DNA from: Magallana gigas
Lineage: Eukaryota
Direction of reading: 5' to 3'
Assembly (NCBI RefSeq): GCF_963853765.1
Contig: NC_088854.1
Span: 39,308,001-39,372,000, forward strand
Length of the DNA stretch: 64,000 nucleotides
Below the pieces are notes generated by a model. That model searched no databases. It saw only the letters and a program-made list of their open reading frames with translations, and was not told where the DNA came from. Position 1 is the first letter of the stretch. Every line of letters starts with the position of its first letter. Position numbers and translations under genes: made by a program. Shown here one piece after another: positions 1 to 64,000 of this stretch.

Positions 1-974
1 GTGGATTTTCTACACTTTGCAACACTTTTGGCTTTGTTTGCAACCATTGCTATGGTGGTCATCAGTTTATGTACTCAACCCCGTACGGAAAAGCAGGTAC
101 ACTTTTAATCATATATTTTAGTATATACTACATGTCACCTCAGAAGTTAAGCTTCTTATTTACGCTGGAGTACCGATCTCCAGTTGTAATATCCATCGAA
201 ATTCGTGGGCATTTATTTTCGTGGATTTCATGAATAATACAATTTTAATGAACCGTAATTTGCGGACCATGATTCTGCAGCAATGATCCAAATCTAAAGA
301 ATAATTTATGCTCTTTTGTAGCTTCATCGATTGACATGGTGGACAAAGGATGATAAAGCAGAACCGGAACTGACTGACGACGAGGATGAAGAAGTTCATA
401 TGTCATTCCTTAAAAAAGGAGAAGAATTCGAAACTATGCAGATACAAGAGAATGGTCAAACAACTGAGCATGATGAAGGTAAGCTTTGTTTGTTAGGTTT
501 TGATGGTAACGCGATTTTGGATGAGGTGGTGTTGGCTATTTTCTTTGAATTTTGTGTGCATAATGGTTTTGATTTATAAAACACTTTATGATCCATTGTT
601 ATTATGTAATGACACAGTCGTGGCAACTTTTATATGAATTTTTGAAGATTCATAAAAAGAGTAAAACATTATGTTCTTTGTTTAAAAAAATATTTTAAAG
701 TTCAGTTGATATATATGCATTTCTGTCAATATATGTAGTTAAAAATCTTTTGAACTGTTTGTCAGCTGAAGAACAACGACTAAAGACTAAGTGTAAAAAC
801 TGGGTGTGTGGAATCGATGAGGATGCAAAGCAGGTAATGACAACACAGGAACTGAAGGAGCTCCGAAAAAAGATGACGTCATTAGAAGAAGATTCAAAGA
901 TGAAGAACATTCTGAATGTGTCTGCTGTTGTCATCTTTATCTTGACTATTGTTTTACTAGTTTACTTTGGTTAG
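1..974 (+). CDS. SLC5/SGLT-family Na+/solute symporter, tandem copy 1 (last three exons only; gene starts left of the window)
   Basis: Exons <1-96, 322-478, 766-974 have GT-AG ends. They have the same sizes (157 and 209 nt) and phases as exons 13-14 of copies 2 and 3. Peptides [13 protein letters not shown]..., [11 protein letters not shown]..., NWVCGIDED...LLVYFG*. Confidence 0.93.
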
Positions 975-3146
975 AATTTACGAAACCACATATTTGCGTT
1001 CCGTTTCGAAATAAAAAAGAGATTTTTTCAAAGACTTCACTAATGAAATTAGAGAAAATTGTTTTTTCACCTTGCCGGATGAGTAAATTGATCAAAATCT
1101 TTTATTGTGATTATTAAAATATCTACACATTTTTTACTTTTAAAAAATGCCAGTACAGTGTAAATACCAACTGTGATAGCATAACCCGACTTGCCCTCGA
1201 ATGTTTAACAGTAATTATAGAACAAATACATGTACGTACTGACCAGATTTGCACTATTAGACTGTACCGCTTATGGAAGCAGCAGCACACATAAGAAGAA
1301 CCTGTTCCATTTTACATTGACTTCACTATTGATACAGGCACGTAGCACGTTTTCTCGCAGCAACCATTTTTCTTCAAATTACATATGTTTGGAGTATGTA
1401 AATAATTGAAATGAAAATAAGGAAACTAAGAGTGAAATTAAAGTTATAGATACATAGATATACATGTACTACAGTAATAGATATACTACAGCCACAATAT
1501 CAATTTTCATATCAATTGATGACTAATATCACGGTTACTAGCCAAAGTGAAACAAAACTGTATTTCGACATTTAAATTATCTTACATGTTCTAATGAACA
1601 CGAATCTTTATTTTTATTTCAGCTATCCTACTGCCTCTTAATGTATATTCACTTATTAGTACCACAAAACATGTTTTAAAAATATATGTATTTCGACATT
1701 TAAATTTGGATCATATATTACCCTTTTTTGTATTTTAAATTTTGTTTATTTATAATTTATAATTTCCATGATCTCTGAAACAGAATGTTTGTTTTTTGTT
1801 TGATGCTTGATGATAATTAGATAAATGATATTATACTGATGCATGTGTAAATAAATATTTGAAAAGCCAAACTTTTATATTCCCTCGTTTTTCTATAACC
1901 GTATTGAACTTAGTAAACTGAACATTTTTTCATGAAATAGCATCTTAATTTTTTGATCATGTATGTAAATGAATATTATTCTTATCAAACTTTCAACTGA
2001 AATTCTTTTTACTAGAAGAACCATTTTTCAGAATGTTAGTAAGCTCTTTAACCGTATTAAGTCTAACACACTTCACTATAAGAAACAATTCAATTTATAA
2101 GGAAAGTCATCAAAAAAATGAGTAAGGTTCATTGGCCTTTTAAATTAAAAAAAAATTTACATTAAATGTCCGATAAGTAAATAAAGGTGGCATTTACACC
2201 TTAAATATAAACCTGTATGAAGTAAATAAACCCCCATAGTACTCAGAAATGAAGATACGTTATACATTGTAAATTTGAAAAAGGTTCACATTTTTAACAA
2301 TACAAAATGTAAAATTAATGCAAAACAATTTTCATCCCAAATTTCAAATATGATACATATCTCGCATATAAATTTATGATATAATTACTATTACTAAATG
2401 TTATAATGAAATTAAAACACATATAAAACATACGTACCTGTTTTAGGTTATTTTTACATAGACGTACAATCTATATTCTATAGTTGACTACTCTAATTTC
2501 AAATCGCCTGCATTGGTTATTGGTATTTAAAAATAAAGACAACTTTAATTTTATAAAGAAATTTAAGTTTCACATTTAAATGTCACATGTAGAATTTCAT
2601 ATATCTCAATAAACCAATAAGTTACTGTTATCTCCGTTTCCAGTTGTCAGTGTTGCCCAAACCATACATGCACATTCTAGTACTGTAGGAAAAAAGTTAT
2701 AATTTAAAGTTTGTTCATATCTGACTTTGCTGATTCATTGGCATCATTAAACTACAAACATTTTACGGATATTGGCTAAGACAGTGAAAGTTTAACCTAT
2801 TGTTGTTTTCTTCCCAGAATTAAATCCTATAACGATATCTCTCATATTATAATAAAAATCATGTTTGCATATTTTATGGTCAAATAATAAGAAACAAATC
2901 AGTAGCTTTTTAGTGGGGGAGTGTCTTTTACAACTCCATTCCTCAAAAGCAATGGGCCTTGGCGACCTTAGGCCTTCAGCCCCATTTATTTAAAGCGATG
3001 GAGAGATACTCGGACATAAATCCTTGCATAATGTTTTTACGATATATAGAATGTTTACAAACCTTCTGATAAATCTACCTGAGAATTTAAGCTTGACCTA
3101 GGTTGAGTGAACGAGGTTCGAACTAGAATATCCGTATCTAGGCATT

Positions 3147-6100
3147 ATGGCAGAAAACCTTTTCCTGGAGGATTACATAACACTTGGCGTATACTTTTGC
3201 ATTGTGCTGGCTGTTGGATTATGGGTATTGTAGCACAAAATATTTTTGCATGCTTTTCAAATATTATTAAATGTATTTTTCATACCATGCTATATATATC
3301 CTATCTTAAATTGTATCTTATCTAAATCAGTAGTGCAGTAGTCGAAGTTTTGAACAAACAATTTTAAATAATTTTATCTTCAATTCAGTCGACTTTCAGA
3401 CCTAACAAAGGCAATGCAAAGGGCTACTTTCTGGCGGGAAAGAACATGCACTGGATACCTGTGAGTTGAAAGCGAATTCATCAACAATAAAAGTGAACAT
3501 GTGTTCAGTCATGTAGAAATTTTAAATCAATGACCCTTAACCAAATGTTAAATACGAAAGTAAAAACTAGGAGGCAAAAACGTGTTATACAAATGTACAG
3601 AGACAGCAATAAACTGCATGGATTTTATTACAGGCTCTATTTTAATGATTTTTTAACGTACAACCACGTTAATGCTTAACATTAATCAAAATATTACAAA
3701 GTTGGCAAATGTTTTGATTCTCGTTCCACATAATAATCTGAATGTTGCTAGTCGATAATCACATCGTAAAGCAAATTGTTTGCTTTTTAGAAACTACCTC
3801 AGCTTATTCGATGCTTGTATTGAAAAATGAAAATATGATTGAGTTTATTCTATCGATAAGATTTTTTACAATTTTTCACAGATTGTTTAGAATTACGCAT
3901 TACATTTTCTGCAGATTGGTGCCTCAATATATGCAAGTAACATAGGAGCCCCTATGTTCATTGGTTTGGCTGGTACAGCTGCAGGGTCTGGAATAGCTGT
4001 CACTATATATGAATGGCATGTAAGAATATAAGATATACAGTGCATGTCATGTTTTTTCGTTGTAAAAGCGTTTCATAATATGTTTAATTTATTAACTATA
4101 AGATTTTAAGGGGCGGAGGATTGCTTCAATTGATAAAAATTATGAAACAACTAAAATCAAAGCTAACGCTCAGTTATAGTTTCCCCTATAGATGATTTCC
4201 CATAACTCAAAAATAAAACTGTTCATCATTTACAATAAAGTGAAGCATAACATATGTTAACATTTATATGTTTATTTCTTTAAAGGCAGTATTTTTCATT
4301 ATTTTACTTGGCTGGGTTTTTCTCCCTGTTTACGTTGCATGTGGGGTAAGTGAACAAAACTCACTGTTTGACGGCTCCTTTAGTCATTGAATTTGTCCAT
4401 ATCGGTATTCTTATAAGAATGACACAATTCATTCTTTATAAAGGCTTACACCATACCTGAATGGGTGAAGAAGCGATTTGGAGGACGTCGACTGCGCATG
4501 TACGTGTCCTTTCTCGCTCTACTTGGCTACATCCTCTTTAATGTGTCTGTAAGTTTTCGTTGATTTCTAACATTGTGAAAGCACAACGAATGGTGTTAGT
4601 TTACTTTAAAGCAAAGATCTTTGTTGTCATTATCATAAATCAAATTCGTAATTTAAGTTTAAGAAGGATGTCACTGTTTTCAGGATCTATACCTTAAAGA
4701 TGTCAAAAACTATCAGAAATTATGCCTTCTTTTGTAGACACATTTGCAATTGGATATCGACGGTCAAATTACTTAGTTTTTGTACTGGAGCATTTTACAC
4801 GCATTTTACACGCTATTTTAACTAATAAAAATTCTAGGGTGAAATCTATACAGGAGCAATCTTCCTACAACAAATGCTGGAATGGAATATATACTTATGT
4901 GTCAGCATAATTCTTGGAGTCACTGCTGTATATACAACAGTTGGTATGTATGATTATGTAAACTGCAAGAAAGATAACAAAGCTCAAACCCAGTATGTGC
5001 ATATTGACACAGTAACTTTTAGCCTTTTTTTAACTGTATTTTGTACTTTGAGGGATCTTAAAACTGATTGACGACTGGTTAATGTTAGATATACCTATTT
5101 TAACTTTTGCTCTTTCAGGTGGTCTGGCGTCCGTTATCTATACAGACACCTTGCAGGCCGTGGTACTCATTATTGGTGCAACTATACTGTTCTTTTTGTG
5201 TTAGTTGAGAACATGTACCCACGTTTCTTACAGAGAGAATTACTAGTATTTCTAATATTAATAATAAGTAGTATGCTTATAGGTAGTATATCAAGATATG
5301 ATAATGACGATGATGGCGATTGTTAAAGTTATTCGTGAAAGTAATTCATATATTAATCTCTTTGCATTCATTTCAATTTCTTCTTCCGATATTTTGTCCT
5401 CTTTTAGCGATAATAGAAGTAGGAGGATACGACGCCATGGAGACAAAGTTTATGAATGCCATGTCGAATGAGACCAGGTACAATCGTTCTCACTATTCCT
5501 GTGGGGTGCCTCCGGCAGATTCGCTCCGCATGTACAGAGATGCTGTCACAGGGGACATTCCCTGGCCAGGGGCAATACTTGGGCTTTCTACCTTGGGTCT
5601 CTACACATGGGACCAGGATCAGGTAATATTTAGTAATCTGGGTGCAAGAACATTTATGAATCCTATTACAAGACTTTAATGAAAAGACATTTTTATGCAT
5701 TTTATTAAATGAAAATGCTATGAAAAAGATAATGGTTTTTTTCGTCTGTATATAACGGTTTGTAATATTCCAAATTACATAAGTAGCAATAATCTGAGTA
5801 AATTTTTAAATTAAGTTGTGAAAGCTTGTACTTTCTTACATTACGAACATAAAATAGATAATCGTTCAACGAACACTCTCTGCTCGAAATATGGTACATG
5901 CTAAGGCAGGGACACTGCTGGGAGCTGTGTTGAAATTGACGGGGTTTCTGTTGTTCGTAATTCCTGGGATGATCAGTCGTATTCTTTACACAGGTGTCTA
6001 ATTTTCTTTCTATCTCCTTATCTCTGTCTCCTTTTCTCTTATGCACATAAAGTACATATGAAAATATTATCGAAGTAAATAATATTCTTCATTCTCTGTA

Positions 6101-8365
6101 CTACAGAGGAGGTGGCATGTTCTGATCCAGATAAATGCATGGCGTTCTGCAACAACAAAAGCGGATGTACCAACATAGCTTATCCGCTAATGGTTCTTCG
6201 ATTGCTTCCGAAAGGTTTAAATTGTTTAATACAAATAAAAAAACCAGAGGCTCTTGATTTACAATTTAAAGCTTTTGTTACAGCACTAAACATGTACGAT
6301 TTTCACATACATTATTTAGCATACATATTTCAGTATTCTATTTTATGGACAGGCCTCCGTGGTCTGATGTTAGCTGCTTTGTTGGCTGCATTGATGAGCT
6401 CCTTGACCTCCATCTTGAATAGTGCGAGCTCCATCATGACCCTGGACATCTGGCACCAGTTCCGCAAAAAAGCGTCTCAGTCGGAGCTGATGATCGTGGG
6501 ACGAGTTACTGTTCTTGTCCTTATAGCCCTCAGTATACTGTGGCTGCCCATTCTACAGCAGACACAGGGTGGACGGTTCTGGTTCTATATGCAATCCGTA
6601 AAGTCCTATCTCATCCCTCCACTTTGTATGATGTTTCTCTTAGGGTTATTTTGGAACAGAACGACAGAGCAGGTGATTGGAAATTATTGACATTATATTT
6701 CAATTATCTTGAAGTAATGTTCGATAGTTTTTTCTAAATATACTATGAGACTACATGTAGTTTGTTTTATAGGGCGTGTTTTGGGGACTAATGCTGAGCA
6801 CCATAGTGGGTGTTGTACGCATGGCTCTAGATTTTACTTTTCTTGCACCTCCATGTGGCAGTAACGAAGTTGACACCAGACCAGAAATCATATCCAAAGT
6901 GGATTTTCTACACTTTGCAATAATTTTGGCTTTGATTTCAACCATAGTTATGGTGGTCATCAGTTTATTTACTCAGCCCCGTCCAGAAAAGAAGGTACCT
7001 ACTGATTAGACATACAACTGTATGAACAAAATTTGTAGATTTTTCATTCTGTTACCGTGTAATATAAATGATTGATTTATCAAAAAGGTTTTTTGGAAGG
7101 GGGAGGGGGCAAAACGGCAGGAAAATCTGGCTTTCAATTAAAGAATATAAAACACAAGGAAATGCATTAATAAACAATCGTTAATCTTAAACATGGTTTG
7201 TATTAAAGTAACTTTAACATGAAGCACCTTTACTTACAGACAACCCTTATGAATAGTCTAGATACAACAGATAATCAAATACCACGTCATTTTCTATTAA
7301 CAGTTTTTATTTGCTCTCCACTATGTTGGGGTATGAGTCCGTTTACTTAAGTCCTTCTTTCTATCAATGTTTGCAATATTCATAGAGCTTATTGTTTCGC
7401 GTTTTAGTTTTTAGTTTAAAAGGTGGTCTTAAAAGTGTAATCTTCTCTCCTTTTTTCCTTTTTTTGGGGGGAGGCTTTTACTTTGTAGGTTGTCATAACA
7501 TTAAATTTATACCCCTCCAATTACTATGAGTTCTTATATCTTGTACTAATATTTACCTTTTCTATCAACTGATATTAAAGTATAAAAAAATCCATCATGG
7601 CTGAATCCGTTTTGACCCTAAATTTCATATGACCTTAACTTTACAACGAAGAGTTTGAAGTCAAAACTGGTTAAGCACCAGATAGATATCTCACTGGAGA
7701 CTCCTCTGTAGCTTCACCGATTGACATGGTGGACAAGGAATGATGAAGCGGAACCGGAACTGACTGATAATGAGGATGAAGAAGTTCATACTTCATTCAT
7801 AAAAAGGGGAGAAGATCCTAAAACCATGCAGATACAGGAAAATGATCAAACAAATGGAAATGAAAAAAGTAAGCTTTTATGATAATTATAACGTTTTTGT
7901 GACCACATGGTCGAACAGAAGGGATGAGACGGGCTTATTGTCATTTTTTCTACAGTTCTAGGGGTGTTGATGAAACACTCTATGATAAACATTGTATGAG
8001 GTGTCTGTATAGACTGTTACCAGCTATCTTTGAATGAATTTAAAAGTTTTGAAAATAGTTCCAAGACCATAACGATTTGCTAAACGCAACATTTTGGAAT
8101 CCAATACTGTAACATATTTCAACTAATAGTTCTTTATCCTTGAAATTGTTTGTTAGCTGGATTTGAACGACTTAAGACTTCGTTTAAAAACTGGGTGTGT
8201 GGAATTGACGAGGATGCAAAGCAGACACTGACAGCTCAGGAACTACAAGAACTCCGGAGAAGGATGACGTCACTAGAGGAATCCTCAAAGATGAAGATCA
8301 TTTTAAATGTGTCTGCTATTTTCATCACCATTTTGACTATTGTTTTATTGGTTTATTTCGCGTAA
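3147..8365 (+). CDS. SLC5/SGLT-family Na+/solute symporter, tandem copy 2 (complete, 14 exons, 657 aa)
   Basis: Exons 3147-3224, 3389-3460, 3915-4019, 4286-4345, 4444-4548, 4838-4943, 5119-5199, 5408-5622, 5858-5993, 6107-6214, 6353-6672, 6773-6994, 7712-7868, 8157-8365 total 1974 nt in one open frame, all GT-AG. SSF motifs [74 protein letters not shown]. Confidence 0.96.
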
Positions 8366-9971
8366 AATGCAGGTATTAAAGTTTTTACTGCGTATTTGAA
8401 AGCTAATTTTGCAAAAATGTATTTATATTTAACATTTTTCTTAGCATGTACGGTATACACCGTTTTTTTTGGGATTTTACTTGGATAGCTGAGTCGATTT
8501 ATTTTGGGCTTTAGTTGAGCAATAGTAGATCACTTTTTTATTCAGTGTACGTTCTTGTCAAACAAAACAATGCCTCTGTTGCATACAATGTATATTTTAA
8601 TAAAAGAAAATATGTACGTACTAATTTAGTGTTCATTGTTTTGTTATTAATTATATCGTAATATCCGTATACAAATCGTTGACCTGTGCCTAATCAACAA
8701 GTGATTTTTATTTTTTTTTTAAAAATGTCTTCTCGATTATATTGATTCTTTTGTGCTAATCTGTTAATCGATCTTCAAAATGTTAAAAGATCTCTTGCAC
8801 CAATACAATATGCGCTTAAAAACACATCAGAGACATCAGTATCTTGAACAGACACTAACTTGCGGAGCACAAAAGCCGAGAAAATGAAGAAAGTTTTTAT
8901 TTATTCGAAGACAACACAACAGCCGTATCTTCATTTAGATATGATTATCATTTTAAGAAGCATTTGTACCTATGGCCCTTTCCTCACATTGTGCTGCAAA
9001 TTGTTGAACAATTTTTTTGCAGCGTGGTCGACATGCAAATGATCATCAATTCAAAATTTCCCTATTTAAATAATAACAATGAACCCGTTCAATTTTCACA
9101 TATAATTATTTGAAAACACTGATATGTTAAAAAATAAATCAGATGTTACATAGATTTAAAAACATGTGGTTTGCTTAGAAAATTTAGTTAATGATCAGTA
9201 ATAGCAAACATCGGTCAATAACTGATTACTTTCTGACATCCTTTTCTTTAATGCAGAAAATCACATCAACTGAAATAGCTTGACAACATTTATTTATAAT
9301 TTACCTTTTTGACTCCATGAGCTATTTTTAAAAACAAACTTAAAAAGACGAATAAGGTGCATAATCAATAAAGTATAATGCATATGAAAAAACAGAAATA
9401 AGTGTGAGTTGGCCTCGGATTTCTTTTAACTCTCAGTAGATAAAGGGTGGATATCTATGCACCATGTGCCTTTGAATTTTCTTGTTAAAATATTCCAAAT
9501 AGTTATATAGAAAATTAATAAAAATCAAAACACAAAAAACTGAAGACTAACAGATGGTTATTTATTTCAGTGATCGGTATCCATCTTACCAGAGGGCCAT
9601 CATATCTAAAACGATATATCCTGTAAAATATTGATTAAAATCACAATGGTCAAAAACCTTTCATATCATTAACTATGCAATGTTTTAATGACATTTTTGG
9701 TTTTTGCTGAGGTCAATCGTTAATATGAAAGTCAAACAGATCTATAAATATATATTGGTTGAGAAGAAGGAGCAAAAGTTGATAAAACGATCACATACGT
9801 ACGAACAATAAATTTATCTGTGAAAAATAAAGGCAGACGACTACAGCACTATGTATATATCAACAGACGACATCGCGTTAACGCAGTGTCATTTACCTGA
9901 GATTTTAGGCATGACCTCCGGTTGAATGCGAAACGTTCATATTGAAACTAGAAATTTTACAGTTAGCTACT

Positions 9972-12262
9972 ATGGCAGAAAACTTATTCTTGGAAGACTA
10001 TATCACCCTTGGTGTTTATTTTTGCATTGTTCTGGCTGTTGGATTGTGGGTATTGTTTTAGCTTGCCTTTTAGATATAAAAATTGTTTTTATCTTTATGC
10101 TACGGTGCTTCTGATTTCAAGTTTATCTCACTAAAATAATGATATATTAGTCGTTCTTTTGACTTAACAGTGCACATATTCATGTTTTATTCAATCTTCA
10201 ATCCAGTCGACGTTCAGACCAAACAAAGGCAATGCGAAGGGCTACTTTTTGGCGGGAAAAGACATGCACTGGATACCTGTGAGTTTTACAACGAACCTAA
10301 ATTCAGCAACTAAAGAACCGTGTTCAGTCATGTAGAAATTTGAAATTCATGACCCTTAACTAGTGGTAACAGGTTTAATGCAAAAAAAATAAAACCCTAA
10401 AGGGAATGCTAATGTGTTTATACAGTATTACATTACTGATTTTGAATACGCGTTATTTTTGATAATGTTCCGACCCCGTCTTTTAACCAGTGCTTGCATA
10501 GAAATCACCTTAATTTATAACGTGGAAATTGCAGGCATTTTTAAAAATGTTTAAGCATTTGTTTAACGGTTGCATTTAAAATTATAAAGATGCCTTTGTT
10601 GTTTGTATACATGTATTTACCTATTTATACTATTGATAAAAAATATTACAGTATCAAGCGATTCTTTTCTCTCCAGATTGGTGCCTCAATATATGCTAGT
10701 AACATAGGAGCCCCTATGTTCATTGGTTTGGCTGGTACAGCTGCAGGGTCTGGAATAGCTGTCACTATATATGAATGGCATGTAAGGCTATAAAATGTAT
10801 ATAGTATGTATATGTAATTAATGTGTAACAATTTTAAATGAATTTTTTTTAAAATACTGTTTTTGCAATGTATGGCATAATGTTATAAATATTAGATTGT
10901 TAATATATCTTTAGAGAAAGGTACTCTCACAAAAAACTATTATTATTTTTCATGTTTGTGATTAGAAAACCTTTTTTAAAAGATATTTTGAATTTTAGTG
11001 CGAGTTAGATTTCACTTAAATTTTATTTCATGACGAAAATTTCACTGTTTACATAAAAAAAAATTTTTGACTTTTTATTTTCGGATGAAGTGTGGAAGAC
11101 GCAAAATATATGTTTTTCTTTATAGGCGGTGTTTTTCCTGATTTTACTGGGTTGGGTATTTCTTCCCGTGTATGTTGCATGTGGGGTAAGTGAATATATT
11201 ACATGTATATCATCTTTAGCATATTAAACAATCGATTTGTTCACATCGTTTTTTTAAATGACGCAATTCATTCTTTATAAAGGCCTACACCATACCTGAA
11301 TGGGTGAAGAAGCGATTCGGAGGACGTCGACTGCGCATGTACGTGTCCTTTCTCGCTCTACTTGGCTACATCCTCTTTAATGTCTCTGTAAGTTACCGGT
11401 ATATTAAAATGTTTATATTGCATAGAGCGTTTTTTAGTTGTTTTTTGGTCAGAAAACGAGGACACCGCGTGGATGATTCCGTCATCATCTCATGCCAACG
11501 TTTATTGAACAATCAAATCTATTTATATGTAACCAAACAACTGTGACAAGACAGGTGGACCTGGAAAAAAAGCTTTTAAGAATACATATATTGAGTTCAC
11601 TCATTACTAGCTGCTTTAAAACTTTTAAAGGCGTTCTGTTTTGCATGACCCCAATATGCTTACAATCTTCTGCACATGTATACATCTTTCGCTGGAACAG
11701 AAAAATGATATGTACTCGTATCAAAGCTTTCATCTTAACTTACACTTTTGTAGGGTGAAATCTATACAGGAGCAATTTTTCTACAACAAATGCTGGAATG
11801 GAATATCTATTTGTGTGTCAGCATAATACTTGGAATCACTGCTCTATATACCACAGTTGGTAGGTACATGTTGGATTATGTAAAGTGCATCAAAGATAAC
11901 GGAAGCTTTAACCTGTAGTGTTTATATACATAGCAATGCCCAAGGGTTTTTCACTGCGCGATATATGCTCTTGCATGTGTTTTAACTGATCAATGACCTA
12001 TTTAATGTGTCAAATATACCTATGTCTTTTTTACTTTACTTTCAGGTGGTCTGGCCTCTGTAATCTACACAGATACCTTGCAAACCGTGGTACTCATCAT
12101 TGGTGCAACCATACTCTTCTTCATGTGTTAGTAAATTACATATTCTCATATTTCATATTACTGGGTAACGAATATGATAACGATACTTAAGAGTCATCTA
12201 ATAATATGTTATTGATAATGGTCATATATGATGATGGTTCCAATGAGGATGAAGCAAAGTAA

Positions 12263-12298
<36 letters not shown>

Positions 12299-15200
12299 AT
12301 GTTTTTTTTTATTCCACATTTTAATAACTTTAATTTTAACTTATTTTAGCTATTATAGAGGTAGGAGGATACGAGGCCATGGAAACAAAATTTATGAATG
12401 CCATATCAAATGAGACCAGATACAATCGCTCTCACTATTCCTGTGGGGTGCCTCCAGCAGATTCGCTCCATATTTTTAGAGATGCTGTCACAGGGGACAT
12501 TCCCTGGCCTGGTGCTTTACTCGGCCTTTCTACCCTGGGTCTCTACACATGGGACCAGGATCAGGTAATATTTATTAGCGTTTCCGATTTAAACAATTGT
12601 TTTAAAAAAAAATCTACAATCTTGCCTGTTGTATGAACTAAACTATATGGACTTAATGGCTACACGTAGCATTAATCAAATCAAGCTTTTATGTACGAAT
12701 GTGTCTTCTTTTGTGCGTTACTTTTGTCTTTAATGTCATTATACAATAGATAATCGTTCAGCGAACACTATCTGCTCGAAATATGGTACACGCAAAGGCA
12801 GGGGCGCTGCTTGGAGCGGCGCTAAAATTAACGGGGTTCCTGATGTTCGTAATTCCCGGAATGAACAGTCGGATTCTCTACACAGGTTTCTACTTTTCTC
12901 TGCCTATCTGTCTCATTCACTCTTTCTCTTTTCATCTTACACATATGATCATATAAAAGCCTTATAAAATAAGTTATCGAACTGCATTGTACCTGATTTC
13001 CACGCTCAGTCATATCGTTTTACTTTTTCTTTATATTACAGAGGAGGTGGCATGTTCTGATCCAGATAAATGCATGGCGTTTTGCAACAACAAAAGTGGA
13101 TGTACCAACATAGCTTATCCGCTCATGGTTCTACGTTTACTGCCAAAAGGTTCATGTAATTCCTTAACAAAAACACGTGTAAACTTATTTTTAGACTTTT
13201 ATAAGCTGCTGCCCCCCCCCCCCCTACGACCTATAGCGCCAATGTATGACACGTGACAACGCAAAAATAGGGCACAAAAGATGCAAATGCATTAACTGAA
13301 GAATAAACATCTTAGTATGCTGTTAAACATTACCATACTATAATTTTTTTAAGAGAAGCTATACATAAGTTTACGAGCCTTGTGTTAGCATTGACAATTT
13401 CCGATCATTAATTTAATCAATAAATGTGTTTCATTATTGTTTTTGTAAGTCATGAGGGTATAAAGGTATCATTCATAGCAGAGAAAAAACATTGTGTTTT
13501 TTCTACTACATGAATGTTTGCTACCTGTATAGCCCAAATCAACAACCAAAAGATAGTGTTTTTTCTTTTTAATTCACGTCTTTCATGTAAGTTCTGATCA
13601 ATCTAGAACAAATTACATGGAAAGAAACCCCGATTTTTACCGTAATTAGAATTAACTACAACTATTTAGAAGAAGTCCGTTGTCAGTCCCTACATATATT
13701 GTTTCAATGGATAAAAAAAATCACACATTGTGACCTGAAAAATATAAAATCACATGTAACAATTAATATTTATAAGAAATGCAAACCTTTTGGGTTTAAC
13801 ACTACTCATAGTAGAATTAATGGATTTGTAGAGGGTGTCAAATACAGGTATGTCTCCTATCTCTTCTTAGACTAGTTCTTTGCATAATACTTACTTATTA
13901 TTTTTTATGACAGGCCTCCGTGGTCTGATGTTGGCGGCTTTGTTGGCTGCATTGATGAGCTCCTTGACCTCCATCTTGAATAGTGCAAGCTCCATCATGA
14001 CCCTGGACATCTGGCACCAGTTCCGCAAAAAAGCGTCTCAGTCGGAGCTGATGATCGTGGGACGAGTTACTGTTCTTGTCCTTATTGCCCTCAGTATACT
14101 GTGGCTGCCCATTCTACAGCAGACACAGGGTGGACGGTTCTGGTTCTATATGCAATCCGTAAAGTCCTATCTCATCCCTCCACTTTGTATGATGTTTCTT
14201 TTGGGGTTATTTTGGAAGCGAACAACAGAACAGGTAAAATTGTATGCTCGTGATAGATATTCTGAAAGTGTGTTTGGGACAAAGGAAGGAGGGGTGGGCT
14301 CACAATGATTATACTAATCATAGGCGTCGGAACCGGGGGGGGGGGGGGGGGGGGGGGGGCTAGGGGGGGGCTTAGCCCCCCCCCCCCCCACTTTGTTTTG
14401 CAAAGGAGGACCTAACCATTAGGCACATAGCATCAGAGAGGGTTCAGCCCCCCCCCCACTTTTTGTCTCAGGAAACATAAATGTACCTTGAAAAGATTGA
14501 AATATTGAGAAGTTGGGAGTCATAGGTAAACCTATGCCCCCCTCCCCCCCCCCCCCCCACACACACACACACACGGATAAGGATTTTCACGATTTTGGGA
14601 ATAAGGTTTTTTTTTTTGCTTGTTAAGATTTCTGAGGATTAGTCCAGTCCCCCCCCCCACTTTCAATTTGCTTCCGACGCCACTGCTAATAATCTCAATT
14701 TCAAGTCTTAGCAATTTGAGCTTTTTTCCAAACTTTCTTTTTCGATGTTATGATAATTCTTCATGTAATTTTAATGTTTTATGATAGATAAGTTTAAAGC
14801 AAATGAATAATTTATTTTCGAACAAATATTTTACAAACGTGGTCTATACAAGACAACAGTACTGTAATTTTGCGCAGACTCTCAATAGCTTTTCTTACAA
14901 AAATGTAACTAACAAAAATTTATAACATACAAAATTTATTTTGGTCATGTAAGTAGTATATATTACAGTTCTGCAATAAAATTCCAAAAAAAAATAAATT
15001 AAGCTCATATTGCTTCAACAAGCTGTCAATGTAATGCACTATTGTACAATGTTTTTCATAGGGCGTGTTTTGGGGACTGATGCTGAGTATTGTGGTGGGA
15101 TTTGTACGCATGGTTCTAGATTTTACTTTTCTCGCACCTGCGTGTGGCAGTAACGAAGTGGACCCAAGACCAGAAATCATTTCCAAAGTGGATTTTCTAC

Positions 15201-16410
15201 ATTTTGCAACACTTTTGGCTTTGTTTTCAACCATTGCTATGGTGGTCATAAGTTTGTTTACTCAACCACGCCCAGAAAAGAAGGTATAGGTTACTCTATT
15301 TATATTAATTTTTTTTCAATTATGAAACAAATTTCTTGATGTTGCAGATTTTTATGGTTCCATTATGTACAAGAAGGGTTTTGTTAGAATTTACAGAAGA
15401 AAAATATTTTAGTTGAAAACATGTTTACGGTGATTCAAGATAATTTAAACAGTTAAAGGTAAAAACAAATTATATTTGTAAATCAGAATTTTTTTATGAT
15501 GAAAGATTTCCCAATAAACCTTCGATAAGTACACTTGATTTTTCTGTAGCTTCATCGATTAACATGGTGGACAAAAGATGATGAAGAGGAACCGGAACTG
15601 ACTGACGACGAGGATGAAGAAGTCCATATCTCTGTCCATGTAAAAGGAGAAGATTCTAAAACCATGCAGATACAGGAGAGTGATCCAGCAGCTGAGAACG
15701 AGGAAGGTTAGAATTTGTTTTTTTTTTTGCATTGTTCTTGACTACTCCGCCCATTGTAAGCTTTCATTTTTTTTTTTTTTGGGGGGGGGGGTTATGGAAT
15801 TCAACGTCCTTTTACAATAAACGTTATTATGAATACCTAAATTCTTTTTAATTGTTTTTGTCTATCCCGATCTTCAACTGACATATTTTATGGAAGGACA
15901 CCATGCAGTATGACTTCAGTGTTTGAAAAAGAGAGATAACTCATGACACTGTTTAGTTGAAGTTCTTTCCATTTGAATTTGATTTTTTTTTACTCACATG
16001 TGCATAATTTTTTGTTTGAATTTAAATGACCCAGTTACAAGTTAACATTGCAGTCATAAACTTTAATCAATATGGCATTCTCTGCATACAAAAATTAATT
16101 TTTTTTTCAAAAGATGAAAGTACAACTATATAATGCACCTTTTATGTTGGTAGAAATTTCACAGATATGATACATTCCTTTAAATGTTACTCATTTTTCA
16201 GGCGGTTTCCAACGACTTAAGACCAAGTGTAGAAACTGGGTGTGTGGAATTGACGAGGATGCAAAACAGAATATGACAGCACAGGAACTACAAGCATTGC
16301 GTAGAAAGATGACGTCATTAGAGGAAGACTCGAAATTGAAGACCATTCTAAATGCATCTGCTATATTTATCAGTCTCGTGACGGTTTTCTTACTAGGCTA
16401 TTTTCATTAG
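9972..16410 (+). CDS. SLC5/SGLT-family Na+/solute symporter, tandem copy 3 (complete, 14 exons, 657 aa)
   Basis: Exons 9972-10049, 10207-10278, 10677-10781, 11126-11185, 11283-11387, 11754-11859, 12046-12126, 12350-12564, 12750-12885, 13042-13149, 13914-14233, 15062-15283, 15550-15706, 16202-16410. Exon lengths and phases are identical to copy 2; no stop or frameshift. Confidence 0.96.
12265..12297. repeat. (CT)n microsatellite in intron 7 of SLC5 copy 3
   Basis: Direct ctctct run upstream of the exon 8 acceptor; absent from the matching intron of copy 2. Confidence 0.9.
14319..14685 (+). mobile_element. Short non-autonomous element with G/C homopolymer tracts and imperfect terminal inverted repeats
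   Basis: Starts CATAGGCGTCGGAACC and ends TTCCGACGCCACTG; long G and C runs. Present in intron 11 of copy 3 but not copy 2. The reverse complement of its 5' end recurs at about 33333-33348. Confidence 0.75.
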
Positions 16411-16711
16411 TATTTATTGACAAGAAGCGGAATTTCTTTTGGAATCTAATGTTACGAAAACTTTAAATATTTCAAAAGTATTTTAGTGCAGTATCAATTT
16501 CAATTAAATTGACTGGAGAACTCGAAGTATATAGAAATAGAACAGATATATTTTTCTCTACGTCGAAAATGTGTTGACTTATTTTTATATACTAGTATTT
16601 ACTGTACATGCATATTGTTCATTTTCATACTTTAATAAATAAATATACATAACTAAATCAAGAACTAATAAAGTGATGATTGTTGTTGTACATAGTATTT
16701 ATTTGTATATA

Positions 16712-16965
16712 CAGCACGCATGTAGAATCAGGATGGTGGGGGCAGGGCTCTGTTTGTGGACAGTGTTGAAAATAATTAAAAAATATCGGAAATGTCGACA
16801 TTTACTAGTAGACTTTAAAATGGTACGACGCATGACACCACCCCAATCCCAACGGATTGGGATTTTAAAGATTGAGGAAGCTAGTAAGTATTTTTGGCTT
16901 AGCAAGATTTTGGGAAAGTCTGTGCATCCCCCCTTTCCACTTAAAAAAACAATGCTACGTGCCTG
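16712..16965. mobile_element. Short non-autonomous element with imperfect inverted ends
   Basis: CAGCACGCATGTAG ... GCTACGTGCCTG ends; same general layout as the other short G/C-tract elements. The motif CAGGCACGTAGCA also occurs near 1275. Confidence 0.5.
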
Positions 16966-18428
16966 TATAATGTTTCTCTCCACGATCAAAAGGAAAGAAT
17001 TACGTATACTAAATAGTTGTGAATGCTTTTGATGATACTTCGTCACTTGTAACCTCGATAAGTGACTGGTTAATTCATACCCACAGTACAACATGTACAC
17101 TGATTGATATTTACCTTTTATTGTATGGTGAAATAAAATAAAACTAAAAAAATTTAAATCTTTATCCTAACCCCACCGGTCACACAGGCCAGAATATTCG
17201 TCTATCAACTGCAATTGTTGAAATCGCACGTGTCTGTGTTATGTAATTGCGGTTTATCAAGAATGAACACGAAACTTACTTTGTAGTGTTATCTCAATAT
17301 AAAATGCACAAATACTAGTTCTTTATAATCATTATCCCTTCATACATGCATTCATGTTTTCCATAGAGAAAATGATATTCCGAAAGATATTTTTATAAAT
17401 TATAATTGAATTTCAGCATACTTTGCGCGCATAACTTGACAGAAATATCCTTATAGCAGCCGTTGATCTCATTGGGAGTAATATTCCTCTTTTTTCGATT
17501 CATGAACTAAACGCTTACAAATTCAATGTCCCTGCATTATGACAAGGCATGGTAAAAGGTAATAAACATGCAGACATAAATATAACAGATATTTTTAAAT
17601 ACAGTGTAAAAAGGTAAAAACTCCAAGAAAATTATCAAATCAAAATTTATAAGCAAATGTGCTTGTCCATACATTATGTCTTTATCAACGGACAATTGTT
17701 TCTTGAAATTCTGTTAAGTACTTTCAGCCCCGGTCCCTATAAATTCGCGCATGGAGAAGTTGCACTGTTACTAGTAAACAGTTTCGGAAGTATATTTGAT
17801 AATGCCAAAACTTCTAAGTTCATAAGGAAAATGCATATAATAACATTGTATCCTTACTAACCAAAGTAAATATGAAATTTATGTTCAATGGATTTGAAGA
17901 CAAACTGTTTCCGCAGTTTTTCATTTTTAAATAGCATCTAATACAGTTCTTACGAAGGTAAAATTTTGCAAAAGTTCCGGCGGTACTCGAAGTCAAGACG
18001 TACAGCTCAGAAGCTGGCGGGTTTTTTTTATCATTAATTAACTGCAGTTTTAACGTGCTTTATACGGTATTGCACATCGATACTGTGAGAGAAAGCATTT
18101 ATGAAATGGAGCTGTCCTCACCCCATTATTTAATTTACTGTTTCGTATATATTTTACGGATTGTTTCCCACATTATTGCCTAAATTAAACGCCATACGAG
18201 CGGAAGTTGGGGCTTTCCTCAAATTCCTGAAATATGAACATGTAATTAACAACACGGAGATGCCGAAAATGATATATCACTAAATTGAGATTCATCTCAC
18301 TGACGGATTTGCGTCTTCGAAATATATATGTAGTTGTGGGTCGAATCCAACTGTTGTTCAACAGGTATGAAGAATGTTAATACTATACACATCTGGCTCT
18401 CTTAGAACTATAAAGCCAGAACTGTTAA

Positions 18429-18430
<2 letters not shown>

Positions 18431-18476
<46 letters not shown>
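18431..18476. repeat. (TG)n microsatellite
   Basis: Direct tgtg run. Confidence 0.95.
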
Positions 18477-18477
<1 letters not shown>

Positions 18478-18649
18478 TTTTTATGACCATGTCAGAGAAA
18501 TCTTGTCTTTTTGATGTGCCTGTACCGCTTGGTGTGTTATAGGACCGACGATATCCAAATATAAATATTATATGCTTAAACATATACGTACATGACAAGC
18601 ACGCGCTTGTGTCATACATTGTATATAATAATAAACCAGACTGCGCAAT

Positions 18650-19818
18650 GTATATACCAGAATGATTTCCTACTGCTCACAATTTTTTACAAACTCTGAA
18701 AACAAATTTGTATCTGGGGTTTCTTTTTGTAAGTTTTTGGTCTTGCAATATCAAAGGGGAAACATGTCAAACTCTTGGATTGCAGGAGTTAAAATATATT
18801 TTAGATATGTGTGGTTTTTCAAATATTTGGTTTGAACAAAATAAAATAAATGTAAAGTGGATTTCTGCAATTGTAAAACAAAGGTTACAAGAGTAATATA
18901 TCCCAAAATGGTCTAGTGAAATTAATGATTCTTCAAAAGGGCAAATTTAAAAGATTTTTAAGAAAAAAATTAGTTAGGAAAATTACATTAAGATACTGCC
19001 ACATAAGCTCAGAAAGATTTTTATGAAATTTAGAACCTCAAACCATCATCTCCCAGTGGAGACTGGGAGATGGCACAATGTTCCTCTAAACCAAAGAGTG
19101 TGTAAATTGTGTAATTCAGGTCAAATTGTCGACGAATTCCATTATATTCTTGAATGTAAAGAGCTATTGACATTTAGACATTAATATCTTGATGATAAAT
19201 ACTGTTCAGCTCCAAATACTATTATATAAATAGTGCCTGTTTTGGAGGGTAACTGTTGAAATTGACACCCCCAGAAGCGAAGCGGAGGTTGACAATGGTT
19301 TTCGAGGGGTGTCAATTTCAACAGTTACCCTCCCATACAGGCACTATTTATTTTATTATACTGAATGTCCTATTTTAAAATTTTTTTTACTGCTTTTAAA
19401 TAGAAATGAAGTGAGTCCACGGCGAACCGTACGCACATAATTTACGCGCATTCGTTGTGTTACCCGTTGCCAAGTGTGTTGCTAACGCTGAAGGTAATAG
19501 AACGGATTACCAACTGCGTCTAAACCAATCAGATTTCAGTATTTAACATGAAAGTATAATAATAAGTTTTGTGAACTTAGGTCTTGTTCTAATGTTACAA
19601 ACCTGAACAAATTATTTTATTTTATTATCGAAATATACAGTCTGAAGTAATAGTCTGTCCTCTATTATTATACTTTTCCTATTTTCATTGTATATATTGT
19701 ATATTTATGCTTATTCACTATTTATCTACTACTTATCTATTCATTTCCGACTTTTGAACTGTATATAATGAATGTCCTCATGTATTATTTCATGGTTTGA
19801 GCGAATAAACTGAATTGT
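18650..19818 (+). mobile_element. Degenerate 5'-truncated non-LTR retrotransposon (LINE) 3' end, interrupted by an insertion at about 19224-19560
   Basis: Broken peptide LKYILDMCGFSNIW...KFRTSNHHLPVETGRWHNVPLNQRVCKLCNSGQIVDEFHYILECK...YCSAPNTI, resuming after the insertion as NKFCEL.SCSNVTNLNKL. This is the CCHC-like LINE C-terminus. AATAAA-CTGAA tail near 19805. Confidence 0.8.
19224..19560. mobile_element. Non-autonomous element with a terminal fold-back hairpin (possibly Crypton-like), inserted in the LINE
   Basis: Hairpin ATAAATAGTGCCTG...CAGGCACTATTTAT (about 19226-19351) at one end and CCAATCAGATTTCAGTATTTAACATGAAAGTATAAT at the other; the LINE frame continues on both sides. Confidence 0.7.
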
Positions 19819-20058
19819 TATATGCGCGTAAACTATGCGCGTACGATTCGCCGTAGATTTATTTAAAAGCAGTAAAAAAATTTCTTTAAAAATAAGACAT
19901 TCAGTATAATAAAATAAATAGTGCCTGTTTGGGAAAGTAACTGTTGAAATTGACACCCCTCGAAAACCACTGTCAACCTCCGCTTCACGTCGGTTGACAA
20001 TGGTTTCCTCGGGGTGTCAATTTCAACAGTTACCCTCCCAAACAGGCACTATTTTTAT
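19819..20058. mobile_element. Second, truncated copy of the same hairpin-ended element in opposite orientation
   Basis: 19821-19930 is the reverse complement of about 19340-19450; it ends in a ~140-bp near-perfect hairpin at about 19915-20056. Confidence 0.7.
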
Positions 20059-20350
20059 AACATTTATGTTATATGTGCTTTTGCCTTTGTGCATTATGCC
20101 TATCTTATTAACATTACTATGAATCTAACTATTGATTGATTGAATTTTGATTGATTTTTGACGTTTGTTCACTTTCACTTACCCATCGCACGATCTAGCT
20201 ATCGATATCCCTGTATTGATTGCAAGTCGGTCCGGGGTAGCCTCGAAGTGAAATCGTAGCGGCCAGTCACACCACAAAATTACAAGAAACATATCAATGT
20301 TTTTCCCCTTGATATATATTTATTAGGTATCATATCGAGTGTTTAAACTG

Positions 20351-23300
20351 TTACAACAAACATGACATAACAAAACACAAGTAACCGAACATGAACAGCG
20401 CCACAGATCTCGTTCTATGCACACTTCCGGTATTGTTGATGGGGCATTTGTCCTCATCTTCCTCATCCTCTGCTGGTGTTGTATATTTCCAATTTCCGCA
20501 CACTGGAAACTTATGCGGTGCTTTTGGCATTTGTTTCAATTCTCCGACTTGCAAAACAAACCCCATCCCTATTTCTGCGTGGAAATCAATGTGGCAATGG
20601 AAAAACCAAAACCCTGCGAAACCAAAATAAACAGATTGTCAAATAAAATGTTAAAAAGTTGTCAAGAGTTTTATATGTGTACAATAAATTTGCCTAATAC
20701 GCACAACATACAGATGAATTAAATTAAAATACGTACTTTTAAAAAGCTGTGTATAAACGACATATGATTCGTAATGCAAACCATGAAAATATTTACCATG
20801 TCAGAATTTTCCTCAATCCAGAGCCTATTAGTTATTTTTTTTGTATGAAAATAAAGCCCCACTAAATGAATAGGAATTTGGGTTCATTTTTATATTTAAT
20901 GTCAGAATCACCCGAACTTGGGCGTTTTTCTTGCACATTTCTAACGATATGAAGAAAAAAAATTCCTCAGCGATACATACTTTAAATTGACTTGTTTGTA
21001 TATACTCGAAATTCAAGTGTACCTGGATTGTTGGCGTGTATCCGGACAATGCTGTATCCACCGTCAGGAACTGTGATAGTGTCTTTTAAAGCTGACATAT
21101 TTAGATTCCTGGTAATGTTTCCGGCTGCGTCCAAATCCTTCACCTCTTGCATGGTGGTTGATTTGCCAATCTGCATATAAGCATATAATATGAATGACAG
21201 CAATCGCTGTATACAGCAATTCCTGGTTCCTTGGGACTTCGAACACAATGTATAAACCAACTTATCAACCATTTTTCTTATTTCTTTGTAAGCTAGTGTT
21301 TTTCATATCAAAATAATTCTTTTAAAAGTCGGCGGTTAATAACTTAATTAAACTCTGTAAAAAAAAAAAATAATAAATAATAATAAAACAACGAGCAGAT
21401 TACCAATATGTAGATATCATATGGAATATACATTTATTACGTTTATTCAACAACTTTTTTTTTTACATTTGCACACGTACCTTTCCCATTGCTACCACTC
21501 TGTAACTAAACCCATGAAGATGCATCGGATGGTTGGCGTCAAATGTTTTACCCTCGTCAACCATAACAAACTCGACAACGTCTCCTAGTCCAACTTTCTC
21601 AACGTGCACACACTCACAGTATTCTGAGGAACAGTCACGACCGACGTTGTCAGAATTGCAGAATAATTCCTGTAAAAGATTTTTCTTATTATTACCTTTT
21701 TGTGCAAATCGCAATTCAAACGGTTTTTTTTTCAAAATTGCTTGTGATAATCCAAGGTTAATAAGGTCTGATTTGTTGAATATCCATGTATGTACCTGTG
21801 GAATGTCCTTAAATTGTGTGAGGGGCGGAGCGGGAGGCAGTATCATCGATAAGTTGTTGATTTGGGGCAGGTACAAATGTTTGGATCTCTCGACGGCCGA
21901 AATTGGATACAGCAAAGGATCATGGAACCGGTAGTTGTCGATCTTATTGAAGTCCATGGACATGTAGATAGTTTTGTTTGGTGTTTTCGACAAAGCGCCG
22001 TCGTTATCCCGAAGAGAAATCAATCGGGACACGGGAACGAGGTCATCAGTTTCTTCTTTATTCCAAGGGTTCAGTTTCTGATTAACGTATCAAATAATTT
22101 CATTGAATATACCTGATGTTGTACAGATATTAGTATTATTAAACAGACAGATATATTTGATTTATATGTGCGTTTATAGTATTCTTTTGCAAGTACCTTT
22201 CCAAGGCGCCGTCCTGCTTCATATCCGGTATTTTGTTCCGGCAGACTATCGGAAGCTCCTTGGTACCGCAGTATGGCCTCTTGATGGGCTGATTTCACGG
22301 AACAATCTGCTTCACCGCGCGTGCGAATCCAGTAACTCCCAACAGGTTGTGTGGCAGCGATGACAACGTCAAACCGTTCACCTGCAAACACGTTCAAAGA
22401 CTCCACCGTTACAGGTTTCACTGGGAAACCGTCTGTAGCTATGACAGTCAAAGAGTGGTTGTCCACTGAGAATTGAATGGGACAGTTCAATACGCCGTTG
22501 CTGATCAGGCGCATTCTGTAGCGTTTCCCATGCTCGACCGTTAGAATTTCATGAGGTGTGTAAATTGTCTCATTGCTTCCATCACGGTTTTCAAACTTTC
22601 GAAAAGTTCCTTTGCCTGCAAGTAGATAGAATAATGGCGTTAAATTTATGGAAGAATAAAAAACTTTTCAAATAAGTATGAACTTTTAAAGCGAATGGAA
22701 GACTGATGTGAGAGTTAAAATGTCGGAAAAGAATTCACTAATTTTTTTTTTAATCGAGTTTAGACCTCACCATTGATCAGCATAGAGGCGGGTTTATTAT
22801 CACCGCCTGCATAGTGATGATTGGTGAATCGATTGATAGATAATTCCACCAACCAGTCATTTATAATAACTGTGTGTTCAGGCAAGTCATGGTCGTAAAG
22901 TCCAAGATGGGGTTCGGCCGCGTCTTCTTGTCGAATCACTAATGGTCCAAAAACACCGTCCATTCTCTGCGTTCCAGAGTGAGAGTGCCAAAAGTAGGTT
23001 CCTGGATAGTCGGGTTTGAATCTAAAAAAATTGTATGTTTTGAAAAGGAATAATGTATCTTTATTTGTTTCTTTAATCCTATAATACTTTTAAGTATGCA
23101 TCAACTCTTTTACATTATGCCTACGTTGCTCAAGTGCTTACATGTAGTGGCATGGAGTACTACGCATTTTGTTTTGCATTTTTTTTTTTTTTTTGCTTTT
23201 GCAAATCAATTCACATATTATGTTTAGAAAATCTTATAAATAAATAGAATGAATGACTGATTACTGTCTTAACAAATTGTTCTACATTTAGTCATACACA

Positions 23301-24154
23301 TGAATGAAATTATATTATTTTCATAAATGCAAGATTGCGTTCACAATTATCATATCGTTTAATGTAAAAAACTATTCTTCGGGACCGTGTTTCAACTATT
23401 CTGATTTTCTTACTTGTATTGAAATGATGAATGAGCGTTAATAGGACACTGTGTTAACATGGAGACCCCGTCCATGTGTGGCGTTTGTCGTTGGTGAAGG
23501 CCGTGCCAGTGTATACTTATTCCATCAGCGCCCTCTAATTTGTTATACAGGTTGACAACAACCGTATCTCCCGCACAAATCTACAACCAGATTTTAATAA
23601 TTTCTTAAAAGGTAAATTTAGTTCCTACAGGTTATCAAAGCACCGTACACTCTGCAAAGGTGAAACACGTGCTTAAAAATCTATAATTCTATTTTTAAAA
23701 AAAAGAAAGAAAGAATATGTTTCTCTTTAACTGTATAGAACAGAGTTATAACAATTAAAATGATATTTTTCTTTATTAGAGTTTGCATGTGCTTTAGAAT
23801 AAGAAGTCTCTGTTTGCTTGTATTTTAAAACGATTTGAAGGAATTTTAAGCCTCATTCAAATATTTAAAGCTTTTTTAGATGGTTGCACAAACAAATGAC
23901 AAATGGCTTTGGAGATCGTTGTGCACTTTATTACGTACATGGATCCCGGGTCCGGGCACCATTCTGTTCACTGTGATTATCCCCCTTTTTGTTCCATCTG
24001 CCGCGACACAGTGAGGGCGGTCGCAGTCGGTAGCATTGTACGGACAATCGAAGCATGCTTTGGCCAAAGTATGGTAGTACTCAACTGTGAAGTTATACTC
24101 GCATGTCATCGGAAAATGGCTGTCGCATTTTCTTCTGCATGGATGATTGTTGTA
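20351..24154 (-). CDS. Laccase / multicopper oxidase of the animal (insect laccase-like) type; 5' part runs into an assembly gap
   Basis: Minus-strand exons 24154-23939 (open at the gap), 23580-23414, 23021-22771, 22615-22197, 22077-21796, 21669-21481, 21170-21023, 20613-20351 join in frame with GT-AG. Cu motifs IHWHG, YFWHSH, HPMHLHG, WFFHCHIDFHAEIGM; N-terminal Cys-rich HPCRRKC...CFDCPYNATDC. Confidence 0.95.
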
Positions 24155-24282
24155 NNNNNNNNNNNNNNNNNNNNNNNNNNNNNNNNNNNNNNNNNNNNNN
24201 NNNNNNNNNNNNNNNNNNNNNNNNNNNNNNNNNNNNNNNNNNNNNNNNNNNNNNNNNNNNNNNNNNNNNNNNNNNNNNNNNN
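24155..24282. other. Assembly gap inside the laccase coding region (other gaps: 27962-28092, 28566-28765, 34658-34907, 44516-44672)
   Basis: Runs of N. Confidence 1.
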
Positions 24283-24930
24283 AATTTCAAATAAAAGTGG
24301 TGTATATAATAAATAAATGATGTTGAAATACATGTATATTAGCTACTTCGAACTATCATGAAGAATAGTTTGAATGCGTTGTAATTATTTAACTAACGCT
24401 TCATATTTTTTTAATAGCAGAGGTTTTTATTGCATCCTTATGTTTCCAAAGTTGTGATGAACCATCTTCCAAAATGCTAACATATTGAAAATCTACCCAA
24501 ACATTCATATTTTTCTTCACAATTCAATTGTTTAAAAGCGTTAATCATCTGCAAGTCATTATTTTGAGATTTAGCTTCTTTTTTTTTTTTGCTTGGGTAC
24601 AATTGTTTTCTTTATTATAACAATTTATATGACTTAATTGTGCATATTATTTTGAAATCTAAAACGATAATAATATTCTAAAATATATTGTTTTTACGCC
24701 ACCTTAAGCCCTTCAGTATTTCAAAACGTTAATGGACTGTCTGGTGTAAGTTTCATGCACACACATACATGTTTATATACACGCAACTTAACACATTCAG
24801 AATGTACGTATGCCACTCAACAGATTGCTTGTTTTAGTCGAAGGATTAGAGAATGGATTTAATTAAAAATCAAAATCTGTCTTAAAATGAGTATTACACC
24901 TTGTGAAGAAATTCTTTACATGAAGATTCG

Positions 24931-25699
24931 CTAGTTATGGTGGCATGTCTCTGCCCCTTGTGTGCAAGTTATTTTTCTATTAATTATGTCGACATGCAAG
25001 ATAAAGCTGTGGCATGCGAGGTAGTTATGTCAACATGCAACATGACTATATTGACATGCAAGAAAACTGCAATCAAATAAGAGTTATAAAAAATCTCAAA
25101 TATCGCCAGCAAGTGACATCAAAGATGCTAGATACGCTATCTATTGATGTCAACATGCAACTTATCTATGTTAACATGTAACTTCTTAATGTCGACATGC
25201 AACTTAGTTATGTTAACATGCAAGATAAATATGTTGACATGAAACATATTTATGTCGACATACAACTTAGTTATGTTGACATACAACTTATAAGTTCCAT
25301 GTCAACATATTTATCTCGCATGTAAATATAACTAAGTTGCATGTCAACATACTTATCTCGCATGTCAACATACGTAAGTTGCATGTTGACATAGATAAGT
25401 TGCATGTTGACATAAAAAAGTTTCATGCATGTCAGCATATCTATCTTGCATGTTAACATAGCATAAATAAGTTGCATGTTGACATAGAAAGGTAGAATTT
25501 AGCATCTTGGATGTCACAGGAGGGCGATATTTGAGATTTTGTATAATTCTTATCTGATTGCAATTTTCTTGCATGTCAACATAGTTATGTTGCATGTTGA
25601 CATAATTATCTGCATGTCAACATAATTATCTTGCATGTCGACATATTTGATAGAAAAATAACTTGCACACAAGGGGCAGAGATATGCTACCATAGCTAG
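24931..25699. mobile_element. ~770-bp fold-back (whole-element palindrome) with internal ATGTTGACAT-type subrepeats
   Basis: Left end CTAGTTATGGTGGCATGTCTCTGCCCCTTGTGTGCAAGTTATTTTTCTAT is the reverse complement of the right end ATAGAAAAATAACTTGCACACAAGGGGCAGAGATATGCTACCATAGCTAG; symmetry continues to a centre near 25290. Confidence 0.85.
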
Positions 25700-25789
25700 T
25701 AGATCGGTATACAAGCATTATAATACTGAAAACAAACCGACAACTCCACTCCTTTGCAATTCCCTTAATCATAATATAAGTGTTGTGAT

Positions 25790-25792
<3 letters not shown>

Positions 25793-25875
<83 letters not shown>
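25793..25875. repeat. (TA)n microsatellite
   Basis: Direct run; it produces the spurious YIYI ORFs. Confidence 0.95.
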
Positions 25876-25878
<3 letters not shown>

Positions 25879-26612
25879 AAGATGAGCAGCATTTTAAGTG
25901 GGTAGTACATCCAATTATAATTTGGTGGGAAAGTTTTGTGTTTAATTTGCTTGTCATTATTTCTCTACTTAGAGAATTGTGAGCAGAACGGAAGGCCATT
26001 AATTTTTAGGCGACAGCAGGAAATGAATAGGATTTGTTACAAGTGTGTTGATTTTTTACAGTATTTTGTTTAATTTCATAGTTTTCTTTTTTGTTTGCTA
26101 TTCCAGAGTTCAGTAGAGACAAATTTTCATTTTATTTAAAAATCTGAATGGTTTCCTCCGAGCAAAGTTGTATGTTAAAAAAAACTAATGTTTACGATAT
26201 CTACTAGAGGTAAAAAAAAAAAAGATTCAAATTTGATATCAAATCAAGTCACATCTTTTAACATTAAGAGCATTTACTGTGGAAATTTTTTCCTTTATCT
26301 GGGTCTCTCTTGAATGTCTCAGTGAACTTTTAAACTTTTCAAAACAAGACAGTAGGAAAGCGTTAGATTATCTAATAAGTACTAGCGTCCGTCACTTCCT
26401 CTGAACTCCATGTCACTCTACCAGTTCTTGTTTACAATTGTGAGACAATAATTTCAAAACAAGATCAAGATAGGGGTATTTTAAAAGTGCTTTAATTGGG
26501 ACTTTATCTCTCAAACTCACATACCCTGCCCGTGGACACATTCCCCTATCGTTACGCCGGGGACGTATATACGTCCCTGGTTTATAGGCCTGTTTGGATA
26601 ATATTTATCTGG

Positions 26613-26831
26613 ATTAATTGACATTGTGTGATTGTTATTCTTTTCTCATTGTTTTTCGTTACAAAATTCAATGATCTGACAACGAATTGTCAGATCATTG
26701 AATTTTGTAACGAAAAACAATAAGCAAAGAATAACAATCACACAATGTCAATTAATGCGTCGATGGTGTAAGATTCTTAATGTAAAAATCGCGTTCGATT
26801 TAACCATTAAGAATCTTACACGATCGACGCA
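26613..26831. repeat. Two abutting long inverted repeats (hairpins of about 144 bp and 75 bp)
   Basis: ATTAATTGACATTGTGTGATTG...GATCTGACAA-CGAA-TTGTCAGATC...CAATCACACAATGTCAATTAAT, followed at once by GCGTCGATGGTGTAAGATTCTTAATG...CATTAAGAATCTTACACGATCGACGC. Confidence 0.85.
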
Positions 26832-28829
26832 AAGAATTTTTTTGTTATAAATTTGTGCGTTTATGTATACTTCATTTCTAAAAAGAATTTTCCGATCATG
26901 TAACAGGAATTTATATATGAATGCATTAAAACTGTTTATTAAGCGTGCTGAATAAAGATAATTAAAATATATATAAACTGTTCAAAGATCGATATATATA
27001 TATTAAATCAACATTTTTAAGATGTTACGAGTACATGTAAAATTCGTTAACGTAAAATGAATTTAACGACAGCTAAAAATACCACGAATGAGCCACTCAA
27101 GTTTGCTGATCAAAGTCAATTTAGGCATCTCTAGAAAAACCTTGAACCCCCCTAAAAATCTGTGATTCTGTGCCTGGTAGATTCTGACAGGTCTCCTGTG
27201 AAGAGTCCCCATACTTGTAAACATGCAGATTTTGTAAAGTAGAATAATGTCACTTAAATTATGTAATACATAATGGATGACGTGATTATCAAATTGCGAG
27301 CTGATAAAACAATGTACGTCTGCGGACAATAGACAAATATTTGATCTTAATATGCAATCAAAAATATTTTTTAAGCATATAAGCTTACTTAACTGACTTA
27401 TGGGAAAGTTGGTAGGGGAATATTCAATAGTCGTTTAAATTAAGTCTTTAACAATTTTTTTAACAATCGTTTAAGTGTTTTCAATAACAATTTTAAGACA
27501 CCCAGTGCCTATAGAAAAGATTTTGGAGTCTGGCAATTTTTTTTTTGGAAAAGGGGGGGGGGGGGGGGTTAAGGCAATATGAGCTGCAGTTTTCATGAAT
27601 ATTAACTTTAATTGTGAAAATGTGATTTACTTCAAAAATGACAAAAAAAAAATAAAATCGTTATTGTTTACAAACATCTGTTAATCATATTTTTGCCTCA
27701 GAGGGGTGCTTGAGGACAGAACAGCACCCCCCCCCCCCCCCCCCCCGACCGAAGTATAGACCCCGAGACTTTACTTTTTTTTGTAAAAATCAAATTATAC
27801 TTTTTTGACATGTTTCTATTCTAATTCATTGCACAAAATTACCTTAAACAAACATTTTTAAAATATCAGAACCTCCGTACATTTAGAGGATCTGATTTTT
27901 TAAAAAATGTTTGCTTTAGGTAATCTTGTGCAATGAATATATAAATTAGATCAGAAATATGNNNNNNNNNNNNNNNNNNNNNNNNNNNNNNNNNNNNNNN
28001 NNNNNNNNNNNNNNNNNNNNNNNNNNNNNNNNNNNNNNNNNNNNNNNNNNNNNNNNNNNNNNNNNNNNNNNNNNNNNNNNNNNNNNNNNNNNCTTGTTGG
28101 GTGGAGTGGTAGTCGATTCAGCACCTCTGATTTTTGTGGGAAAAGCTATTTAGGGGCCCTGAATGAAGCAAAACATTATACATTACTGTCATCCTGTACA
28201 AAAACTGGTTTGCCATACATTTCTACATAGAGGAATCTTTCTTCTAATGAATCATCTTAACTCTTGTTTTATCTTAATCTTTATGACAAAGGTTTAAGCG
28301 ACATTCAGAATTAATATTAAAACAGGCTTTTGCAGCTAAATAAAATGATTAAAAAAAACCAAAAACTCATATTTCTTTAAATAGCTGAAAGACACCTACT
28401 GTTTGCGAGGCAATGCATTTAAAATTCAAAAATATGAAAGGAAAAGCGGTCGGGAGTCCAGCGATCGTTGCTGTCACTTATATATACCCAAGGGTCTAAT
28501 GAATTCATATACACACAGACGGTTATTAACCTGTACTGGCTTGAAAAATTTTTAAAAGATAGTTTNNNNNNNNNNNNNNNNNNNNNNNNNNNNNNNNNNN
28601 NNNNNNNNNNNNNNNNNNNNNNNNNNNNNNNNNNNNNNNNNNNNNNNNNNNNNNNNNNNNNNNNNNNNNNNNNNNNNNNNNNNNNNNNNNNNNNNNNNNN
28701 NNNNNNNNNNNNNNNNNNNNNNNNNNNNNNNNNNNNNNNNNNNNNNNNNNNNNNNNNNNNNNNNNAAAAATTCATATATAAATTTTGTTTTCATGATAAT
28801 TCAAAACATATTAGTTAAATTTCACTTAC

Positions 28830-28896
28830 CTGCAAATTTGTGATTACATAGCACCTGTAAAACAAGAACAGCAAACAAAAGTATAGATTTCAGCAT
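28830..28896 (-). CDS. Probable first coding exon (signal peptide) of the laccase
   Basis: ATG-initiated MLKSILLFAVLVLQVLCNHKFA(G), ending at a strong G|GTAAGT donor on the laccase strand. The link to the downstream exons cannot be confirmed because gaps intervene. Confidence 0.65.
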
Positions 28897-28939
28897 ATCG
28901 AACGATTTCCGTACATGTACCCGAAGGAAGCCAAGCATA

Positions 28940-28972
28940 TAGACATGACTTTAAAATGAAGTCCGTTTTATA
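28940..28972 (-). promoter_or_regulatory. Candidate TATA box and initiator for the laccase
   Basis: TATAAAA on - at 28972-28966, a TCA about 26 nt downstream, and the putative ATG about 75 nt downstream. Confidence 0.4.
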
Positions 28973-30058
28973 GTGGGTAGAGTGATCGCGTAGGGCCTCT
29001 GATAACACGCCTTACGGCGGTCTCGGGCGAAACGAACCATATCCGGCAAATAGTTCCTATTTGTCAAATTCTTTATTCCGTGTATTGACAAACTTTATTG
29101 AATGTTACAATATGAATCGGACTTTTCATTCTAGTGCTAGTAAAACAAGTACAATATATGAAGTACTATGTATGTAAAATCCTCCCAGGCTTATGATCAC
29201 TTTTTTTTCATTTTGAACATTTGTCATTGCAATGCATAATGCTTTGTTAGGATCAAAATTAACTATTTAAACAAACTCTTTAAAAATCCTAGTAGTGGCA
29301 AACGATTTGCAAAAAAAAGGAAAAGATTAAATTCCTATTTTGGCTATCTTTTGCGTTAACACTTCATTTTTGTCAATATATTGTAATTTCAGGAATGGAT
29401 TGAGTTGATTTTTGAATATTTCTTTCCTTCTTTTTTTAATTCAATGCTAAAATAATATTTTAGTTATGATACGTTGAGTATGGAAAGGGTACCCTACGGC
29501 TTTCCATAACGGCTTTCCATAGTTGAGACATAACGGTTTAGAAATTGTTTACTTTACAGAAACACATATTAATCCCAATGTCAAACGTTTAGATGACCGA
29601 AATTATCAGTGCATGTTTGTCATTTTCAAAAGACACCGAAAATCGCTGTGTACAAGTACAGTGATTTGAAAAGAGGTTCTTGTCTACTCATTTACATACT
29701 GTTTGTAAATAAAAACCCATTTTCCAAAATGGGCTTGAGGTTTTAATAAAATCAATGATGAAATTTTAAAAGACATATACAAAACTTTTAATAATCATCA
29801 TAGTAAATAACATTACGTAATTTAAGTTTGAAAATTAATTTTCCTCTGGTCCTTTTAAAATACGAATTTGTGTTAAGAATAACAAACGCGTTTGTGTTGT
29901 TTATTAGTCAACAGCTATATATACAGTTCATACATAGTAGACAATTGATGTTTAATAAATAAAAATAAACAGGTCAGTCGAAAGAAAGCAAGCTTACATA
30001 TGAAGTTTTCTGATGACAAAAGCATTATTAATATTCGTATACATGTATATGAATAATA

Positions 30059-30246
30059 CATGCGCGGATCCAGAAATTTTTTACCGGGGGGGGGGGGGGG
30101 GTCCGACGGTTATTTCAGTTTGCCGGGGGGGGGGGGGGGTCCTAGACACATTTTTGTTATTTTTATATAATGTAATTTAAGCAAAATTGAATTTTACAGG
30201 GGGTCCGGACCGCCCTAACCCCCCCCCCCCTCTAGATCCGCGCATG
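30059..30246. mobile_element. Short G/C-tract element with CATGCGCGGATC...GATCCGCGCATG ends
   Basis: Perfect 12-bp inverted ends; a related copy lies at 53442-53610 and a degenerate one at about 52419-52485. Confidence 0.8.
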
Positions 30247-30680
30247 TAATAAATTTCCTAATTAATTTACATACTGTCAAGATAATAATTGAATTAATTT
30301 AAAGACAATTGTTTGATATAGTAATACTTGTTAAGGAATTTTTCCTTTAAATGACAATTAATTGTGTGATTCAAATGTATCAATAATTTATATATTTTAT
30401 GATTTTATTTCTTTTTGAAATGCATGTATCTAGTATTATAATTTTCCTGTACATGTATTTAGTAATTTTTAGGTTTTTTGTTTTTTGTTTTTCGTGAAAT
30501 AATTGTCATTCAAAACGATAAATTTTAATTTAGAATTAACTATATTGTTTGATACACTTTTACATGATTTTAGAATCAGCTTTTTTTTGAGACAATTTGT
30601 ATCAATCATGCACAATTAAGTTTTGCTCACCTCGGATACAATTACACCAATTACTGAACATAATTGATTTAATTATCTAA

Positions 30681-31721
30681 AACCCTGTACATATGTATAA
30701 TCACATGTTTTTTAATCATAATACTTTGCTATCATTGTTTGATTGCTTTGTTGGCAATGTCATTAACTATGCTTCTGAGGTATGGGGTTCACTCAAAGCA
30801 CCTAATATTGAGAAACTTCATCTTGATTTTTGTAAACATATCTTGGGAGTTAAAAGGTCAACTTGTAATGTAGCAGTTTATTCTGAATTAGGACGCTGTC
30901 CTCTGCTGTACCAAAGAATGTTCAACATAGTTAAGTTCTGGAAAAAAATACTGTACCATAATAATTGTATTATTCAACATTGCTATTATACACTATATGA
31001 TTGTGTCGAAAAACAAAATGCAAAAAACTGGTTGTATCATGTTAAAGATTTTTTATGCAATCTTGGTATGTTTGAATTGTGGGAAAAACAAAAAATCAAA
31101 GTATAACAGCTGCAGATCTCATTGTTGTTAAGCAACATATTTTTGACCAAGCTACACAGTATATTTTTTCTCAACTAGATATTTCTAGTAAATGCTCTTT
31201 TTTCAAATACCTAATTGCAACCCATAATTTACAATTTTATTTAAGGAAACCTATTCCAAACAAATATCAAAAGTGTATTTCCAGATTCAGGTTGTCTTCA
31301 CATCAATTGTCGATAGAAACAGGTCGATTTTATAATATTGAAAGACACAATAGAAACTGTTTTTTATGTTCAAATTCTATTGAAGATGAATTTCATTTAA
31401 TTTTAATATGTTCCATATACGAAGGCTATCGCAAAAAATACATTAAGCCTTATTACTGGAAAAAACCTTCAATGTGTAAACTTCTGCAACTTTTTAATGT
31501 TGAAAATGTAAAGGAACTATGTAATCTGTGTAAATTTATTCACTTTGGTTTGAAATTAAGAAAAGATTTACTTAATGCAAATTAGATGTTGATATCATAA
31601 TATGTACACTTCTGCCACATTCTCCTGTTAACCTACCTGTGCGTGTATATTGTTTATATTTATTGTACTGATGAGCTGTATAGCATAAAGTTAATAAAGA
31701 ACTGAACTGAACTGAACTGAA
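30681..31721 (+). mobile_element. 5'-truncated LINE 3' end (RTE-X/L2-like) with one frameshift and a (GAACT)n tail
   Basis: ORFs 30693-31106 and 31079-31585 (CNVAVYSELGRCPL; SRFRLSSHQLSIETGRF...CFLC...EDEFHLILIC), followed by AATAAA and GAACTGAACTGAACTGAAC at about 31693-31721. Confidence 0.85.
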
Positions 31722-31927
31722 CATTTCAAGTCAATCATTTCGCTTCCGACATCTGTCGCTTTAGCTCATGATAATTATTATTATTGAAATAATAGCAAAC
31801 GCTCTCATATTTAGACACCAATTTAATCAATTAAATGATTTCGCTCAAACCATGAAGTGGCACATGGACTTCTTCAAGTACAATACAAAGACATGCACAT
31901 CCTAGTTTAATGCCTTCTTGTCTGAAC

Positions 31928-31931
<4 letters not shown>

Positions 31932-32001
<70 letters not shown>
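31932..32001. repeat. (AG)n microsatellite
   Basis: Direct run. Confidence 0.95.
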
Positions 32002-32004
<3 letters not shown>

Positions 32005-32139
32005 ATCTATATTGTATGATTTTATATTTGCTTTATCTAACGAGTTGAAATGGTATATATATTTGCGAGGCTTGCCGAGCGAATATAACCATTACAACGA
32101 GTTGGATAAAGCAAATATAATTATCACACAATTATAGAT
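32005..32139. repeat. ~135-bp imperfect hairpin with GC-rich centre CGAGGCTTGCCGAG
   Basis: Arm ATCTATATTGTATGATTTTATATTTGCTTTATCTAACGAGTTGAAATGGT pairs with ACCATTACAACGAGTTGGATAAAGCAAATATAATTATCACACAATTATAGAT. Confidence 0.75.
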
Positions 32140-32293
32140 GTTCTATTTATCTCATACAATTTGACTTTATATATTACGAAGCTTTTGAGACAGTCCCTTA
32201 ATTATATGACCCTAATTGATTTTTTTTTTCAAAGATTTTAACGATGATGCAACGTTGTGTTATGCGGTTATTGTGACCTTGCGCAATACAATT

Positions 32294-32775
32294 TATAGTC
32301 TGTCCCAAGTTATTGCTTTCATCGCTTTTTGATGATTTTTAATAAAATTACACATACCTGTGAAAGAAATACAGTTGAAATCGTTAAAAGGGAATTAATC
32401 CAAGATATCTTCACTGAACAATTATCCCTTTCCACTCAGAAAAATTCACAGGAACGAAAACAGATTCCTTACGGAGATTTATAATGGGGAATGTTTACAT
32501 CTTTTCTCCATTCGGAATACACTCGGAATACATCGCGCAATTTTTTAACGTTATCATCCGGGCTTATTATAATGGCTGTTGCAATGCAAAATCTCCGTAG
32601 ACTTTCAATTTCGGGATGTGTTTTAAAACCTGAAGCGGTAGAGGGGGCGTTTCAAGACAGATAATCTGGACAATTTTTATATTAGTGGATGAACGTAGTT
32701 TGAGCACAAAGGTATTTACTATTATTGAAATATCATGCAAAAAGTGGTGGAAGCAAAAACTCGGGACAGAGTATA
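32294..32775 (+). mobile_element. ~480-bp MITE, family copy A
   Basis: TIRs TATAGTCTGTCCCAAG / CTCGGGACAGAGTATA; the interior is homologous to 63041-63517 (same strand) and 57980-58457 (opposite strand). Confidence 0.85.
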
Positions 32776-33592
32776 GTACGTCATTTCTGAGATAAATCTA
32801 ACTGTTTTAATATAAAGTTTCACTGAAATAAACCTTGAAATAATTTTTTAGCTCTAAATAATTTTTCTTAGAGCTTATTCATTGGATTAAATGAAAATAC
32901 TGATCAGAAGACTCAAGTTTGTTGACATAACGTCACACAAAGTTGCATGCAAATGCTCATTAGTTAGAATTGACTCGAATAAGGAACAGTTAAAAATTGA
33001 TGTTTTATAAAACAAACACCAGCCTTATGATTCGGGATTGAAAAAGTGAATAAGGATGCTTACTGGTATTGGAATCAAAGTTGTGATGAAACATTTTTTC
33101 GGTAAGTTCTTGTATATAAACACAACCAGTGACGTGTTACGCTCTGTTTCCATCGCGTCGTCAGGATGAACACCTTGATACGTAATTTGCAGTTTTATAA
33201 ACTACACAAAGCAAATTGAAAGTTTGAAGGGGGCTAAACTTATAAAAAATCTTGACAAACAAGAAAAAAGGTCTTTTGGTTACGGTTATGTGTAATTTTG
33301 CAAAAAGAGTTGGGGGGGGGGGGAAGGACCCGGGTTCCGACGCCTATGCAACGCAGTTATGTGTTTTTTCATATTTGTAAGTAATTGAAGTCTTTGACAA
33401 AATCCATTTTATATCACTTTTTGTAGTAGATATAGTTATGTTGAAAGTGCTAGCAAATCTTCGAAAATAGGTCACTGAAGCGTTGAAGCGAGGGCCTGTG
33501 TCAAAATTAGTTCGAACCGGAAGTATTTGATAAAACGTCACCCGATTGATATAGCAAAGGATTATCACATGGGTTATATACACCACACGTAT

Positions 33593-33596
<4 letters not shown>

Positions 33597-33679
<83 letters not shown>
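33597..33679. repeat. (TA)n microsatellite
   Basis: Direct run. Confidence 0.95.
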
Positions 33680-33682
<3 letters not shown>

Positions 33683-34049
33683 AAGTATTATTCCCTCTAT
33701 TTCTTACGGAAACCTATAGTGAATTCATAGCTCAATCGAAACAGCCAGACTGAAATCTACACGCCCCGTTTATCGATTGGTCGAAATCTACAGCTGCTGA
33801 AACTGATAAGAAACTGACAGGACATATATAGGCACACCCTGTTTATCGATTGGTTCAAACCTACAGCGACCTAGAAAAAAATCACGGACTGCACGAAATA
33901 ATCATGACGATGTCAGACTCAGGCTCACAGGAGACGATTTAGCTGTTTCTTTTAGCTAACGTACTTACGTACATTGACAGTAATTTAGTGAATTTTACTT
34001 ACTTTTCATAATCAATTTATCAATTAGCTAAGAGAAAGATATTGATCAA

Positions 34050-34102
34050 TGCAGAAAAAATTTACATAACCCGCGTTTAGCGGGTTATGTATTTTTTCTG
34101 CA
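34050..34102. repeat. Subterminal hairpin of an unclassified non-autonomous element (about 33720-34160)
   Basis: TGCAGAAAAAATTTACATAACCCGC-GTTTA-GCGGGTTATGTATTTTTTCTGCA; upstream there are two related GTTTATCGATTGGT..AAA.CTACAGC repeats. Confidence 0.6.
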
Positions 34103-34170
34103 ATGTCGCTAACTTCATATCCCGAATGAATCACCAAAGAAAGCATTTTATTGTTTAAATATATATATAT

Positions 34171-34657
34171 TAGGGATGTCAACGAGTACCCGGTTTTAAA
34201 ACTTAAAATGTCAATTGCACTTGTACATACAGTAATTAGGATTTCCTCCGCCTCTAAATATGCTAAATTACCGTTATCGTCTGTCTTCTACCCTTATTTT
34301 TGGCTTACTTTAATGATTTGTTTTTACTGATCATCGTTTATATAGTCTATTATATAAATTAGATAGCACACAGTAAAGAAATTGAACATACCTAAAATGC
34401 CGCCACCTACTTCAAAGGTCTGGAAATATTTTGAAAGAACTGAAGATTCAAAAAACGTAGAATGTCAGCTGTACGAAGTAAACTTATCCTATACGAGGGG
34501 AACGACAAACATGTTAAATCAAATTCGTCTTAAACATAAGGAGGAATTTGACAGGCCAGAAATTCCAGAACAACAACCGACTTTATCGAATTTTGTCAAT
34601 TCTCCAAGAAGCCGTAAATACTCGGGAAAGAGACAGATGATACTACACGTGCGATTG
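34171..34657 (+). mobile_element. 5' end of a hAT-like DNA transposon with a degenerate BED zinc-finger exon; truncated by a gap
   Basis: Starts TAGGGATGTCAACGAGTACCCG (hAT-like TIR start). From ATG 34397: MPPPTSKVWKYF...VECQLYEVNLSY..GTTNMLNQIRLKH, a BED pattern with the second Cys changed to Tyr and the first His to Gln. Confidence 0.75.
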
Positions 34658-35171
34658 NNNNNNNNNNNNNNNNNNNNNNNNNNNNNNNNNNNNNNNNNNN
34701 NNNNNNNNNNNNNNNNNNNNNNNNNNNNNNNNNNNNNNNNNNNNNNNNNNNNNNNNNNNNNNNNNNNNNNNNNNNNNNNNNNNNNNNNNNNNNNNNNNNN
34801 NNNNNNNNNNNNNNNNNNNNNNNNNNNNNNNNNNNNNNNNNNNNNNNNNNNNNNNNNNNNNNNNNNNNNNNNNNNNNNNNNNNNNNNNNNNNNNNNNNNN
34901 NNNNNNNTCAACTTACTAGGTCTTTACCATTAAATAGAAAAACTATACAATACAAAACTTACAACTGTTATTACAAGATATAGCATTGTTATTACGATAA
35001 ATGAAAATGAGTGATATATACGAGAATAAAAAAACATGCATATAAACTATATTAAACAAATGCCTTCATATTCATCAATACTGGGGAGGACAGACATCCC
35101 TGCACCCCCCCCCCCCCCCCCCATTTGATGCTACTTCGAAAAGTCATCTTCAAATCTTTTTTCACAATAAC

Positions 35172-35206
<35 letters not shown>

Positions 35207-35396
35207 GAACAATAGGTATGATAAAGTCAGCTTAATGGAGTCATAATACAAACAATCTGGACAATGTACAATAATACATGTAGATCCTGTATAAATAAAA
35301 TCCATTTTTCCCCCTTGGAACTCGGATAGCCCTGATTGCTGCCAATATTTACAAGAGCAGACTTTAATCACCGCTTCTGCACATATAGGGACTCAA

Positions 35397-35724
35397 CGTT
35401 ACGCAGGCAGGGATCACCGCACACCTACGCAACTCAACAGGTACCAACGTTTACGCAAGCAGGGATGACCGCACACTTGCGCCAACAGCTCAACCTAACG
35501 CAAGCAGGGATTGCCGCACACTTGCGCTAGAAAGGCCTGAACACCAGCAGGAATGACCATACACTAGACTAAGTGCTCCGCCGCAACCACCACCAATACA
35601 AGCAGGTATGACTGCACACTTGTATTAATGCGATACAGGGCAGGAATGACCGCACACTTTGTATCGAAGGTTAGAAAACACTAAGATTAGATAGAGCAGG
35701 GATGTTCACATACTCAATCTATCC
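35397..35724. repeat. Array of 6-7 stem-loops with a conserved 16-nt loop CAGG(G/A/T)ATGACCGCACA and variable spacers
   Basis: 20-nt cores at 35407, 35459, 35504, 35547, 35602, 35640 and (degenerate) 35696; spacers of 32, 25, 23, 35, 18 and 36 nt; flanking arms are complementary. Confidence 0.85.
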
Positions 35725-36068
35725 ATACCTGTTCAAGTTTAACCCCATTCATTCGCACATCATAATGCAATAGACACTGTCCCTATATATGTGCCGGCCT
35801 AAAATAATTCATAGTATCTAAAAATTGAAAATATAAAAAAAACCAAACTAATCCGGCCTAACCCAAAACTTCTTATGCATAACAACTTATATACATTGAA
35901 TATTTATTATGGTATAAAAATAATCATTACAATAATTGGTTAACAGTGGATGCATTAATTAAAATAATCAAGAATCAATAAATCAAGGGCAATAACTCAA
36001 TACAGTAATACAAAAAGATTCTAATGAAAAAATAGCTGCCTGCTTCAATTTTATAGTCATATCACATG

Positions 36069-38050
36069 TTGAGCTTTCCTGGCTGTTTAGTTTCTGAGAA
36101 GAAGATTTTTAAAGATTTACTTTATATATTCCTATGCAAAACTTTAACACCCCCCCCCCCATGTGGCCTCATCCTTCCCCCAGGGATCATGATTTTCACA
36201 ACTTTGAATCTACACTACCTGAGGATACTTCCACACAAGTTTCCGCTTTCCTGGCTGATTAGTTTCTGAGAAGAAGATTTTTAAATATTAACTCTATATA
36301 TTCCTATGTAAAACTTCGACCCCCCATTGTGCCCCACCCTACCCCCCGGGATCATGATTTTCACAACTTTGAATCTACACTGCCTGAGGATGCTTCCACA
36401 CAAGTTTCAGCTTTCCTGACTGATTAGTTTCTGAGAAGAAGATTTTTAAAGATTTACTCTATATATTTCTATGTAAAATTTTAACACCCCCCCCCCCCCA
36501 ATGTGGCCTCATTCTACCCCCAGGGATCATGATTTTCACAACTTTGAATCTACACTACCTGAGGATGCTTCCACACAAGTTTCAGCTTTCCTGGCTGATT
36601 AGTTTCTGAGAAAAAGATTTTTAAAGATTTACTCCATATTTTCCTATGTAAAATTTCGACCCCCCATTTTGGCCCCACCCTACCCCCAGGGTCATGATTT
36701 TCACAACTTTGAATCTACACTACCTGAGGATGCTTCCACACAAGTTTCAGCTTTCCTGGCTGATTAGTTTCTGAGAAGAAGATTTTTAAAGATTTACTCT
36801 ATATATTCCTATGTAAAATTTCGACCCCCCCATTGTGGCTCCACCCTACACTACCTGAGGATGCTTCCACACAAGTTTCAGCTTTCCTGGCTTTTTAATT
36901 TCTGAGCAGAAGATTTTTAAAGATTTACTCTATATATTCCTATGTAAAACTTCGACCCCCCATTGTGGCCCCACCCTACCCCGGGGGTCATGAATTTCAC
37001 AACTTTGAATCTACACTACCTGAGGATACTTCCACACAAGTTTCCGCTTTCCTGGCTGATTAGTTTCTGAGAAGAAGATTTTCAAATATTAACTCTATAT
37101 ATTCCTATGTAAAACTTCGACCCCCCATTGTGCCCCACCCTACCCCCCGGGATCATGATTTTCACAACTTTGAATCTACACTGCCTGAGGATGCTTCCAC
37201 ACAAGTTTCAGCTTTCCTGACTGATTAGTTTCTGAGAAGAAGATTTTTAAAGATTTACTCTATATATTTCTATGTAAAATTTTAACACCCCCCCCCCCCA
37301 ATGTGGCCTCATTCTACCCCCAGGGATCATGATTTTCACAACTTTGAATCTACACTACCTGAGGATGCTTCCACACAAGTTTCAGCTTTCCTGGCTGATT
37401 AGTTTCTGAGAAAAAGATTTTTAAAGATTTACTCCATATTTTCCTATGTAAAATTTCGACCCCCCATTTTGGCCCCACCCTACCCCCAGGGTCATGATTT
37501 TCACAACTTTGAATCTACACTACCTGAGGATGCTTCCACACAAGTTTCAGCTTTCCTGGCTGATTAGTTTCTGAGAAGAAGATTTTTAAAGATTTACTCT
37601 ATATATTCCTATGTAAAATTTCGACCCCCCATTGTGGCTCCACCCTACACTACCTGAGGATGCTTCCACACAAGTTTCAGCTTTCCTGGCTTTTTAATTT
37701 CTGAGCAGAAGATTTTTAAAGATTTACTCTATATATTCCTATGTAAAACTTCGACCCCCCATTGTGGCCCCACCCTACCCCGGGGGTCATGAATTTCACA
37801 ACTTTGAATCTACACTACCTGAGGATGCTTCCACACAAGTTTCAGCTTTCCTGGCTGTTTAGTTTCTGAGAAGAAGATTTTTAAAGATTTACTCTATATA
37901 TTCCTATGTAAAACTTCGACCCCCCATTGTGGCCCCACCCTACCCCCGGGGGTCATGAATTTCACAACTTTGAATCTACACTACCTGAGGATGTTTCCAC
38001 ACAAGTTTCAGCTTTCCTGGTTTTCTGGTTCTTGAGAAGAAGATTTTTGA
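36069..38050 (+). repeat. ~166-bp satellite array (Cg170-like), about 12 monomers
   Basis: Monomer GCTTTCCTGGCTGATTAGTTTCTGAGAAGAAGATTTTTAAAGATTTACTC...GAATCTACACTACCTGAGGATGCTTCCACACAAGTTTCA, repeated about every 165-174 bp, with two ~131-bp deleted monomers. Confidence 0.92.
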
Positions 38051-38282
38051 AAAATTCTTGAAATTTTTCATTAATTTCTAATTATCTCCCCTTGAAAACG
38101 GGTGTGGCCCTTAATTTTCACAACTTTGAATTCCCTTTGCCTAAGGATGATTTGTGCCAAGTTTGGTTGAAATTGGCTTAGTAGTTCTTGAGAAGATGTT
38201 GAAAATGTGAAAAGTTTACGGACAGACCGACAGACGGACGCACAGACGGACAGACGGACGACAGACAAAATGTGATCAGAAT

Positions 38283-38320
<38 letters not shown>

Positions 38321-40772
38321 ATTGCCGTGTGTCAAGGTCGAATGAGCATCTAAATATACCGGTATATACCAGGCTTTTCAAAAGTGCATCATCATGTTAA
38401 TAACTTCAATTCTTTTCATAGAGAAAGTGATCATCAAATTACCACTAAGCACGCAAGAGGCTGGTGTACGAACAACCAGCACCATCCACTCTTTCTTAAA
38501 TTTCAGCGACATCCATTCCACGTACAATAGTTAAGAATTTATCTACATGTTATTATATTGCAGTTACTGGTTTCCTTTGTCAGTTCATGAGGTTAACTTT
38601 TTTTTTAGCTACGACCATTACAATGAAAATCATATTATTCTTCTTATAATGAATAACATTAACAAGAATTTCATTTCACTCAATGGCATTATAATGTTAT
38701 TCTTCTGAGGAAAGGGGAGGGGGGGGGCTGATACTAAGAAAGTACTTTACAGAGGAAGTCTTTAATGTAATTTTACTAGTACTAGTTTGTTTTCCCTCAA
38801 GGACTTCATTTCTCCTTTTTTAATTTGCAGTATGGACTGGCAGTCACACTGCTATATAATTCGATGCTTTAGCCTTTTTTTTTTATAAACATATCTATCA
38901 AACCTCATTTGCATTTTTTAAAATGTATTGATATGACTTAATTTCTGGATTGTGCTTTTTTAAAGACTTCCTGTTTAATACATTACTTCCAACTTGCCTA
39001 AAGGCAGGATATTAAATTCATATATACACATGAAAAATATATAACTAAAAAAATGTGTCATGCTTTCTAGTTGGCTTACATATACTGTAAACGTGTACAT
39101 ATGAAGCAGAATATAGACAGGATGTTTTAAACCCAGTGTGCATGAAGCTTATCAACGTGATATTGTCATGAAGAGATCGTCTTCTTTTTCCCCATGGTAA
39201 GTTGTCGCTAGTCTCTTTTTCTTTTAAAAGCCTAACGTAATCATAGCCCCAAAACATCCTTTTCAATTTCATTTCAATTGTACGCTAAGTAAGTTTAAAG
39301 TCGCCTAGTATTTCTATGTACAGTGCAGCGAAGCCTTGGTGAGTATATATCTACATGTATATCATTATAGTAGTAATTCTGTTCTATAATGGACAAAAAT
39401 TAAACCGATCAGACAATATTTTCAATCTTCCCGTTTCCAATCATCTTTAACGATACTTGATTGTTTTGCCTTTATTAATTCCCCCTATTGTAGCTATCCA
39501 CTCTTTGTATCGTTCATCAACCTTGTTTGTGGGTGGGGTCTGACAGGTGGTGTTCTTTCCAACCACTGTAAGATTCACAACAAGTATTTCTAAATTATAA
39601 TTCCTATCAAGTTGACGACAAGAAGGGGGGGGGGGTGTTTGTTTATTGATTTAAATTTGATGAATAATAAACTTCTCATAGGAAGGAAAGACACGAGGAA
39701 GTTGAGAAAACAGAAGAATGACAGGAAATCTATTAATAGAATAAAGTAATAATCTCTCGCCTTTCGGTAAGTTAAACCATGGAATTGTTTGGAGGTTTTA
39801 TCTTAAGATTCAATAACCTATTTAAAGACAATCTTAAAAACAAAATCTCAAGTTCATCGCTTTCAAATGATTAATGAATTTTTTTCTTGAACCATACTGT
39901 CTTTTAAGGGTCAATGTTTTAAACCCGATGAAGAGTCAACATACCATGAAGTATCAAATATAATAGTATATTGTGTTACAAAATTGACAGAATTACTTAT
40001 AACTTGATTCTTGTCCATTGCAAACAATTGAGTTTTTTCTGCCTAAAAGCAAGGCTGAACACTTAAATTCATTATTTAACAAGCGTAATAATAAAATAAA
40101 CAAAGGAAATATCATCAACAATTTCATAGCACTGTAATAAGAGCACGTCCAAAAATCACTCAAAATCTATAATACAATATAGACTAGTGTGTATCCGTAA
40201 TTTGAATTTTTTTTTTAGCAATGAGATACTAAAGTACAGTCTGAATAAAGATATAAAATTATATGAAAGAGGATTTTTACTTAAAACTATGTACATATAT
40301 GTAAACTGGTTTTACTTGTGTTTTCCTTAATTTTCTTGTTTCTTTGCAGTTTGTTTTCTATTTACTTTTTTAATAGGTAAAATCCCTTTTTCTCATGTTG
40401 TTAGATTTCCAGTAAATGTATTTACTGTATTGTGCACATCAGTATATCTTAATTAGTTGAAATTAAATAGAGATAGATCAACAGACTTTCAGCGTATAAT
40501 AAGGAAACTACTTGTCGAGGTTTATTTACTCTGTATCTATCCGCCCTTTCCTACACTCCAAGGATGAGTATACAATAATGCATTCAACAAATCATTCGAA
40601 GACAGTCCTTATTTCCGTTAACGTACTTTCCTTCAACTTGTCATTTCCGCACAATTATAATTAGTTATAATTCTAATCTCAATCTTTTGTTTCAAATTGA
40701 TCAGCTGTACCATAACCAATCGACATTTATTTACAGATACATTACAAATTCAGGAAAATGTGACGAACAGCG

Positions 40773-42884
40773 ATGGAAGTGAAAATAACAGTTTTGTGGT
40801 CTTTTATCCTTCTGCAACTTGTTGTTTCTGAACGATGTGGGGATGGATATTGCAAGTGTTCGAAGGCTCGAAAAGTTGCCACGTGTATGTCTAGAAGGAG
40901 GCAATTAAATTACTTTCCTTCATTGCCCACTTACGTAAAGCAGCTCAGATACAGTGGCAACTATCTACCCCACCTTACTCGAGACTTAATGATTAATTTG
41001 ACCAGGGTCAATCTAGAACAACTCTATTTAGAAGATAATGTGATGTTCAAAGTTGATCCAGATGCCTTTGAGAATTTGACAACTCTAGTTAAACTTCAAA
41101 TTTCTCATGACATGATACTCAATGCCAGTATTGTTGCACAAGTTCTCCATAATGTGAGTCGTTCTGTTAAAAAGTTAGTATTAAACCACAACAAATGGAA
41201 TTCGATACCGGACAACATCTTTGATGGTCTAAAAGATTCAAACATTCATTTCATCGACTTGTCTTTTAACAACTTGCATTCATTCAACGGTTTGAGGATT
41301 TTTCGAAATATTCCAAATCTTAAATACTTGATTTTGGATGGAAACCCCATATTGGACAGTGATACAGATTTCCATAACATGGAATATATATTTAAATTAA
41401 GTTTACAATATACGTTCATACAAAACGTTCCCACATTTTGTGATGACAATGGGGAAAGTCTTCTGCCCCGCATGCGATCTCTTAATTTGGACCATTCTTC
41501 ATTACGATCCATCTCTCGAAACGATTTTATTTGTCTGCCCGATCTTTGGAAATTGTCACTTTCATTTACAGGCATCACCGTGATACAAAATGACACGTTT
41601 TTGGATATGCCAGTACTTCAGACTCTTATGTTACAAAATGTGGTGAGGCTCAGACGCTTAGAATATTTCGCGTTTCGCTCTGCTTCTCTTCAATCGTTCA
41701 AATTTGGGTCGTCAAAATTTAAATTTGACAACAAAGGTCGATACAATAATGATTTGTTTAAGTTTGCGCCAAACATAACAAATATTGAGCTATTCGACAA
41801 TCAGATTTCTGATGGATCTACTCTGAAAACACTTTTGTGGAACTTGATTAAGTTGCAGAAGTTGAATCTCCAGGGATGTGGGATAAATTATCTTGCACGT
41901 GGAACATTCGATAGAATGCCAGATCTTCGAACAATCATCTTAAAAGGCAACAGCTTGTACGGGTGGGATCCAACCATGTTTAACAAACTTTTCAATTTAA
42001 GAGCCCTGTATTTATCAGGGAACAGTGTTGCCGTTGTTAACAGGACTTCTCTTGCGTTTATCGGCAAAATTAATCTCAAATTTATTGATTTAGCAGACAA
42101 TCCGTTTGCATGTACCTGTCAACAGCTTTGGTTCCGTGACTGGTTAAAAACAGCCAAAAATATTACAGTTGCCTTTTATCCGAAGAGATATGTCTGTAGA
42201 TCTCCCCCTAAATGGGACAATACTTTGGTAGCTTTATTCAATTACACCGAAGAAGATTGTCGGGAGAAAAATCCTTGGATTTTGATAGGAAGTGTTCTAG
42301 GATCGGTTGTTTTTGTGTGCATGGTTGTCGTCATCGTCATATACACACATCTTCCGACCGTCAGAAATATCATCTACTTGATTCGTTTACGCAGGAAAGG
42401 CTACGTGAGACTGGTGAACTCCGAGGAGTACATGTTTGACTGTTATGTCGTTAGCTGTGAAACTGATGAACAATGGGTGTTCCAAACTCTGTCATCTACT
42501 TTAGAGGTTAAACATTCTTATCGTTTGTGTATACCTACAAGAGATTTTGACATCGGTGCAAGTATAGCTGATCAGATTGAAGAAAAAATGAGGGAAAGTA
42601 AGAAAATCATCATTGTGATGTCAAACGATTTTGCTCAGGACGAATGGTGTCAGTTTCAGCTAGAGAAAGCACAGGAGCGGATCCGAAACCAAGGAGAAGA
42701 AGCTGTTGTGTCAATCATGCTGCACGATATTGATCATAAACATATGACATCAACCATCAAGAATTTGTTACGTAAAAGTTCGTATGCTACTTGGGTGAAA
42801 GGTAAAATTGTCAGTAAGCTGTTCTGGGACATTGTTGTTGCAGCTATAGAAAAACCTTTTGGTAATCCACCAATTGCTGTTTGA
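40773..42884 (+). CDS. Toll-like receptor A (single coding exon, 703 aa; single-cysteine-cluster type)
   Basis: Signal peptide, LRR-NT (CGDGYCKC...ATC), LRRs, LRR-CT (NPFACTCQQLWFRDWL...YVCRSP...DC), TM (WILIGSVLGSVVFVCMVVVIVIY), TIR (FDCYVV...LCIPTRDF...IIVMSNDFAQDEWC). Confidence 0.97.
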   Translation: MEVKITVLWSFILLQLVVSERCGDGYCKCSKARKVATCMSRRRQLNYFPSLPTYVKQLRYSGNYLPHLTRDLMINLTRVNLEQLYLEDNVMFKVDPDAFENLTTLVKLQISHDMILNASIVAQVLHNVSRSVKKLVLNHNKWNSIPDNIFDGLKDSNIHFIDLSFNNLHSFNGLRIFRNIPNLKYLILDGNPILDSDTDFHNMEYIFKLSLQYTFIQNVPTFCDDNGESLLPRMRSLNLDHSSLRSISRNDFICLPDLWKLSLSFTGITVIQNDTFLDMPVLQTLMLQNVVRLRRLEYFAFRSASLQSFKFGSSKFKFDNKGRYNNDLFKFAPNITNIELFDNQISDGSTLKTLLWNLIKLQKLNLQGCGINYLARGTFDRMPDLRTIILKGNSLYGWDPTMFNKLFNLRALYLSGNSVAVVNRTSLAFIGKINLKFIDLADNPFACTCQQLWFRDWLKTAKNITVAFYPKRYVCRSPPKWDNTLVALFNYTEEDCREKNPWILIGSVLGSVVFVCMVVVIVIYTHLPTVRNIIYLIRLRRKGYVRLVNSEEYMFDCYVVSCETDEQWVFQTLSSTLEVKHSYRLCIPTRDFDIGASIADQIEEKMRESKKIIIVMSNDFAQDEWCQFQLEKAQERIRNQGEEAVVSIMLHDIDHKHMTSTIKNLLRKSSYATWVKGKIVSKLFWDIVVAAIEKPFGNPPIAV

Positions 42885-45108
42885 CGAAAGTCGGTGCCGA
42901 TCACCGGGTCTTCATTCAACACATAAGAGACTTACTGAAATTGTCACTTACACTTATTTGTTATGAAATATTTTATTACAAAAAGGACAATGGAACATTC
43001 TCAGTATTAACTGTAGCAGTATTGTTGTGAAAATGAAATTCATTTTTGTAGAGTATCTTATTGCATAATAATTAATTCATGAGTACTCTGAAAAATAAAA
43101 AAAATAACCCAAACATATTCAAATCATTATCCGTCTTTATACCTATCCATTCCATAACCTCCTTGATCTTAACTGAAAAGTGGGTAATCCATTGAATAAA
43201 TACGTGGTCGATAAATAAATACGTCACGATAAATATAAAAAATCGTACAATAAATAAATCATAAATACGATAAGTATAAATTGTACTTTTAAATACATCA
43301 CTGTGCAATACTGCCTGCATGGCAAAATTATGTTATCAACGTTGTAATAATAACGTAGAAAGTTATTGGGAAAACATTTTAAACACTGTTTTATTCACGA
43401 GATGTACTACAGTAAAATATTGATAATTGACTTTGAGGAGGTTAGTGGTCAAAACATTACCAATCAGATCTAACTTAAATTTTAATATGATATTTTTGGT
43501 CAGAAACAATTATTTATATGAGGAAAAATCCACATATTTAAGGTTTAAAGTTGAACATTTCGTCTAAGTAGATTATCATAGCGTTAAAATGGTCACGACC
43601 GTCAAGTACTCTTAAGGAATGAACTCATTAAGTTTATAATTAGTTACAAATGATACTATAATGTATTTATACTTTACTGAAGAGTTGACGCCCAAGCGAC
43701 TTTTATCTGTAAGTAAGGAAGTATCTTGTTCGCTAAATTTTCTCTGTAGTACGTCATTACTTCAAAACATGCAAAGGATACAGACAAACATTGTGGGTTT
43801 TTTTTATTACTTCTTCTGTTGTATTTATGGTTTTGTTTCAGATTCCTCTTTCCGATCCCCAAAATTTCTTGTCTTCTCTTTTTTCGACCAAGTCTAACTG
43901 GAAATTGTCCCCCAAACCTCTCGTATTTCATCCTTGTCATTATCAGTCTCGTTTTTTATAGTTATATTTTTTATCTTTGGCCTTTGCTGTTTTACTTTTT
44001 TCCCCTCGGTTATAATTTGTCTATCTTCGCTGGAGGACTGGACGTTACTTTGCTGAAATTCTTTATTGCCTACTTCTACCTACTCTTGGACTCTTAAACA
44101 CTTTAAGTAGACTTTTTCGGTTAACCACCGAACGATGAAAATATCGGATAGTAAAACTAATATTCGGTTACTCAGATGAAAATACATTTTACATGGTAAG
44201 TTTTAGAAAATATCTATAATTAGCGTTAAATGCATACACATTTTCTTTATTTTAATTACCGTTGGACAGGTCTCTTGGTTTACAGATTTTCACAGTTTGT
44301 ATAATTGTTTCAGTGAGTGAAGCTTTGATTACCAGGGTATATAAGACCTGAGTAAGGCTGAGTTAATATTATACCTCATTTAGATCCTTACTAGTGAGAG
44401 TAACTTTTTAGTAAGTGTTGAAATATTTTAAAAGAGCAGCGGATTTAAGTTTTTATGTAGATTTTGTGTGTTTTTTAATTTGTAATTGTAAATAAAGTTA
44501 ATAAACAGTACATTANNNNNNNNNNNNNNNNNNNNNNNNNNNNNNNNNNNNNNNNNNNNNNNNNNNNNNNNNNNNNNNNNNNNNNNNNNNNNNNNNNNNN
44601 NNNNNNNNNNNNNNNNNNNNNNNNNNNNNNNNNNNNNNNNNNNNNNNNNNNNNNNNNNNNNNNNNNNNNNNNATAGGATCATAAATTTGTGTCCAAAAAA
44701 CTTTTGCCATGTAATTGCATTATTAAGAAAAAAAAAATGAAATAAAACGAGTCAAAATCTTAATCATATACATAACGTTTTTACAGACAAATCCACATTT
44801 TGTCATTTATTTGCCCAAGTTCTTTTTTACTTCTTTCTTGTAGGGACCTTTGAACAGGGTTTAAAGTATATTTAAAGTCATCATCAGACGTGTTGATTGC
44901 ATTCGTTCATAACGTTTACAAGTACTTCCCTCCCAACCGTCCTTAGTATTATGCTGCCATCACTAAGTGGAAAGGAAATTACATGTACCATCTCATCATC
45001 TTTAGGGTGGTATGGGACAGCACCATATCCTATCAAAATAAATAATAATATCATGTAAAATTTTATAAATATTTTCTTTCCCAAGTATAAACCCTTTTCC
45101 TTATAATT

Positions 45109-45414
45109 TCAGTTATCAAGAGACGCGCACGCATCAAAATGGGATTTATAATCTAACCATGAATGAGTCCCATCAAACGTTGCAGGCTTAATATTACATT
45201 TGGCCATAGTCTTTTTATCTTGGTCTCTCTTTTCATTACAATTATCCTCAATGCGGTCTATCCGCCGAGGGAATGCGCTTTCTGCATCAGCGTTTACTTC
45301 AAACTGCTCTGTCCGTTCTAACGGCCTTTGTGCATGCGCTGATGTTTGATGTAGCGCATCCGCCGTTAAATGATCAAGCACTTTAGCTCTCAGTGGATGC
45401 GCAAAGGAGTTCAA
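45109..45414 (-). mobile_element. Gypsy/Ty3 gag-like fragment
   Basis: Peptide KPATFDGTHSWLDYKSHFDACA resembles the Gypsy gag P.TFDG..W..Y...F motif; no LTR or pol seen (the gap at 44516-44672 is nearby). Confidence 0.6.
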
Positions 45415-45810
45415 ATCCGAAGAGGGCTTTTATAAGTATTTACTTTTTCGAAATTTTTTAAACATACATTTTTGGACAAATATTGTAAAAATGGAATATT
45501 CTAAACCGATGTAAGTATTTTGATTATAAAGTACTTTTATCCATATCTGTATCGACTGGTGTCCCATACCAACTTAAATAACCCTTGTGAACACACTTTT
45601 CATTCTTCCTTGAAATGCCGTTATTCCAATTGGCATGACACCAAATGGGGAAAGTTAAAAGCATTAATTCAAATTTAGAGATATGTTTCATATTTTATAA
45701 TTGATGTAAGGAGCTTGAGTTAGTATTTATCATTCAGAATGTGTTAGCACAATTATAAACGACGGAATTTTGTATGACTTTAAACAATCTTATTGCGAAA
45801 GTTACTTGTG

Positions 45811-45816
<6 letters not shown>

Positions 45817-45878
<62 letters not shown>
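45817..45878. repeat. (AG)n microsatellite
   Basis: Direct run. Confidence 0.95.
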
Positions 45879-45880
<2 letters not shown>

Positions 45881-48800
45881 GGACAGACAGATGAGTTGGC
45901 ATTTTATATTAAATTTATTGATTACTGTTTATAAATAAAGCTTTACATGGATCAAAAAATAAAACTCAAATTTGACTTGTTAGAAGCGTCATCATGTCAG
46001 CTTAGCAGTTCTCACTAGCATGTTCAAAAAGAATTATTAATTAACATAAATTTTAATCCGTCATTTTTAAATATTTGAAACATTGGGAACCCAATGATAG
46101 TTGGTAACGATAGTGATTCATGATAGTTTAAAATGGTATATCTTACAAAAGATGCCCAGTTAAAAGGTCTACCAAATGGCATACAAAAGAACGATATACA
46201 TGAATGTACATGGAATAGATGGATACATAAATATATCAAAATTGTTGTCAATTGATATTTGATCTACCAAAAAATGAAAAACATTGAACCTATGGTTTAT
46301 TCTATCCCATTGGAGAAGTGATTCAAAACATTTTGCTTAAGAAACGTTGAATCCCCTCTTATTTACACATCAAATTGGAGAAAGGTTCGTTGAATATACT
46401 TAGTATTATGACGATGAGTTATCCCTATCTGATTTACATATGATTTAATATTTATTACATTAATAAGATACTAGCACTTTTGATTGATCGAAACTTCGTT
46501 AGAAACCTGTATCAATAGTTTTAGCCGATTTTTCTTCTTCTCTTCTGGTGTTGTATTATTAATTGTACGTGAATTTCCGAAATCAACACTTGCAAGCTAT
46601 GGCCTTTCAATCGTTAGCAAACAAAATATAACTACATAAAAATAAAAATGAGACATACACTGTAACAATGCTTGAAATATACACAATACACCCATATTAA
46701 CTCATGAAACATATTAATAAATGTTTTCTTACGAGCTCGTATGCATGCTTTACTGTGAACAATTTTGAATTTACTGACTGTTCAATGAATTATGTTTATA
46801 CTGTCTCGCTTACTTTGCCATTCAAATTCTTAACGGGGAGAAGATTTAGACAACAAACAACAAATGTACAATGTACATATTAACCATCAGAATACAATGC
46901 TTACAACATTGTCACATCGCACATCCCAACATCGAGCAGATAATACACCAATGGGGTGCCACATTGATGTGCAGACTACTACAATATAAAAAATAAAACA
47001 ACCATAGTTATAATGATAAAATGATTTATTTATGAATCAATCATACAACGTAAATCGTTCCATCCAGTCTATACATTTTAAGCGATTAACTTGATATAAT
47101 ATTTTCCGTATTTCGCTTTCCATACCGCTTTCCGCTCTGTTATCTGTTCCATGTTTTATCAACACCCATATTTGCCATAGTCGCATATACATACATATTT
47201 GCTGTCGACATGTCAGCTATTTTGTCCACGGCCGCGTCCCTTTGCATCAAGCCAACTAAGACTCCACTTGCACTCTACATATACTGGCCCAAACACCTAA
47301 TGGTAGCCAGTATTCAACGAATCTTGTTGCATGTTGCAGCATATCATAAATCATCAACTGTTCTATTCCTTCGTTTTCAACTAAGTTCAGTCTTTTCAAA
47401 TTTCAACTTTGAATTTGTGTCTAGTTTATTTGATTCGTCAGATGAAGACCATTCATTTAAATGTGTTCCTGTTATTGCTGTTTTCCTAGGCGACGCTCCA
47501 AATACCAAACAAATAATCAGTTGCCAACCTTTTATGTAAAACAAGAATTATTTAGGCGTTTCCCACTAATGACAAGTTGGTTTTTCCTTAACGACCATGA
47601 CATCTGAAACTAAAGGAGCATTTATTAGATACACTGATTTATTCATTTTCTTAGAAGTTCAATAAGTATTTCAATGTTAATGTCTATAAGGTTTTTGGTG
47701 TACCTCATTTTAGGTAAGTGTTTACTTTAGTATATGAATGAAATTCATTTTAAAAAAAATTAAGAAATCTTTGTGTTATGTTTTTAGTGTGGTAAAATCC
47801 ATTGGTGGGGAATGCATACAGAGAAGTCTAACTTTACGAACATAAAATAGTCATACTGGTCCATCTATCGGGAAAATAGCTCAAAGTTATGCTTATCGCA
47901 ATCGAAATTTTGACAATATTTTTGCCTTTTTTTGGACAGTTGGATTAGTCTATTGAACTTGACATACAAAGTATTTAAGGCATTCTTCTTCAGGGAAAGT
48001 ATTTTTTCAGGTAATACCCCGGTAATGCAAGTGTTTTCCGATACAGGGTTAAATGCAATAAAATCATTTTTAAATAGAATACTAAGAAACTATATTTCAA
48101 AATTAGGTAAAATTTAAATTTAAAGAATGATAACAATTGATAAGTTAAAATAAAAAACGAAGCAATTTTTTAAAAATTTTAGAGAATCAGTAATGATTTT
48201 TCCTTAAGATTGGCACATATCAAACTTTTATAATTACATCTTTTAATAATTATAAGTTTATTTTCATTTGTTGTGAGGAGAAGCAGCTTCCTCACACAAA
48301 GTCTCTTTATTTGCATTTTGTTCTTAAAGGACTACATCTAAATTAAAAGGAGGACCATGTGCCGTAACGGTCACCTGAGTATAACATCGATGGGACAGAT
48401 CATCTAGATGAAATTTTAAACGCTTTATAAGAATACAGTCGTGTGTGCTCTAACCCTAAAAAAAAGAGAAAACTTAACAGAATTAGATATTTTATAATGT
48501 GTATTTAACAACAAGACAGAGGGATAATATGATAACCCATACTGCACTTTTTAGTTATTCGTCAAAGTGGTTGAGTTCCGTGAATTATTGGTCGATAAAG
48601 TCTTGCGCATTTACAACCAGTGCTGTATAATTTCAAACCTCCGTGAAAGTAACCCTTGTGCATCTTAACCTTACAGACATTTTGCCTGATATGCTCCTAT
48701 ATGAGACGAGAAAGGTCACATGACATAACTAAACGATGCACGTATTTGCAGATTTGTGCAAGAGTGCGGGGAAATTGAGAGAACATGGCGGAAGAGACAT

Positions 48801-49490
48801 AACAACAAATTTATCTACAGAATTGAAAGATATGAAAATACTCATGACGTTGGCAAATTCTTTATTCCATCATCACTTTCCTTATGAAAAAATACATGTT
48901 AACAACACCAATAAACATATTGATCACCATTTTTCACACCTGATCAGACCAAAAAAAAAGAGTTGAAAGACAATTCGTCACAAGGGCCCATTGACTCAAA
49001 ACCTGTCTTTTTTATGTCTTTGTCTTCTTCCTTCGTTAATCTCATAATACGTTGGCCACTGCCAGCATGCACAATTTTTATCTCCTAAAAAAACACGTGA
49101 CAGCTTGTGATGATGAATATTTCAAACTGAGGCGTTAATCTTACAGTCCGGACCAAATTGTAAAATATATATATGAAAATTATACTCAATAATTTTTTGT
49201 GTTTGATGTTGTAAATAATACAATTTGCAGAATTTTTTGACATTTATAGGTTGTTGGAAAAAACCACGAACATTCTTTTCTTTTAAAACATTCACTAAAT
49301 ACGACATAAGAGCTCTGATAAGAATTACTCCATGAACAAATCATTCTGAGGATTATATTACAATAGTTTCCGCCAAAGTGCTAAAGTTCAGCTTATTACT
49401 TCCGCGTCAATGACGAGTTATACATGAAGTATATTTTCGTTAAAACCATATAACAATTTAATTTTACAGCGACGGGACAGTATCGGTGCT

Positions 49491-51623
49491 ATGAGATATA
49501 GAGCAATGAACGTAAAAAGAACATTTTTGTGGTGCCTTTTTCTCGTTGGACTTGTTGTGTCTGAACGATGTGGAGACGGTTATTGCAAGTGTAAAAGAGC
49601 CGAAAAAGTTGCCACATGTATGTCCAAAAAAAGACAGCTGAACTACTTTCCTACTCTGCCATCTTACGTTCAACAGCTCAAGTACAGCGGCAACTATCTT
49701 CCAAACCTTACTCGAGACTCTCTCATCAATATGACCAGGCTAAATCTCACAGGACTCAATCTAGACAATAATATGATGAAAAATGTTGATCCAAACGCTT
49801 TCGAAGATTTGATATATCTCGTTAAACTTCAAATTTCCCACGACAAGATACTTAATGGAAATATTCTTGCCAGTGCTCTTCATAATGTGAGTCGTTCCGT
49901 CGAAAAGTTAGTTTTGCAGCACAACAAATGGGATTGGATACCTGACAACGTGTTCGATGGTCTAAATGGCTCAAATGTTTACTATATCGATCTCTCTTAT
50001 AACAACTTGCGTTCATTCAACGGTACACGGCTTCTGCTAAAAATTCCTAGACTGAAATACTTGATTTTAGATGAAAATCCCTTATCGCATAGTGATATCG
50101 ATTTTCATAACATGGAATATATGTTTAAAATAAGCTTACAAAATACATATATCCAAAAAGTTCCCACGTTTTGTGACGGCAATGGAGAAAGTTTTTTGCC
50201 TCGTTTGCGATCTCTCTATTTGGATCGCTCTTCAATGAAATCCGTTTCTAGAGACGATTTTCCCGGTAGATGTCTGCCATTTCTTTGGAAGTTGTCTCTC
50301 TCATTCTCAGACATCAGCAGTATTCAAAACGACACATTTGCTGGTTTGCCAGTGCTGAAGTATCTTTTGTTACAAAATATGGTCAAACTCAGACTCCTGG
50401 ATTATTTTGCTTTTCATTCTGCATCTCTTGAACTATTGAATCTTGGATCTTCAAAGTTTAAATTTGTTTACAAAGGTCGATACAATAATGATTTGTTTAA
50501 GTTTACACCAAACATGAACAATCTTTCTCTTTTCGACAATCAAATCACGGATGGTTCTACTTTGAAAACGCTTTTATGGCACCTGGTCAGACTGCAAAAG
50601 TTAAATCTTCAGAGCTGTGATTTAAATTATCTTGCACGTGGAACATTTGATAGAATGCTAGATCTTCGAATTATCATTTTAAAAGGCAATAGCTTGTACG
50701 GATGGGATCCCGACATGTTTAGCAAACTTTCAAATCTGAACACACTGTACCTGTCTGGAAACAATATTGCCGTTGTGAACCGAACCTCCCTTGAGTTCAT
50801 AGCTAAAATAAACCTTGAATATATTGACTTAGCAAACAATCCTTTAGCATGTTCCTGCCAACAGCTGTGGTTCCGTGACTGGCTAAAGGAAAGCAAAAAC
50901 ATAACAGTTCCTCACTATCCTAGCAGATATGTCTGTAGATCTCCCCCAGAATGGGACAAAAAAATGTTAGCTTCCTTCAATTACACCGAAGAAGATTGCC
51001 GGGAGAAAAATCCTTGGATTTTGATAGGAAGTGTTCTAGGATCGGTTGTTTTTGTGTGCATGGTTGTCGTCATCGTCATATACACACATCTTCCGACCGT
51101 CAGAAATATCATCTACTTGATTCGTTTACGCAGGAAAGGCTACGTGAGACTGGTGAACTCCGAGGAGTACATGTTTGACTGTTATGTCGTTAGCTGTGAA
51201 ACTGATGAACATTGGGTTTTTCAGACTTTGTATTCTACATTAGAAGACGAGTATGCTTTCCACCTGTGCATACCTTCAAGAGATTTTGATGTCGGTGAGA
51301 GCAAAGCTGATCAAATTGAAGAAAAGATGAAGGAAAGTAAGAAAATCATCATTGTGATGTCTAACGATTTTGCTCAGGACGAATGGTGTCAGTTTCAGCT
51401 AGAGAAAGCACAGGAGCGGATCCGAAATCAAGGAAAAGAAGCAGTGGTCCTCATCATGCTTCGTGACATTGATCACAAACACATGACGTCAACCATCAAG
51501 AATCTGTTACGTAAAAGTTCGTATGCAACATGGGTGAAAGGTAAAATCGCTACCAAGCTGTTCTGGGACATTGTTGTAGCTGCTATAGAAAAGCCTTTCG
51601 GAAACCCTCCTGTTGCTATTTGA
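49491..51623 (+). CDS. Toll-like receptor B (single coding exon; probable start at ATG 49506)
   Basis: Paralog of TLR A with the same LRR-NT/LRR/LRR-CT/TM/TIR layout. MNVKRTFLW (49506) aligns with MEVKITVLW of A. Confidence 0.97.
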   Translation: MRYRAMNVKRTFLWCLFLVGLVVSERCGDGYCKCKRAEKVATCMSKKRQLNYFPTLPSYVQQLKYSGNYLPNLTRDSLINMTRLNLTGLNLDNNMMKNVDPNAFEDLIYLVKLQISHDKILNGNILASALHNVSRSVEKLVLQHNKWDWIPDNVFDGLNGSNVYYIDLSYNNLRSFNGTRLLLKIPRLKYLILDENPLSHSDIDFHNMEYMFKISLQNTYIQKVPTFCDGNGESFLPRLRSLYLDRSSMKSVSRDDFPGRCLPFLWKLSLSFSDISSIQNDTFAGLPVLKYLLLQNMVKLRLLDYFAFHSASLELLNLGSSKFKFVYKGRYNNDLFKFTPNMNNLSLFDNQITDGSTLKTLLWHLVRLQKLNLQSCDLNYLARGTFDRMLDLRIIILKGNSLYGWDPDMFSKLSNLNTLYLSGNNIAVVNRTSLEFIAKINLEYIDLANNPLACSCQQLWFRDWLKESKNITVPHYPSRYVCRSPPEWDKKMLASFNYTEEDCREKNPWILIGSVLGSVVFVCMVVVIVIYTHLPTVRNIIYLIRLRRKGYVRLVNSEEYMFDCYVVSCETDEHWVFQTLYSTLEDEYAFHLCIPSRDFDVGESKADQIEEKMKESKKIIIVMSNDFAQDEWCQFQLEKAQERIRNQGKEAVVLIMLRDIDHKHMTSTIKNLLRKSSYATWVKGKIATKLFWDIVVAAIEKPFGNPPVAI

Positions 51624-53441
51624 TGAAAATGATAACGATTGTGTTCCTTTGACAAAATACTGAGTACTATCGCAAGTTGTCATTAACGCGTATGAGATGT
51701 TGAAAAACATTGTGAAAACAATGATTGTAGATAGCAATTGTATGTTTTGTAGCTTAAAAAAAACAGTATTTATAAAAATATTTCCATTGCATGCAATTGT
51801 ATTATTGTATATATTAAAATGTTTAGATGTCTGTATGCTAGATTATGTACTCCTTTTGTAGTTTTGTAGTCATATATAACTCGAAATCGTATGTTATTCC
51901 AACCATCCGAGGCATGTTAGGACAAAAGTGTTTGATATACTCAAATATTCAATAAAAGATTTTAGAATAAAACCAACAATATCTACAATCCAACATTTAC
52001 CAAAAAAAAAAATTAGTAATTTGTAAGAATGCCGGAGTCGCAATTTACTGGATAACGCTTGCAGACGTACAATGGACGATCATGAAACGGCAACAACACG
52101 CAATCGTTGACTATCCACCGAGAAAGTTTTCATGATTGGATTAAAAGAGCAAAAAACTAGTAACAATTGTGCAATAATAAACGTCAACACTATTATTAAC
52201 AGGCTTCATCGTATTAGTTAACGAACAATTAACAGGTCAAACGAATGTACATCGCATGGAAAACTGACAAAACGTAGACTACTTGGTTGTATTCACAGGT
52301 CTCAGAAAAAAGATTAAGGTCTACTTATCCTTTTCACGATAGGTAGATGTCTGTGAATAGGGTTCCTTGGGAATCAAATGTTGAATCATACCAGTCAAAC
52401 ACAGGGAAAGAACTCATGCATGTGTGGATCTGAAAAGAGGGGGGGGGGGGGGGGGATTAGGGAACAATTTTCTAGATCCACGCATATAACCTAAAACAGA
52501 CATCTCTATCCAGTGTTGCTGTATCGATTTTCAAACAGGCGTTATTGCATAGATTTTCCCACAAGAAAAATAGTCCCGGACTAGATTCCCCACCCTCGGA
52601 AATATAGGCCCCGATATATATTTAACATTTAACCATGATTCACTATATATAGAAAAAAAACGGGTCCAATTTTTTCTACGTATGAAATAAATTAGCAGCT
52701 CCAGCATAGAATTTCTCACGAAATGACATATGCCCCTATCTCCTCTCACTTGTTTAGCTATAAATCAAGTTGTTCCGGCTCTCATACTAGAGTTCCTTTG
52801 ATACAATTTCCTCTTATCCAATGTTGTTCGTTTTCAATTCATTTCAGAAATAATATTTAATTCAACTTAGTCAACTAATTACGAACTAGCTTCAATTTTT
52901 GTCAACTTCTTATGAAATTCTAACGGTATTGAATATACTGAAAACCTTTTTCGAATCTTCTATCAATATACATTGTATGCACTTCAATTGATTCAGCGTG
53001 GAAACCCTTCCACTTTTACATTGATCTGCAATTATAATAAACATTCGCTTAATTTTGTAATACATTGCATCATAAAATTAATGAGCAAACTCGTGTATTT
53101 TAAAACAAAATTTGAGAGCACATCCTTGTCTCTTGTTTTTGAAAATAATTTCAATACATTACTTTACGGAAATAACAACAGAATCACTATTTGATTCTAT
53201 TATGCTATCATAAAATGGCTTGGTTGTTAAAATGACATTAAGGTACATGATCCCAAGTTTATTCACCCTGTGTGTCCCTGATTTTTGGTAAAATGCATTA
53301 AAAATATTTTATGCAAGTTAGATCGCCATTAAGCAAAATTACTGTGTGATTACAATTCATATATATTTTGTATTTGCATTAGAATCCCCCCCCCTCCAAA
53401 AATGAGTTACCTTTGAATTTACAGTATTCTGTAAATAAAAA

Positions 53442-53575
53442 CATGCGCGGATCCATAAAATTTTTCCAGGGGGGGTCCGAAGGATAATTGTGTTTGCCAG
53501 GGGGGGTCCGAGGCATATTTTCGCGATAATTTTACTATGTAAATTTAATAAATTTTCATTTTCCAGGGGGGGTCG

Positions 53576-53610
<35 letters not shown>
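53442..53610. mobile_element. Short G/C-tract element, same family as 30059-30246
   Basis: CATGCGCGGATCC...CCCCTCTAGATCCGCGCATG. Confidence 0.8.
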
Positions 53611-54072
53611 AAAAACACTCTGTAACATGCTTGAACAGACATAAACTAGCCAATAATTGTGTATATTTACATTCTACTGTGTTTTTCCATTAAATTCTGT
53701 GATCTTCAAATGTCTCTAAATGCAACAAGTAGTTAAAGGTCAAATTGACGAGTTTTATTATGATGTCACAAACGTTGAACTGCAACGTCACAAGCGAAAA
53801 TCAAAGTTCACGCTTGTGGCTGTTACTGTGGCTCTTCTATTAATATTAACTTACCCACATGTAACAAATAATAAATTTCAGTGTTTATTCATAAGTGTGT
53901 ATGTGTGTGTATGATTGAATGTCTGTTTTGCATGTCTGTTTCTTTGAAAAAGAAATAAATTATAAAAAAAAAAAAAATAAAAAAATATTAACTTACCCTT
54001 AGGATAAGATAGGAATTTTAAGGTATGAATCACATTTGCAGACAAGGGAAGAAGTTAAAAAATGTAAATATA

Positions 54073-54228
54073 AGCATTAAATCATGATTTTTTGAAGTAT
54101 ACAGTCTCATAACTGCAGCGGTGTGTGCATACAAATTTTCTTACGCGCTAACGCGCGTTACTCAATTTGTATGCACACACCGCTGCAGTTATGAGAGTGT
54201 ATACTTCAAAATATCATGATTCAATGCT
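54073..54228. repeat. ~155-bp near-perfect hairpin with centre CGCGCTAACGCGCG
   Basis: AGCATTAAATCATGATTTTTTGAAGTATACAGTCTCATAACTGCAGCGGTGTGTGCATACAAATT pairs with AATTTGTATGCACACACCGCTGCAGTTATGAGAGTGTATACTTCAAAATATCATGATTCAATGCT. Confidence 0.85.
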
Positions 54229-56852
54229 ATATCAAATTTAGAAAACAGGTGATGAAAAAGAAGCTACTCCTGCCATCACTCAGGATAACGTAATTAAACA
54301 GACAATAAGTATGTAATTAACAAGAGCTTGATCCGGAAAAATGCCTTTGTTTTTTTTTTAATACTAGGTGACAAAATTATAAAGTTAACATAGTGTAGAT
54401 GTTGTACAAACAGTTTTTCTTTTTTATTACAGTCTATTCATAATCACATATTGATGGAAACCTTTTACAAATTTTCAAATTGTTCTTTATTCATTTGGTA
54501 GGTGGCCACTGATCTATCTTTTTCTTCATACCTTCTAAATGACCTGCTGGTCGGAAAGCTGAAAAATAAATTTAATAATTTTCAAATCAGTCAGATTTAG
54601 AAACAGAATAATTTTTTTTAAAAAGGAAATAAAAAAAAAAACAACTGGAGGGTTTGTCAGTAGATACATGTATAGTGGGTTTTTTTTTTTTAATGAATAC
54701 GTACACTTCCTCTGAATTTTGTAAATCTGGATTAGGACATCCTTAAAAAATTGTTTGTTTGGAATTGCCGCCTGGGGGTTTCCAGACCCAGGAGGGAGGG
54801 AGGATTTTATTTTATATTTTTTAACTTGAAGTTTAACTAATTAAAAATTGGTTAAAATAAAAATTTCAAATAACAGTGGAAATTTAAATTAAATTTTTCT
54901 TCAAAAAAATGTTCTACGTGTATGTTTTTTGCTAATAAAATTTTATCAGTGGGGTATTTCAATGAGGCAGGAGGCAATTCAAAACAAACAATAATTTTAT
55001 ATTGGCCTTAGATGATATTTTTTTATATTGATTTTTTGTTTTAATAATGTTTAATTCTCCTTTTAATCATTTATTGTTAATTATCAGCGGGTGCAATATT
55101 TTATCAATAATCTGTCTTGTCTTTTCCATACAATGTAAATCAAATCTCTTATATAACCTGTAACATAGTCATTTCTTAAATAAGTATGGAAGAAGATATT
55201 TGGATGTAACATGAATGTGGGACACTTTCCACAATGATTACAGCTCATTTGTATATTAAAAAAAAGCTGATGTATGCATTAAACTGGTCATTCCATGGTT
55301 ATTACGTTCCGCAATTATGCTTATAATATACCAGGATAAATAAATAATTATCAGACAGCTGAACAATGAGTTGAACCAGGAAATTGAAGATATAATAATG
55401 ACAGTGTGTTAATCAACAAAGAATTATCTATGTACATGTATGGATGTATAAAGATAATTCACAGTTGCTTATGGAGGCAGACTCATGTCACTGAACATGT
55501 AGGAAGGGTTAGAATCATCATAAAGTCTATCACATAACAGAATAATATTCCTTAAATATAACTCTCAGACCATTATCACATGTACAATGTAGGTACATGT
55601 AGATGCATTCCATTGAATGGTTAACTTAAGTTGAACAGAAATGTCACTAGTCAGATCTGCCTAGATATTTCATATTCATAGCCCTTAGAGGCTGAGGCAT
55701 AGGCTATTAATATATATACACACAATTTATTATAGCTTCAAAATAATTTAATTGAAAGTTTCTTCTGCATTTATTTTCAGAATTCTCATTTTTCAAGAGG
55801 TTTATAAAGTAAAAAAAAAAATAGCCATGAGTATCAAACCCTGTGAAGAACATGTAACTGTTAGTTAACCACCCATTATTTCAATTCTAAAATTACTAGT
55901 AATCTTTAAATCATCTTAAAGGATGATTTTAATTGTTTGTTATATGCATTTAATCTCAGTTTGATAAAAATAATTTAGATAAAATGACTGTAAATAAAAA
56001 AAATTCCAATTAGTAAAGGGCAAAAAAATGATAACATGTGGTATTTTTAAAAAATATATTATGTACTTAGTACCTGTACCATCATTCAATTCATTATGAG
56101 CAGGAAGCATTTAAAATCAGGCAAACTGTGAAATTCTAGCTGCAGTCAAAGCAAACAACTCAACTGTGATTTTTTTTTTTTGCATTCCAAGTGCTATTGC
56201 TGCTTCAAATCCTGCAACACTATTGCTTTCTATTGCTTTAAACTTCAAACTAATTTAGATTTTCATGGAATCAATTTCCTGTTGGATGAATTCTACTTGA
56301 AACTGAAGGATGCAAATAGTTACTAATACGTTAATACTTTTCAATTAGTCCATTTTCCATTTGTTTATCGTATATAAAATGGATACTCAAGAAGGCAAAA
56401 GGGTAAAATGGCAAAAGGCAAAAAAGTAACTGAATTATCTAACACAAATTTTTATAAAGTCTTTAATTGAATCTAGATTTACAAAATCCTCCAGAGAATT
56501 CAAAAGTTGACAAGTTGGAATGAACGCCATCATGTTCTTTAAATACTAGCAGTAAATTCTTTGTAACAGTTGTTTCCAGTTCCTTACAGCAAATTATTAT
56601 CTCAATATCAAATCATATATTGTTCATGCCATCAAGACACAGGAAAAAAAAAGTAAGTTCCATGTAGATAAGCATGCATGAATGATTTTACAGTGCACTT
56701 TAGAGGCTCAAACATTAACCATCTTAAAGATGAAGGTGTTATAAACATAATAAGATAGATGTGCTTTGTTTTCTTTTTGATTAGGCTAAAACAAATGAAT
56801 GTATCAATTATGGGCAACACCACATTAGGTCAAATGCTGCCTCACTGATTAA

Positions 56853-57196
56853 GGTGGCTCACTACACCTTGAAATATTTTCTCAAATCAGCAGAAAATTA
56901 CTTGATTGTGATAGATATCATAATGAATAAGAAGTATAAGAAGTCAAACAGGCCAAAAAAAATGAGCAATTTTGGATGAAAAATTACATTTTCAAAAATT
57001 TAATTCAGTAAACATAACAAAAGCTCCAGGCGGATTTGATTTTGTGATCTGGGGTTCAAAAGCCCATTACTTTGACCACTGAGCTATGACAATATACAAC
57101 CCAATCGAACGATATAAACAGTTTAACAAAACATTTAAATCGCCATCTCATGGCGTAGTATCTTAAAAATAATTAGTCTAAGTGTAGTGAGGTAAC
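56853..57196. mobile_element. TTAA-flanked non-autonomous element (Kolobok-like) containing a tRNA-like segment on -
   Basis: TTAA|GGTGGCTCACTACAC ... GTGTAGTGAGGTAAC|TTAA. The internal 57022-57090 reads GTCATAGCTCAGTGGTCAAAG...ATCAAATCCGCCTGGAGCT on -. Confidence 0.6.
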
Positions 57197-57979
57197 TTAA
57201 TTTTATTGTCATATTGAAAAGAGGAATAACTAAAGTTTCAATTTGCATGAAGCTAAAAATAAGAAACTTAGTTCTTCCCCTTTGCAAAGATTGCAATAAA
57301 AACAAAAAATAAAATACCTGCCTGTTGCATTATATATTTGAAATGTTTACAGGCCTGAGAAGCAACAAATAAGTAAATGTTTTTATGGCCTTAAATAACC
57401 ATGATAATCCGCATGCATAAAAACATGCTAATAGCAAATTCTGTGTAAGCTAATTTTAGAATATGGTGATACATGTATGTGCAATAAAACTTACTTTTAT
57501 GAATAGGATGGGGATAGCCTTTCATCTCCAGGTAATTATGGGCTTTTCTGAACTATAAAAAAAAAATCTAAAATATATTATCTGAATAGATACCAATAAG
57601 CCTATGAAAATATGTGCATCAGAAAATATTCAAAAGAGCATGGTCATGACTTGAGATCACAATTTTCAAATTTCATTTGTGTATAATTCTAAACTTGTGC
57701 ATTTCTATTGGTTGGCGACTGTCAGAATTAAGACAAATAATAAACAAATTATAGAGCAGCTAAGAATTCATTTTTATGTAAATCCAGTCTATAGTAGAAT
57801 TTTCTTGATCATTAAATAATGACAGTAAATAGTCATTGTGATACAAGATATTTTGTGAGATTTTGCTTAGTTGTATTCATTAAGAGGGCTGGGTGGTCGT
57901 GACCATTTTTAGGCTATATTTACCTCTATATGTAGAAGAGCTCTGCATAAAAATATAGGAAATGCTCAAATTTTTAAAC

Positions 57980-58457
57980 TATACTCTGTCCCAAGGTATC
58001 CTTGACTCACATTTTGCATAATTACTTGATATTTATAAATACCTCAGGGTTCAAATGATGTTCATTCAGAAGTATGAAAAATTTCAAGATTTTTCCTTTG
58101 AAACGCCCCCTCTAGCTTATCAGGTTTCAATACATGGCTAAAAAATGTGATGTCTATGGGAATTTTGTACTGTAACAAACCTGGATGATAACAGAAAAAA
58201 TGTGCGAGGTATTCCGAGTGACTTCTGAATGGAGGAAAGATGTCAATATAAGTGACAACATTCCCCGTTATAAATCTCTTTAAGAAATCTGTTTTCATTC
58301 CTGTGAGTTTTTCCTAGTGAAAAATGATAATTTGTGAATGAAATTATCTTGAAAATTTTCCCTGTTATCTATTTCAATTGCACTTCTTTCACAGGTATGT
58401 GTATTATTATTCAAAATCATCAAAAAATGCTGCATAAATATCCTGGCACAGACTACA
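57980..58457 (-). mobile_element. ~480-bp MITE, family copy B (diverged, reverse)
   Basis: TATACTCTGTCCCAAG ... CCTGGCACAGACTAC; the interior is the reverse complement of 63041-63517. Confidence 0.8.
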
Positions 58458-59080
58458 AAATATTTTAAAATTGGTTTGTTTTTTCTTTACTAAATGTTAG
58501 TCAATGGGCTAAAATAGTTTTAATATGTCAAAGTTTAAAGCAGATTTGATGGTTAATTTGTTGACCATCCAGTCTCCTCAATAACTTAAAAATAGAAAAT
58601 AATTATCTAAATTAAATCTAAATTTTTTAAATGTTATCAAAGATTAAAACATGACATGAACCTTGGTCATATAAGAAAAAGCCTTGTTAATGTATCTTAC
58701 TTGTAACTTGTATTTTGACATTCAAGTTGTGAAGTTTAAAATCTCAAAATACGGTTTCCTGGACATTAAAAATACAATAATGAAATTTTCATTTTTTAGC
58801 ACAATCAAAACCATTCCCCTTCAACTACATTATCTAGAAAAATATATAATTGCCATCAACTGATCAATCTTTGCGGCAATGCATAGGAGAATAATCATGA
58901 CCAGGCTATGCTCAGGTCACAGTCGTTAAATCGGGTTGGTTGGACATCTGTCATTTTAACAATTAAACATTTTATCTACAGCAATACAAGTTATAACAGT
59001 AAATTAATTATTTTTATGGTGGCGGGCACACAAATTTAAAATTGGGATATAATTAGAATTTTCTTTTGACTTTCATATAA

Positions 59081-59729
59081 CAGGGCCAGTACAATCACTA
59101 GATTTAGCTACGTAGCTTGATTTACCTACATAGTTTTATTTATCTACCTCAAGTAAGTTTATTTAGCTACTCAATCATATTTTTGTCTTAATTGGGCATT
59201 TGTACTAAAAGTCACACTCAGGTGCAGCAATAATTTTCAAGTACACTTTGAACTTATCTGATAATAATTCATTTAAAAAAATCACTCTTAAAAATGTTGC
59301 TCTTTTAGCGCAAATGCAGTAAAGGATCGATTTAAAAGTTTTGAAGATATGTATAACTGTGTATGTGTTACCAAACAGCTACCTCATGAATGGAATAACA
59401 AAAGAGAAGAGCTCTGAATAATGATTAATTGATAATAATTCAGCACATTGGCACAAGTAATCACACTTATCCATAACTCATCACACACAAGGTTTCATAC
59501 AGTTACTCAAACAATAGAAATGGATGTTTTCCTTAAAACTGTCCAAAAGCAGCAATGTTTTAACCATTATTGCTCTACTACACAATACAAATATGGTTTG
59601 TCCGTGTCTGTTTTACATAGAAAGCAAAATTGCATAATGATAGCTAAATAAACCTACTTGAGGTAGGTAAATTAAGCTATGTAGGTCATTCAAGCTACGT
59701 ATCTAAACCTAGTTATTGCACTGGACCTG
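59081..59729. mobile_element. ~650-bp MITE with ~90-bp imperfect TIRs (Tc1/mariner-like ends)
   Basis: CAGGGCCAGTACAATCACTAGATTTAGCTACGTAGC versus the reverse complement of the right end, CAGGTCCAGTGCAATAACTAGGTTTAGATACGTAGC. Confidence 0.75.
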
Positions 59730-60569
59730 TATAACTTTTCAGTCGTGCAAATTCGGATTATATAAATAATTTAAGAGAAAACAAGTCATTCTTACATGAT
59801 ATATGGGGTGCACACCTAAAAAAAATACACCGGAAGCGGCAAATGCCACACCAAACGAATAGTAACCATACTTTAAAGAGTTAAAACTCATTTTTTCACA
59901 TTTCAAGGACTCTTCTAACAGGAAATTGGTATGGTAAAGTTAATAGTTAAAATATATTCAGGATACTTGGCATGGATCTGAAAATTCCGATTTAAAAAAA
60001 AATATGGGGGGGGGGGGGGGTAATTTTTCTTATACTATTAGGCTCTGCAGGATTATCCGATATACCATTATATTTTAAGAATACTTCTGAACTTGTAAAA
60101 AATAAATGATAAGTTCAATTGCATCTGCAGGCTTTGAGGTATATGTCATTGACCCCAATATTGATTAAAAAATCAGAGAGTTGCCACCTTTCATCTCTAC
60201 ATGAATAATCGAATTTGGAATTGCATATCATTTTATAGTTTATATGCATTTGATTTTATCATGCATGCACGAGAAAAGGATCTATTGCAATAACAAAAGA
60301 CTGAATTGACCTATACATTTCTAGCCCGGGAAGATGGATTTCCCAAGAGAAAAAAAAACACTTTTGAATATCAAAGTTTTTTGGGGTTTCTTGTTATTTT
60401 CCATCGTACATATTCCTAAATTTTTCGAATTTGCATTTTGACCCTACCCTTGCTCTTACAATTTTTTCATTAATCTTCAAAGTCGCTAAAACAGCACCTT
60501 TTCGGTAAAATGGTATATTTTCTGCACGGTTTTTGGCCTAGAAATCCCGCAGGACAGGCCTGCCCTTAA

Positions 60570-60862
60570 AACACAGGGGCCAAGCCCGTTTTAACATTAA
60601 TTTCAATGTAACCATAAATAAAGAGAATAATGACGTATATCTCCGCTATTTTAAGACCCATCAACTTGAAATTCGGCATGAGTGTATCTTAGACAATATT
60701 TTTCTGAAAATTACACGCATATTGCAAGTGTTGTAAAAAATAATTGATTTATTAGGCTTTTGAAGCGAGCTGGTAGTTTTTTTATCTGGGTCAGAGTTCG
60801 ACCCCTTTCTTTATTTATGGTTACATTGAAATTAATGTTAAAACGGGCTTGGCCCCTGTGCC
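60570..60862. mobile_element. TTAA-flanked MITE with 53-bp perfect TIRs (Kolobok- or piggyBac-like target site)
   Basis: CACAGGGGCCAAGCCCGTTTTAACATTAATTTCAATGTAACCATAAATAAAGA is identical at both ends (inverted); TTAA at 60566-60569 and 60863-60866. Confidence 0.85.
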
Positions 60863-61039
60863 TTAAAACAATCTTAGATATTTTCATTGGTTTTGTTCAA
60901 ATGAATGAATTAAGATAAAAATTTCTTAGGGGCATCCCGGTCCTGGGGTCGAATTTTGCAACCAAAAAAAGACAACATTTTCGGAAACTGATTTCTATCA
61001 TATTGGTATATATTTACTACTAACATAGTAATTAATTAA

Positions 61040-61122
61040 GTCCTGGATAGCTCAGCAGGTTAAACCACTGGCTATGTCACACGTGATATTTTTTGTGCCC
61101 TGGTTCGATTCCATCTGCAGGC
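61040..61122 (+). other. tRNA-derived (SINE-head-like) segment
   Basis: A-box-like TAGCTCAGCAGGTTA (61048-61062) and B-box GGTTCGATTCC (61102-61112), followed by a T-run; no convincing cloverleaf. Confidence 0.55.
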
Positions 61123-61879
61123 ATACTTTTTCTCTTTTTTTTAATTATATGGCATTTATAAACATGATAAACACCGTTTCATTTTTATGCAGAATTGAGC
61201 ATCTGTATATTATATAATGGCTATGCACATTTGCTCTTTGAATCAAAGATATCGATTGAAAAAGTATATACTTGACTACTTATAAAAGCAATTTAATCAA
61301 CTGGAACCATACCTATAGTGTAAGCAGCTTTGTTTGAGGACAACTGAGAATCATTCACACTATATGTTACTGAAGACAGGTGTCACGTACGTAAAAAAAA
61401 ATCATGCCGAGCAAAAACTGTTGCGTTTTGCCTTTCTATAGGAAATGGTACAATTTTGGGAGAAGTACTGCAAAGAAGATGTAGTTCGTTCTTTACAAAA
61501 AACGTGTGCATTGGTGACATTTTAAGCCAAAACCATAGAGAAAAAATGGGGTGGATCAGTTAGAGTTTTCCGTCCCCTTGCCATTCCGGTGTAACGAAGA
61601 ATATTGACGCAGTTAATTTTATGCATATGCGTAGTCATAGTTCGTTTTAAAAAGTGCATATCATCTCTAATATTTTTCAATTCTGTTATTTACCTGTAAA
61701 TTAGAAACACAGGCAGCTGACGTTATATGTTTTCTCGTGATTACAAATAGATACCATCTGCAGTAAAAATGTAATTAAAAAAGTGGTCTTGCATCTACAG
61801 GGATGGTGGATCGAATCATGTTAATGGTATATAAGAAAAGATGTAAAAGGTTGAAAATATCAAGATTCCCAAGCATACC

Positions 61880-62340
61880 GTCAATCCAATAGAGAAACAT
61901 TTGTTAAATTATGGTTTTTATAAGGCCTATATTGGAATATGATGATGTTGTGTGGGGCAACTGTACTAAGGAAAATTCCAAACTGTACAACTTGAAGCAA
62001 CCAGGATAGTAACAGGGATGAGAGTTATTTTTTCTAAAATCATTCTATATATAGGAAACTTGGTTTGGAAACCTTACAATCTCGAAAGGATAAATATATC
62101 AAACTTATTATATTATACAAGATAATGAATAGTTTAGCACCACAATTGATGATATAGATTTAATTCAACCATATATGTTCAACTAAACCTGAAACTAATC
62201 TTTTTTCTTTTATATACCGTCTACCACTAGGTCGGACTACTTTATTATGTCTACAAGTAAATTATGGAATAATCTTAATCAGTAATGCAACAATGAAAAA
62301 TTCATCCATCTTTAAGTCAAAACTTGAAAACAAAATATAC
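61880..62340 (+). mobile_element. Highly degenerate CR1/L2-type LINE fragment (post-RT region)
   Basis: IRPILEYDDVVWGNCT...YRKLGLETLQSR...KLIILYKIMNSLAP, with stops and frameshifts. Confidence 0.7.
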
Positions 62341-63040
62341 CAGAAGGTTACAAATAACAATCAATTATGTGGGTTTTTTTTAAAATTAAAACTCGTCCAA
62401 ATCTCAGTGTGCAGCATATAAATATATATCTTGTGACAGACTATAGCCGGTGAATGGATGTAATTTGGGCGCAAATGTTTTCTTGATTATCGAGATATTA
62501 CGCAAAGAGTGATGGAAGCAAAAACTTGGGACAGAGTATAGTGCAAATGTTTACTGTTACTCCCAGGTCCGTTAATTGTCAATTCTACTTTTTTCACCTA
62601 TACAGAGCTGCATGCAGGACTTCAGAGACATAACTAAAACTAAACAGAGATTGGCAACCGATCGAAATCTCGCGTAATCCCGCGGTCCCTATGTGGTAAA
62701 GTGTTTCCAGTTTAAATCAGTATATCTTAATTTCTAATAAACAATTATATCGAAAAAATAAACAGCTAAAACCTATTACCAAAACATTCAAAATATTATA
62801 TTTTCATGAGTTTGTCAGATAAAAAATATTAAAAGAGGAGTTTTAGGAGGCAGTTGGCTATATATACTACCCGTCGTCCGAGATTTCGCCAATGAATTAT
62901 AGCTGGCCCATATATATTATATAAAATATATATTATATTAATCTTATTTTTCAACTTTTTGTTTCAAAAATGTCCAAAACCTATGCACACTTTTTGTTAA
63001 AACAATATTATTTTGGTTTAAGATCATTATCTCAGTTTAC

Positions 63041-63517
63041 TATAGTCTGTCCCAAGTTATTTTTGCTGCATATTTGAACGATTTTTAATAAAAATACACA
63101 TACCTGTGACTGAAGTGCAATTAAAATCGATGGAAGGGAAAATTCCCAAGATAACTTCATTCACACATTATCATTTTTCCCTCGTAAAAATTCACAGGAA
63201 CGAAAACAGATTTCCTACGGAGATTTATAATGGGGAATGTTGACATCTTTTCTCCATTCGGAAATACTCGGGACCCCTCGCGCAATTTTTCAACGTTATC
63301 ATCCGGGCGTCTTCATCTCCTTGGCAATGGAAAAACCTCGTAGACTTTTTATTTTTAGCCGTGTACTGATACCCGACAAGCTAAAGGGGGCGTTTCAAAG
63401 GGGAAATCTTGGGATTTTTTCATACTATTGAATGAACATCGTCTGAACCAAGAGGTATTTATAGATATTGAATAATTTAAGAAAATATGCGGCAAAAATA
63501 TCTTGGGACAGACTATA
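63041..63517 (+). mobile_element. ~480-bp MITE, family copy C
   Basis: Perfect 16-bp TIRs TATAGTCTGTCCCAAG / CTTGGGACAGACTATA; homologous to 32294-32775. A fragment with both end motifs lies at about 62430-62540. Confidence 0.85.
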
Positions 63518-64000
63518 ATATGTAGTTCTCAAAGTAAGGTTGGTCCCGTACCATTTTTCAACAACAAAACACGCTAATCATGCTAATGGCGGAGTTGCCA
63601 ATCTCTATCTGTTTTTTGTGTCTCTGATGCAGCTATATATGTATAACGATGATATACATGTATAACTCAACCCAAAGTTTTACACAGCACTTGAGTTGTA
63701 TTACTTTTCAATGGCGTGATCTTATACCATAACTTTTACAAATATATCTATGTACTATCGAGACATGAACAATATTTACCCCCCCCCCCCCCCCCCCAAT
63801 GTGCACTTGTGATTTTCAGGTGAGCGTGATTGTCCGGAGGCGTATTACCCCTCCGCCATTTCGATTAATACGCACAGTTTTTCAGTAAATTTTGTACTTT
63901 CTAATATGACTTTACACATCATTTAAGCAAAAAAGACATAAAATCTATTATTAATTATTTTAATAGAGACAATATGGTGACTTTAATAACAGTAGAAAAA

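What the first reader, a model, noticed from the sequence alone, without database searches (positions are those of the whole stretch)
35397..35724. Repeat-spacer array of covarying stem-loops with a conserved 16-nt loop, carried inside a Helentron-type element
Seven units share a loop of consensus CAGG(G/A/T)ATGACCGCACA, separated by 18-36-nt unrelated spacers. This looks CRISPR-like, but the spacer ends base-pair around each loop. The stems differ in sequence yet stay paired: GTTACGCAGG/CCTACGCAAC, CGCAAG/CTTGCG, CTAACGCAAG/CTTGCGCTAG, AATACAAG/CTTGTATT, GATACAGGG/CTTTGTATC, TAGATAGAG/CTCAATCTA; unit 4 pairs poorly. Such compensatory change is hard to get from simple tandem amplification and implies selection on structure. 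Most mismatches are A.C on +, which are G.U wobbles on -, favouring a minus-strand RNA or ssDNA with loop UGUGCGGUCAUYCCUG (unit 6 is the exception). Inference: a multivalent protein-binding scaffold. Options are RepHel/HUH recognition hairpins on the ssDNA intermediate, or a decoy RNA analogous to CsrB (whose CAGGAUG loops the + strand superficially resembles), or a captured structured ncRNA spread by the element. I do not recognise it as a described family.
Basis: partly seen in the sequence, partly recalled or inferred. Interest (0 to 1): 0.85.

Follow-up and report, generated by a model that had tools for sequence, protein, structure and literature searches.

The report
Seven-hairpin array carried by oyster HINE
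A real array of seven small hairpins with the same 16-letter loop sits in an optional 0.73-kb passenger segment of a known oyster rolling-circle transposon (Cg_HINE); it exists in thousands of copies, so it is a mobile-element signal, probably from an RNA, and not a host gene.

Summary
The array is real. There are seven hairpins (35398-35722). Loops are 79% alike between units and stems 45% alike. 53 of 70 stem cells are Watson-Crick pairs, against 32 expected, and 9 of 10 pairs change on both sides. The "spacers" are not unrelated: the stems are diverged copies of one tandem monomer.

The array lies in a minus-strand Cg_HINE_1-like Helentron (35172 to about 38312) with subTIRs, IR, (GTCY)n, a CL1 165-bp satellite and a 3' palindrome. 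It sits in a roughly 732-nt segment (35316-36047) that another HINE copy replaces with 47 nt.

Reads from four public oyster runs show this segment at a rough order of thousands of copies under several species labels. This copy is decayed. RNA reads are about 90% one-stranded and come mostly from a subfamily that is rare in DNA.

This scan met the same array before on other DNA of this genome (s1-361629, s1-405585, s1-382356), where it was read as a retrotransposon LTR piece. Here that origin stays unproven: no target duplication, and an ambiguous TG..CA.

Best reading: a passenger whose hairpins evolved under selection as a multivalent single-strand, probably RNA, protein-binding platform. 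The minus strand is weakly favoured. RepHel, CsrB-like and CRISPR-like readings are not supported. Interest is moderate.

The parts
35172..35210 (-). 3' end of the HINE. The terminus is at 35172, the 12-nt palindrome GGCCCATGGGCC at 35179-35190, and the 3' subTIR at 35196-35206.
   Evidence: Depth rises about 1000-fold at 35172, with AT-rich, low-agreement loose ends in all four runs. The same end (...CCTCTTGTT followed by unrelated DNA) is seen in an independent copy, L068. The motifs were located.
35211..35315 (-). The rest of the HINE right flank, shared with copies that lack the hairpin segment.
   Evidence: This is the highest depth of the stretch, 2.2-4.7 million summed word depth in X1. 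It is collinear with L068:228-340.
35316..36047 (.). Optional passenger segment of about 732 nt that holds the array. It is AT-rich outside the array. The left boundary is uncertain by about 4 nt (35316-35320).
   Evidence: Joints 35300/35313/35315->36048 appear in DNA and RNA runs, flagged 'between: not known'. L068 has an unrelated 47 nt at the same place, between ...GACTATAAAAT and GGGGAAAATGG. No second copy exists in the window.
35380..35392 (.). Left arm of the inverted repeat that encloses the whole array.
   Evidence: It pairs with 35779-35793 in the minimum-energy fold of either strand. Copies with AT inserted after 35382 have the perfect version, and these dominate the RNA runs.
35398..35433 (.). 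Hairpin 1: 10-bp stem and loop at 35408-35423.
   Evidence: 45.2 bits.
35450..35485 (.). Hairpin 2: loop at 35460-35475, an exact match to the motif.
   Evidence: 49.5 bits.
35495..35530 (.). Hairpin 3: loop at 35505-35520.
   Evidence: 49.0 bits.
35538..35573 (.). Hairpin 4: loop at 35548-35563. The stem is largely lost (4 WC of 10).
   Evidence: 36.1 bits.
35593..35628 (.). Hairpin 5: loop at 35603-35618. The stem has CG changed to TA in both arms.
   Evidence: 44.4 bits.
35631..35666 (.). Hairpin 6: loop at 35641-35656, an exact match. It has two G.T pairs on the + strand.
   Evidence: 34.2 bits. At 35659, half of the other copies read the letter that makes a G-C pair.
35687..35722 (.). Hairpin 7: loop at 35697-35712, with 4 mismatches in this copy.
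   Evidence: 39.2 bits. Most other copies differ at 35706 and 35711, towards the common loop.
35779..35793 (.). Right arm of the enclosing inverted repeat.
36048..36071 (-). Short HINE segment between the satellite array and the passenger segment.
   Evidence: It is collinear with L068:150-180.
36072..38056 (-). Central tandem array of about 12 copies of a 165-bp monomer of the CL1/Cg170 type.
   Evidence: TRF output. A monomer string is found 407 times in the CL1 arrays of the Cg_HINE paper's Supplementary Table 1.
38220..38267 (-). (GTCY)n-type microsatellite of the HINE left flank, which reads GACR on the + strand.
   Evidence: Sequence; anatomy as given in PMC7492417.
38284..38312 (-). HINE left flank: the 5' subTIR at 38302-38312 and its complementary IR at 38284-38294.
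   Evidence: The 11-nt subTIR is perfectly complementary to the 3' subTIR at 35196-35206, and the IR has 1 mismatch.

Best explanation
SHOWN. The seven hairpins lie in a roughly 732-nt passenger segment between the satellite array and the 3' flank of a minus-strand Cg_HINE_1-like non-autonomous Helentron. Other HINE copies lack that segment. The segment with its seven distinguishable units is present at a rough order of thousands of copies in runs under several oyster species labels, so the array already had its seven distinct units before the family spread. This copy is a decayed one. The units are diverged tandem copies of one hairpin monomer of about 45 nt. Between units, the 16-nt loop was kept in sequence, while the stems changed but stayed paired. 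INFERRED. The array evolved under selection in a source element as a row of identical binding sites displayed on a single-stranded nucleic acid and closed by a 15-16-bp outer stem. Most likely this was an RNA read from the window's minus strand (loop UGUGCGGUCAUYCCUG), serving as a multivalent platform for one sequence-specific protein such as a Gag/nucleocapsid, export or packaging factor. The source is probably a retrotransposon LTR, as other reports of this scan say, but I could not prove that here. The HINE acquired the segment once and copied it. In HINE copies it is a passenger with no role in rolling-circle transposition.
For: HINE anatomy: with the definition from PMC7492417. Terminus at 35172. 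The segment is optional: joints, and L068 has 47 unrelated nt in its place. High copy number and several species labels: at array positions 43-91 contigs carry the listed majority letters, and summed depth is 0.5-0.9 million against 74 for the locus-specific contig in X1. The picture is the same in X4 (organism B) and X16 (organism C). Unit-specific letters are shared by most copies, and at 35415, 35552, 35613, 35706 and 35711 this copy departs from the majority in its loops. Structure: 9 of 10 pairs covary, 0 of 500 shuffles reach the observed value, and 53 WC cells compare with 32.4 under the null. Loop against stem: 79% against 45% identity overall; between unit groups, 84% against 46% for inner stems. 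Strand: as RNA the minus strand gives z -2.93 with all seven hairpins and the outer stem in the MFE, against z -1.84 for the plus strand. As DNA the two strands are alike (-1.77 and -1.70). Pairing is 85.7% against 80%. RNA: in raw poly(A) reads, first mates lie on + about 10-14 times more often than on - over the array. Earlier scan notes place the same array in LTR contexts; these are leads only.
Against: No alignment of independent copies could be built, because the collections I could search hold no copy. All covariation evidence therefore comes from seven paralogous units in one decayed copy. LTR origin is not shown here. There is no target-site duplication next to 35316/36047. The TG..CA ends become ambiguous once L068 is compared, because TCCA is shared. 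Both orientations give a plausible TATA and poly(A)-signal layout. The strand preference is small, and three of the seven A.C mismatches are one inherited position. The kind of library of X21 is unknown, and its reads come mostly from a rare subfamily, so the read-strand bias may reflect a few host transcripts. RNA depth is flat across the whole segment, with no start or end site. No binding protein is known.
Confidence: 0.5

Rival explanations
1. Double-stranded enhancer. The conserved 16 nt is a repeated composite transcription-factor site in the U3-like part of the segment, and the palindromic flanks are a by-product. Its GACCGCA fits the Runt-domain consensus RACCRCA, and CAGGAAT/CAGGGAT is ETS-like. 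Retroviral LTR enhancers carry repeated 'core' sites in a similar way.
For: The loop sequence is far better conserved than the stems. In the + orientation the array lies upstream of a TATAAAA (about 35912) and an AATAAA (about 35980), the position of U3 repeats. RNA depth shows no start inside the segment. The match to TF consensus sequences is from memory and was not tested.
Against: It does not explain why the arms stay complementary through compensatory changes, nor the outer 15-16-bp stem. Only 2 of 7 loops in this copy carry an exact RACCRCA. A match of a 16-mer to some known factor motif is expected by chance.
Confidence: 0.2
2. No function. A quasi-palindromic monomer was tandemly duplicated, and its arms were kept complementary by replication template switching between inverted-repeat arms, which copies a change from one arm to the other without selection.
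For: Template switching is documented to create and maintain perfect hairpins and to mimic compensatory substitution (PMC8794818, PMC8604942). The CG-to-TA change in both arms of units 5 and 6 is a dinucleotide change of the kind such events copy. HINE-borne copies, including this one, decay in their loops.
Against: Arm-to-arm copying can at most double arm divergence relative to the loop. Observed divergence between unit groups is 54% for inner stems against 16% for loops. All loops keep the same orientation, and the invariant G-C closing pair is not predicted either.
Confidence: 0.17
3. Helentron ssDNA signal. The hairpins form on the transposed (element-sense, window minus) strand and are bound by RepHel or a host ssDNA protein during rolling-circle transposition.
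For: The array lies in the 3' part of the element, and the slightly better-pairing strand is the element's sense strand. The subfamily that bears the segment reached roughly a fifth to an eighth of the depth of the shared right flank.
Against: Other HINE copies, and the published HINE anatomy, lack the segment. The hairpins differ in stem and loop from the terminal palindrome and lie 225-550 nt from the end. As DNA, neither strand folds notably better than shuffles, and the strands do not differ. Other scan notes report the array outside HINEs.
Confidence: 0.08
4. A host non-coding RNA gene or protein decoy (CsrB-like sponge) that happens to lie in a transposon.
For: RNA reads cover the array. 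They are strongly one-stranded and come from a subfamily that is rare in DNA but dominant in RNA under two species labels.
Against: A rough order of thousands of copies, no defined RNA ends, no Rfam family, and no transcription of this locus's unique flanks (depth 0 at 34950-35066 in X21). CsrA is bacterial.
Confidence: 0.05

Closest known systems
Cg_HINE_1 / Helitron-N2_CGi-type non-autonomous Helentrons of Crassostrea gigas (Vojvoda Zeljko et al. 2020, PMC7492417)
   Same: The carrier has every described substructure in the described order and orientation: 5' subTIR, complementary IR, (GTCY)n microsatellite, CL1/Cg170-type 165-bp central repeats, 3' subTIR and terminal palindrome.
   Different: The published anatomy puts the right flank directly after the last repeat. 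Here about 732 nt with seven hairpins lie between them. The paper and its supplements do not mention this segment or the motif.
Cis-acting RNA structures of retroviruses and LTR retrotransposons that display repeated protein-binding loops (MPMV constitutive transport element with two identical internal loops; MLV packaging signal with repeated GACG-loop hairpins; HTLV Rex-responsive element in the LTR). From general knowledge.
   Same: Several copies of one conserved unpaired sequence are held on stems whose sequence is free to vary. They are located in or near an LTR and enclosed by a long-range stem.
   Different: There are seven tandem units instead of two to four, there is no sequence similarity, the partner protein is unknown, and the LTR origin itself is not proven here.
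Tandem repeats in U3 or 3'-UTR regions of LTR retrotransposons, and retroviral enhancer repeats with Runx 'core' sites (general knowledge; Macas et al. 2009 as cited in PMC7492417)
   Same: A short tandem array with a conserved core inside an LTR-like, AT-rich segment. The loop contains a Runt-type consensus.
   Different: Those arrays act as double-stranded DNA and show no compensatory pairing of the repeat flanks.
Hairpins created and maintained by replication template switching (Monttinen and Loytynoja 2022, PMC8794818)
   Same: The arms stay complementary through paired changes, including an adjacent two-base change in both arms.
   Different: That mechanism does not by itself predict a loop conserved three to four times better than the stems.
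Helitron/Helentron 3'-terminal hairpin (termination signal of rolling-circle transposition)
   Same: A hairpin on the transposed strand of the same element.
   Different: The terminal hairpin is a single GC-rich palindrome 7 nt from the end (35179-35190). The array hairpins are internal, optional and unrelated in sequence.

Membership tests
HINE (Helentron-associated interspersed element), Cg_HINE group 1 | An 11-12-nt 5' subTIR followed by a complementary IR in the left flank | tested here: met
   The subTIR lies at 38302-38312 (minus strand, GCTCACCTGAG) and the IR at 38284-38294 with 1 mismatch. Five matches were found against 0.17 expected by chance.
HINE (Helentron-associated interspersed element), Cg_HINE group 1 | A microsatellite of GTCY type at the end of the left flank | tested here: met
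   38220-38267 reads GACR repeats on the + strand, which is GTCY on the element strand.
HINE (Helentron-associated interspersed element), Cg_HINE group 1 | A central satellite-like tandem array in fixed orientation (CL1/Cg170 type) | tested here: met
   About 12 copies of 165 bp at 36072-38056. A monomer string occurs 407 times in the paper's CL1 table.
HINE (Helentron-associated interspersed element), Cg_HINE group 1 | A 3' subTIR complementary to the 5' one, followed by a palindrome and a sharp end in AT-rich DNA | tested here: met
   The subTIR is at 35196-35206 and the palindrome at 35179-35190. The end at 35172 is shared by hundreds of contigs with unrelated AT-rich flanks and by L068.
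Solo LTR or LTR fragment of a Ty3/gypsy retrotransposon (the claim of earlier scan reports) | 5'-TG...CA-3' termini with short terminal inverted repeats | tested here: inconclusive
   35316-17 reads TG and 36046-47 reads CA. However, L068 shares TCCA with the segment's end, so the boundary may lie at about 35320. No terminal inverted repeat is seen.
Solo LTR or LTR fragment of a Ty3/gypsy retrotransposon (the claim of earlier scan reports) | A 4-6-bp target-site duplication directly flanking the LTR | tested here: not met
   The flanks are CCCCT and ATTTT. An ATTTT pair exists (35304-08 and 36048-52), but it is 7 nt away from the TG end, and the comparator copy has a replacement rather than an empty site.
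Solo LTR or LTR fragment of a Ty3/gypsy retrotransposon (the claim of earlier scan reports) | The same sequence as paired direct repeats around gag-pol, next to a PBS and PPT, somewhere in the genome | not testable with these tools
   No oyster genome collection is searchable here, and the window holds one copy only. This rests on notes s1-361629, s1-405585 and s1-382356.
Rfam families (any described structured RNA, including CsrB/RsmB-type sponges) | A covariance-model match | tested here: not met
   Nothing lies on the array at E up to 10. The only row is a chance frnS hit at 35772-35857 (17.8 bits against a gathering score of 60).
CRISPR array | Identical repeats separated by unrelated unique spacers | tested here: not met
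   The repeat extends into the 'spacers', and these are homologous between units and pair around each repeat. The long ORFs checked in the window are animal-type LRR+TIR (Toll-like receptor) genes.
Helentron 3' termination hairpin | A single palindrome a few nt from the 3' end, present in all copies | tested here: not met
   The array is 225-550 nt internal and is absent from other copies.

The most novel reading that the evidence does not exclude
The array is a natural multivalent RNA scaffold. Seven hairpins show one 16-nt loop and are clamped by a 16-bp outer stem. A mobile element would use it to load many copies of one protein for packaging, export or escape from silencing. On this reading, a rare and better-preserved subfamily, with a perfect outer stem, is what is actually transcribed under two oyster species labels, so a live source lineage or a domesticated transcript still uses it.
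Probability: 0.3. Interest if true: 0.7.

Novelty: new variant of a known kind. Interest (0 to 1): 0.4.

Why it matters
If the hairpins are a working RNA signal, they would be a compact natural example of a repeated-hairpin protein-recruiting array, like the engineered MS2/PP7 arrays, in a mollusc mobile element. They would then give a handle to find the binding protein. It also shows that a Helentron can carry a foreign structured segment to very high copy number, which matters for anyone scanning oyster genomes for structured RNAs: this motif will turn up again and again and should be masked as a transposon. For HINE biology it adds a module that the published anatomy does not list.

Tried and rejected
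1. Other copies for a multi-copy alignment. Exact-pattern scans of JGI metagenome contigs (two patterns) and of IMG/VR (right-flank pattern) found nothing. The bacterial/archaeal genome scan gave 66 single hits, about the chance number, and none with two loops.
2. Fetching copies through predicted ORFs. The 64-aa ORF over units 1-3 has no relative in the protein collection. An ORF of the satellite gave one 825-bp contig (L067), a diverged bivalve HINE whose single 3-mismatch loop match is a chance resemblance in the left-flank region. An ORF of the right flank gave L068, a HINE copy without the segment. L068 was useful as a comparator but holds no array.
3. Rfam: no family.
4. Full-text paper search for the loop sequence: none. 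The Cg_HINE paper's supplements do not contain it. The oyster satellitome paper lists a 48-bp satellite, CgiSat30, but at 68.7% A+T it is not this array.
5. CRISPR-like and CsrB-like readings were rejected, as set out in the membership tests.
6. Inferring the RNA strand from the read direction was rejected as decisive. The library type is unknown, and the reads come from a rare subfamily.
7. The A-rich loose ends at 35172 in RNA are not poly(A) tails, because the DNA runs show the same AT-rich flanks.
8. A second array, or further degenerate units, in the window: none.

Full report
THE OBSERVATION

The region 35397-35724 holds seven copies of a 16-nt motif. Six match CAGGNATGACCGCACA with at most 2 mismatches, where 0.02 matches are expected in shuffles of the window. 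The seventh, at 35697, has 4 mismatches. Loop starts are 35408, 35460, 35505, 35548, 35603, 35641 and 35697. The stretches between loops are 22-40 nt long.

I aligned the units as 40-nt blocks (A1 on the + strand, A2 on the - strand) and tested a 10-bp stem around the loop.
- 9 of 10 pairs change on both sides.
- 80% (+) or 85.7% (-) of cells form standard pairs.
- None of 500 column shuffles reaches any of the five measures.
- Sliding the partner by 1-3 columns drops pairing to 22-44%.

In my own null model each 3' arm carries its observed number of changes at random places. It gives 32.4 +/- 3.0 Watson-Crick cells against 53 observed (0 of 20000). A covariance model built from the seven units finds exactly these seven in the window and nothing else below E=1. 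Hairpin 4 has lost most of its stem. The core observation therefore stands.

Two details need correction. First, the direct repeat runs into the "spacers". Units 1-3 share 32 nt that include both arms, and all 5' arms are recognisable variants of one arm. Inner-stem identity is 48%, outer-stem 40% and flanking columns 23%. The units are diverged tandem copies of one hairpin monomer with linkers of 2-20 nt, not a repeat-spacer array.

Second, the wobble argument for the minus strand is thin. There are 7 A.C against 3 G.T mismatches on the + strand, but three of the A.C cases are one inherited position in units 1-3.

WHERE IT SITS

To the right of the array lies a tandem array of about 12 copies of 165 bp (36072-38056). 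A string from its monomer occurs 407 times in the CL1 arrays of the Cg_HINE paper's Supplementary Table 1. Beyond it, on the minus strand, come three left-flank features:
- a (GTCY)n microsatellite (38220-38267);
- an inverted repeat (38284-38294);
- an 11-nt subTIR (38302-38312).

The perfect complement of that subTIR is at 35196-35206, followed by the palindrome GGCCCATGGGCC at 35179-35190. This is the published anatomy of non-autonomous Helentrons of the Pacific oyster (PMC7492417), in minus orientation. Its CL1 flanks match Repbase Helitron-N2_CGi according to that paper.

Reads and contigs from four public runs fix the 3' end. Depth rises about a thousand-fold at 35172. Hundreds of contigs and 1482 RNA reads leave the stretch there into AT-rich sequence that agrees poorly between records, which indicates many different insertion sites. 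An independent copy from an ENA assembly (L068) ends at the same ...CCTCTTGTT.

THE ARRAY BELONGS TO AN OPTIONAL SEGMENT

Depth falls about three-fold at 35300-35315 and stays lower up to 36047. Joints 35300/35313/35315->36048 occur in DNA and RNA runs, flagged as possibly having other letters between.

L068 explains them. Between ...GACTATAAAAT and GGGGAAAATGG it has 47 unrelated nt where the window has about 732 nt. The loose-end consensus of many contigs at 35312-35315 is that same 47-nt sequence. The published description, in which the right flank follows the last repeat, fits the L068 type.

The hairpin segment is thus a passenger of one HINE subfamily and is not required for transposition.

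COPY NUMBER AND SPREAD

At array positions, 43-91 contigs per run carry the listed majority letters. Summed word depth is 0.5-0.9 million in X1, where the locus-specific contig has depth 74. In X4 it is 64-94 thousand against 14.5. The tool warns that this is not a copy number; I read it only as a rough order of thousands of copies.

Runs under at least three coded species labels, and several "oyster metagenome" runs, hold the stretch. At most sites the same unit-specific letters appear in nearly all copies. The seven units were therefore already distinct before the family spread.

At 35415, 35552, 35613, 35706 and 35711 this copy differs from most others inside its loops. In each case the majority letter is the one the other loops carry. 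This copy has thus decayed, with no sign of constraint on its loops. Rare contigs join one loop to another (for example 35466->35712), so unit number varies among copies.

WHAT SHAPED IT

Between the two groups of related units (1-3 and 5-6), loops are 84% identical, inner stems 46% and outer stems 29%. Pairing is nevertheless kept.
- Pair 2 is A-T, G-C or G.T in different units.
- A CG step became TA in both arms of units 5 and 6.
- The outer pairs of units 1 and 3 are G-C against C-G and T-A against A-T.
- The closing G-C pair is invariant.

Replication template switching between arms can copy changes across a quasi-palindrome without selection (PMC8794818), and I keep that as a rival. It can at most double arm divergence relative to the loop, whereas the observed ratio is about 3.4. 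It also does not explain an invariant loop. I therefore infer past selection on both hairpin formation and loop sequence, which points to a site read in single-stranded form.

WHICH STRAND, AND RNA OR DNA

The table gives folds of 35376-35797.

| Molecule | Strand | MFE (kcal/mol) | z-score |
|---|---|---|---|
| RNA | minus | -145.6 | -2.93 |
| RNA | plus | -102.7 | -1.84 |
| DNA | minus | -52.6 | -1.77 |
| DNA | plus | -47.9 | -1.70 |

In the minus-strand RNA fold, all seven hairpins and an outer stem (35380-35392 with 35779-35793) are in the minimum-energy structure. This mildly favours a minus-strand RNA. That strand is also the sense strand of the HINE.

In raw poly(A) RNA reads (X21), first mates lie on + about 14:1 over the array and 5.5:1 over the shared right flank. 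The unique flank has no reads. If the library is of the usual dUTP kind, the RNA is the minus strand, but the library type is not on record.

The RNA also comes mainly from a subfamily that is rare in DNA:

| Variant | X21 (RNA) | X16 (RNA) | X1 (likely DNA) | X4 (likely DNA) |
|---|---|---|---|---|
| AT inserted after 35382 (makes the outer stem perfect) | 102 of 127 reads | 90% of depth | 0.7% | 0.4% |
| 6 nt missing at 35566 | 64% | 49% | 1.4% | 3% |
| 1 nt missing at 35834 | 80% | 93% | 0.2% | 0% |

A few loci, or a small live lineage, thus supply most of the RNA under two species labels. This is interesting in itself. It also means the strand bias cannot be read as a property of the family. 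RNA depth is flat over the whole segment and no start or end site stands out.

ORIGIN OF THE SEGMENT

This scan had already met the same seven-hairpin array on other DNA of this genome.
- s1-361629: the follow-up calls it a decayed piece of a Ty3/gypsy LTR trapped in a HINE.
- s1-405585: the follow-up calls it a solo LTR, with the RNA on the opposite strand.

I treated these as leads, and in this window I could test them only in part. The skipped stretch 35316-36047 starts TG and ends CA. However, L068 shares TCCA with its end, so the boundary is uncertain by 4 nt. There is no target duplication at those ends. An ATTTT pair lies 7 nt off. Both orientations offer a TATA box and a poly(A) signal in AT-rich sequence. 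The comparator copy shows a replacement, not an empty site.

The LTR origin is therefore plausible, and it would fit the RNA-dominant rare subfamily. It remains unproven here.

MECHANISM

My best reading, at about 0.5, is as follows. The array arose in a source element, probably a retrotransposon, as a tandem row of identical loop sites on hairpins, clamped by an outer stem. It worked on RNA as a multivalent platform for one sequence-specific protein. A HINE master copy then took the segment up and spread it, and in HINEs it decays as a passenger.

The rivals are:
- a double-stranded enhancer with repeated Runt/ETS-like sites (0.2; the motif match is from memory and is expected by chance for some factor);
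- a neutral quasi-palindrome kept by template switching (0.17);
- a Helentron ssDNA signal (0.08);
- a host RNA or decoy (0.05).

COMPARISON AND NOVELTY

The carrier is a member of a known family, with all defining HINE features met. The array itself matches no Rfam family. It was not found in the full-text paper search for the loop sequence or in the Cg_HINE paper and its supplements.

It works most like the repeated-loop cis elements of retroviruses (CTE, packaging hairpins), but it is not a member of any of them. I rate it a new variant of a known kind: a mobile-element cis structure captured and amplified by a Helitron-type element.

Interest is moderate (0.4), for three reasons: it is a high-copy transposon part, this copy is dead, and the scan has seen it before. 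The unusual architecture and the RNA-dominant rare subfamily keep it worth a targeted follow-up.

LIMITS

No masked N stretch was touched. All folding and counting used this copy as it stands.

Noticed in passing
window 35382, 35566-35571, 35834: RNA runs under two species labels (X21 raw reads, X16 contigs) are dominated (49-93%) by a variant subfamily that makes up only 0-3% of depth in the likely-DNA runs X1 and X4. It has AT inserted after 35382 (giving a perfect outer stem), 6 nt missing at 35566 and 1 nt missing at 35834. A few loci or a small live lineage supply most transcripts.
   Followed up: partly
window 40773-42884 and 49491-51623 (+): Two intronless paralogous ORFs of 703 and 710 aa with LRR repeats and a C-terminal TIR domain. 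These are tandem Toll-like receptor genes about 2.5 kb and 11 kb from the HINE.
   Followed up: partly
window 34382-34657 (+), next to the masked run 34658-34907: An ORF with a BED zinc finger (E 5.7e-7) runs into a masked N stretch. It is probably a transposase-derived or domesticated BED gene. The masked part was not read.
   Followed up: no
window 35466->35712, 35386->35451, 35502->35579 (joints): Rare contigs join one hairpin unit to another, so copies with fewer units exist. Unit number varies among family members through deletions between the repeated loops.
   Followed up: no
window 34950-35027: The flank left of the HINE is itself repetitive, with summed depth of 12-15 thousand in X1 against about 74-200 for 35067-35105. 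The HINE sits next to another, lower-copy repeat. A C18 run lies at 35105-35122.
   Followed up: no
L067 (ENA ERZ926044, 825 bp): A diverged bivalve HINE-like contig with Cg170-like monomers and a left flank, found in a public metagenome assembly. Its GCAGGCATGACCC at 458-470 resembles the loop, but it aligns to the window's left-flank region at 38100-38130, so the resemblance is chance.
   Followed up: yes
window 36072-38056 and 35196-35206: Each satellite monomer contains CTACACTACCTGAGGATG, which resembles the subTIR GCTCACCTGAG. The central repeats may derive from duplicated flank sequence.
   Followed up: no
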